Source: Dimorphilus gyrociliatus
Lineage: Eukaryota; Animalia; Annelida
Length of the DNA: 64,000 nt
Direction of reading: 5' to 3'
NCBI GenBank assembly: GCA_904063045.1
Contig: CAJFCJ010000006.1
Location: forward strand, 806,001 to 870,000
Under the pieces are notes generated by a model. The model saw only the letters and a list, made by a program, of their open reading frames with translations, had not been told where the DNA came from and did not search any database. Both the position numbers and the translations under genes were made by a program. The stretch's first letter is position 1. The number at the start of each line of letters is the position of its first letter. This document shows, one piece after another, positions 1 to 64,000 of this stretch.

Positions 1-2873
1 AATAAAATTCGAACCAAAATGATACACTCGTACAGTGTCTATTAACTGGAAAAATTCATTTGTCAATCTTATAAAAGAACAATTTTCAGATGAAGAAACA
101 TAGAATTTAAAGATATAGAATATGTTTAAAAGTCAAATAACATAGCATCTTGATTTTTACTTGTAGCAATCCTTTTAGAAGATTCTACATGGACAACATT
201 AGTTTTTCGAAATCTAAGCATATTTCTGATACTATCCCTTAACTCTTTGCGAAATATTAGAAAAACGGCTATATTAAACCATGAATTTGAATACGATATT
301 ATGTAGATGGTATTTTCAGTAATGCGAAATGAGTTGGAGATTGGTCCACAAAAAGATACATACAATCTAACTATTTGAACAGGTAAATTACATAAAATAA
401 ACAGAATTATCAGGACTATAAGCATTTTCATGGACTTTTGTGTATCATCGTCTCGCGAACCATTTTCTTTTAATCTACGGGATAGTGTTTTCAAAACTCT
501 ACTGTAGCAATAAGCAATAATTGTGAGTGGAATTACAAACAGCACAAAAAAATCTAGTATCACAAAGGAACGATTAAATTTCATAAAGTTTGGGTCGAAG
601 GTGCAGGCATGTCTTGAGATTCCATCAGAGCTTGTTACCACGATTAAATCAAAAGTTAATGGAATTTTGATTGAATATATTGTAGCAAATAGCCATATGA
701 GGGAAATGAATAATGCTGACTTTTTCAATGACATCATTTGACTTCCTTTTTCCAAAGCTATGACATTGTATTTTACGATCGCAATACTTGCAATTGATAG
801 CACGCTTGCAACCGAACTTGAAGACGACATATAGTGACACAGCTTACAGAGTATACTTCCCAGGTATTGTTCTGAAAACATTCCTGTTATCCGAGCAGGC
901 ACGACCAGCAAGCCTAAAGATGCTCTTGCCGTCAACAAAGATAACAGAAACAAGTTGCTTACTTGTCTCCTCAGACGCGGATCCTTTGAAATAGAAACTG
1001 CGATGACAATATTTCCAGCAACGATCAAAACTATACATGAACTGTACAAAGTTATAAAAGTATATCGGAAAGTTTCGACTGTCTCAGCTTCAGGTCTTGG
1101 CGAATCGTTTTCATTCATAGTAGTTTCACTTTGTTCTCTAAATTCGGTGGTTACTTGATTTAAAAGCATATTCTGCTCTAAAAGTTTCTCCAGTTGAAGA
1201 AAAACAGCTCAATGAGTACGATGAACGCAAACTGATCGTCAGCAAACACTAATTACAAATCGATGACTTACACATAAAAAAGCATTCCTACATGTTTAAT
1301 GGATCTAGATCTATAATAAATGCGTGTAACAAAGAGACACTATCGAATGCTACAGCCGATATCATGAAAAAAAACTTACTAAAATTGACGGATCGTGATT
1401 TAGGGCTATCCAAGTAATTTTTTTCATTATATCAGGTCGGGCAGTGTGGCCAGTCAGCATTTTAATTTGCTCTGAAAGCATTGATAAACAATTACAAAAA
1501 GATTATGTTTAAAATTATATACCATTGCCAGTAATCGACCAACTGACGATAATGTAAAAGCTGATAAGTATGGCACCAATTGGATCCGTATACGACCACC
1601 ATTTGTAACCTATATAACCGCAAATAAGAGCAACAGAGTTTGAAAGCGTGTCATTTCGATGATCTTCAGCTAATGCTTGGGTTGTAGGAACAGGTACTCG
1701 ACGGCAAGTTAAAAATAAAATCAGTTTGATAATAATTGTCAAAACTAAAATTATAATTGTTGCTATATCGATATTTAAGGTAGATGAATCCTTGGTTGCG
1801 TAATTAATAATTTTTTCTATGGATTCTCTAATCATTTGAACAGATGCTAAAGCCATTACAACTGATAAAATGACAATAGCAATAGGTTCTAGTTTTGTTC
1901 TTCCTCCAGGATAAGAATATATATCTCTTTTTTTCATAACTCTCGAGCTCCACCACATGAGGGCACCACTTGCTAGATCAACAGCTGAGTCTATTGCTGA
2001 CGAAACAACAGATAGAGAACCGGACAAACAAGAAGCAACCACCTTTCCAATTAAAAGCAACTGAAAGTTAAAATATATACATTACTTGTTCGACTGATTA
2101 TGTTTTCAATTACTAAATTAATTCCAAAGGTTATTTTGGCTAAAATATCCGCCCGCTTCCTCATATCTAGAACTTCCTTTGCATTTTCCATAGCATCATC
2201 TACTTCTAAGTGCATCTCTTCGAAACAACGTATCAACTCATTTTGTTCTTTATAGTAGCGTCTATTCAAGATTACAACGCTCTCATATATTCATATACAA
2301 TATAATATATTCTATAAACAAACCGGACATTTTTAGACAATGACTTATTGATTTCTTGTTTTTTAGAAGAAAAGGTTTGAAGGCATGGTCTCCAAGTTGC
2401 TTCTATTTACATAGAAAAACATTTAGGAATTTAACAGTGTTTAGTCAATTGTTAACCTTCATCTATTATTGTTGTCGAACACGGAGCAATCTCCTCAATT
2501 TTAACTTTTCTTCTAGATCCTATGCAGGAATTTGACAATGAGCAAATAGGACTATGTTTAGCTAAAGGAAAAACTTGTGGCTAAAATTTGAGAAGGATTA
2601 AAAGTTTTTTTCTATTTCTAATGTGAATATTTAATAATATGAGTATACCAAAGACATTCTTCGTTCTACATAGGGCCTGGAAGGTTCGTAACTACATGTT
2701 ACATCCTCATGACTTGTGCTACAATTTCTTGATTTTGATGAAACTTCTTTTTTTGATTTATTATCAGTTGAAAGTTCCATGTTGCTCTCACTTGATTGTC
2801 GAACAGGTTGATAATCAACTGAAGATGAAGCATTGTCTCTCGGTGGCCTTAAACCTCCCTGAAGTGCACACAT
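1..2873 (-). CDS. Cation diffusion facilitator (SLC30/MTP family, Mn-CDF-like), 3' partial; at least 7 exons
   Basis: Exons include 2649-2873, 2324-2402, 2114-2261, 1523-2060, 1380-1471 and 1-45, plus one starting at 2580, all with in-phase GT-AG junctions. Motifs: RYYKEQNELI, SAIDSAVDL (TM2), GRTKLEP, DHRND (TM5), GHTARPD..ALNHDPSIL|LIDTVRVYHFGSNF (C-terminal domain). Confidence 0.9.
126..1169 (-). CDS. Intronless class A (rhodopsin-like) orphan GPCR nested in CDF intron 46-1379; alternative start at 1118
   Basis: 347-aa ORF with 7 hydrophobic segments, GN in TM1, TM3 Cys (LCK), LxxIAIVKY at the DRY position, FVIPLTIIAYCY in TM5 and CNLP in TM6. Confidence 0.88.
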   Translation of the reverse strand: MLLNQVTTEFREQSETTMNENDSPRPEAETVETFRYTFITLYSSCIVLIVAGNIVIAVSISKDPRLRRQVSNLFLLSLLTARASLGLLVVPARITGMFSEQYLGSILCKLCHYMSSSSSVASVLSIASIAIVKYNVIALEKGSQMMSLKKSALFISLIWLFATIYSIKIPLTFDLIVVTSSDGISRHACTFDPNFMKFNRSFVILDFFVLFVIPLTIIAYCYSRVLKTLSRRLKENGSRDDDTQKSMKMLIVLIILFILCNLPVQIVRLYVSFCGPISNSFRITENTIYIISYSNSWFNIAVFLIFRKELRDSIRNMLRFRKTNVVHVESSKRIATSKNQDAMLFDF

Positions 2874-4119
2874 TTTAGCTGTTGGTTTGGTATTGTAAGT
2901 GAGCTGACGGCCCTATTATTGGCCTGTAGGCCTTATTAATCTCGACCATATGATGATAAAAGAGTTAATGCCCTTCACCTTCAAGGAAAAAATCGCTATA
3001 AAGTAATGTTCGTATTTTTGCAGAAGTTGCATGGAAAAGCTTTTTAAAATAACCTTATATTAATTTATCATTTTGGACTTGATTACTGTCCTAACATTAT
3101 GAAAATGGATTTTTTATTATATAAAACGTTGTTTATTATTGGTCTAAAAATTTTTGAGATGGCACATTTTGACGAATAGGAGCTCTTGTAAGAGATCACG
3201 TGACTGAAAATATTTAGTATAAATACTCTAAGCATGCGCGTTATTCTCAACCATATTTTGTGGACGTGGTAAGTTTTGTCGAAAAGACAGAATTGTTGAA
3301 TAACATGTAACAACAACCACAATTAAGTTACTAATCATTCTTATTTGAATCTTAGGTAACACGTGAGTTCTTGTTGGCCGGTTTTAGCCGACTACAAGCT
3401 TTGGACGGACTTCACGGACGCAGTACTGTAAGTCTTCTGTTTTTAATTTGATCACTTTTAACTTCCGGTGATTAATTACGATGTTTTGCGTTATTTTTGA
3501 AAACTAGTAACTTTTACTTTGCAATCAGGTCATAAGTTTCTTTTAAAATTCGTGCCATCGAACGTGCCACGTTGCATGTCGCTGGGGTCAAATAGTTTAC
3601 GAGTACGACTTATGAACTTTGCTTCAATTATGTAATCTGTAAACAGCTCGTGTATTTCATACTGGATCAGGATTATCTGATATCTAGAGAATTGTAGATA
3701 AAAGTTAGTTGTTATCTGATCTTCAGAGTAGCTTTAGAGCCCGTTATAGGCTATTACAGGAAAACTATTGAACGTGTCGAATCTTGTAAATTGATTGAAT
3801 CTATAAATAAAGTACGTTGTATCCTTCTACTTGTTTGGCATCACGGAAGTAGGTCTTAGACGTAACCTTAAATAAGGCTATTTTATGTAGGGAACGATAT
3901 CTTTAAAGTAGGCCGCCATTCTCTGAACATCTGCCTTTCGAACACGGTTGCCACGTCGTAGAAATCGATGACTGTGATCGACGCTTGTTCAAGACAAGTG
4001 AAATAAGGCCTACAAGTTAAAATTTGTTTTCGGATTTTGAATTTCTTTTTCACACGTACACGTAATGTATTGTTTTGCATTTCAGCGAGTACTGTAGAAC
4101 TAGAACCCGGTCACCGGTT

Positions 4120-7100
4120 ATGAGTACGGATATGGATTCGATGGTAGATGGTGTAAAGGATGAGAAGTGCGTGCATAGGTATGGCGATGCTTTTCCGCCC
4201 CTACCCAGTACGTCTCCTAGTCCGGAGAATACCAATAGTGAGGGAAATTGGACGAAATCTCCAGCAGCTCCGAAGATGTCGCTAAGGTCGTCGACCGTTA
4301 CGCAAGTCTTTCAGGTTCCGCTGGAGGAAAGACGTTTCAAGGATGCAGGAGCTGAAAATTGTTCCTGGGGAAACAGTAATCATAGTAGCACTGAACAAGC
4401 TCGCGTATGTGGAGATATTATGAAAAGCTTCAACGTTTCTATAGAGCTTTCTTCTGGAAAAGATCGATCACTGACAGTTGTTATAACTGGAAAGAATGAT
4501 GCTGTAATGAAGGCAAGAAGAGAGGTTTTAAATAAACTACAAACACCCTGGAAACAACAGATGCACATACCCAAGGAACATCATCGTTTCATTCTTGGTC
4601 CAAAAGGGGCTCGTCTCCAAAAGCTCGAATTAGATACAGCCACTAAGATACAAATGCCCCGATCCGATGAACCATCCGATGTCATAATGCTAATCGGAAC
4701 TAAAGAAGGAGTTGAAAAGGCAAGACACGAAATTCAATTAATATCTGACGAACAAGCAAAATTAGCAATGGAGCGTCTTCCCATCCCGAAAGTTTTTCAC
4801 CCATTTATCCAAGGTCCCGGAAATAGAACCGTGAGCGATTTAACGAATAGTTATGGTGTGCGCATATCCATTCCGCCGTTGTCGGTGAACAAAGACGAAA
4901 TCGTTATTTCTGGAGAAAAGGAAGGTGTGAAAAAGGCCGCCGAATATGTTAAAATGTTATTTGAGGACAAACGCAAAAACTGCCAAACTGTTTCAGTTGA
5001 AGTAAGAAAGTCTCAACACAGATATGTTTTGGGGGTTCGTGCAAGCGGAATACACGAAATTCTTGAGGCAACTGGAGTCAGTGTGGAGGTTCCACCAACT
5101 GATAATGCCTCGGAAACAATAACTTTGAGAGGAGATCCTCAGAGCCTTGGGGCAGCACTTTCCCAAGTTTATGCCAGAGCTAATAGCGTTGTTGTTAGAG
5201 TTGTTGAAGCACCTTCTTGGTTACATCGTTTTATTATCGGAAAAGGTGGCGACAACATCAAGGCTATATCTTCAGATATACCTAAAGTTCACATAGAATT
5301 TATAGACGATCAGGACAAAATTAGCATCGAAGGTCCACCTGATGAAGTAAATCAAGCCGAACAGTCCTTGCGTACCATCATAAGTCGCTTACTACAAAGC
5401 ATGTCTTATGAAGAAGTGAAAATAGACCAGAAGTATCATAGATATGTGATTGGACAGAAGGGAGCAAATGTTAACAGACTAAAAACCGAATTGGGCGTGG
5501 CAGTAAGAGTTCCGTCCGATTCTGAAAAGAGCGATGTGATTAGAATTGAAGGCAGCCCAGTTGGAGTAGAAACAGCTCGAAAACAAATTTTGGATATGGT
5601 GGAAAAAGTGGCTAATGAAAAATCTAGAGATATCATCATTGAACAACGCCTCCACAAACAACTAATTGGCTCTGGTGGAAAGAATATTCAAGAAATAAGA
5701 GACAAGTTTAACAACTTACAAATTACTTTCCCAGAACCAAATAAAGTAAGCGAGATTGTAACGCTTCGTGGACCGAAAAATGATGTAGATGGCTGCTACA
5801 ATTATTTACTGAAATTCGCACGGGATATTGCTGAAGCTAATTTTACAGCTGAAGTAAGAGTTTACAAACAATTTCACAAGAATGTAATTGGAAAGGGCGG
5901 AGCAACTATTCGTCAAATTCGAGAAGACACTAACACGAAAATTGAACTACCATCTGAACGAGCGGAAACTGATATGATTAAGATTACCGGAAGAAAAAAG
6001 GATGTTGAGGCAGCTAGAAAGCGTATTGAAGACATACAAAATACACAGGCTAACATGGTGGAAGATACCGTTACTATATCACAAAAATTACACAATTCAC
6101 TAATTGGAGCAAGAGGACGCTTAATTAAGGCTATAATGGACGAACACGGTGGAGTTCAGATTCATTTCCCTGTTGAGGGCGCAAAATCTGACATCGTTAC
6201 TTTGCGTGGACCTAAGGAAGATGTAGCTTCAGCGAAGAAAGCTTTGATTGAAGCTGCCAACGAAAAAGCATCCCAGTCTCATACGGCAGAAGTGAGATGC
6301 AAAGCCGAATACCACCAATTTTTGATCGGTAGACGAGGTACAAAGGTGGCGGAAATTAGAGATAAGACTGGAGCAAGAATTATATTCCCAGCTCGCGACG
6401 ATAAGGTAAGTCAATATTTTGCTGCTTTGATACAATTAATATAGCAATTGTTTCTAATTTGCATTTCTCAATAGGACCAGGTCATCACTGTAATCGGAAC
6501 TGAAAAAGCTGTCGAAGAGGCACGAAAAGAATTGGAAGCAAGAATTGCGGCCTTGGATAATGTGATAGAATCAACTATTGATGTTGCGCCACAGTATCAC
6601 AAACACTTTCTGGCTAAACGTGGTGAACAATTGCGTTTGATCGCTGATGAATATGGTGGAGTTAGTGTTTCATTCCCCCCACCTAATTCTGGAAAATCGG
6701 TTGTTGGATTAAAAGGAGCTAAAGATTGCGTTGAAGGTGCAAAAAAACGCATTCAAGAGATGGTTGAAGATCTCGAAGCCCAGGTTACGATTTCTTGCGT
6801 CATTGCACAAGAACATCATCGCTCGGTTATGGGGGCAAGAGGCTCGAATGTACAAAAGATAGCTACGGACTTTGGTGTTCTCATCAAATTCCCGGATAGA
6901 CCGGAAAGAAACGTGAATGGTGATGTCCCAGTTGATAATGGAACAGAAAAGCATGATGCCATTTCGATTACGGGTAGAAGTGAAAAATGCGAAGAAGCAA
7001 GTAAAGCCTTGAAAGCGCTTGTCCCAATTACTAAAGAAGTTAATGTTATTCAAACCATGCATCGTTACATCATTGGCAAAGGAGGTGAAGGAGTAAAGCG

Positions 7101-7911
7101 TATAATGCAAAATCACGAAGTACAAATTGCAGTACCGACAGCTGGCGATCCAAGCGATGCCATAAAGATAACTGGTGTAGAAAAAGCTGTTAATGAGGCC
7201 ATTACTGCAATTGAGGATCGTGTTAAGCAGCTGGAACTCGAAGAAGAGGAACGACAACGCAAGTCATTCCAAGTTGAAGTTGTTGTTGATCCAAAATACC
7301 ATCCAAAAATTATTGGAAAGCGTGGCTCTGTTGTTACAAAGATTCGTGATACCCATGACGTCCAAATACAATTTCCAGACAAAAAGAATGCCCAAAACCC
7401 TGATACCATTGTAATTACAGGATACGAGGAGAAGTGCTCAGCCGCTCGTGACGAGATTTTGGCTATTGTTAAAGAACTAGAAGAACAGTACATTGTTGAA
7501 ATTGAACTTGATCACCGAGTTCATCCTCGTATAATTGGGATCCGTGGAAAATCCCTCAGAAAGATCATGGATGACTTCAAAGTGGATATTCGCTTTCCAG
7601 GACGTGACGCATCAACACCAGATTTAGTAACCATCACCGGAAATGAAGATGACGTATATGATTGCCGCGAATGTCTGCTGAACATGGCGGAAGAGTACCT
7701 ACAAGATATTGTTGAAAAAGAGGCGCTCGATAAGTACCGTTATCCTAAGGACACAGTTAATTCAAATGCAAAGAGTGATAGCGAGGGATTCAGGGTTATA
7801 GATGCACCCTGGAGTGCTCCAGACACTAATAGTACTACGGATTTCCCTGATCTGGCGTCGGCTTCCGCTCCCCGCACAACTCCGACATGGGGGCCGTCTG
7901 TTAAGCGTTGA
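4120..7911 (+). CDS. HDLBP: Vigilin (multi-KH-domain RNA-binding protein); join(4120..6405,6475..7911)
   Basis: Tandem KH repeats with GxxG loops (HRFILGPKG, HRFIIGKGG, HKNVIGKGG, HPKIIGKRG). Single phase-0 intron AAG|gtaagt...aatag|GAC. C-terminal APDTNSTTDFPDL motif. Confidence 0.96.
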
Positions 7912-8036
7912 ACTGTGCTCAAATTATTGTTTTATGTTTGGCGTTGATTCTTGTTACTAATGATATAAAGCAACAACAAACTTGACGACGCTGCTGCATA
8001 TCAGCTGTCTGCATTCGCTAGCACTCTATCCCGTCA

Positions 8037-8071
8037 ATATATACATATATGCTATATATATTTATATATAT
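8037..8071. repeat. Imperfect (TA)n microsatellite downstream of the vigilin stop
   Basis: Visible TA-dinucleotide run. Confidence 0.75.
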
Positions 8072-8176
8072 GACTTACGTTATTTGCATTCTACATTTAT
8101 GCCTTTCAATGCTGGTGATAAGTTGGTTAAAAAATACAATTAATTATCAATCGGTTATCTTAATTGAATTGTATTC

Positions 8177-8662
8177 TTAGTCATGATTTGAATCTTTAAA
8201 CACAGCGACAGTACATAAATTCTCCTTTTTCAATAACACATTTCTGAAAATACCTGACCGTTAACATATTTAAATCACTTTTAGGATAATACTTTACTTT
8301 GAATCTGTTTCTAAAATAACAACTGGCACCTCAGCTCTGTCTTTTTGAAGTTCCTGCGCCCGATCTGGTATGGCAGACAAAACACTACTAAGTTTGAGTT
8401 CTGTTGATGATGCTTTCTTCGCTATGAAAATATATTCAAATGATAATAATAAATAAAAAGATCAAGTATAATTGTGATCAAATTAGTGTCTAGCTTACAA
8501 GCCAATATCATTCCTTGAGAATCTAGACATACAGCCGCTCTGACATCCTCCTGATGAACTCTAATGAATAAAATATCGCTCATTTTGTATTATTCAAAAT
8601 AAGCATAAGCAGATTAAATTGACTTACAACTCATCTAAATGCCTTTCAATTGGTTTCTCCAT
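8177..8662 (-). CDS. LAMTOR5: Ragulator subunit LAMTOR5 (HBXIP); join(8628..8662,8499..8560,8298..8421,8177..8243), 95 aa; not in the ORF track
   Basis: Spliced translation MEKPIERHLDELVHQEDVRAAVCLDSQGMILASKK...EVPVVILETDSKNVLLKKENLCTVAVFK matches the LAMTOR5 motifs VCxDSQG, PVVxLExD and TVAVxK. All introns are GT-AG and in phase. Confidence 0.88.
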
Positions 8663-8925
8663 ATAATATGTTGATTAAGTTATTTAAATATAATATATAA
8701 AGCAGTCAAATTAATGGTTTCGATATAACAGTTTGAGCTTTATTTTGATCATATGACGGAAAATAATCCGCTTATTTTACCTGCATGCGGTGTCTTTTTT
8801 TCGCGCTCTTTTCGAAAAAGAATGAATGGTAAATAATTTTTTTTTATTTTTAACGAGTTAATTTATTTAGAATATGAAAACAACATTCTGTGATAAAATT
8901 TACAATTGAAATTGTTTTTCCATAG

Positions 8926-9741
8926 CTAATATTCTGGTACATTACTCTTGTCCATGCTAGTATTCAATGAGTGGTTCTTGTACATTCCGCATTGGCCCAA
9001 ATGCTGTAATATATCACATGTTATCAAATTCGTGTGTATAAATTTATTTTTTTAAAGTATTCAAAAGAGAGCTAGCCAATATGGGGGCCGTCTGTTTTTT
9101 TTACCTTCGAAAATTTTTGGGACTTGGCTCTAAAGGTTGTAGGCATGGTGTGAACATTTGGAGGATTAGAGCCATAAGAACTGTTTGTTGTTCGATACAT
9201 CGGATTAACTGTTTTCGACTCGTATCCTCGAAACCAATCTAAAGAGTTAATGAAATTTTAAATTATTACTTTTCTGATGTCGTTTGAAACATTTTGTAAA
9301 TCGAAAAACAAAAGTGTTTCAAAATTATATTGAAGATCTCTTAAATATTGTTAAAAATATGATTTTCAAAGTTTGTCGACATCATTGTTTAGTCGGTTTT
9401 GACATACCGTCATCAGATGAATGAGGAGTCTGCTCGGACTCGACTGGGAGTGTACACGAAAATACAGGATTTCCGGATAGATAACATTTTCCTGTTTGGG
9501 ATAGAAAGTTAAAATTACCCGGGTGTTCGAATCTAGCTGGAATTTCTTTTGTCCTATAGAAATCGGATGTCTTCGCACCTGATGTTTGGAAGTTTGTCTC
9601 TCCGGTAGCGTTGTTAGGAATACTCTGCGCAACTTCAAGTTGATGGCTCTATATTTCACAGAAGGAAGAAACAATAGATTATATTTTATTATATAAGATA
9701 GTTTAGTATTTTTTTACATTTCTTACCGCTGTTTCAGTCAT
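8926..9741 (-). CDS. PIERCE1: Ciliary microtubule inner protein PIERCE1/PIERCE2-like; join(9727..9741,9519..9648,9105..9238,8926..9003), 118 aa; not in the ORF track
   Basis: Translation contains KTSDFYRTKEIPARFEHPDWFRGY..NPMYRTTNSSYGSNPPNVHTMPTTFRAKSQKFSKHLGQCGMYKNHSLNTSMDKS, the PIERCE family signature. Which paralog (1 or 2) is unresolved. Confidence 0.88.
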
Positions 9742-9789
9742 ATTTCCTAGATAAACAACTCGCTCGAACTATTCGTATCTGTTTCCGTT

Positions 9790-9815
9790 GTTGCTAGGGA
9801 ATCCTAGTGACGTCA
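9790..9815. promoter_or_regulatory. RFX X-box-like site (GTTGCTAGGGAAT, 9790-9802) plus CRE (TGACGTCA, 9808-9815) in the PIERCE/TMEM116-like divergent promoter
   Basis: Motif match about 50 bp upstream of the ATG of a ciliary gene. Function untested. Confidence 0.5.
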
Positions 9816-10084
9816 TATAAAACATTTTTTGTTGGTCATTTACAAAAACAAAAATTTAATTAGGTGACTATAAAAATTCTATATAATTATGACTGTAAAA
9901 TTATCTATTTCTTTATTTATTGAAAAATATTTTTCTACGAAAAATAATCTAACCAAAGGCGAAGTAACAACAAGCGGCGCGAGAAACTTGGCCAACCAAA
10001 TGATTTTTTCTAAATACTGTCGATGTACATAGCTTTTGTTGTGTGCGCTTGCTTTAATGCAAAATTTTGATAAGGCAAATAGAA

Positions 10085-13000
10085 ATGAATATGGATAGAC
10101 ATTTAGATAATTACCAAGTGAGTACTTCAATATTTTTATATGATTTAGATAAGTAAAACTTCCTGTGCACTTGGTTAATATGTACGTAAACATAAACAGT
10201 GCCTATTTTTTTTTATCTATCTAATTGAACACCTTTCCAATTAAAAGTCTACATGAACACAATGTCCAAGTGAAAATTTAATGTTATATTTTGTTTTCAG
10301 TTGAGTCGTCTAAGCATTTTCTACGTTATCTCTTCCTCAATAAGGTCAGAAAGCTGCGTACTTCGAACTCCAAAATAACTTTCAAAGTTTTAAATTTATA
10401 GTTTTTTAGGAGCTATTTCTGTCGTATTATGTTGCATTTTGAAAAGAAAAGTATGCTTAGCAGAGGTTTGTTACATTCCCATTAATGTTACGTTAGAAAT
10501 TAAATTGGTGACAAAGACGCTATTTATTGTTTGTAGGTGTTACCAATGTTTCATCTGTTACTTTCGGATACCGTCGCTTCGTGTTGTTTATTGATTGGCT
10601 CGGCCATGGAAATTGGCCGATTAACAAGTCCAAGTTTGGAGAAAAAATTTATCTCAATTTGCCCTTATGTCAGCACTCTCATTGTCGTACGTATTTATCA
10701 CTAAAAACCAAAGACGAGTTCAAATTCCAAACAGCTCTTAATTAATTAAAATATTCTATCAAACTTTCGCAGTACTTTTTCATTACGACCTTTCTTTTGA
10801 CGGGAGCATACGCCCTTCAAGCCTTTCTTAGAATGAAATATCTACTAGCCTTTCAATTAGAGAAGGAAACATGGCTGGTTTGTTTCAATATCTTAAATTT
10901 AGAAACGTTTTCTATAAAAAAAAACTACGTTGCTCAAAAAGTATTATTCTTTTCAGAAACATATCCATAAAATATCAGCTGTGACATATATTGCATCGTG
11001 GTAAGACGTCAAGCGTTTTCTATTGTATTCTTATACAAGTTTAACTTTTAGTTTTAAATAATTTAAAAAACGTAGTCGTATACCTCCGCTAAACTGTTAA
11101 ATAATTCCAATCACTTTGCTAAGCAACAAACACAGAAAGCAATATGGATGATGAACGATTAAATCTTATTCTTCATCGTAAGAGATATATTTTAAAGTGG
11201 AATAATGAATTAGATGTAGCTTCACGTAATATTTTTCCTCCGGAAGTTTGTAGGGAATTAAATAGTATCGAACCTGACAAACGAATTCAGTTTATTCTTA
11301 ATAATAAAGGATTCGAGAGTCTCATTTCTATTCTAGAAGCAACTGGTAGTGGTCTCGATCAAGAGTTATTATCGGAATATAAAAGAGAAGCAAATCATAT
11401 GGAAGTAGATGACTCAATCAATAAGGAATGTAGTATTCTTGTCCATAGAACTTTTGGGAAAAGTAAAATTATATCAGAAGCTGAGAAAAAATTTCTACAA
11501 AATCTATTATCTGCAAGAGTTCGTGTGATGCGGGAGGCTTATCAGAACCATCTAGAAAATATAAATAGAAAGCTACAAACGCAAAGTGGAAAAGAGACTG
11601 ATTTAAATAAAATGATAGCTGAAGCGATTTTTGTCTTATCCTCATCAGTTGTGGAAAACTTAGATGATGGAAAATCAGATAACGATCAGCCAATTAATCA
11701 TCTCGATATCTGTGTAGATCGCCTCATTAACTTGTGCTCTTCTGCCCTAAGTGAACGAGATACTCTTTTAGTAGAAATGAAATCAGCCCTATCAGAGCTT
11801 GGTTTATCTCAGCCCGAGAGTATTATTCAAAGATTAAAAAAAATGAACATAGAATGCAGCGAAGCCGCTGTTACAGATACTGAAAAATATGAAAGAATCG
11901 CTCAACTGGAGTTAAACATTCGAAAAATTAGAAGAGAGTCGGAAAACGAATCACGAGAAAGGAAAAAGGAAATTGATTCACTCCAATTGGCATTGAATCA
12001 GAAAGTCAACCAAAATAAATTACTTATGGATAAAAATAACTTTCTAAAAGAAAAGCTAAGAAAGAAAGGTCATGAAATGAGTAGAATCAATAGCAAATTA
12101 AGCACCGTTTTAGAAAGAAGCACAAGATTAAATAGCCAATTAAACAAAGGGAAACCTAGTTACTTATATTGAATGTTTATTTAACAGTTTGCTGTGCCTT
12201 TAATATAGTATATAATTATGATATGTTTTATTTAATCGTTCCCCATACGCTTTATCTACATATTAAAAGTTATATTTGTATTGAACACAAAGGGGTGTAC
12301 CGATAGTTTTGGCAGCGCTGAATACATTTTTAATGCAATTTCCCTACTCTGGAGATAATGAGATATGCTCGTCGTAAGTTACTATAATGAAAAAATAGCA
12401 TATAATTCTGATATTAATGAAAACCAATACTTATTAATAGCTGCCTGCCAATATTTCTTCTCTCATCCAAAGACGATTGGGTTAGAATTATAAATATTCA
12501 TATATAATAAAAATAATAACAATAATAATTATTATGGATGTTATTATCTATTATAGACAACCTGGCATATTTTCAACAAGTGCTTTTTTTATATTTGCTT
12601 ATTGTCAATCGCATTTCTCAATCTGGTAAAGGAAAGATTTTAACTTGAATTAATTGATTGTAATGTTTCTTTTAATCACTCAATAATTAGGTTTTCTATT
12701 ATGCAACCTTTCATATCTACAGAGAATATCAGTCGACAAGAGGTAAAAGGGTTACAGCAATTTTATCAGAGAATATCACCTTTTTTCTCGTTAGGTATTC
12801 TTAACTTCAGTCAATCTGAGGAGGAAGAAGAAATGAAACGGAAGACGTCATTATATCAAGCAGTTTTCATCATGTGTTGGTTACCAAGTCAGTATTTTTT
12901 ATAATGAAGAGTCTTTGAATCAAATATTGTTAACAATAACATTTTTTTATATTGTAGCTTTGTTATTGGGACTACTATCTTTTTTCACAGAAATTTCTAT

Positions 13001-13166
13001 TAAAAAATTATTCTGGCTTGTTTGTATTCAAGCGCTTATATCACCTTTACAAGGGCTGCTAAATTCCTTAATCTACGGATGGAAAAGACAAGGATTTAGA
13101 GAGGCGTTAGAGGAGAGTCGCCGTCTTCTGCTACCTAATCCCCTACCTTCTTACTCTGCTCTTTAA
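10085..13166 (+). CDS. TMEM116: TMEM116-like 7TM protein (GPR157/cAMP-receptor-like superfamily), about 12 exons
   Basis: Spliced exons give ISFLGAISVVLCCIL..EVLPMFHLLLSD..YFFITTFLLTGAYA..SWGVP..YQAVFIMCWLP..IQALISPLQGLLNSLIYGW. The exon ending at 11000 (TG|gtaaga) joins the exon starting at 12293 (aag|G GGT GTA) to give W-G-V-P. Confidence 0.75.
11144..12172 (+). CDS. Intronless 342-aa orphan, possible N-terminal CARD-like domain plus C-terminal coiled coil, nested in TMEM116-like intron 11001-12292
   Basis: 1029-bp stop-free ORF in AT-rich DNA. Heptad-like E/K/L-rich C-terminus. ATTAAA at 12262-12267 downstream of the stop. Confidence 0.8.
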   Translation: MDDERLNLILHRKRYILKWNNELDVASRNIFPPEVCRELNSIEPDKRIQFILNNKGFESLISILEATGSGLDQELLSEYKREANHMEVDDSINKECSILVHRTFGKSKIISEAEKKFLQNLLSARVRVMREAYQNHLENINRKLQTQSGKETDLNKMIAEAIFVLSSSVVENLDDGKSDNDQPINHLDICVDRLINLCSSALSERDTLLVEMKSALSELGLSQPESIIQRLKKMNIECSEAAVTDTEKYERIAQLELNIRKIRRESENESRERKKEIDSLQLALNQKVNQNKLLMDKNNFLKEKLRKKGHEMSRINSKLSTVLERSTRLNSQLNKGKPSYLY

Positions 13167-13547
13167 TTCCAGTTTCAGAATTAGAGTTTGCTGCATACTT
13201 TATATAACAAATTATGACTTAGATAGTAAGCATATTGATAAATTGTATTGCATTTATGTTAATCTACCTGCCTAGAGTTGCATATTGCTTTTCTCTGAAT
13301 TATTATTGGAAGAGGGAAAAATGAAAAATACTTTTTAAAAAACATGAATTTCAATGTGGGAGTAAAAATAGTTCTAAATATTACCATTCTTGTTATAAGC
13401 CTCCTTTTTAGCCCAATGAATTTGAACTGCGTAACCATATAAAAAGCAATCATATAATAAAGAAGATTTTATTTGCTATGCATTTACAGAAGAAAATGAT
13501 TATGGTATATCTAACTTTAACAAAAACAGTTTCATTTTCATTAGAAT

Positions 13548-14882
13548 TTACCATCCACGCAAAACATTAACTAATTCTCTTGGATTTTTCTGACTTAAAA
13601 AGGTTAATTCACTTCTGCCTTCTTCGCTATCAGCATTTTCAACTTGTATCCAATTGTTTGAAAAATAATAGTCTAGACAACTTTGCATTTCCTTATTATT
13701 GTACTCTGTTGTTTTTATTGGTATAAATGGTTCCATATAATGAAAACCCTCTTTTGTTAATAAATATGCAGGTAGATAAGATGATCTCATATTTCTAGGA
13801 TTAGACATAGGGTCTACAGTACAGACGACAGATCCACCGCTCCAGTCATTCTTTAATAGTTTTTTAAAGTTATGTACTAATGATAGCCTACTGGCGGGCA
13901 CTACATTACCGTATGGTAGGCTAATTCTTGTTTTATGCCAAAAGGAATTAACACCATCAATTGCAACCAAAACCTTCAACTTATTATTACTGGCTAGTAG
14001 TTTGATTTCTTTCAATAGCACTCCAACGATGTCACACGAATATTTTGTTCTGTCAACTGCTAAATTTATTAGTTGTCCCAAAGAGCTTCCGCTTTCAGTT
14101 TTTTCTCTTTTGCTCCAGGTATAGTTGCCCTCAATAGTCAAACTATCCACAAGTAAATGACTATTCATTTTGTGGAAATGAACCAGCCACTCTAGAGCTT
14201 CAACAGACATGTCAATTCGATCTTCATTCCAAGTAGACGGTGTCCACTCCTTAAAATGCTTCGACCAGAAGCCGGCCCAAGGGACATGAATTATTAGAAA
14301 ATCTTCCTTTGAGGCATAGTGTAAGATATGAGCCATTGACGTTGTCTTACCCGTTCCTTCCTTTCCGTATAAAAGATATCGTATCGTTGGTGCTGAGAAA
14401 TCCGTTTTCTTCAAGCAGTCAATAACTATAACAAATAGATTTTAGTAAGAAAGTAAAGTTTATTAGTTTAATATAAATAGCTTTTAAGATTGCATATATC
14501 CCAAGTTATATTCAATTAGGCTGATAAAATCTTTTTATAGCAAAAAATTAACCCTACCTTTTAATGCTGGCTTTCTAATCATTAAACAGTGCTCATTAAA
14601 AGCTGAGGCTAAACGCTGATAATCAAATGGTAAACTCTTTTCCAAGAATTTGTCAACATCTTCTTTCTCAATTTTATAAAACAAACTCTCTTGTTCTACT
14701 CCTTGCTCACGTGGGTCGGTAACTTTTGTTGTACATGGATATTTCGTATGTTTAAGACTGGGATTAGTTGCGTTCTGAAATTGTTGAGTGAGGCTGAATG
14801 ACTCCGCGGAATATTTACGAATATTATTGAAGAATGCTACGGATCTTGATAGAAAGAGCGGTTTGAAAAGCAGAGAAGGCAT
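13548..14882 (-). CDS. DAP3: Mitochondrial ribosomal protein S29 / DAP3; join(14558..14882,13548..14425), 400 aa
   Basis: Walker A GKEGTGKT, FNEHCLMIRKPA, LVAIDGVN, and a mitochondrial-presequence-like N-terminus. Confidence 0.93.
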
Positions 14883-15065
14883 CTTCGGCAACTATCTCAA
14901 TGTCAAGGTCAGCAAGTTTATCAATTTTTGTTCGAATGTTTATAGTGTCCATAGTATTATTTTATTGAATAAAACCAATCCTTGTTTAGTTTTATTTTAT
15001 TTCATAGAGTATGTATACAAACACACATGTATATCATTATAAATATGTATACATATAATATATAC

Positions 15066-15088
15066 TATATATATATATATATATATAT
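15066..15088. repeat. (TA)n microsatellite between DAP3 and RNF41
   Basis: Pure TA run. Confidence 0.9.
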
Positions 15089-15368
15089 GTATAATAGTTT
15101 ACTAGTTGAACGATTTATTTAAAAATAGTTTAAAATTACTTATTGTAAAATTCGATGTTAGCGTTGATCATTTTTTTTTCTTTCAAAGTCAACTGTGAGA
15201 TTTAATAGTTATTTTATGTAAGTAATTACATACTTCGTCATTATTCATAGCATCCTTAAAAAAGTTTTTTCCATAAATTGGTTCTTTACAATAACTTATT
15301 AGGAAAATTTCAAATAAAATAGCTGGAAATGGTAAAATGTTTGACCTCATAAATAGTTAAAAAGATTC

Positions 15369-16747
15369 TTATTCCACACCATGTGCAAATATCATTACTA
15401 AGCCAGAGGAGAGCAAAAGATCATCAGGCATATGCTGATTATCCGAAGGTAAGACTAAAACAGCTTGTTTCCCTGGAACCCTTCTTGTCACGTAACGTTC
15501 GTAATGTCGCCTGTTTAATTGTCTGGTTTCTAACGTAGATAAGCCTGGGGGCCAACGTCTTTCGTGAGCATTATCCATTAATTCGCCAACAGCACTTTGC
15601 GGACAACCGGCGTCTATCAAAGCTCTTTTTATAACAGCTTGTAAAACTGCATCTGGTGTTGAGATCATACCTCCCCATCTAGTCACTCTAGCAAGTTCCA
15701 TATCTGATGCCCATCGCGATAATTCATCCGTTTCTCCACCAGCCAATCTGTTTTAAAAATAAGTTTTTATCTTGTTATAATATCTATTGTGTCCAAAAAT
15801 TAGCATATTATATTTTATTTTTGAGCTGACAAATAAAAATCTATTTGAAAATATCGCATTAAAAACATAATTAATATTAAATTAAAGTCATCTTAATACA
15901 ATATATAAAAGTAATGAAATATTTATTGGTCATGTCATTATAACACATGTATCATATTTTTGTTGTTGTTACCAGATAGATAATGAAAATATAGAACCAA
16001 ATGCTAATTATAAAAAAATTCTGTTTACTTTTATCTATAATCTAACAGGTTAAATGAAAAATGAAAAACAAAGCCCATTCAATGAAATTTAGTTGTGCTT
16101 AAATTAATAAAGAGCAATAGTTAAAAATCGATTATAAGCATTCTGCTCATAATTTATGAATGTAATAAAAATCAAAATCGATCAAAAGTTTGTGAACTGA
16201 AAAGAAAATGTTTTTTTTGGATTGTTTACCTCATATTCCATCGAGATCTCAGTTCTCTTTTTAATTGTTCTACTTCGGCTTCTGCTTTTTCAACTCTCTT
16301 CTGATACACTTCGATCTGGTTCATGAATAGTTTCTTTAGTTCTCTAATGCAGCTATGGGTTGGTAGTTGGTCTTTTGGAATCTCAATGTCGCATTTATCA
16401 CATAATACAGGCTTTCGAGGATTAAATTCACATTCGATTATGTGTCCTTCTAACATGTCTAGTTTTACAATAGAAGTACAACCATGTAGGGCATTTTCAC
16501 AGCGTATCTCTAGTCTAGCAAGCATATTTCTAACAATTCGGGGTACAGTTTGGAGTTGCTGCGTGGTTAAACCTCCTCTGTCCACTGGGCATGAGCATTG
16601 CCGTGAGAGCCATTGTGTTATACAGGATTTACAAAAAACATGTTCACACGGACCTGCTGCAACTGGGTCTTGCAGGACACCTCCACAAATTGTACAAATT
16701 AATTCCTCATCTACTTTTCCAGTGAATCGTGTTATCTCGAATCCCAT
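15369..16747 (-). CDS. RNF41: E3 ligase RNF41/Nrdp1; join(16230..16747,15369..15747), 298 aa
   Basis: MGFEITRF..DEELICTICGGVL RING domain, then the USP8-binding domain ARVTRWGGMISTPDAVLQ..AHERRWPPGL..MIFAHGVE. Confidence 0.95.
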
Positions 16748-16897
16748 TGGGTGAGTTCCAGGAATATTTAAAGTCAATGATCGATTTTGGCTCACTGGGA
16801 AACGTCCTTTTTCGCGCTGAAACTGTACAGCACCGCTTTGTTTTGGTAAACTCTTGACGGTCTAACTAGATACAGAATGTAGCAAGTATCATGTGTA

Positions 16898-16929
16898 AAT
16901 TTCCGTTTCCGTTTAACAAAATGGCAGCC
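16898..16929. promoter_or_regulatory. RNF41 promoter: tandem TTCCG (ETS-like) plus YY1-like AAAATGGCAGC
   Basis: Motifs lie between the WDR81 stop and the RNF41 ATG. Confidence 0.45.
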
Positions 16930-17043
16930 TAGTCGTAAATTCGAAAGTTAAGTTGAAAACTTATTAATGAAATAAAAGTTAATCTGATAGATCATAAATT
17001 ATTATTTGTATTAAACAAAAAAGAGTTAAGGACTGACTAGAGT

Positions 17044-20000
17044 TCATGAAACCAGCGTGATCAAGCCATGATCGTTTGCTACTAAAAGCATTCTGTTTAA
17101 AGGTAAAACTTTAAAGGCCGTTAATTGCCCTTTTATAATATCGTGTTGCAATTTAACAGTTGAACTATTGATTATATTCTTGTAATTCAAAGGTTGAGTC
17201 TGAAAAGCTATCTTATTTGTGGTTGTTGAACAGACAAGTTGTTTTCTAAAAAATTCGATGCAATGAACTGGTTCCGTTAAAGATTTTAGAGAACCGATAA
17301 CTTTACAACTTTCAGCCTTCCATAAATAGACATTACTATCAGTTGAAGACGTTACAAAGATTGATTGGTCTGTAAAATGTGGGACCGATTTAACTTTTAA
17401 AATTTCCGAATCGTGTGCTTTCCAGATTCCAGAGACTAGTCCTGTTCGAACGTCGAATATTGATAAATATCCATTACTTTGACCAACAGCTACCGATTTT
17501 CCATTAGGACTGATGTCTAAGCATCTAACAGATGTATTAGACGCCAATGAGCTGCGAAGTTGGTAAGTAAACCCGTTCGGTGTGCGGAGGTCAACAAGAC
17601 GTAGTTTTCCGTCTGCTGTTGCTGACATTATACAGCTTGATGGCTCCGGAAACCTTTTCATGACAGTAACACTCTGTTGAGCAGTAAGTGAGCGTATGTT
17701 TACTCCCATAAAAGGGTCCCATTCATGAATAACACCATCACAACTTAGCGCTCTTAAGGATGACGGTGAAAATGACACTGCAAAAACTGATTTCGTATGC
17801 CTTGTGTACGTAAACTGAGGAAGCGTTCGTGAGTTTCCGTTACCCATATTTCTAACCGACCAAACTTTAACGGTTTTATCCTTTGATGCGCTTAGTAAAG
17901 AATTTTCATTGTCCAAAATACATAAATCTTTTATGTAGTTTTTATGGCCATCAAAAGTTTGTAATTTAATCTGATGGAAATCGGAATATATAGAACTCTC
18001 TTCGTGAAAGCCAATTTCCTTTTCCCAGTATGCCAACCAATTTCCCTTTAAATGTCGTTGATTATTCAACAGCATTTGTTCATTTTGCCTAGCAGTATTC
18101 ATGTCAGATCCAGTTTCGGCGTGTTGAACACTAATCTTGTTACCGATAACAGAAACATTAGTGCCCATAGTGGAGCCTTCTTTTACTTTAACAGGCACTG
18201 GGAGAGTGATTCGATTCAAGTTCTCTTGCTCTTCAAACTCCGCGCATAAATTTCGTAGATAGTCGTTGTTCGTTAAAATATTTTTAAAATGTATATCTCC
18301 AGCCAATCGGCTAAGAGGTATGTAAGAATAAAATGCAAGCTCTTTATTGAATGTGTCCTCCAATTCCAAGGAGCTCTCCTCCACGGAATAGTTGTCAATA
18401 GTTTCTTCCTCTACGGGATTATTTAACATCTCGAGACAGGATGCAACTGACACGTCTGATGAACTTCTTACATGCTCCTTTCGTTTTTGTGGCCGACGAC
18501 TTGATCTATCTTTAGAGAAACCCTTAAAGAACAATGTAAGAGCTTTTGTCAACTTTTTTCTCGTTAAATCACATCCTATCCTCATACTAATAAGATATAA
18601 GACATCGACGACACGATATGCTAAACCTTGTCTCCCACGATAAGAGCTTGGAAATCGTACAGTTTCAGACGTTACCAACTCAATGCATGGTATCAAGAAT
18701 TCGTTTAAAACAATGGACTCTAGATTTTCCATTAAAATTGAATCAGACAAGTAAGGGATAGTATGTTGAAGTAGTGTAATCGATGCAATAACAGCTGATT
18801 GATTTCTTAAAGTCAACTTTTCGGAAGAAATTTTCACGATTTCGGTAAAATATGAGTAATATTGCAGTATAATGACTTGTTCACCATAGAGTATAGCAAT
18901 ATCAATTAAGCAATTGGCGACTCTTGAAGCAGCGACATCTCCTATTAGTCTTCTTCCAACACTGCATGAGCTGTCATCATCTGTGGCACTCTCAATCAAA
19001 TGAGAGTAGTAACAACCAGCCAACATACCCAGCAGATTTCGAGAAACATATTTAGAAGTTAAAACAGGACCCAAACGATGAGATAACCATTGCATTGTTT
19101 CGGAAGCCGCTTCACTGATGTTGCATTTTATACCTGAAAAACTTGAGTTCGATTTGGATTTTGCATCTTTTTCTTCATTATAGTTATGATTATGTGCTTG
19201 ATCATCTTTTTCCTCATAATCTATATTTTCATCCATATGAACATCAAATACATCTTGGTCTTCATAGAGTTTTGAGCTCTTTTCTTCGCTTTCTTGACTT
19301 TCACTACTTGTATTTAGATCTTCTCCGAAATTTCTCTGACCAGTGACTGCTTTCACTAAAGATTTAGCAAAGGTATTTAAAAACTTCTCCAAACCCATTC
19401 TAACAATTAATTGAACAATAAAAACACGGTGATAAAGTTTCATATGCTTTGGAGAAGTCACTGATCTTTCGTATAATCTCTCTATTGGATTTATTAGATA
19501 CTTATCCATCTCCTGTTTCGACATACAGCAGGCTGTTGAATTAAAAAGCTCCCAAACTGCACTTGGACTCCATGTCACATCATTCATATAAGGAAGAGCT
19601 AATGAAATAGCCATTTTTAGAGCTTCGTCACGTAATTCATTGCGATATTTTATAAAGAAATTCGAAAGTATCAATATTTGTTGCTTAACTTTTTCTTCGT
19701 TATCGGCTACACTCTTAACAAACTTGAAAACTTCATAAAATACTTTAATGAAAGGAGATATTGGAAATATTGACGAGTAGTTTAAAAGAATAATATTGGT
19801 GTTAATTTTCTTGTCAAAATAGGTTGAATATTGAAAAAGGTTTCCATACTTTTCCTCTCTTAAATCCAAATCCTTTTGATCCAAAACCAAAAGCACTTTT
19901 AAGAGCTGATGAAGAACTCTGCATAAAAAGCCATAAAATAAACGTAATCTAGATGATTAAATTTTAAATAGGTACCGAGGGAACGGCCTAAGCGATTCTT

Positions 20001-22292
20001 GACAAGTTTTCCTGGCAATTCTGAATCTATCGATAAAGGAAAAGCACGGGGAGTGAACGAACTGATTTGGGCAGTAAATTTCTACAATGAGACAAGATAA
20101 ACACTGCAAGTCTCTACTGAGAAGGGAGGATATATAATTATTCTCATTTTGATAGTTTTTTGAATTAGGAAGAGAATTATTATTCGGCATAAAAGATTCA
20201 GAGAATTTTTTCTTTTTTTCTAGTCTGTAAAGTAGTTCTAAATTTTTCCAGTCTGGTTGTAGCGAAATTGCAGTATTTCTGTCATAAATAAAACATTTTA
20301 AACATACAATTTTAAACAGATATGTTAAAGTTTTCTACATTTTAGGAAATTTCTGAGGATGTGGTTTTCGGAAAAGCTGTAGAACTCCATAATTTCTTAA
20401 ATCTGTATGTTGATCAACGAATTGAAGGCATACGTTTTTTTCTACCACAGCATCATCTCCAGTTAACTGATTATTAATTTCGTATAATTAATAAAAACCT
20501 TTAGAGTTTTTGCTATAATGATAAAATTTGACAAAAGAGCTGAAATTTAACCTTATATCCGAAAGTTATATCAATCCAATTATGGAGTTGAAGAGAAACT
20601 TCGTCGCTTTCCAATACAGATCTGTGCCAATTTATAAAATCCCGTGGCGATTTACACCAGTCAGGTAATATCAAGTCGGGGAGATCATCATGAATGGATA
20701 CAAGGATGTTTAAATCTTCAAAAAATTCTGGAATGCATTCATCTGGTGTCCAACTGTATAATCGAGCCATTGTTGAAGGGTATTCTCCTGGTACCCATTT
20801 TTCTCTCACATGTTTGCACAAAATGCTTTTATCCGTATTTCTTGCTTTATACATGTAATAAGTTATATCCGAAAGTACTTCAGAGACGTGATGAGCATTG
20901 TGATCGCCTCTTTCCAAAGCTTGACTGTAAGTTATGTCTAATTGTGGGTCGCCTTTATTCAATCTGTACTTGGACATTGTTAAGTCTCTTATGTCATCTT
21001 TTTTCATAAAATTTGTAACCCATGGAACAATTGGATGATAATTTGGATCATTTCTCCTTCGTCCCGCTAATTCATTTAATAACAATAAGTACTCTAAATT
21101 AGATAATTCTCCATTTTGCCATCTATTCATATCGTTTAAAAGCTTTTGAAGGTTATCCTCATTTTGATTTGGGACTTTAACTGTTGTAATATCTTTATAA
21201 ATACAATTCAATTTTGGCTGGCGAACTTTAATCCAAAATCGAGAGTCGCACGAAATATCATTTAATCTCACATCTCCAAACGATAGGCCAATTGTATGGA
21301 GAAAGTGAATTGTTCGAACTAGCTGGTAAATGATAAATAAGCAAGGCATATATCCACTTAAAAAATTAGGTGAAAATTTAAATGCATCCACCAGATTATG
21401 CTTTCTATATTCTCTGACAATGTATAAATTATTCTTCTTTTCGTAGATTCCTTCACATCTGAGTAGACCTTCTAATTCTTGTGTTTTGAAAAGTTTTGTT
21501 AACAATCTTGAGACAATATGACGTTGTTTCTAAAAAAGAAAAATTATTTGCTTAATAAGAAAATCAAAAGCATGCAATGCTTACATCAACTTTAGATAAC
21601 TTTGGTGAAAAATTACCAAACAGGAAAGCTTTGGTGTATGAATTTAGAGCTTTCAGATGTAAACTATCAATACTTTCTCGAGAGAGAGTTTGTAGTAAGC
21701 TAGAATGCTCTTGTATGAATTCACGATCAATTAGGCTAAAGAAATGAATATTTTACTAGAAAAAATATTTAATAATTTTAAAGTTAAATAACTTACCTTT
21801 CAACATTGAGATCGGTTAAAATTAACTTTTCAACAGCAACCTTTATGAAATTTTTAGGCAATGAAGTGGTTGTAGGAGCTAACAAATCAGAACAAAGTGA
21901 CTTGTCCAAATGTACCCAATGTTTGGCATTATATTGAGGTGACTTTTGATTGCGAAAGTGGTCCAGCCAAGACGTACTAACCTAAAAGAACGGTGAAAAA
22001 GCAGTTTACAGTATCATAAAGCATTTATTTCTTTTCATATGAGACAAGGAATCCAATTTAGTTTTCTAGACAATACAATTGATTTCAGTACTACATAAGT
22101 ACTGTATTTTTTATTGATCGGAGCTAATAAAAATTAAAAGAAAAAACAATTGGAAACACCCCCTTGTCGAATTGTATAGAACACTATTTTATCGCTCACC
22201 AGACATACGGCGTCAACATTTGAGGTTGCCCTAATGCAAAAAAAAGGAATAAGTAAATCCTCTGAAATGGATTTTTCTAAATCTTGGAGCAT
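17044..22292 (-). CDS. WDR81: WDR81 (BEACH domain plus WD40 repeats), multi-exon with a terminal exon of about 2.85 kb
   Basis: BEACH motifs ([52 protein letters not shown]), [24 protein letters not shown] and C-terminal WD40 repeats. First exon MLQDLEK..VCL at 22292 is tentative. Confidence 0.92.
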
Positions 22293-22875
22293 TTTTTCAT
22301 AAGAACAGTTTGATTGATCAAAAATTCGAGAAATAAATCAGATGTCAATTTGCAAACATTATACTCTTTTCGAAAAGTGTTCCACATTGGTTGTCCAGAG
22401 TTATTATGATTATTTATTTAAAATAATCTAATCAGTACAAGAAAGCCCCTTGAATTAAAATTCATAATTGAAGAGGCGATATATGTATAAAAATTTGAAA
22501 ATTTGGCTTAAATAGTTCTTCTTTAAAAAAGTCAGCTGCTTTTAGAATATGTATACTACTTGTATAACATAAGTATAAATATATTTCGCAAGTTTAAACT
22601 GTAAATCAACGTAACAATCAGATTTTTTCTGTCGACCATTCTTTATCAAGTTAAAAATGTTCATATAAGTTCTATCAAATGAATGTAGAAACAATAATTG
22701 GTTTGTACTTTGTTGTCTGAAGTACTAATGTTTGCTCATAAATATATCATAACAAAGCATCAGAACAAACGATCTTTGATTTTAGCTTGTACAAATAGAA
22801 TCGTTGACTTTTTTAATGGACTAATAAAAATATTCATAAGATAACTTTATTACGACCTCAAAAAATATAATCAGC

Positions 22876-25800
22876 CTAGATATTGTCCAAATACTCCCAT
22901 AGTTCATTTTCGTAACCTTCATGCACATGTTTCAGCAGAACATTTCTTCTACTTTCACAGTAACGACTTTTATCTTGTACCTTTTGCTTAATATCCCTCA
23001 AGACCTCTTGGGTAATTTCCCTTTCTAAATATTCGCTAAGCTGCTCTGTAGCTTGCTCTAAATCTCTCTGATTCGTCTCGAAGATAATTGACTGGTTGTT
23101 TTTTCGTAAGTAGAATGCAAATACGTACGTATGCATCAGAGTTTGCCTACATTGGCACAATACGTCGACGGCTTTCTTTAAAAATTGAACTTCAATCCAC
23201 GACATATTGTGCTTTTGCATTTCTTCCATTTTGTCCCTGACACTTGCGTACAATTTATTTTCCAGTTTCAAACTCTGCATATGATTCATATAGCGATTAC
23301 AGTAGAAAAGATATCTTTGTAAAGCTGCTCGACTTTTTTCTTGAGCGCTTCTGGCTCTTTTAGCCTCGTCTTCATCATAACGATTGCAGTTATACCAACC
23401 TAAGAAAATACAACATAGTATCATCATATAAGAATCCAGTAAATATATAGTAAAAATATCTGATAATAATTCTGCTTAAATCATTAAAAAATGAACAACT
23501 AGTTCAACTCACTTGAACCGTGTGGTTCCCAAGGGCCCAGACAAACCCAACAGAAATCAAATCGGCATTTCTTGCAAACCATATGATTACAACCTCCGTC
23601 TTTTTCGATAATGGATCTACACTTTGGACATTCTTTTGTATTTGCTGCTATCCAATTTGAAGTTTCGGAGTCGTCATCACATTTTTTAATCCATTTTCGT
23701 AAGATACTGCATTTTACAGGATCATGCCAGTTTTGACCGCAGGCAAAGCAGAAGGTATGGCCACATCGACAGGTAACAGGTTTGTCAGAGACATATTGGC
23801 CTTTGATCACATGACCACAGTCCGGAGTTGGACACCATCGAAGGAGTCGGTTGCACTCAACAAAGCTATTTGTAATCAAATGTTGATATTTAAGCTTTAC
23901 ATGAGAATCAGATAAAAGTTTCATAACAGTCTCGTCATCTACCAAAATGTCACAGTTATGGGCAGCACATGAAATAGTTTGACCCATTCCCTCGTCCATG
24001 ATTTTGGTTGTCAAGTAGTGAGTCCAACAACTTATGCAGAACCTATGACCGCACTCTAAGCCAGACATAAGCTGTTAAAAATTAATTAGAATAATAAACT
24101 ACTGATAATTTTAATTGTGAGGCAATTTTAATTTTAAGAAATGGTATATAAATTAAAAAATTTTCAGATTTATATAACTGATTAATTAATATTTGTATAT
24201 ATATTAATATATAGAGATTTTAAATAAAACCATCTTCTCGTAATTACTTTGAAAGAGACTGAGGAAAGTACTACTATCGGTTACATAACATGCAACTTTC
24301 CAAAACAATGATTTCTCAGTTTACAGGTTTAGTATAAACAAATACGTGTAAAATCAAACAAACCTGTTCCGGAACGGAAGCATAGCAAATTTCACATACA
24401 TATTCACCATTCTCTTTTACAGAATACCTCGGTTTTATTTCTCGCTGTAGTTCAAAATATAAGAAATTATACAAATTTATCAGTTTTTTAAACTTAGTTG
24501 TTTGTTACAAAAACATTCAATTTTCTCCTCTCTAAAATGTTAAATTACTTTTCACTGGCTAGCTTTCTATAAGTATTCTTTAGTTTGAATTTTGCACTAT
24601 AAGAGCCAAAATTCTTTGAATTGAATACAGATCCTAATTTTTCATTCAAAATGTTCAATATTCCATCTTGTTTCTAATTTAACCTTTGCCTGACTCAAAG
24701 TTTCCTTTAAAAATCTTTGAAAATGGCTGTGATTTATGCTCGTAACACTTTTTTCTCGTCCTTTACCATTCCTTCGCTCTTTATAGAATATTGAAGATAG
24801 GCAATGACCGCAACCGAACGTATTCTTAGGGTCACGCTATTTTGTTAGTTATGAATTGTTTTACAAGAACTTGATAGGATTACCTTGGAGCAAGCAATAG
24901 CAACCTTTCGAGACGGGCTAATTAAATGTGCATCCGCAAAAATTCGATCAGGGTCGCTTTCATAGTATCTAAATGAAGAAATAGTAAAAATTAAGTAAAC
25001 ATAAAACAAGTTAAATTGAAGCATAACTCTATTTAAAGATTTAGTTATCTTAAATTTTACCAAAGACTACAATTGATCATAACGTTATATATTAATTTAT
25101 CTTATTGTTTACAAATTTTCAAATAAAATTAAAATTATAGCTTGGAATGGTCGGCGTGTATTTATTTTAACCCTTGCTCTATCTGTTATTGTAAAAAGGA
25201 AAAAACCAATAAAAAATGAACTGACGTCTCAATTAGCTTTTCCTTATCCCATTTAAAATGATTCAACAAAATCCTAGTAGTCGTAGCTGGAATCTACAGA
25301 TAAAAGCACATTACATTTAACTGAATGAAATTATTAAATAGTGTTTTTAAGTCAGAAAATATTTCAGAGGCCATGATTACGTTAAAAATTAAGCATTATT
25401 TTCAGTCTGTTCCCTCGTCAGGAAATGAAAACTTTATTTCCCACGATTTGATAGCTTTTGCAACAAAACAAGTTATCTTTCTAAAATTTGTAGCTTTGTT
25501 GATCTAGTCTACTGCAGTTGATTATTTATTGGTATGATATTTCGTTGATGCCATATTTTGTCACCACAGGTAAAAATGACAACGTTTACCAGTTTATTGG
25601 TAGTAAACAACCCTATAATTAGAAGTATGTATCAGTTAGAAAAGATCTTGAGTACTTTTTAAAATTGACACTTCCACTTCCTTTATGAGTCAGCAAATTA
25701 AGAAGAACTTCATTTGACCTTTAAGGGTTAAATGTTTGCCGATATTATATTATCAGATTTTTTTTGCCTGAATGTTGTAACTACATTAATACAAAAGAGC

Positions 25801-26099
25801 ATTATCACGTACTTTACTACATTTAACCTTATATTATTTTACTAAGAGCCAAAGCCACGTGGGAAGAAATAATTTTCTGACTCTAAACGATACCCACGAA
25901 CCTCAACAACATTGCGAACTTCTTTTATAATGTCAACCATCAAAGTAACAACTTGTTCAAGAGCAAGTACATCATACGGAAATTCTTCTGGATCCATTCC
26001 ATCCATTGCACTTGTCTGTTCTGGGGCTAATTCGACAAACTCGTCATCATCTTCAGTGCCAGCATCACTATTTGCAAGAAGATCATCGTCTATCTCCAT
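22876..26099 (-). CDS. ARIH1: RBR E3 ligase ariadne-1; join(25902..26099,25226..25293,24884..24968,[24684..24836],24364..24444,23513..24071,22876..23399)
   Basis: Acidic N-terminus, [18 protein letters not shown]1-IBR-RING2 (TKECPKC..GGCNHM..FCWVCLG) and the Ariadne domain ([15 protein letters not shown]). Confidence 0.96.
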
Positions 26100-26316
26100 A
26101 TTTTAGGTTTTTTAAAGAAAGTTAATTTTCTCTTTAACAAATTTTCATTGTTTTTATAGATAATAGTGTTCAAGAGTGAAAAATCTCCAACGAATTTATA
26201 TGAGAGAGTCCGAAGTTAAGTTTTAGTACTTTAGCCTCGCTTACTTTCAAGGTTGTTGGCTTGAGGATGGATTTATGTAAAGTGTGTAATTTTTTCAGAC
26301 GGCTTCCCTTCTAATA

Positions 26317-26353
26317 AGTGACGTCATATTGGTTCGTAGCAAATTTCCGGTTT
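26317..26353. promoter_or_regulatory. ARIH1 promoter: CRE (TGACGTCA, 26319-26326) and an ETS-like AATTTCCGG
   Basis: Motifs lie 220-250 bp upstream of the ARIH1 ATG. Confidence 0.45.
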
Positions 26354-26644
26354 TCTTTGTTGAAGATTTCTAGACTGGTTACCTGTATTTAGTAATAAGT
26401 ATTTGCTCTGACACTTTCGTCTTTTGCAATTTTATTTGAAATCAGAAAATTTAGATTACTATCCTATAGTGTAACCTCAGTCATTTCACTATATTTGTAA
26501 AATATTAAAGTAAAAAAATATTAAAAAACTGAACGAGATTCAAAGTTTACTGAATAGGTGACAAAGTTGCTTGCTTTTGAGAACTCTGCGAAAGAATCAA
26601 TTCGCTACAAATAACTTGTTCAAAAAGTTTTTATTTAAAACTGA

Positions 26645-29600
26645 CTAATCCAAACTCTCTGGATTGTCGTCGCTGTCAGTGTAACATACAATATTACGGT
26701 TATCAGTTCTGTTATTATTTATTAGTGTTGTTGTAAATTTTTGCCCATTGGTGTATTCCAGAGAACCAGGATAATCATCCGAATCACTTTCGCTTATTGC
26801 CAGATCATCTTTTACGATATCTTGATTTCTTCGCAATCGATAGAATAAGATATAAGCAAATGGTTTAACTGTCTCGGATTCCTCCGCTTCTGTTACATGC
26901 GAGTCATCGCAGTACCGCCAGTCTAAATGGAAACTTTTAAATTCAACTGTCGAATGTTTTTAAAGTACAAACCTATTTCAGATTCCCCAGGATCAGTAGC
27001 AGACATAAGTCTGACATAAGATGCATAATGCCCATAGAATAGCGTTCCATGATGGTGAACCACACCATATAGATCATAAACAGCTTGTTCAGTTTGCTCA
27101 GCCTCCGAGAGCCTCATATACTGTCCTAAATTTAGCTCCCTGAATTTTTTTATACGTTTAGTCTTAAATTTCATAAATTATTATTTAAAACAAACCCAAT
27201 TGGAAAATTTATGTCACGTTCATCTTTATTCCGAATCATTGATCCTGCATTAAATCTTTTTAAATGTAAAACTAGAATCGGTGGTAAGCGCCAAAGGCTT
27301 ATTTCCTTTGTTGCCTTTCTATGTTTCTTGCATTGGGGACAATACCACTCATCTCCCATTGATAAAGTTTCTTCCCTCATAAATAATTTTAAACAGCTGT
27401 AAATATCATTAGTGTGGCAATCTTTCATGCTACGATGATCCTGGGAGTCGAGTCGCTCTTTTTGTTTAATTAAATATTCCTTTGATTTTCTCCAAAGAAC
27501 GGTGACTTTGGTTATTGGATCCAAGGTGAGAGGTGAGTCATTTTCGGGCTCCTCAATAAGAGTCTTTTTCCAGATTGAACTCAGCACCCGGCTTATGGTA
27601 TCCATTTGATGTAAGCTAAATAGCTTTCGTTTATTAATTGAGTCATAGTTTCTAATAGGTGATGGTCTAACAAAATAATACGTTATATAAATACTTTATG
27701 TGAAATATAGTCAAACATACGAGTTTTCTGTCGAATAACTGGACCCACTGTCACTGTCGCCATTGCTGGATGAGGATCTTTTGGGCTATTAATAGATTTA
27801 ACAATAAAGTTTAGCAAAAAACATAGAGTATTATATTTACGGAATTTTTCCAATCAGAATTACTGTCGTTGCTATCTTCTGATGACGTTATTGAAGAACT
27901 TTTGTTACTAGAGAAATTCGATAAGATGTCATTATTTGTATTTCGGTCAATCACATCGACCGAATATTGAGCATATTTAAGAATTAAATTTGAAATCTTT
28001 TTGAATGTTGCTTCAGATTTCGGAATATTTATGACAAGAGGCACGGCAATTGGACTACCAAGATAGCATTCTTGTCGATGTCTCTTCTCCCAGTGTTTTC
28101 TTTGGCAATCTCTGTATCAATGTTATATTTTAATGAATTCGAGATCACTTAATTAATGACACATACGAATTACAATAAGCAACTTTAAAACATCCTTCAC
28201 ATCTTCTTGGTGACTTTGAAGGAGTACTGTTGCAAAAGGTACAACTATTTAAATGGGAATTCGGACACTCAAGCACTTGAGAAACCCTGATTTGTACCAT
28301 CTCTTTTCTGGTATCTCTTTCGCAGTATTTCTCGAAACTAAAATAAGAAGGGTTAGAAGAATTCTTCAAACTGATATAAGTTTGCACTTACACAGAATAG
28401 TTATGATCACTGCAATTAAAATGTTGAAAATAGCCATTTCTTTCACATTCTTCTACTCTACATTCATCTTTATTCACTTTGAAAATATCCATCTATTAAA
28501 AGATATAAATATTACATTAATATTTTACTACAAGTAATTGCTTTACATTCTCAGGTAGTATATCCGTTAGGTCTGAAAGATTTTCTTTAAGTTTCATTAT
28601 GGAAACTCCTGGCTTTATTCCTAATTTGTACTGCAGAATAATGATTTCATAGTGAAAATAAAAAAAGAATCAGATAAAGAAATATTTACATTTGTCGGTT
28701 TTCGAGTGAGATCTTTGAAAAATACAGTAAAAACTGCTGCTGATTTTTCTTCAGGGAGTGGAAGAGATAAACTTGAGAACGGATCAAAAACTATGGAGAC
28801 CTAAATAGCAAGAAATTGTCATAAAAGCCTCAGCTGCAAAATACTAAATGCATTCCAAATACCTTTCGACATGTTAAACAAGTCAATTTCGATTTATATT
28901 GGCCACAAAATAATTTAGAAATATGAGATCGATTCCGTTTACAATACATCTTCCAAGTCAAGTCTCCATAATCTTTCTCCGTTGTTTTAGATGGGTCAAA
29001 ATCCGGTATTTCAATATATGGTTTGTGTTCAATTGTATTTAAATCCTGAAAATATAGCTAATTTACAAAAATCACAAAAATTCTTTTGCAACCTCATGTA
29101 GACCATCGACTAGACAAGAAAATAGTTCATGAGCATCATGCTGACCTAAACCTCTAAATTGAGATGACTTTTTTTCCAAAACAGACTGAAAAGTAAATTT
29201 TAGATAAGATGAAAGTGTATGAAACACAATAACGGTTACTTTTATTTTATTGGGGGAATACACTGATAAGTCTCCTGACCACATATTTTCTGTGAGATTA
29301 GCAAATTCTTTGGCTAGTTCTCCATTGTATCCCAATTTGTTTGTCTTATTTATTTCCTTAATGTATAGCCTACCTGAATTTTGAGAAATGAAAAAATAAA
29401 TTTATGGAAAAAATATATTTTAATAATATCATACTTGAAAAATAATCTCTCAGTTCTTGAGTGTTAACCAAAATTTGAAGAATTGAGTTAAAATAGCACG
29501 TATTACCAATATTCCTAAGACCAGTAAACCCAGGTTGGTATTCTCTATCTCTCATTTTACTACGATTGTTATGTGGAAGGATACTCAAATTATTTTTCAA

Positions 29601-31142
29601 TACATTATTTCCTTCAATATTTCGAGTTTTAATAAAATTTTCATGAAAATCAGATGAATTTTTATTCTGCTCCATTGTAATAGGTGGAACTGTCGCCACC
29701 TTTTTTTGAGATTTCCAGTTCGTATCTTTTGATGACTCCACTTTCAGAGTAATAACTATACTCTTTTCGTTGATCGTATGATGACACTTGTTCGGATTTA
29801 TAATGTACCTAAAAATCATATCATATAATATTATAAAATTTTATAGTAACTCGCTTACTCGAATGAATGCACATATTCAAAAATTGTGTCTTGTGTTGCA
29901 TTTTCCTTTTTCAGAAAATCAGGATCTCTATATTGGCAAAAAAATGGATATTTGAGACCACTTGTTATTACAAAGTGTACCTTGTAGAAAATCTTATTGT
30001 GGCTTTATCTTTAGTTAAGTCGACTTTTACCATTTCTCGTACAATTTTTTTCACTGCGATTGTATATTCTGCGTGGTCCCCCTATAGAACTTTCTTTATA
30101 ACATGAAATATTTCAATTAAATCTACTAACTTGCAAGGAAAAGTTATTTTTAACGTGCTTTAAAATTCTAACTTCAGGATCTGGAAAAAAGTATATTAAG
30201 CTTATGTTTTGACTGAAAACAGAAATCAGAGTTTGTGTGAAAGTTACCAAACAGATTAGTAGAGATTTTAACACCTTCTCCGGAATCATAAATTGAAGAT
30301 TCTATAATATTTCCATTTACGGTATCTTCTTCGTTCTATTATATAAAAAAAAGTTTAGGTAAAGCCTAAGAGAACTGTATAAGAAATGTATAAAACATAC
30401 TAAATTAACTTTATCATTTTGCGTATGCTCAATTACATCATCTTTACTATCTTCAGAGTCCTCATCCTAAAATAAAGAGTTTAGATTTTAATACAAAATG
30501 GTATGTAAGAGGCACTTACTGCGTTATATTCAGTTTCTGAATCCAAATTTCCTTCAGCAAAAAATATATGTATCAGAACTTCATCTTTAGCTTTGGTAAA
30601 TTCTAATATGGGTTTTCTAGTCATGTCGATCTCATGCTCAGTTTTTTTACTAAACTTCCTGTCCTCTGCAAAACATATTCAATGTTATAATAGTTTTTTC
30701 AAATAGATTTAACATATAATTACGTCGGAAATTAACGATGAAAACATTCTTTTGGGCCGTCACTGAGATTGGTTTATTTGTGTTCTTATAATTTGCATAA
30801 ATAATTTTGTGACCTTTTCCTTTCTGTTTGGTCCTTTTGACTGAAAGATATCAATAAGAATACATATTTATCCCCTTATTTAATATAAACATCATTACTT
30901 GTTAATAAGTCATTATTTATATCCTTATTATCCATATTCAAAATTCTTTGATTTATATTACTTCTTCCCATCAAACAAAATTTCGGCTTCTTTCCATGAT
31001 CAATATCTTTTAGGCTTTCGCCTGCTAATAGTCTTTTACGATGCAGTTTGACTTGAGCTAAGTTATTCTTTAGACGTCTCTATTTTGCCAGTTACACTTT
31101 TTGTATGCAAAAATTTCTAAAATTTCTAACAAATTCAGTCAT
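26645..31142 (-). CDS. USP19: USP19-like ubiquitin-specific protease (CS domain, USP domain with inserted MYND finger), many exons; 5' start tentative
   Basis: Cys box [24 protein letters not shown]-type [35 protein letters not shown], His box GVVHHHG..GHY, and YILFY. Confidence 0.85.
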
Positions 31143-31289
31143 TCCATGAAGAGAAAAGTAGGATAATTGCAGATTTGAACTCGAGGAGCTTAGTGAATCA
31201 CGTTTGCGAAGAACAAGCGAATGAAGTTGACCATTACAGTGGTAGGAGTCACCGGCTATTCTTTAATGGTGACTCGGTTAGATATTGTG

Positions 31290-31480
31290 AGTCGCCATTT
31301 TTAAAAAATTACATCGTTATGTTTCATATGAATGCATGAATCAGTATTTATATTGGGGAATTTCCAGTTCTGACCAATGAACATCGAGTAGCCAGTTTAT
31401 TTCGGTGATAATTGGTATGTATATTTCCAGGTATTCAAAAATGGCATCTTTCTGAATTGAGCAGAAGCGCCATTTTCATT
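31290..31480. promoter_or_regulatory. USP19/CBLL1 bidirectional promoter with three YY1-like GCCATTTT elements
   Basis: GTCGCCATTTT (about 31290), AAAAATGGCA (about 31437) and GCGCCATTTT (about 31467). Confidence 0.4.
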
Positions 31481-31518
31481 ATCCTCCCCAGTTTAATTTC
31501 GATTTGTCTGCGAAAAAC

Positions 31519-33396
31519 ATGGCTGACAAGATGGATGATAGTGATGGTATTAAATATTTTAATTTATCTTATATTCTTATTACAGCTCTTTTCTAATTAA
31601 ATCTTTTACCATAAATATCGCTGTAATTTTTTTCGATTCGCAACATAATTTACTACATAAAATATAGAATAAGTAATGAAATATAAAAGATTTTCAAATT
31701 TATCTGATAATCATTGTTCGACAAGCAATCTGAAAAGAATTGAAAAAGAGCTAATAAAGAAATTAGATATATTATCGTTTATAAATGTTTGATGATAATT
31801 TGCAACATTTTTCGTGTCTAGAGCTGAAAGCTTCTGTGGATGGAACTAACGCATCGGCTCCAATTGAAGTTCGAAAGAATATACCGCTTAAACTGCAGTC
31901 GGGGACGAAGAAAACGGCAAAGACATCTTCAAATAAAAAATTAAAAACTGGTAACAAAAAGTCTGATAAAAACTGTAATAACGAAAAAATGGACACTTTT
32001 GAAAAGAGTGTGTATCAAAACTGTTATGACTTAGAGAATTAGCCCTTGACTTTTCAATTTTTCACGTACGTCTAGATAATAGTGACGAGGACTTTGCACA
32101 TGTATCGACGAATAAAATGGCAGATACTGGTGACCCTCTTCATAAGAACGGATTTTTACAATGGGACCACAAAGTGTGTTTCTTTTTGACTAGTAGTCTG
32201 ACAATTGTTCCCATGTATATGTCTTTCATAGAAGCGGTAAACTTAATTGTAAATTATTGTACAAAAAATAAAATTAGGGGTTCGTTTCAAAACATTTGAC
32301 AATATTCATATGTTTTTGTATTTGTGGTTCTATATTTGTATTCACGTTCAAAAACATCTGAAAATCTGCGCTAAGGAACAGCTGAGAAAATGAAACGACA
32401 GTTGGTTATTGAATTGAGAATCAGGCAAAGACACTACCGCTTCTATGAAAAATTTTTAGCCAATTTCACTTTAATTTTAGAATACGTAAATGTAATTGAA
32501 GATGTGAAATTTGCTCAAGAATACTTTAAATTTTTTAATGTTCGATTGTTAAATCAGTTTTTCTTCAAACAGGTAAATTTGTTAGGTGAGAAGATGCAAG
32601 ATATTGATATCCATTGCTGCGAATTATGTGATCGACCGATTTTAACTTATGGAAGAATGGTAGGCTCTCAGCTAAGAGTTATTTTGAATATTAAATTTTA
32701 AAATTTTTGGTATAGCTTCCCTGCAAACACATATTTTGTTGGAGATGTGCAAAACGAAACGACACAAAATGCGCGAGGTTTGTGTGCTACGTTAATAGGT
32801 TTTTACTTTTCTAATAAGTTCAATTTTATAGGTGCCAGCATCTTGTTAATAGGGTAGAACAGTGTGAACTTGGGAAAGTTTTTGTGTGTGTTGTGGACAC
32901 AACAAAAGATGGTAAGGATGGGTGCAAAAGGACTTACTTATCGTTACGTGACTTACATGCTCATATGAATTACCGTCATCGAGGAGCTGTTGAATCTAAT
33001 ATGACAAATAATTCTAATCCAACACCGCAACCGGCTATTATGAATATGGTAACAACGACTCATTCTGTTGATACTGTGTGCCAGCGACCTTCCACGACAG
33101 CTACAAAGCCGCCAAGAATGTCTAACCTGATAACAGTTCCTTTACAAGATGCTAGACAAGCTCCTATGCCACAGAATTATAATAACTATGTACCATACAA
33201 TACACCATCAAATGCAACACCATTTACGAGGCCAACCTTCAACCCCAACGTTCCTCCTCCCAACTATTCAGTTACTCAACAACTACCTAATTTCGCACCA
33301 CACATTCAGACGGCAGCAGCTGTGTTTGCAGCAGTGGGGTCTAGAAATTGGGGAGCGCCAGGAACACAACGACCACCAAGGACGAGTTTCTATTAA
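31519..33396 (+). CDS. CBLL1: Hakai E3 ligase (m6A writer-associated), about 6 exons
   Basis: WDHK|VNLLGEK..IHCCELCDRPILTYGRM|LPCKHIFCWRCA (RING) followed by the HYB zinc finger GCKRTYLSLRDLHAHMNYRH and a Pro-rich tail. Confidence 0.93.
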
Positions 33397-33808
33397 GGCG
33401 TTAATTTTTGTTTTTAACTAATTTTCTGTATATCAGTGTTACATATTTTACTGTTTTTATTCAAGCTTGTTGTAGGTTGCCACGATGTCATAAACTGTAA
33501 TTTTACAACGTTACGAGATGCGCTACTTTCATGCGTCATACTGTTCTCTTGAAGAATAAATACGTTACTTATGACAACTATTTTTCGTTATTAACAATGA
33601 CTTGGTTTATGCCATCATGTGCGTTTTCGTATATTGTTAGAATGCAAATCAGTTGTGAATATGATAAAAAAAATTTCAATAAAACTTTAATGAAAAGCGA
33701 GTTTGTAAATATCGTAGTAATGTGTGACGATGAATGGTTGTCTTTATTAAAGAGAGAATACTCTACGTTGACAGCTAATAAATTTTACTCCTTTACAAAC
33801 TATGGAAT

Positions 33809-33822
33809 GCGGTAGGGGGCGC
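33809..33822 (+). promoter_or_regulatory. CTCF-like motif GCGGTAGGGGGCGC upstream of INTS4
   Basis: 13/14 match to CCRSYAGRKGGCRS; a GC-rich island in AT-rich intergenic DNA about 110 bp upstream of the ATG. Confidence 0.5.
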
Positions 33823-33933
33823 CACACAACATCACATTTATAGAGTAAAACCGATCGCTCCCCAGCTAGTGTAGAGTCCCTCGTATGTTTTTCTTGTATA
33901 GATAAGGATTATTTTTTCGTAAAGTGTCTGACA

Positions 33934-36900
33934 ATGGCCCAAGCTACAGGCTCAAAACGTACCAAATCAACGGTTTCGGAAACTATACAGGTATTGCAGT
34001 TGTAGTTCTCTTGTTTAATATTATAGATATTTAGTTTTCCACTCTGCGTATACTTAACTGGGCGATAATTGATATTAAATTTCATAGGTTGAAGGATCAA
34101 CCCAAGAAAAGAAAATACGTCTGGAGAAAAAGAAAGCTACAAAGGAAGAGACATTAATATTAGACCTAAGTGTTGCACAATTAGATAAATTGATTTTGTT
34201 GGAAAATAGTTTACCAGTTTCATTAAATGTAGCCGAGCAGGTAGTGATCCTAATAAAATTTCTTAAGAAATATTTATGCTCATTTTTATGTTTATTTTTA
34301 CTTCAGGCTATATCAAGACTATTAAAATATGCTAAAATTGCATCTGAAAATGCAGTTCGTTGCAAATTAATAATGCTGATTGGGCATTTAAGTCAGACTC
34401 CTGGTTTTGATTGTCTCACAGTTCTTTCAAAATTAAAAACACTTTTGGAGGCTGAAAGTAAATTCCTAATAAATTTATATGATATGACTTAATTTTTTAC
34501 AATTTTATCAGAATCTCACACAGTTATAAGTCAGTATTTGGATACCTTGACAACTATAGGCGAAATAGTGACGGAATCTTTAAATGACAACTTGGAAAAC
34601 TTCCTTTCTATTGCAGTGAAGGTAATTTTAAGTACATATTTTATCAAAAGTCAATAATATTTTTTTTTCAGTATTTGTCAAATCCTAAGCATAGTGTTCG
34701 ATGTAAAGCACTTAAACTTTTAGGCACATTGGGCTGCCCTAATAAGGAAATAACTGTAAATGTTGACAAAGACGTTGCAGAATCAACTACTGCCCATGAT
34801 GAATATGATATATGCAGCAATCTAGAGAGTATTGTTATTTCTTTTTTCAAAGATCAGGATAGCAGAGTCAGAGTTGAAGCTCTTGGAGTTATTGTTAGTA
34901 TATTATTCTATTTTTCAATCATATTAAAGCTTTATTGTATTTGTTGTTAGTTGTCTTGGCATATGAGAGGAATTCCGCTGTCTCCTAGAATGTACAAGGA
35001 TGTTTGTGCAACTTTATCTGATGACTATGAAAAAGTTCGCTTCATGGCCGCGAGATTAATCTGCGTATTATGCCATTTATATCCAGAAGAAAATGTAACA
35101 GTGTCCAATGAATCAAAAGAAACATCTGATAAAGTATATGTTTACAAAGCAAAAGTTAACATCGCTCTCATTATAAATTTTTTAGGTTCAGTTACGATTA
35201 ACAGATGATGGATTTGCAAAATTATGTCAACTACTTTCTACTGATGTTAATATGAAGGTCAGAGCTGAGGCCGCTATGCTACTGGTTCGTTAAACCTTAA
35301 ACTCAAGCTAAAGTTTAATTTTCATCAATTTTTCACAGGGATCACTTCATAAGGTTGACTTTGTATTTCTTGAACAAACTCTTGATAAAATTTTGATGTC
35401 CGGGTTAAGAGTAAGTAATAATATTTTCTCGTCAAACTTTATAGTCTAAAAATTTTGTATAGAGAAAAACCTCTGCACACGAGCGACAAAGAATGCACTT
35501 CCAGACTGGTGAGTGGTCGACGGGTAAGAAATGGGCAGATGACGCTCCAAAAGAAGAACTAAATCCCGATGATGTAAGATTGATATCTCTGGGAGCATGT
35601 GGAGCATTTGTTCACGGTTTAGAAGACGAGTTTGTGGGTCAGTAATATAAAAATGAGTACTTCCAGGTAAAAAACTTTCTTTCCTGTAAACAGAAGTTAG
35701 AAATGCTACTGTAGATGCTATTTGCGAGTTGGCCGCTAATTCACCGAGATTTGCAGTTTTGTCTCAGGTTTGAATTAATATTTCTTATTAAACGAGATAA
35801 TTTTTTCAACAACGATATTTATTTTCATTAGGATAGTTTACTTGACATGATGAATGACGAAATTGAAGATGTTAGAATGAATGCGGTCCATAGCTTAACA
35901 AAGGTAGCATGTCACATTTCTCTGAGAGAGGATCAAGTTGAAGCGATATCTGGTTGTTTAAAAGATTATTCTACAGGTTTTAACAAATATGAAATATTTA
36001 TTTATCTAAATCTCTTCTTCATTTTTAGATATTAGGAAGGCATTACATGAAATGTTTAGCAGGCTTAGAGTTACAACAAAAGTTACATTGAAAATGTTAA
36101 TTGAGGAGCTGTTAAATAATTTAAAAAAATACCCACAAGATCGACTATCTATTTGGAAGTAAGTTTTTTCTTTATCACTGTAAATAGTCTACGTAATAAT
36201 CTATTGTGAAGGTGTATGCAAAATATGGGTAAAGTTAATAGCAACATGGTTCAATGTATTGTACCTTATTTACTACACCTCCATCCATACTTCGATACGC
36301 CGGAGCCAGACATTAACGATCCTGCTTGTAAGTTTATTTAGAATAGCTACTCATAGGAATTGAAAAAATTGTCTTCTCTCAGATGTTGCTGTGCTGTTGC
36401 TTGTGCTAAATTCCGCATCTTGCCATGAAGCTATCCTATCTCTATTACCTCACCATACTATGAAACATTATCGATATTTAAAAGCAAGCAATCCTGATCT
36501 GTTACCGAATGAGCTCAGAGTAATTGTTTTAAATTATTTTGATTTCATATATAATATATCTGTCTTTCAGTTGGATCATCATAAGCATACGCAAACAAAT
36601 CGTGATCAGATCTCCTCAGAAGCTACATCGTCATCATATTTAAAACAAGTTGTTGAACATATACCCAACCTTGAAAAAATGGATCTACCTACGGCCGAAA
36701 AATTTGTCGATATTACCAGAAGGTGTATATAGATAACAAAGTTTTTTTGAAATGGGTTTAAAAAAATTTTTTCAGGGATTTACTACGAATAAGTTCTTTA
36801 GAACCAAGTAATGCGGCAACGGCAGAGTTTATGGTGATCTTTTTGGAATGCATTGGAGAATTAGTAACAGTTTGTTTATTTTTATTTCAATATTATATAG

Positions 36901-37934
36901 TATTATTCTTGAATTTTCTTCTAGATCTTTCAGAGTTCTACAAATCTTGCTGCCGACCTAAGCTTAGATCACCAAAGGCAGCATATCCAAGGTTTACTAG
37001 AAAAGGTAATCATATTTATAGTAGGCGATATTTAGCACTTATTTTAAAATGTTATTGTAGATAATTGAGAAATGTACTTGTATGCAACAATTATTTCTTG
37101 GAATATCTGAAAAAGACAACATTTCCGTTCTTCAGTTGAAACTTTGTGCGCAGAGTATTCAATTATGCTCATTTTTACAAACTCGAGCTGACTGTAAATC
37201 ATTGTGTATTAAATTTCTTAAAATTGTCAGTGATTTTAAAGGGTAAAGTTCTAGCAATTTTATTATAAACAAAAATTTTTATTTTCCTTAATTTTCCCAT
37301 TAGAAAACTGTCTTCATGTTCATTCAAGCCTTCTCGTTTCACTTTGAACCTCTTGAAAAATTTAAAGAAATTTGAGAGCTGTGATCCTAATGTATTTCGT
37401 TCGACATTGTTACCTTTGCTATCGATGTGTAGACAGAATATAAATGTCTTACAAGTTAACAACACTTTACATAAGTAATTTACTTAGTTCCCCTCAGCTT
37501 CGTATCTTATATACATTTTCCATTTCAGAATACAAGCTTCCATACAAGAACCTCAAGACAGCTCTGACGTTCAGTACAAGTTCACTTGTGGGTTAATAAC
37601 TTCTATACCTGTTCATGCAATAATCGAAGAGATCGAAGATCCAAGTCGAATAAGAATTCAAGTTACCTATCCAGATCAGCAAAGATCAGTTATCATTCCC
37701 CGTCTTGAAGACTTTCGGCAAATTTCTCCTTCAAAATATAACTTAAAAACGAAAGCTTTATTATGCCATAGTGCATGGACAGACGCAGCTCACGTAGAAA
37801 TTGCCGTTGTACTGATTAGAGACACTCATGACGAACTGCTTGTTTCCAAATTAAAAGATCGGACGAACCAAACGTTAGAACTATGCGATGTAGTCAAAGT
37901 AAAAATACTTCCTGACAATGTCCGAAAAACTTGA
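33934..37934 (+). CDS. INTS4: Integrator complex subunit 4, many short exons
   Basis: HEAT-repeat motifs DQDSRVR, DDYEKVR, DDGFAKLC, GEWSTGKKWADDAPKE, GACGAFVHGLEDEF, MMNDEIEDVR and LHPYFDTPEPD. Confidence 0.93.
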
Positions 37935-38151
37935 TTTATCTCAAAAATAATTTTAATTTAAAGTAATAAAGTACTTTTTGATGAAATTGGAAAATTTGTT
38001 TGAGGAACATTTTAATTGCTTAGCCAAGAAAACTATTTTTTTATTTAATTTAAAAAAAAAAGAAAAATATAAAACAATAAACAGTTTGCTTTAATAGTTC
38101 ATGAACAATCTTTGAAGTAGCACTCATAATTAATTGCATAAATTGCAATAG

Positions 38152-39483
38152 TTATTTAGTCTCGTTTAACTCAATTTCACTTGTTTTGTCTGGAAGGTCG
38201 CCATTTTTTCGAATTTTTCCCCTTAAAAATTTACCACCAGCGAAACCTAACGTTTTATAGTAGGAGGTGAAAATGAAATATATGCTTTAATTTAAATCAT
38301 ACCAGCAATCCCGCCTCCTACGGCAGCTGCAGCCCCGAGTTTCAATCCGGCCACAAGACCGACGGGACCACCGACGCATCCACCAATTAATGCTCCACAA
38401 AAAGGATATACAGCAGTTTTATATTTTACAGCCTGTTGTTTTATTAGTGTATAAATAATGTGTTTATTTTAAGAACAGTAAACCAGCTCACTTGTTTTAA
38501 GTAACTTCTACCAACTGATACGTTTTCTTCCGTTCTTGCAACGTTTTCCTCTATACCATCTACTTTCGCTTTTTGATCCTGGAAATGAAAACAGGTACAA
38601 AAAGCACCAGAATAAATATCAATCTTACTGATATAGCTACATGAAACGCCTCCATTATCTCCTGGACTTCGTTTATGCTCTAAAATAAATTTTTTTATTT
38701 TCTTTATTTACATTAAACATTTTCGAACCTTTCCAAGTTCAAGGCACTGTTTTTCATTTTCCTTTATTATTTCAAGGTGATGTTGGTCAACAGTGGCCAA
38801 ATCTTGTAGAGTTGAGTTCTCTTGACTTGATATCAATGATTCGTCGAGATCAGATGATTCGTTTGATGATCGTCTACCACCTGATAATAGCCTTCAAGAA
38901 GTAAGGAATAAAATTAAGTCAAGACCAACCATCGGCAAACAACAATGATTTTTCGGAAACTTCCTTCAATTGATTATTACAATCTAGCGTTGCTTTATTA
39001 AAAAAGGTATCGAACTCTTCAAGATCCTCATCGCGCACCTTATGAAAAATATATATAGTATTTGTATATACAGTATTAAGTTATTATTAAAAGTTAAATA
39101 GTTAATATTGCAAGAATCCTTATAAAAATATATTGAGCCCTATGAAAAAGAAATCAATAAAAATTGTAAACATACATGTTTCCTAGAAATTTTTAATCGT
39201 TGTATAATATCCTTCAACTGATTTACTGATCTCTGAGTATTAATTTGTTCTTTTTTTACATTTTTAAAATCATGTGAGTGATAAAACTGAAAAATATCTT
39301 TGATAAATTGATAAATTGTTCACTATCACCTAAGTTATTTTATAATACCTCTTCCAGATTTTCAATATGATTCTTTAATCGATTTAAACCGATTTCTATA
39401 TCTGAACTAAAGCTGGTTATCGTTCTTTTAAGTTGAAGAATTGAATATTTTTGCACCATTTCTTGATTATTTTTCTTGTCCAT
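38152..39483 (-). CDS. STX17: Syntaxin-17 (autophagosomal SNARE); not in the ORF track
   Basis: C-terminal glycine-rich hairpin TM (GALIGGCVGGPVGLVAGLKLGAAAAVGGGIAG) preceded by a SNARE-like exon. Start MDKKNNQE at 39483. Confidence 0.85.
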
Positions 39484-39935
39484 AGTACAACGTAAGCAGA
39501 TTATTTCGTTATTTATTTACTGGATCATCTGTACTATAGATCCTGACTCTTTAAAAATTAAAACAATTTGTTTTAATGATGTTTTAGAAAAAAATTCGTT
39601 TGTTTTGGGGCATTCCTAACACGTGACTCAATGGATTCTCAATTTCCGTTTCCTATAAAACATCAAGTTTTTCAAAACATATTACAAAATACCTCTAGAA
39701 TTAGTAACTTCAATTCAATTCAACACAATTATATTATGATATAAGATCATATTTTTTATTTCCTTTATGCCTAATTTAAATTTTAGAATATTATATCACT
39801 AGATCTTTATGAAAAACAGATGATATTACGTAATTTAACGAACACATTTGAAAATATCGCAAACAGTTAATTTATTTAAAAGTAAACATATAATATATAA
39901 TAATATTGACTTTTAAGTTAAATAAAATGCGATAA

Positions 39936-42900
39936 ATGTCACTCAAAGAAGAAAGTTGGGATAAAGATCATACTGTTGTGTTTATTGCAATAGTTGGTTT
40001 AGTGATCTTATTTACTCTGCTTTTATTGTACTGCTTCATTAGTTTATTATCACAATATTGTCCATCTTTTTTTATTTTACAACCAATTCGAGAAAATGAC
40101 ATGCCTTTTCTATTAACGTTGTATACAAGATTCAAATGCGCATCTGGGACAAAAATGAAAGTAAAAGTTCAATTAATTGGAAGCAATGATGAAGCTTATA
40201 CATTCAACTTAAGTCATCTAACTGAAAACTTTCCAACTGGTAGCTCTATCACATTTTTAGTTTTCAGTCCTCCAATTTTTGAAGGAATTGAAACTCTTAG
40301 ATTAATTCTAAATCCAATTCCCAACTATAAAGATGAATGGAAGCTAAAACAAATTCATGTTTATGACTTTTTAAAAGGTAAGAAAATGACTAATAACTGT
40401 GTGGTTTATTATAAATTTGATACTTTTTTAAGATAAAAATTATTACTTTAATCAATCCAATACTATAAAAACTTACAAATGTCAGGAAATGTCCATTATC
40501 ATTCCAGTATCACCTCAAACTTTGACTTCAAGTTGTAGTCATCAAATTCTCAAATTGTTTTTTGAACATCATATTTGGTTAAGAATGATTTGTTGCCTAA
40601 ATAGAAATATCCTTTTTAACAATTTCGCAACTTATAGCTTATTCATATTTCATCTATTATTACTCTTTGCAGTCTGTGCAATAGTAACAAATGCTGATTT
40701 ATATCCTGGTTTGTCTCTTCATATACTTATATCCATTATGTTTTGGACTTTTATTTCATGGCTAGTTTGCTGCATTTGTGACAGTTTTCTTAGGCATACG
40801 AAGCCGAAAGAGCAGGAATCTAAAAGAAATGCTATACATAGTGTATTTGCTCATAGCATAATATGTTTATCCTTTTTATATTCCTGCTCTAGAAATCAAA
40901 AATTAATGAACCTATGTTCAGTCAACTTGGTCAGCTGTTATCAAGTAAATTATTTAAAACAAGGCAACGAGAGGAAAAAGAGAATAAATTAGCGAAGGTC
41001 TGTTTATAATTGTAGAAGTTCTCTCAATTTTACTTTCTGTACGGATTTAGCTTCGGAAATGCAATTTATCTATGACTTCGGAATGGTACGACAGCCTACT
41101 AAAGTCAATGTCTCTGATTGATTTGGAATCTTTAGAATATTATCCTACTTTTCCAAAATATATTTCTCTTATCAATCAGACTTCACATATTCCTAATTCT
41201 GTTCAATCATTTCCAAACGTTTCTTTTGTTAAGAAATCAGTTTCATTTCAACGATTGAAAGAGAAAAAAAGTTGCCCATCACGTTTGCAGATGATGATTA
41301 CTCATCGGAGAAAAGACAAGTCAAAAATTTGTAAAAAGAGATTCATGAATACTAAAATCTGGCATGTAAAGCACTCTAAATTTAGTCAACAAATGCTAAG
41401 AATTTTTCAGTCTTATGAAATCAATAAAAAAGAGCTAATGCAAGATATCGATTCATGTGCAAAAGATATTAGATTGAAAGGACACTGGAAAGATAATATT
41501 CCCGATTTAATATTGGACGAGGTATTCTTTGTTAAATACAATATAAAAATTTGTTTATGTTTTACTTTATAAACTATTTAGTTCTGTATTGATCCTCGGA
41601 AGATAGAGGATGTCTTACAAAGAAAGTTATCATCATTTGTACTAGCCAGAAGTTTGGAAATTGGTAAAAACTTTACTAAATTCTCAAAATTCCAATCCGA
41701 AGTGAAAAATGAAATATTGAGTATTCTCTATTCAATGAATAATAAACCTCGATCAATCTTTACTAAGAAGCATTGTCCGCTTTCTAAATATACCAAATGT
41801 ATTATTGAAAGTAGTGGCGATTGGAGGAAATATGCGAAAGAACTTATAAAGTTAAATAATGAAAAAACTGAAAATTTTCTCAAAAATGTCATTGAGATCA
41901 TTCAAGCTAATGGATTTATCATATCTGAAAAGATGTTAGGCAAACTTTGTTCTGAAGTTGTTAGTTCTGTCTCTCTGCTTATCGAATTTGATTGCGAAGG
42001 ATTGTCAAACAGAGCTATTAAGTCAATGAATGCTTCGTCTACTCAAATGATTCCCAGTACAGAATTATGGAGTTTGTTAGACTCCAAAAGTGGTTGTATT
42101 TCGAAATTTTTCCAAAATAAACTTAAAAGGAAGAATTTTCTTTCATATAACAAACTTACTAGAGGAGAATCAAGGATGAAGTTCCTGGACATAAGCAATT
42201 CGCTTAAAATTGTTGTACGTGATGAAGTTAGGAGAAAAGATAAAATATTGCGAAGACTAGTCCTATGTTATGCTCTCGTATTCAACAGGAATAAATTTGA
42301 ATGTTACTTTAAAAGATGTATGACTTTAGATTTAAAAAGACAAATAGTGCGATTAGTTTGTGGAAGCATTTTCCTAGTGAGTTTTATTAATTATATCATA
42401 AGTTTTACAGTTCTAAATCGTTGATCACTTAGAATTTATCAGATGACAATGTAGTTCGGCTTTTGAAGAAAGATCTTCAACATCAAGCAAGGTAACAGGA
42501 CTAAAAGATTAATTTTACAAACTAAACATATGATTGATTTAAGATTTGACTGGATAATCAGAACTGTATTAGAGTTAGCTATAGAGAAGACTAAGAATTT
42601 GAATGATATTCCCTATTACGAGATGAAAACATTAAACTTACTTACTCAATCTATTGAGAGGTACATCTTGAAAGAATCAATCAATTCTACAGCTCGTTTA
42701 TTGAGAAATAAACTTACATTTGGAAAACAACTTCATAAAGATTATTTCAACACCAATAAAAATAATTGGACAAGTAAATCTAATTCCAATTGTTATTATA
42801 ATGAATCAAATTTGAGTTTAAAGGAAAAAAGTCTTGGTAAACCTCCATCTCTGAATCTTGAATTGGAAAATGACCTCGGTTTAATGAAAATTACACGATC

Positions 42901-43180
42901 AGAAGTTACAGAAATACAACGCTTTCTAACTGGAGCCTATAGCAATTCATTACCTTGGATTACTAACTTATATGTTTATTTCTTTATATTTTTACTAATT
43001 ATTATAGTATTTATTATATTAGCGACGATTTTTAATGATTCAAGTCATCAGCAACTAAATTTAATTTTTAAAACGTTCTTGTTTAGTTTATTGTTTCATT
43101 GTTTTTTTCTTGAAACCAGTAAAGTTGCTATTATAGTTGGTTTAAGAAACAAAATGTCCTACTCGCAACGGTTCGTTTAA
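39936..43180 (+). CDS. Truncated polycystin-1-like protein (TM1-PLAT-TM2-TM3-long loop-TM4-TM5), about 948 aa; join(39936..40377,40433..40944,41051..41521,41582..42317,42443..42491,42544..43180)
   Basis: TM1 (TVVFIAIVGLVILF), PLAT-like region (LLTLYTRFKCASGTKMKVKVQLIGS..FPTGSSITFLV..WKLKQIHVYD), EHHIWL before TM2, and LPW..TM4..FSLLFHCFFLETSKVAII (TM5). The two junctions around exon 42443-42491 are less certain. Confidence 0.72.
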
Positions 43181-43308
43181 TCTTAAGTATAAAAAGCAAT
43201 GTAACATTTAAATAGATTGATCCACTAATACGATATCAGTTCATTTATATATTGATATATTTTTTATTGGACGGAAGGAGATGACTTTATCTAATATCAG
43301 TTACCAGT

Positions 43309-44627
43309 TTATTTTATCTGTACGATTAAACGAAAAGAAAATAATTATAAATTATACTAGCAAAATTTTTTCTTTTTACCTGAGATAAAAACAAATCGAC
43401 GAGTTTACCTACAAATTCTTCTTTCCTATATATTAACCTTGAGCCTCCCGCTTGATGTATCTGTAAAATATAGATATTATTTGCATAAATTGAGACAGAA
43501 AGTTGGTTGGAATGTGATTTCGAAAATGCTAAATGGTCTTTCTAAAATTTTATAAAATTCTTACATGCAAGATAAAAAAAGGATAATTGAACTATTATTT
43601 TTAAAGTTATGGTGATCTTACCTCAAACGTCTCCTATAGATTTATATTATACATGTTTTTGTTTTTAAGTTATTTAATAAAAACGTTAATAAAAAATGTA
43701 TTATAAATAGTAATACTTACTCTTTGGACAATATCATATATTTTATTGGGTCCAAGTTCATAGCAAGCTTCTACTAACCTGGAAAAGTGGATCGAAAGAA
43801 AACTAACCATCTTTTCAAGATCGAAGATAGCAAATAGTTACCCAAGAACATCATCCGGTTTTCTGGAAACAGCTCCTTGAAGTTGTCTAAATAAAGCATC
43901 ACCAATGGCTCTATCGATTTGACCTGTATTTTCTTTGTCTAGATTTTCAAACAGTTTTTGACTTCGTTCAACGTGATCTAAAAGACAAAATAGTTCGAGT
44001 ATTATAAAAGATTAACACAGAATATTCGAACCTATAAAAACACATGCCAGAAATACACCATCTCTAAAGACATGAAAAGGAATATATTCCGCTTCTCGGC
44101 AATATATCTTCCTTAAAAGTTTTTCTGTATATTGTTGTGAAGCTTGCCTTTAAAAAGTTTTGTATAATACTGATGTATCTTAATTATTAATTATTTATAA
44201 CTTACATGCATAACAGTTGTAAAATCTCGGTATAGGATATACCCGTTACTCCCTTAGTAATAGAAGTTTTCGAACCTTGCAATTAAAAAATTCAATATGT
44301 TTAAATATTGCAAATAAGTATTGAAATAAATAAAAGGTTTCACTTTTGTGTGACATTAGCATTTCGTATGAGTCTCTAACATTTATTTTAAACGCCTCTT
44401 CATTATATGGTGTTTGCTTTATCATTTGGAAGGCTTTATTGACTTTATTTGACTTTTCTGCAGCATTTTCAAAGCTGAAAAAATATACTTAAAAAAATGA
44501 TTTTAGCTTAAACATTTAGACCTACTATTCAACTAGATAGTTAATTGGATTTTCAGGTTGATTCTGTATCAATTTCAGAATAGCTCCCCTTATTAGCAGA
44601 TTAGTTCCTGATTTCTCTGTACATAAA

Positions 44628-44658
<31 letters not shown>

Positions 44659-44823
44659 TATACATATTGTCAAGTATCATAAGTGTTACTTGTAAACAAG
44701 AGGACTATTGCTATTTAGTTATTGTTTTTAAAGAGAGTAGATTTTTATGAATTCCTTACCTAAAAATTGTTTATCAATATCTCCTTGATTGTCTGTTGTT
44801 GGTAGCTTTTTTCGGTCAGTCAT
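43309..44823 (-). CDS. TPGS1: Tubulin polyglutamylase complex subunit 1; not in the ORF track
   Basis: D/D-like N-terminus FLEKSGTNLLIRGAILKLIQNQPENPINYLVEY and LLRKIYCREAEYIPFHVFRDG, matching recalled TPGS1 motifs. The terminal micro-exon is tentative. Confidence 0.85.
44628..44666. repeat. (TA)n microsatellite in TPGS1 intron 1
   Basis: Pure, then imperfect, TA run. Confidence 0.9.
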
Positions 44824-45020
44824 TTCAATTGATTAAATTTAAATCTTACATTCTTTAACATTTCAATGCGAGTCTGCTGTAAAGTACGCAACTTCCGCTT
44901 TCCAAAGGGGCGCTTTCGAATTTGTCACTGGAAGATAAATATTATTAATATTACTATTATTTGTACCAAATTACATTATTAAAATATATTTGAATATCTC
45001 AATATTATCTAAATAAATTA

Positions 45021-48000
45021 ATGTTATTCAATAAAATATTTATTTTGAGTCTGTCATTTAGTTTCCAAAATTCCTTACGGATCAGTAATGCATTTGAAAA
45101 ACATTTAAATTTTTCCTAACCCCATTTTTATTGCTGTACATAGGGATTATAAAGAAGAAAACTTTTGAAGACTTTTTTATATGGTTGAACGATAGTATTC
45201 CAGAGGAATACTTTATAGACGGAGGAGATTTTGCTTTTGGAGCTGGTATAGCTTTAATAAAAAAATCAACATTTATTTCAATTTCTTAAATTTCCTTGAT
45301 CAGTAAAGGACCAAGTTCATTCTAAAGATGAAGTGTTTATAACTATTACACCAGACATAGAAGTCATCGGTCTACTCCAAGCTCATGGGCTACCATTAAT
45401 AGTCATTGAATGCCCCAAAATTATGCCGATCCATAGCAATATGTTTTGTCTATCGTATTCCCATTCCATTTTAAACATTATAAAAACTCAGATTAATGAC
45501 TTAGTTGAAATGGACGCAGTGCAGAATAGTTCGAAAATAGATTTAAGCGTTGTACTCGAAAGATTCTATGAAATCGGAGGTAATGTAGTTATTTTGAAAG
45601 ATAATACGAAAAATTATCTTCACAAAAAACTTCTAGTAACTACTCAAACGATAAAGAAAATATGGACTGAAATGAATAAATTGAAATTTACAGCTCTATC
45701 TTCTAAACTCGTAACACCATCAGTTACAAACTATGATCCAATGACTGAATCAGAAAGGAAGGAAAGCCTTTTTGAAAATCATACGATTGTTTTAATTAAG
45801 TTTTCTCGATTTACGCCTTATCATGTTACTTTATCATCATCAGTTGATTGGGTTGAAAATCATCAACACCATAGCTTAGTAAAAGTTGCCAAGCCTTTTA
45901 TAATGTTGTCTCATCACAATAGCATAAGGGAGGACTGTGCAAATCCATTCTATAAAAACAAACAGGACAAATGCGCAAACAATGACAATAAAGCAAGTGA
46001 ATATACAAATAGACAAGATACACTAATTCTATAATTGATTTAATTAATTCCTTAGCAGCATATTGACATATATAAACAATTGTTGGATAAACTGCAAAAA
46101 GTAATTATTTTCATTAGGAACTCTGTAGTGAATAATTCTTTGAAAGCTGATCTCCTTAGAAATCAATTGGAAGTTTGTTGATCCATTTTTAAATAGTTCA
46201 TTATATATTTTAATCAAATCATTTTAGAGGATAATCGAGAGAAAGGCTAAAGATTTTTATGAACAAAGACCTTTCAACTATACTTTAACTAAAAAAGTAA
46301 TTTACAACAATCCACTTAAACAGTTTATTGCTGCCTTTAATATAAAACCAGTATGTCTTCTTATCTGTTCTATTCTAAGTAGTTTATAAAATTGAAATAA
46401 TTTAAGAATATGATGCTTTTCAACGAAACGTCACATGGGACAACAATATCAGGAGAGAGAGTATGTAAGACTGGGTGTACTTGTCATACTGAAGCTGAAG
46501 ATCATGATATTAGTTCATTGGTAAAAAACTTTCACATCGAACTGATGGAGGTAACAAACTGTATATACAAATTATTTTATTAGTGTTATTTTTTGGCTTC
46601 TACTGTTTTATATTTAGCTTATTGCAAAAAAAATGTCAATGAAGCTTCATCTAATCGCTTCATCAAGTTCAAAAAGTTCCATAGTCACCCGAGATCAGAA
46701 AAGTGGCCATTTTAATAAAGTCTATCGAGAAATAATACAAGGCGTCATTCATACTTCCGTTGAACCCGTTCAAGTAACTAGCAAATTACGCAATATATTC
46801 GATTTTTCCATCTCTTTAAATGATGCTAAATTGGCCGTTTTGATAAAAAATGATTTATATGACAAACATATTCATTATCAACACTTGATGAATAAGAACA
46901 TTTGGATAATATCGATCTCCGTTGGAACTCTAATATTTCTAATTGTTAAGATGTCACCTTATACAAAAAGAGGAAGACTTAGTCGCCAGTTGTGGACAAC
47001 TCCAAAATTAAATGACAAGACTGACTTTCTAACGGCAATGTACACTCTTTTTGGACTCCTTTTTTCTCAAACTCGGTAAGAGAAATTTGAATTATACACT
47101 GAGTATAATTGTACTCTTTCATTGTCTTTCCTTTTAAAGATCATCCAGACCGAAAGCTTTTTCGGTAAAGTGCCTATGGTTTACATGGTGGTTGATAACA
47201 TTGGCTACTAGTTTAATAATAACTTGCAAAATGACAGAATACGCTATGGACTATTCTTTAAAAGATGAACCATATACGTTGGAGGAACTGGTGGCTGTAA
47301 AAGACTACCGTTTTGTTGTAGTCCGCAAATCAAGTATACATATAGCAATCTCGCATTTATCCAACTATGAACCATATAAACAAATATATTTGCGTTTGGT
47401 GAACAATCCTGACAGTTTAGTAGACACATGGTTCGAAGGTTTACAGATGATCAAGCAAAGCGAAAGAGGTGATAAAGTGGCTTTTATTGACACGGATAGG
47501 AAGCTTCTCAGTATATCAATGAATGAACCATGTATATATCGCGTAATAATAAGTAAACAATTGACATCATCTTTTCCGGAGGCATTTCCCTTCCAGAAAG
47601 GACATGCTCTGCTGCCTCATTTCAATAAGGCGCTGATGAATGTTTCAGAAGATGATCAGTATAAAGAACTATTTAGCAAATGGTTCCCTGATCGATGTCA
47701 ATCAAAAGAGAAATTAGAAAAATCCAGCTTCAGAACAAGTGTTCTAGATATGAAATCAATCTTGATAATATATATTGTCCTATGTACTACTTTTCTTATT
47801 ATGGCCCTTTGGTCATTTGCAACATCAAAGGAATACCGACCTAAGGTTGAAAAGTCTACTGGTGTAACTGAACAACTCGGAAATCTGAAATCATCAATTA
47901 AATCTAAATTTTACAAGACTTCAAGCCCTGCTTTGAAGCGTTCAATTGGATCAGATGATACCACACTGCTACAAGCTGATAGTAAAATTCTTTCTTCAGG

Positions 48001-48273
48001 ACAATCTATCGTAAGGTCAACGGACGAAGGAGCGTCATCTATCAACAGTGATACGCTAATGGTTGTTGATGGTAAAACGAATTTCTGCTGTATTTATTTC
48101 CAGTTGTAATAACATAAATTAATATCATTGCAGATGTTGTTTTGTCTGATCGTTCAGCTAGTGACTCTGCAAACATAAAAGTAAAGAGTAAAGATGATTC
48201 AAGTTCCAACGTATTACCAAGAAAGCCAAGAAAAGGTGCAGGTGGAAAAGTTGTTACATTTAACTTCTCTTAA
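45021..48273 (+). CDS. Divergent ionotropic glutamate receptor family member (variant IR-like)
   Basis: Signal peptide, S1 (HTSVEPVQVT..IFDFSISL), M1, pore region (FLTAMYTLFGLLFSQ), M3 (LWFTWWLITLATSLIITCKMT), S2 (PYTLEEL..EAFPFQKG..FNKAL..KWF..C), then M4. Confidence 0.85.
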
Positions 48274-48535
48274 GCATTATGAAGCTTAATAACGACTAAA
48301 CTTTGCTTTAAATCATAGTAGTTAAGAATTTAAAATTTTTGTACTTTTACTATTTAAATTACTTATGTAATTTGTTATCAAATTTCAAGTTGATTTTTTT
48401 TTCAAACATTTAAATTTAAAGTAGCAAAAAATTGATTGCTGCGAGATATTCACTGCAAACGCTGTTTAGTAATACTCTTGACATGGCACCTTACAAGTGA
48501 ATTAATTTGCCAACGGACAACTGAAAGAACAAAGT

Positions 48536-50042
<1,507 letters not shown>

Positions 50043-50370
50043 ATACTCAAGGTATTACAACTATTTAAAAAAATTCATTTTTTGAATGTTTAAAAATATG
50101 CTTGTTTTTGGTCAATTTTAAATAATTTTCCAGATGTTCTGGATAAAAAAAACAATAATTTTTTAAATTTACAGGTTACAGTCAGGGGATAGGAAATTAG
50201 CCAATGAAAATAAATATATTCTGAGCTGCAACGATACGTGTGAAAGTCAGAGAAGTCCAAATAATACAATATAACACTCTTTATTAATATTATTTATGAA
50301 ATGTATATATAAAATAATATAAATCTGAACTTTGGTTAATTATTGTTTACTTTTAAAAGCTCATTAAACA

Positions 50371-50394
50371 TATATATATATATATATATATATA
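50371..50394. repeat. (TA)12 microsatellite between the RNF121 and CFAP65 3' ends
   Basis: Pure TA run. Confidence 0.9.
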
Positions 50395-50432
50395 GTAATT
50401 GTTCCACTCTTATTTCAGTTTATACAGGTAAA

Positions 50433-53400
50433 TTATTCGCTCTTTATGCTGCCAGATTTCGGTCTCGGTATCATTGCAATGAGTCTAGGTCTTGCAGTTA
50501 TATTGAATTCTCTTGAAAAAGCTTCCTGAAGAATATTAGAAAGCGTATTTTCCAAAATCTTTTCAACCGTTGTTGTCTCATTATTTTCCCTAGAAAGATA
50601 AAGTTATTGTAGCATTACTTATTACATGAGTGGAATCATACCTGTTAGAGGCAGGCTTTGATTGCTTTCTTTCCTCCACTGGACTTGAATTATATGACGG
50701 TTCCGATATAGGTGAACTGACGGCTATAGGTGAATTTAATGGCGAACCTGGTACAACTTCCTGTTCTTCCAAGTCAATTTCTATTGGTGAAGATTCAGTA
50801 TCTATCGTGGCTCCCTTAATTTGTTGAAAATACGGAATAGGTTCGTTACGTATAGACAATACGGCCTCTTTAAATGTTGATTCATCCAGTAAAGATCTAT
50901 GATTGATTGAAAAAGAAAATGTTCTGTAAGGATTTTTCTAGATTAAATCCTATAAAAACAAACTTTATTATTGTTCCCAAAGTCAAAGCGGTCATATCAA
51001 ATTCTTCTTGATTGCAGACGGTTTCTCCTTCGGCTTCATACACTTCTTGAATTTCCGCAGTATTTAGTTCTCTATATTATAGAATAGAGTATAATTTATA
51101 ACTTTTATCAATAGGTTAATTAAAGTACGGTTACTTGTTAATAAAGTGAGAGGCATATTGATCTGGGAAATTTTCCAAAAATGTATTTATTTGATGAGAA
51201 CGACCAGTTATTGTTAGATGCTATTTAAAATGTAGACAATTATCAGTATATTATATTCCGCCAAATAAAGCTTTTTACTACCTGAATAAACGGTTTTGGA
51301 GCCTGTGGCATGACCCAATAGAGGCGTTCGAACACTTCGTTCTCCCGTCGTAATTTTTCCAACGTAGCTAAATCAGAAGATTTAATAGGAGGAAGAGTTC
51401 TATATTTTGAGAATTCCGGAGCTGTTGGCTCTTTTCCGCAACGGGATAATAAGCGGTTAGGAGATGATTTCTGCAACAATTATCATTTATGATTGTTATT
51501 TATAATAAAACAATTTTATTAGCATTTACTAACCCCATCTGATATTATGGTTGGACTTGGGCTCACCGTAGGACTAACTGGCAACAGTTTGTCAGCATAT
51601 AAGTTATCCTCTGTAATAACAAACTGAACTTTTTGTCGTTCGTATTCACTTTGCCATGATTCTAACTCTGCTTTATATTTGGAGACAATCGTCATATTGT
51701 GAACCTAATGAAATTGTATATAAAGCTTTTTCATAAACTAATTTTTCTAATTAATCCCTAATTTACCTCGCACACTAAGTCAATATCATAGAATGTAGCT
51801 TCACCGACTGTGGTTAGAACAATTTTGCAAAGAATTGATTCATTAGGCTGTAAGAATCCACTATTCGGTTCAACTGCAATTATCTAAAAGAAACAATTCT
51901 TGAGGGTATAATGTATATTTGCGTGAACGATAAAAGCCATACCTGGTTGTGGACTTCATTTGCGACATTCCAACTAAAGGATATTGGATGAGAGTCACTT
52001 TTGTTTGTCATAGCGACAGTTCGTCTTACAACGGCGAATAGAGGTATATCTCCAAAACTAATTTTCTCTTCCGATAAAAAGCAAAGCTGACCTCTTTCTG
52101 GTATGTTTTGTTTTGGAGGAACCCCGGGAGCATCGTTCGGTTCATTTGTAACCAGACCTTCTATTCCATCTCTCTTGTCATAGCCGATTCCAATAAAAGT
52201 AATTAAAGATGTATCACCATTATGAATATGAATTGGTACATCGACCGTATATGTTTTAGCTTCCAAAGGTGAGAATTTCCATTCGACGGCAAAGTTTTGT
52301 TGAGGTTTAATCTCACCCCTGGTTGTAAGGCATTCGAATACAGCATGATCAAAATTCTCTGACTGTAAACTGTGCAACTGTGTACAATCTATTTCAAAAC
52401 GGACTGGTCTTGAACCACCATTATACAATTGATACATTTGTTTAGGAGGAGATTCATCTCCAACAGCAACTGGTGCAAACAAAAATTTATTTGATGGAAA
52501 ATGAACGTAGGTTGCATCTTCTTCAACGGTTACTCCAACGAAATTTAACTATTAATAATGTATATAAGCTTAATTGCTTTCAAATGATACAGTTTATTAA
52601 ACTTACTAGAATTTCTCTTCCCTTAGCGATTTTTAATAAAACTGGTAATTTATCGATGCCGGATAGATCGTGTAAGTATCTTAAAACAATTGATCTTGTT
52701 TGACCAGCTTCAAGGCATCCTTTTTGCGGTTGGATAGAAAAGAGTTTGTTGTCCATAACTTTTAACTGTATTGGAGAATAAAATCTTTTATTAATGATAA
52801 AAAGGTAATTTATACTGGAAAAAATATCAAAAGGGAAACTAATAAATCAATCTCTTCTTTTACAGATGTTGGATGTCTAAAATTAACGGATTTCTATCAC
52901 TGGTAAACCACAACAACAACATGCGTGATCGAAATTAAGATGAGACTGAACCTGATTAAATTGTTCCTTAATTGGCAGCTTGAATAATATTTAATAAATA
53001 GTTTATACCATTGATAAGAAATATTACAATATATAGGTGTATAGCTCTTTCTTTTCATTGTATATCTACTGTGAAAGATCGAGTAGATTGCACAATAAAG
53101 AACGAATATTTATACAACGCTGTTTACTAAAATTAACAATTTATTATCAACTACCTCTTGCATTTCTTCTTCGCTAAACTCTCCAGTTTCGGCCCAATAT
53201 TCCAGTTCCATTTGTAAGTCTGTCGGAAAGAGAAATTCCCAATCACATGGTACGACGCCATTGTTTTCCAATACTAAATTCACTTCAAAAGGTTGACTGC
53301 CTACAGGAGCGGCGGAAAAGTTAAAATCAACGATAGACCTAGTGTAAACTGGGGGTCGTCTGCGATAGCTTTGCCTCGTTGCCCTATTATACATTAATTC

Positions 53401-56400
53401 TGCTTGTTGAGGATCACAGTTTAATGACTTATTAAGTTTATCCAAGTTAAATAGAGTCCATAATTGTTTCTTTCCAATAGATTTACCACAACCTCCAGAT
53501 CTAGCATCAATAATTTCTAAAGTAGGAAATACGCCACTGCCCATAATTTGACACAGGGGTTCAGTTTCTATCACATCTGTAACGCAATAAAAACGATCAT
53601 ATTCTTGCATATAGAATTAAGTTCTATCGCTTTTTGAATACCTGAATCCATAATTATTTTGTACAGCAATTTGAATTGATAGCTCATTCGTTGACTTGGT
53701 CTCATTACCAATTGAATTTTTTTAGCTGATTTTGCAGGTAGAATACCTGATTGATCTTCCGTGATAAAAATGCATGTCTCAGTGGCATTTTCATCATCTA
53801 CCACCAGCGACAGTTCATAATGCAGTGGACAAGCAGCAGTATTACGGATGGAAACGTACTTGTAAGATGATGTATTTACTATTATCGTACCGAAATCAAT
53901 ATAGCTGCTATCAGACTATTTGAATAGAAAATTTTAAGTATAATGATATATTTTGTAAAGAATTTAAATAGTACCTGTATTTTTCCAATATTTCCTTCTC
54001 CAACAACTCGAACAGGAAACTCTCTTTTTCTTCCACCAGAAGTTTTCCCGCTTTGTCCTTGACCCCAAATAATGATACTGGGTTTAAGTAAAAATTTACC
54101 AGACGTGGAAGGTTTAAACGTAAACTCGTGATGCTGGGATATAAAATAATTAAAGAAATTATGGTTTTTGTATATTAATTTATACCTGTTGCTCTCCAGG
54201 AAGGATAACTCCATTAGCAGGTTCAATTTTCAGTGTCTCGATATCTTCAGAGTTTATTTTCCATTTGAAAGCCATTGGGAGTCTACTTGTATTCGTGACA
54301 GTAAACGATGATTTACTCTCAGTTCCCAAGCAAGTAGGTTTAAAATAAACGTAGGCGTCATTTTCCAATGAAATATCAGCTTTTTCCGCCGAACCAAAAC
54401 ATGATATGTCCTGTGAAAAATTAATAAATAAATACAATATTCTTATAATGAAAATTGGAAAACTGCAAATAAATTACAAACCACTTTATTTTTTTCCGAT
54501 TCATTTAGAATGAAAGATATATTTTCCTTAAATCTGCCAACTTCTTTAGGTTTGCAGTTGACAAGAAATATTTGATAACCTTTCAGAAGATATGCAGCTG
54601 ACGGAATAACTGAGAAGATGCTGAAATTTATAGAAAGTTGCAATTCAATGTCAAATATTTGTCTATTAAACGAACCCTTTATCTACAGCATTAATCATTA
54701 GAGCTTGACTACTTTCATTATAGAAAGAGAATGTTCTAAATGTCTCTTCTCCTTGATTGCAAGCCGGAAAAACAATATTAGTTGGATTAAACGAAATTTT
54801 CGGAATAAAGATTTCCTGATTTACTGGAAAAGTGTGACCTACAACAGAAAATAATGAAATCATTCTATCATTATGTGAAAGTATTTTTGTCAACCTGATA
54901 CTCTAAATGTTAGGTTCAAAGGAAGAAAATGGCTGATGCTCTGCACCATCCTGTAATCTCTCAGACTTTTATAAAAAGCATAGCCTTCTAACTTGCCACC
55001 GTAAAGAGTACCCATATCAGTCTAAATGAAAAGATTATATTAATACTCTCTTACTACTTATCGAAAATAAATTGAATTTGTAAAGCCTTACCGGTTTAAA
55101 AGTGACCCTGAACGAAAAGGACTTTAGGGGTGGGATATCGGCAACCTTAGGACTAATAACGAATGGTTTTTCATCATCTATAAATAATAAAAATATTATG
55201 GTGTATTTAAAAACTACGTTTGTCTTATTTGATTGCTTAGATTTACCTGTAACCCAACAAACTGTCATTTTTCCTTTTGTTTTATTTGTCAAATTTAAAG
55301 TTTGTTGTTCAAGATTCTTTAAATTTGTTACTCTTTGAAAGTCCATGTAGCATCCATCCATGGCAATGTGATCGTCATTTTCTTTGTTCATCTGAAAGTA
55401 ATCTTCATAAGGGTCCTTACATGCTGGTAAGGCCGAAGCACTCTCAGGGCTCTAAGGTAAAGAAGATAATTAAATACTCTCTGAAAATAATATTATTTAT
55501 TAGCCAATAACCTTTCTCGGATCACTTATAAATCCTTCAGAGTCAATATTTAACGTTTTTTCCTCTAACATCTTATTTATTTCTTCAGGAGGAATAGTGG
55601 TAAATCCTCTCTCTTTATGCACACGGAATTTTTTAACATGCGCTTTAAGCAAAACAGCTGGCTTTTCTACATCCGAATGACATGTTCCAATCAAATCGAT
55701 GAAAAGAGGAGGGTGATTATGTATCAAGCAAGCAACCCTCTTGTGAAAATTTATATTAAATTTCGGTTCAAACTTCAAAGTAACGTTAGTTCTTGACATT
55801 TCTAAAAGTTGGCCACATGATGGTGTAATTTGGAAAACACTATTATCATTGTCGTTATCAAACTATGCAAATAAGAAACATATATTAAATTTATTAAACA
55901 TTCTTACATTTTAGTTTGTAAAGAAAGACAAACCTGAAAGACAGCTGATTGCTTTGAATCATTCACAATTTCAATAACTACAGAAGAAGAAGTACCCTCA
56001 TCAATTTGACCAAAACTAACAATTTCGCTTGTTAAATAAACTGTAGGTCCTGTGTTTATATGATTAAATTTATATCTTTACATGTATTACAATATTTTCA
56101 ATCAGTTACCTATAGATTTTCCAATACACTTTAAATAGCTTTTGGAAGTTTCGCTAATAGTACTTATTTCAAAATAATCAGTATGTTGATAACCAACACA
56201 ACTTGATTGATAGTAGACCTATAGAAAAGTAAATAAACTCTTTTTATGTTTGTAGTATTTTAGATGAAACTTACAGGCAATCTCAGAGAACTTGCAGGTG
56301 GAACAAGGCCTGATTTTTGTTTAACAAAGAAAACTCTATCAACACTGTTTAGAGTCGGTTGAGTAATTTTAAACGGACAAGCAACCTAAAAATTGTAGAA

Positions 56401-57538
56401 TTTTCGAATATATTTACTCATATACTGTAAATACTTATATATATTTCCAAAAGTACCTACCGGTGAATGATTTAAGAGTTCAATACATCTTTCTACGCAT
56501 ATATCTGAGTTTGTTTGACCAAAATCTAGTAGCTTTTCACCAAATTTCAGACTATGATCTTGACAAACTGCTTCACTAGTAGGCGTTGTTACTTCGGCCG
56601 GATCCATCAATTCGGGAACAGAAATAACAAGATGTGGATATTTACCTAATAAAATTATATATATATGTAAATGATCGAAAAACGATTTAAAACAGATTAA
56701 ACGAACCAACTCCTAACAGATTTATTGTTAATTCATATTGATAGTCGTTGCCATAGGTAAGAATAGCAGTTCCACTATATCTTTTTGCTTCCATTGGAGT
56801 AAAAGCAATGTTAATCTCAATATCGTCCCCACTCTTGGCCTTTCCTTCCAAAACTCCGTTAACTTGATCCAAGTAAAATGGCTCCGGACATTGCAATTTA
56901 AAAGGAGTTACTAATGTACTAAGAAAGTAATTTCCTGTTAGTTAAGAATTTATATAAATCTATAAAAGTATTTTTACCTCAAGTTTTTTAAAACAAAGCT
57001 GGAATTTATACAGTCCTTGGCTGCACACATCTCCATGTCTATTATTTCTGGTGCTTCAATAGCATATGAAGGCAAAGTCCCAGATATTTTAACGTCAAAG
57101 ACAAAACCATCCTAAAAATACAAATCAAACTATGTTCTAACACAATTCACGTTCTTTTGTTTATTTCTTCGATTATTCTTACCTCTAGCTTGAAAGAGAT
57201 GGAGTCTTCGTAAACAACTCTTTCAAGAGGTCTAAATGTTATTGGTAGAGTGAATGTTGTACCAGCACTTATCTTTGTCGGCTTTGGGTAAATTGTAGTA
57301 AAGAATCGACTTCTAGGATTACTATAAATACGATTCAACTTAAGAATACATTCCAATATTCTTAAAAAACAAACCTATATTTTAATTTTTGAGTTTTTAT
57401 TTGCACATTTTTCAGAGTAATATTTTTTGTATACTCTCTGCCTGGTTGCCAATCTGTAAATTCAATTGCTTCAGTTACTTCCAAGCCATGAATTCGGAAT
57501 TTTCCTTTTGGTATTGGAGGTTCTATTAGTCCTGGCAT
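50433..57538 (-). CDS. CFAP65: Cilia- and flagella-associated protein 65 (tandem ASH/Ig-like domains), many exons
   Basis: GLEVTEAIEFTDWQPGREYTKNITLKN, FFTTIYPKPTKISAGTTFTLPITFRPLE, LIGTCHS, DFNFSAAP, LQMELEYWAE, WKFSPLEAKTYTVDVPI, and C-terminal LENTLSNILQEA..EFNITARPRLIA. Confidence 0.9.
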
Positions 57539-57733
57539 TTTTAAAGTGCTAAAATATGAGCGATAATAAAAACTTTGATATTTCCACTTAAATCTGACAG
57601 TTTATTCCAAGTTTTTTGTCTCAAAGATCTATATATTAATTTTCTAATTAATTTCCGAATTAAAGTACTCAAAAAGACAATCAAATTTCTTTATTTTTCT
57701 AAAAGTAGGGTAGTTTATAAAACTCTAGCGACA

Positions 57734-57747
57734 GTTGTCTTGGTTAC
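57734..57747. promoter_or_regulatory. RFX X-box-like site GTTGTCTTGGTTAC in the CFAP65/PRPF3 divergent promoter
   Basis: One mismatch to the RTHNYY-WT-RRNRAC consensus; about 200 bp upstream of the CFAP65 ATG. Confidence 0.5.
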
Positions 57748-58032
57748 AAGTTCTTCATATCGCTATATGGAGTGTCGTAAAACTGAGAATATTTCGGTCG
57801 TGTTTATCAGTTTTTGCCGAAAAATTGCGTTTTCCGTCAGAGTAATTTTATCAACTACTAAGTGAGTCGAAAGTTTTTGGATAATTAAATAAAATCATGA
57901 CTTTGATGCGTGCATATTATATGTAACAGAGCCATAAAAGTGTTAAAACGCTAAGAAATTTCTGTCATTTGTATAATTGTGAGCGATAATTCAGCCTTCT
58001 GCGTTTCAGCTCACCGACGATCATCTAGAAAG

Positions 58033-59904
58033 ATGTCATTTAATCAAACCGAGCCTGGTAGTAAAAGATTGAAAATGGAAGCAGCAGTACCCAATCCTGA
58101 GAAAAGATTACCAACTGAACCTCCGGCTGGTATTCCAATGCAACTAGATCCATATCGTATAAAAGAAATGATGGCACAAGCTAAGCAGCAAATTGCTCAG
58201 AGAAAATCTCAACTAAACATAAATAACTTAAATACAGGACAAAATAAGCAGAGCACCAGAGCAACAGAGTTACAAGCTAAAATTGCTGAAAAAATGAATG
58301 CCCTGGTTAACTCGGGAGATATTGTTTTAAATACAAGGTAAACATAATACTATACTGTGACTATAAATATCAAAATTGTCCTTTTGTAAATGAATACTTT
58401 ATTATTACTTTAATTTTTAATTTAAAATTATTTAATAATATCTGAATTTAAGAGAAACGAATCAGCATGCTATTCAGTATATGCTTTTCTATTGCTCCTA
58501 TTTTAGTCAAGTGTTAGTAAAATGTTTTAAAGTCTATTTTACTTTCTATTAGGCCTTCAACGAAACTAATTCTTGATGCCGAAGGAAGAACTATAGACCT
58601 GAATACGGGAGCTTTAGTTCAATTGAATCAGGCTGCTCCTACAGTTAAAGCTAACATAAGAGTAAATAAAAAGAAAGAAGTTCCTGAAGATCGAAAGAAA
58701 AAAGCGTTTTCCCCTAGCCCAGCTCCCAGTCCTCTTCCTACAGAGGCTAAATTTACTGATCCTCGACTTGCTATAAAACCAGCAAATCGTATAAAAAGAA
58801 GCTTCAAATTTCACGAACAAGGAAAATTTGTGAAAGAAGCTCAAAAAGCTAGGGCAAAAGCCCAATTAGAACGTTTACAAAGTGATATTTCTCAAACTGC
58901 CCAAAAAACAGGCATAGCATCTGCCGCGAAGTTGGCTGTCATTCAACCAAGAGTAGTTCAAAGTACTGCTGTTCCAGATATAGAATGGTGGGATAGTTTA
59001 GTAATACAGAAAGAAGAGTATCCGGAATCTTTGGATGACCTTTCAATCAATGATACCCTTACACGATTAGTAGAGCATCCAATTCAAGCAGAGCCTCCTA
59101 CAGCTCCATTGGAGGAAACCCCTATTAAGTTATTTTTAACAACCAAAGAACGAAGAAAGTTAAGACGACAAACTAGAATGGAAGCTCAAAAAGAGTTACA
59201 AGAAAAAGTAAGATTAGGATTATTACCACCTCCAGAACCAAAAGTTCGGTTAGCCAACTTAATGAGAGTTTTGGGAACTGAAGCTGTCCAGGATCCGACT
59301 AAAGTAGAAGCCCATGTAAGAGCACAAATGGCAAAGAGAGTACGACAACATGAAGAAAATAATGCCGCAAGAAAACTGACACCTGACCAAAGAAGGGATA
59401 AGAAAATTAGGAAGCTGCAAGAGGATACAAGTTTAGGTGTTCAAGTGGCAATATATCGAGTGAAAAAGCTCAACAATCCTGCCCATAAATTCAAGGTTAT
59501 CTATCATTGTTTTTTTGATTAATTGTTCTTAGTACTTACATAATATTACTTTTTTCTCATAGGTTGAAACCAACGCTCGTCAATATATGATGACCGGAAT
59601 TGTTCTTTTACATCATGAGTGTAATGTAGTTATTGTTGAAGGAGGCCCTAAACAGCAAAATAAATATAAAAGACTAATGCTTCATAGAATTAAATGGAGT
59701 CAGGATGAGGATGAAGAGGAAGAGAAGAGAAACGGATGTCGTTTAGTTTGGGAAGGCACAAGCACAAATAGAAATTTCGGAGATGTTACTTTCAAACTCT
59801 GTTCTACAGAAAACGTTGCAAGAGAAACGCTAAAGAAAAAGGGAGTTGAATACTATTGGGATCTAGCCTACTCCGGCGCTGTTCTAGAACAAACGACTAC
59901 ATAA
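58033..59904 (+). CDS. PRPF3: U4/U6 snRNP protein Prp3, 3 exons
   Basis: [56 protein letters not shown], and [21 protein letters not shown]. Confidence 0.97.
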
Positions 59905-60379
59905 AATAACATGTTTAACAAATTTTTTGGAATTTTATATACCAAGAATTGTATAATTAGCTTATACCTAATGACTCATTTGCATATAAAGTTGTCGTAG
60001 TCGATATCAGTTCTCTTCTATAGAATAAAGAGTAATTTCTAAAATTGTTCAAGACGTATGAATACTTTTAATATTATAGAACTCCAACTTAGGAATAGGC
60101 TTGTTGTTTTCCAATTAAACATTGCGCCCACATTCTAATTCCTCTTTACGTGTATGCATATTTTTCTCTTAACCAATTAATCCTTCAGTATTATATGACA
60201 AAACGGAAAGTTTTACTTAAACTTTTGTCAAGAATACTTAATTATAAAGTACCTGATTATAGCTAGTAGTATTAGCTGTCGTAAAAGAAATAAAATCATA
60301 CAAAAATCGATTCGACATAACGTATTGTAATCGCCATTCAACTTTGTACAAACAAAAGTTTTATAGCTCTTCAGACAAA

Positions 60380-61042
60380 ATGCAGACTTCGGGTGACGAA
60401 CGTCTAAGCGCAGAGTTCGTTGTGACCTATTCAGTATTAACTTTCTTCCTTCTCCTTGTTTTTGCCCTTTCCTTCCTTCATTATCATATAGAAAATAGAG
60501 AAAAATATCAACGTCGAAGAGAACGGATAGAAGCTCTCAAAGATGATACTAATGAAAGCGAAAACTTTTGTGGCGTAAATAGGGCAACATCTCTAAAACC
60601 ATTCGTACGGACTAGAATGTCAATGCTATATAATAAAATTGATGTGAAGCCAATCGTAACACACTTCGCTTTAGGTTTTCACGAGGATTTATCAGTTAGC
60701 AATTGGAGTAAAATAATTAAATCTCCTATGGGTCGAAAGAGGTAATAAATGCTTTAATTAAGTAAAATTAATAGTAAAAAACAGAAGTTCAACAGAAAGA
60801 AGTCTCGATGGGCCTATGCTACAGGTTTCGCAAAAGACAATTATAAATCTTTTAAGTATTCATCGAATGAGTCTTCATCAGACAAGACTGACTCCGATCA
60901 TTTTTCATCAGAAATTGAGGATTGTGCTCATAGTAGTCAAACTCGAAAGGCAGTAAATAAACCAGCAGTCACCAAGACTAAAGCGAAAAGTCATATGGGT
61001 AGTCTAAGTGTTGGTGTTAGCGTATTGAACAATAGAGTTAAT
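60380..61042 (+). CDS. Orphan single-pass membrane protein, probably at least 2 coding exons (junction near 60695-60784 ambiguous)
   Basis: Hydrophobic segment FVVTYSVLTFFLLLVFALSFLHY, then a charged tail. A second 89-codon open frame (60776-61042) lies in the same frame after a stop-rich AT gap. Confidence 0.55.
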
Positions 61043-61603
61043 TCCAGTTAACCAATTCGCTTCAATATATAGTATTTATCTGCTAACAACTGCTATAAGC
61101 TGATTGCATTTTCACAAAATCAACACACAGGGCAGTTCTGTGTTTGAAAAAAATTCTAACATGTTTGTTCAATGGCAAGACCTCACTACTTATGTGGATT
61201 TTTTTCTACTGTATTTATTTTGTTGTGCTATTAAATGTCCTTAAGCAAATGTTCAACATATATTGCCCCTTTTTGTTAAAATTCCTTGAATCCAAATATA
61301 AAATATATACTGAACGTTTTATCTCAACCAATCGCATCCGGACAGTAGTGTAAACAAAACGTCTCATTCAAATTTATTTTTAGATTATCGATTGGATGCA
61401 GATAACAATTTGTTATAGTTGCTTGTTTGATTAGCTATCTCAAATGTATTTCGCAATAGGCTACTCATGTATTAGGTAGAAGATGAATAATTTCGCAAAA
61501 ATTCTACATCAACTCATTAGCAATAAAAGATGGAATTTAGGTTTACAAATAAAATGATAGGAATGAGTAAGCCTAGGCAAAAATATTTAGAAAAATGTAA
61601 GTT

Positions 61604-62325
61604 CTACAGGGTAACACTGGAACAATTTGCTACTTCTTGTGATTCTTTTAGAATGTTGAAAGCAGCTTTAAACTCTTCAGTTTCCGCTTCAGTTTCATTA
61701 CAGTTTTTCTGAAAATATAATAAATAGATAACAAATTTTTCAATACTATATAAATTAAAAGCAAACAAACTATATGCTTATGTAGATCCATCCAATAATT
61801 CCTTAATTTTGATTGGGTAACTGATTTGGTTTCCGAAGCTTCCGTTCTCAGTCTCTCCTGCACAGTAAAATTACTCATACGTGTCAGACATTTTAATATC
61901 TAATTACCTGCTGTCTTATTTCATGTTCCTCTGCTCCTTTATTTTGCATTTCTTCTAGTTTTTGCTGGAGCATTTCCTCCTCCTTTGCATAGTAAGATGT
62001 TTCCTTAGACATTCTGAAAATTACAATTATTCTAATTTTAGATAGTGAATGATTCATAAATGAATTACACAATCGTTTTCAATTATGTTATATTAGGCCT
62101 AAAACGATAGTTTTCTACAACTACGATAAGAATTATATTTAACACCGGTTGTATAAAGGTCTGTTAAAAAAGAGAATCATATTCTGACTCTTTTTTCAAG
62201 TTAAAGAAAGTTGGCATATTAAAATCATATGAAATCTATTTGATACATTTTCAGAAATTGAACCTTTTTAAAACTCCAGTGTTAATTTTTAGTTGTTTTA
62301 GTTTTCCAGTGTCTATTTCAGTCAT
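61604..62325 (-). CDS. TBCA: Tubulin-specific chaperone A (divergent), 4 exons
   Basis: KQLKINTGVLKR|MSKETSYYAKEEEMLQQKLEEM..EEHEIRQQ|..|..EAETEEFKAAFNIL matches the TBCA pattern LKIKTGVVKRL.KE..Y.KE. Confidence 0.82.
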
Positions 62326-62505
62326 CTTGAATTGCTTTTTAGATGTGTCACTTCGGTAGTCAAAAAATAAATAATTGGAGGCCTGTTCAAGTATTGCGGA
62401 AGCGGAAATTGTCGGTTTATAGTGGTGCCCTCTCGTAAGAGAAACACCAGAATATGATAAACAACGAGATTTAACGGGACTAACGTTGTACGCTAAAACC
62501 CAAGA

Positions 62506-64000
62506 ATGTTACCAATAGTAAGTATTTTTGCGATTATTATTCTGTTTTCAGAGAATAATTAATCAACTTGATGAGAGAGAACAACTGAATATCATTTCTG
62601 ATGCTTATTAACTCAGTGATTTCAATTTCTGCTTTTGATCATCGAAATGATACATTATGAGACCACACCGCCATTTTGACAGCATTTTTAAATATCGTTA
62701 ATATTTACAGAACGGTTCATCGAGCCTGATGTCGTCGTTGAGTTTGCCTCCACCTTTGCCAAGTCAGACTCCATCCATGACGCAGTCAAAGTTATCGACA
62801 ACCGTTATGGGAAGCGGAATGACACCCTTTGGAACGCCCGGTAAATTTTGTTTGTTATTTTAAATATAATTTACACAATTTAGTCTAATATGAACGCTTA
62901 AAACTAATGAAATAAATTAATATTGAACACTTACGCTATATTTTAATATACGATTTATTATTCCAATAGATTTACATAAATTTTTATTATAGGTATTTCG
63001 GCACCTCCTCCTGTTGTACCGAATCTCATAGTTCCATCTGCTCTGCGACCAACAGCCATGCAGCAAACTTTAGGTAAAAATGCAAAACAAATGAGAATCT
63101 TTGCGAACGTTTAAAAATACGAATTAGGCTTTAATTTACAATCCTACAAAGTTTATTTGAAGACGTCTGTTGAACATGGGACATTAGCTTTAATGTTTTC
63201 TATTTTTTTCCCGATTTAATTTGATGTATACTTTTAGTAGTTCTATACAGCGTGCGTTTGTTTGTGGTTGTTCCAGTAAGAAAAGGCGATAGCAGAAGAC
63301 GTTTTCGACGAGAAGGGTGAAAAGTTATGGGGACAGACGCACGAGGCGAATGTATGCCATTGTTTGTAAACAAATTGAGTAGGCTTTATTTGGGATGTGA
63401 ATACATGTTCAAGTGCGATCAGGCTTCAATTTTCATAAAAATAATTGAACATTTTTAGAAAAAAATCGTGCTTATGTATCAACATCCAAAAAAATTGTTC
63501 ATGTCACATAACATGTGTGTTTTTTTTTGCCGTTAAAGTCGCTCCACATCGACAAAAAAACGGTCGTCTGGTAAATGGATGGTAAACCTTTTTTTATAAA
63601 CTATATAAAAAGAAAAATGTGCTTTCTTGGAAATTTTATTTACGTTTTCGTTAAACAATGAATTTCAAAACAGGCAATGTACAACTGAAACAAACGGGCG
63701 ATATTATACAGGGCTCCGGAGCGAAAAAATCGTCGAAGGATTTAGATGCGTCGAAATTGAATGTTAAACAGCAGGAAGCAATAGAAAAAGTTCGGAAGTA
63801 TGCCATGGAGCAGTCCATTAGGCAAGTTTTGGTGAAGCATACGATAGCTCAACAACAAGCTCAAATGATTCATTTTCAAGTAATTTTATTAAATATTTCT
63901 TCAAACCAAAGTTTAAACATATATTTGCAGACAACAGTTCAAAGACAACAAGCACTAGCGCTCATGTGTAGAGTGTACGTGGGTTCCTTAAGTTTTGAAA
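62506..64000 (+). CDS. PUF60: PUF60/half-pint splicing factor, 5' part (continues past the window)
   Basis: LKQTGD, QQEAIEKVRKYAMEQSIRQVLVKHT, QRQQALALMCRVYVGSLSFE (start of RRM1). First exon MLPI (62506-62517) is tentative. Confidence 0.92.

Follow-up and report, generated by a model that had tools for sequence, protein, structure and literature searches.

A diverged PLAT-domain membrane protein gene and a probably separate membrane protein gene between STX17 and TPGS1 of Dimorphilus gyrociliatus

The window analysed is a 64,000-nt stretch of the Dimorphilus gyrociliatus genome (contig CAJFCJ010000006.1, positions 806,001 to 870,000). Coding exons on the plus strand span 39936–43180 and are separated by canonical GT-AG introns of 52–60 nt. 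We read these exons, with a probability of roughly 0.6, as two adjacent same-strand open reading frames instead of one, hereinafter designated ORF A (39936–40992, +; 333 aa, TM1-PLAT-TM2-TM3) and ORF B (41072–43180, +; 646 aa). The frames stay open far longer than random sequence would allow: with local stops at a frequency of 0.082 per codon, the probability that 265 codons remain open is 1.5e-10. The start of a STX17-like gene (−) at 39483 is 452 nt upstream of ORF A, and the coding sequence of TPGS1 (−) ends at 43309, 128 nt downstream, which agrees with the spacings originally predicted (about 450 bp and 128 bp). The 3′ UTR of TPGS1 overlaps the locus.

A related species, for which six Logan runs were used, has the identical gene order INTS4-STX17-A-B-TPGS1 at its syntenic locus. 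The six contigs differ by one SNP in 4.6 kb; they represent one strain and are not independent evidence of fixation. The frames of A and B are open in both species at 31–37% identity. In the RNA contigs of D. gyrociliatus, three of the five proposed introns (41522–41581, 42377–42432 and 42492–42543) are spliced, and RNA depth over A and B is low and alike, at 3–7 versus 200–300 at the neighbour genes. Both ORFs are lineage-restricted, diverged and weakly expressed.

ORF A contains two exons. Exon 1 (39936–40377, +) carries the start ATG, a 12-residue N-terminus, TM1 and most of a PLAT domain, while exon 2 (40433–40992, +) carries the end of the PLAT domain, a linker, TM2, TM3, a basic RH..EQE.KR motif, a non-conserved tail and the stop codon TAG (40990–40992). 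Intron 1 (40378–40432) interrupts the PLAT domain. The ATG, 12 residues before the first helix as originally predicted, is immediately preceded by an in-frame TAA. In the relative, the orthologous exon begins at the same point and likewise ends in phase 1, and the short Met-start N-terminus is conserved. TM1 (aa 13–41, 39972–40058) is predicted by hydropathy and coincides with a helix at residues 10–41 of an AlphaFold (AF2) model; TM2 (~aa 211–238, 40621–40704) and TM3 (~aa 240–267, 40708–40791) are predicted by hydropathy and conserved in the relative, and counts of K and R assign the flanks of the TM2-TM3 hairpin to the cytosol. Part of exon 1 (40133–40343) is covered by an RNA contig, and a contig over exon 2 (40596–40997) includes the stop codon.

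The PLAT/LH2 domain (~aa 52–172, 40089–40506, +) lies directly after the first helix; specifically, the AF2 model of exon 1 (pLDDT 88.8) shows helix 10–41 followed by a β-sandwich. Structure comparison of this model with VIA gives Z of 12.7, 10.2 and 10.0 to lipoxygenase and alpha-toxin PLAT domains, the highest being to 5-lipoxygenase, with rmsd of 1.7 Å over 95 residues; the Foldseek probability for the PLAT match is 1.0. The Pfam PLAT profile applied to exon 1 alone yields E 0.017 and 16.3 bits, under the 23-bit cutoff, because the last strands of the domain sit in exon 2. A custom profile of LOXHD1-like PLAT repeats yields 40.5 bits (E 3e-14; local search, four sequences). The signature residues T64, G71, T72, G82, F107 and W135 are invariant in a 23-row alignment, and the eight-stranded β-sandwich of the PLAT/LH2 superfamily, with its conserved core residues, is present in ORF A. 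An ESM Atlas feature search with exon 1 returned PLAT-fragment leads alone, the best at 0.84 versus a threshold of 0.9. Profiles and model together firmly indicate that the PLAT domain of ORF A is genuine, in line with the PLAT-like domain originally noticed.

ORF B contains four exons (41072–41521, 41582–42376, 42433–42491 and 42544–43180). Its frame opens at 41051, immediately 3′ of a TAG, and all three of its introns are spliced in the RNA contigs. Exon structure and phases are identical in the relative, including the 59-nt exon, at 31% identity. Two C-terminal helices, numbered TM4 and TM5 in the original prediction, lie within 42974–43144 (~42974–43030 and ~43055–43144), with hydropathy peaks of 3.28 and 1.82, and are followed by a 13-residue basic tail, for which K/R counts are consistent with a cytosolic location. 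Both helices are conserved, and so all five hydrophobic helices of the locus, three in A and two in B, are kept in the related species. The LPW motif reported before TM4 is not kept there. Exon-by-exon scans of Pfam and NCBIfam gave the weak PLAT match on exon 1 and no match on the other exons. An ESM Atlas feature search with exon 4 returned nothing recognisable, and the AF2 model of exon 4 from a two-row alignment is unusable (pLDDT 33.5). ORF B is best described as a family-less protein with ~570 residues predicted to be helical and cytosolic, anchored by a C-terminal two-helix hairpin.

A single ORF of about 948 aa had been proposed across the locus. Joining exons 2 and 3 in this way needs a 106-nt intron at 40945–41050 (donor GTAAAT at 40945), an interval that can also be read as the tail of exon 2 with its stop codon. 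The interval contains AATAAA (40983–40988), TAG (40990–40992), a GT at 40998 that may mark a poly(A) site or a donor, and an acceptor AG (41049–41050). From 40596 to 40997 the RNA contig over exon 2 follows the genome, crossing the only usable donor (40945), the AATAAA and the in-frame TAG without splicing, while other introns of the locus are spliced. This contig leaves the genome at 40997, where six further letters are off the genome; the RNA run has no differing letters elsewhere. None of the RNA contigs supports splicing of 40945–41050; coverage is absent from 40998 to 41200, and the junction itself is unseen.

The related species also argues for two ORFs. Its A frame ends at a TAA 13 codons past the conserved RH motif in all six runs, and no GT-AG intron joins A to B in frame before this TAA. 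The ATG opening B sits 194 nt after the A stop, and B is intact, with 588 codons. Because the relative has both a stop in A and an intact B, B must be translated separately there. An assembly error behind this stop was rejected, since the six contigs from the six runs are identical at that position; GC-AG introns in the relative were likewise rejected, since such introns fall within the RH/EQE codons and would remove residues that are conserved. In both species, an AATAAA or ATTAAA hexamer lies 7–21 nt ahead of the A stop. A putative intron fusing A to B would be in phase 0 in one species and in phase 2 in the other, while the remaining four introns agree in phase and position. Furthermore, a conserved DNA block of ~30 nt (40871–40899, +), with a local score of 60 versus 19.9 ± 3.6 for shuffled sequences and verified by DNA alignment, lies 74 nt from the conserved EQE codons in one species and 69 nt in the other. 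The two species read the block in different frames, indicating that the tail of A is not under shared coding constraint, and it is a candidate regulatory element upstream of ORF B.

The principal alternative is one gene of six exons encoding one 971-aa protein in which a 640-residue cytosolic loop connects TM1-PLAT-TM2-TM3 to TM4-TM5; this protein would be a stand-alone copy of the N-terminal membrane domain of polycystin-1. The fused gene could be the ancestral state, the relative having acquired a nonsense mutation recently, or a new fusion in D. gyrociliatus after loss of the A stop. Splice-site enumeration counts in its favour and against two ORFs: the GTAAAT donor at 40945 is good and in frame, and with the acceptor at 41050 it yields a frame of 2,916 nt. 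Only 79 nt separate the A stop from the B ATG. Operons and trans-splicing are reportedly missing in D. gyrociliatus, and its UTRs are reported to be of considerable size (PMC7854359), so A and B could be independent transcription units here only if these overlapped; the spacing and the reported absence of operons are compatible with one transcription unit. The similarly low RNA depths of A and B suit a single gene, and the five helices, taken as one chain, follow the positive-inside rule. In the relative, the A frame is open for 41 codons beyond its stop (~2% by chance), up to a usable GTTAAC donor, like the donor of its intron 1, that could link the extended A to B in frame via a 104-nt intron, which may be a remnant of an earlier fusion. 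Set against the contig that crosses donor and stop unspliced, the genuine stop followed by an intact B in the relative, the unlike intron phases and the frame shift of the conserved block, a fused gene seems rather unlikely.

In polycystin-1, the N-terminal domain is defined as TM1–5 (PMC8357825), and in its family the PLAT domain immediately follows the first transmembrane helix (PMC1934368). ORF A has this layout, namely a PLAT domain, predicted to be cytosolic, immediately after its first helix and then a helical hairpin. If B is added, the likeness extends to five helices, arranged as 1 + 2 + 2, of which TM3 and TM4 are separated by a long cytosolic stretch. In searches of the ESM Atlas by shape, the top matches covering helix and PLAT are PLAT/GPS and "PKD1-like 3" clusters, with a TM score by query of 0.62. 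Other than that, the worm locus differs from polycystin-1: it has no REJ, GPS/GAIN, stalk, TOP domain or TM6–11, its chain is probably divided between two ORFs beyond TM3, and its TM3-TM4 stretch is far longer. The TM3-TM4 stretch of polycystin-1 is roughly 200 residues.

Specifically, no REJ was found in ORF A or B, as Pfam gives no match, only 12 residues precede TM1 and STX17 (−) fills the upstream DNA; the same holds for the relative. A GPS/GAIN domain before TM1 is likewise absent from the Pfam matches, and there is no space for one. For TOP and TM6–TM11, no PKD_channel or Polycystin_dom match was found, the stop codon comes 13 residues past the last helix and TPGS1 follows 128 nt on. The original statement that no GAIN/REJ or TOP/TM6–11 exons are visible holds, and neither D. 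gyrociliatus nor the relative has room for them at this locus. Sequence and fold searches used single exons or two-species exon profiles, whereas length, hydropathy, pairwise alignment with the relative and dN/dS were computed on joined exons. When exon 1 alone and the two-species profiles of exons 1, 2, 4 and 6 were searched against PDB chains, no polycystin appeared at E up to 10 and no match was significant. An exhaustive HMMER search with exon 1 gave no PKD1-like protein at E up to 1e-3. Homologue searches with single-exon queries (exon 1, A1 and A2), in a length window that excludes full-length A, B and A+B, returned solely ORF fragments of the relative, and exact look-ups of single-exon ORFs from D. 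gyrociliatus in the contig collection gave no record. In these exon-level searches, no sequence similarity to polycystin-1 was detected beyond PLAT.

The only link to polycystin-1, as far as sequence and model go, is the layout of TM1 followed by PLAT. The layout of ORF A may derive from a polycystin-1-like gene, of which D. gyrociliatus has many copies. Membership of the polycystin-1 family, as originally proposed, is not supported: REJ, GPS and the channel half are absent, and the exons and two-species profiles gave no sequence match to polycystin-1 chains. The helices called PKD1-type TM1, TM4 and TM5 do exist by hydropathy and are conserved in the relative, but the PKD1-type label finds no sequence support. 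Of the idea of a TM1–5/PLAT unit as one non-channel protein, the PLAT domain between a helix and a hairpin stands, while the single five-helix polypeptide gives way to what are most likely separate ORFs.

A and B might still form such a unit as two chains, translated from a bicistronic mRNA or from overlapping transcripts, that assemble into a free-standing five-helix/PLAT domain of the polycystin-1 type. The assembly could act alone, without ectodomain or channel, or serve as an exchangeable accessory subunit that docks on PKD2-like or giant PKD1-like channels. The combined topology fits TM1–5, and the predicted-structure clusters nearest to the helix plus PLAT are PKD1-like. From GT 40998 to AG 41050 there is a 53-nt interval, the local intron size, and its splicing would leave 26 nt between the A stop and the B ATG on a single mRNA. 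The adjacency and order of A and B are shared by two species, but the whole neighbourhood is syntenic and therefore adjacency alone says little. Moreover, B has no similarity to any segment of polycystin-1, it is unusual in animals for the second of two long ORFs on a bicistronic mRNA to be translated, and an interaction between A and B is purely hypothetical. We regard the two-chain domain as improbable.

A decaying, functionless relic of a polycystin-1-like duplicate, to which the low RNA depth, the identity to the relative of 31–37% versus 43–77% for STX17 exons and the finding of relatives in two species only could point, is largely refuted: with stops at a frequency of 0.08 per codon, both species keep the frames of 333 and 646 codons open, the exon structure is conserved and correctly spliced, the PLAT core residues are intact in a confidently predicted fold, and NG86 dN/dS versus the relative is 0.33 for A and 0.36 for B, values that are a rough guide only as dS is saturated (1.7–1.9). 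Spliced, expressed and open in two species, the locus is not a pseudogene, and the relic considered in the original prediction can be set aside.

Among known systems, sea urchin SpREJ1 and SpREJ2 are PKD1-family members with one or two transmembrane helices and no channel half (PMC1934368). They share the absence of the channel half with the worm gene but retain the large REJ/GPS ectodomain that defines the family, in contrast to the 12 outside residues of the worm protein. The closest sequence matches to exon 1 are LOXHD1-like multi-PLAT repeats (P0002–P0006, E 1e-19 to 3e-5, summed over repeats), which have core residues in common with the PLAT domain of ORF A. LOXHD1-like proteins are soluble chains of 4–13 PLAT repeats, whereas ORF A has a single PLAT domain between membrane helices. 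Plant PLAT1/ATS3-type and spider-mite single-PLAT proteins resemble ORF A in being small, with one PLAT domain as the main folded part, and a fold match of this kind is among the shape matches in the ESM Atlas, but these are secreted or soluble and none has the TM1-PLAT-TM2/3 arrangement.

Taking A and B as separate ORFs, we propose that ORF A encodes a small three-pass membrane protein with an outer 12-residue N-terminus, TM1, a cytosolic PLAT domain, the TM2-TM3 hairpin and a basic cytosolic tail. Because the PLAT domains of lipoxygenases, lipases and polycystin-1 dock onto lipid surfaces and recruit partners, ORF A would act as a membrane-tethered PLAT module, namely a lipid- or partner-binding adaptor and neither a receptor nor a channel subunit. 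ORF B would be an unrelated neighbour or a partner of A, with a transcript that probably begins within or just past the tail of A.

Polycystin-1 is a major disease protein, and its TM1–5/PLAT part is the one least understood. The channel half of polycystin works without this part (PMC8357825). The present finding is modest, namely a diverged, lineage-restricted, weakly expressed PLAT membrane protein of no more than possible polycystin-1 descent beside a family-less membrane protein. The locus is a useful test case for gene models in a compact genome, with long same-strand ORFs 79 nt apart where operons are reportedly absent. A natural protein consisting of TM1-PLAT-TM2/3 only would be a simple system for the function of a membrane-clamped PLAT domain alone.

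The plus strand between 39936 and 43180 holds six coding blocks bounded by canonical GT-AG splice sites, in a window of ~30% G+C with introns of 50–60 nt: E1 (39936-40377), E2 (40433-40944 or 40433-40992), E3 (41051-41521, with an ATG at 41072), E4 (41582-42376), E5 (42433-42491) and E6 (42544-43180). An in-frame TAA lies immediately 5' of the ATG at 39936. The frame length is not due to chance, because at the local stop frequency of 0.082 per codon the probability of 265 open codons is 1.5e-10. In contigs of one public run, identified as RNA because its contigs lack introns, introns 41522-41581, 42377-42432 and 42492-42543 are spliced out. RNA depth at the locus is 3–7, versus 200–300 for the two adjoining genes.

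The surroundings are as originally described. Both flanking genes lie on the minus strand. The start of the upstream one, an STX17-like SNARE gene encoding a glycine-zipper hairpin, is at 39483, at a distance of 452 nt; the downstream one, TPGS1 (Pfam TPGS1_C), has its stop at 43309-43311, 128 nt from the locus, and RNA shows its last intron (43318-43379) removed. No plus-strand ORF similar to a TOP domain or to TM6-11 was found up to an ionotropic-receptor-like gene at ~45300. The TPGS1 transcript (43102-43317, minus strand; RNA contig depth 268) has a 3' UTR at least 207 nt long, which is antisense to the last 79 nt of the coding sequence ending at 43180 (43102-43180, plus strand), forming a convergent transcript overlap.

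Exon 1 encodes most of a PLAT domain. Exon 1 alone scores 16.3 bits (E 0.017) against Pfam PLAT, under the cutoff, since exon 2 encodes the final strands. With exon 1 as query, HMMER run exhaustively over 1.84 billion representatives matched one 147-aa ORF (50% identity) and five multi-PLAT (LOXHD1-like) proteins (E 1e-19 to 3e-5). A profile made from the LOXHD1-like repeats gives 40.5 bits for exon 1 and 32.1 bits for exon 1 of a related species, and the PLAT core residues are invariant across a 23-row alignment. The AlphaFold2 model from this alignment (pLDDT 88.8) contains a helix (10-41) followed by a beta-sandwich. Specifically, it matches the PLAT domain of 5-lipoxygenase with Z of 12.7 and rmsd of 1.7 Å (95 residues); other structural matches are 15-lipoxygenase PLAT (Z 10.2), alpha-toxin (Z 10.0) and lipases, and the Foldseek probability for the PLAT match is 1.0. 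The PLAT-like domain of the original prediction is thus confirmed by both profile and model.

The 147-aa match was placed on Logan contigs L001-L006 of six runs (SRR23372228/229/231/232 and SRR31984831/834), which are read sets of a D. gyrociliatus relative. Both species share the gene order INTS4, STX17 (minus), the present locus and TPGS1 (minus). The exon structure also matches: intron 1 is at the same position in phase 1, the phases of the last three introns are identical, and the small exon measures 59 nt in each species. Protein identity is 37% in the first part and 31% in the second, compared with 43–77% for STX17 exons of the same species pair. All five helices are kept, with a Met start just ahead of TM1 and a stop just past the last helix in both species. 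NG86 dN/dS is 0.33 and 0.36 for the two parts, with dS saturated. Because exon structure and helices are conserved at these dN/dS values, the locus is a functional, diverged gene region; with RNA spliced as well, it is not a pseudogene relic. The 'LPW' motif noted before TM4 is not conserved between the two species. Past TPGS1, the relative has further plus-strand ORFs in the place taken in the window by the ionotropic-receptor-like gene. Its public read sets are useful for comparing further loci of the D. gyrociliatus genome.

The locus is best read as two ORFs (probability roughly 0.6), ORF A (TM1-PLAT-TM2-TM3) and ORF B (a loop and two C-terminal helices), and the single continuous TM1-5 ORF of the original prediction probably does not hold. 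Joined through a 106-nt intron (40945-41050), the six blocks make up a frame of 2,916 nt (971 codons), near the predicted ~948 aa, but such a single chain is doubtful. In the window, frame A is ~50 codons longer than in the relative, these codons are not conserved as protein, and it ends at a TAG (40990-40992); frame B is open from 41051 and has its ATG at 41072. An RNA contig covering 40596-40997 is unspliced: it reads across the 40945 donor and the TAG, and its last six letters, past 40997, depart from the genome. Because the run has no other differing letter, the departure at 40997 more probably marks a real junction than an error. AATAAA at 40983-40988 and GT at 40998 leave two options for the junction, a poly(A) site or the start of a 53-nt intron ending at 41050; in both cases the TAG of ORF A is present in mature RNA. 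The interval 40998-41050, between the stop of A and the ATG of B, is of the GT...AG form and of local intron size. Splicing of this interval would place the two ORFs on a single mRNA with 26 nt between them, which would be notable for a genome reported to lack operons.

In the relative, the TM1-PLAT-TM2-TM3 frame contains a conserved RH motif and, after it, a conserved EQE.KR motif; the stop comes 13 codons past the RH motif. No GT occurs anywhere from TM3 to this stop, and a systematic scan found no GT-AG intron joining the first frame in frame to the next block. Assembly error is ruled out, as the stop is identical in 6/6 contigs, which differ by a single SNP and thus represent one strain. 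The ATG of the next block lies 194 nt after the stop and is followed by 588 intact codons; because the stop is unremovable and B has its own ATG and intact frame, the relative's B must be translated separately. PAS-like hexamers lie just ahead of the stop in this species too.

Fusion into one 971-aa protein in D. gyrociliatus is the less probable, rather unlikely alternative. In its favour, the two ORFs are just 79 nt apart, an in-frame GTAAAT donor is present, and the genome paper reports a median intron of 66 bp and neither operons nor trans-splicing (PMC7854359). Moreover, in the relative (L001 2054-2243) the A frame is open for 41 codons beyond its TAA (chance ~2%), and a GTTAAC at L001 2140, similar to that species' intron 1 donor GTTAAA, would reach B in frame if spliced to the AG at 2242-2243; this could be left over from an earlier fused gene, or chance. 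Against fusion, besides the unspliced RNA and the relative's unremovable stop, the fusing introns that can be drawn are in phase 0 in the window and phase 2 in the relative, whereas the four real introns keep phase. Furthermore, a ~30-nt AT-rich block (window 40871-40899; L001 2080-2108), inside the tail of ORF A in the window but between A and B in the relative, is conserved as DNA although synonymous sites elsewhere in the gene region are saturated. Its frame relative to the EQE codons differs (distance 74 nt versus 69 nt), which speaks against a coding constraint common to the two species and in favour of a regulatory role; judged from sequence, it may be a 3'-end element or perhaps the promoter of B.

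REJ, GPS and PLAT are the defining features of the polycystin-1 family, in which PLAT directly follows the first TM (PMC1934368). The N-terminal domain consists of TM1-5, and TM6-11 make up the TRP-like half (PMC8357825). Like polycystin-1, the locus has PLAT after TM1, and the topology agrees by the positive-inside rule. Unlike polycystin-1, it has no REJ, GPS, TOP or TM6-11; together with the TAA before the ATG and TPGS1 (minus) downstream, this bears out the predicted lack of ectodomain and channel half. No exon or two-species profile gave a sequence match to polycystin chains of the PDB, and searches of Pfam, NCBIfam and Atlas features with single exons recognised PLAT alone. The sole positive pointer to polycystin-1 is a hint from an ESM Atlas shape search with the helix and PLAT model, in which the nearest two clusters (TM 0.62) are PLAT/GPS and 'PKD1-like 3'; these alone among PLAT proteins have a helix ahead of the domain. 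The polycystin-1-type module therefore stands in layout and topology, which are like those of the first part of the polycystin-1 membrane domain. Membership in the family is not supported, and three of its defining features fail. ORF B is predicted to be all-helical, an AlphaFold model of its exon E4 is unusable (pLDDT 33.5), and the Pfam, NCBIfam and Atlas feature searches found no family for it.

The locus thus encodes a genuine PLAT membrane protein, expressed and lineage-restricted, whose TM1-PLAT-TM2/3 layout is polycystin-like and which has neither ectodomain nor channel. Downstream there is probably a distinct membrane protein with two helices, not the rest of one five-helix chain.
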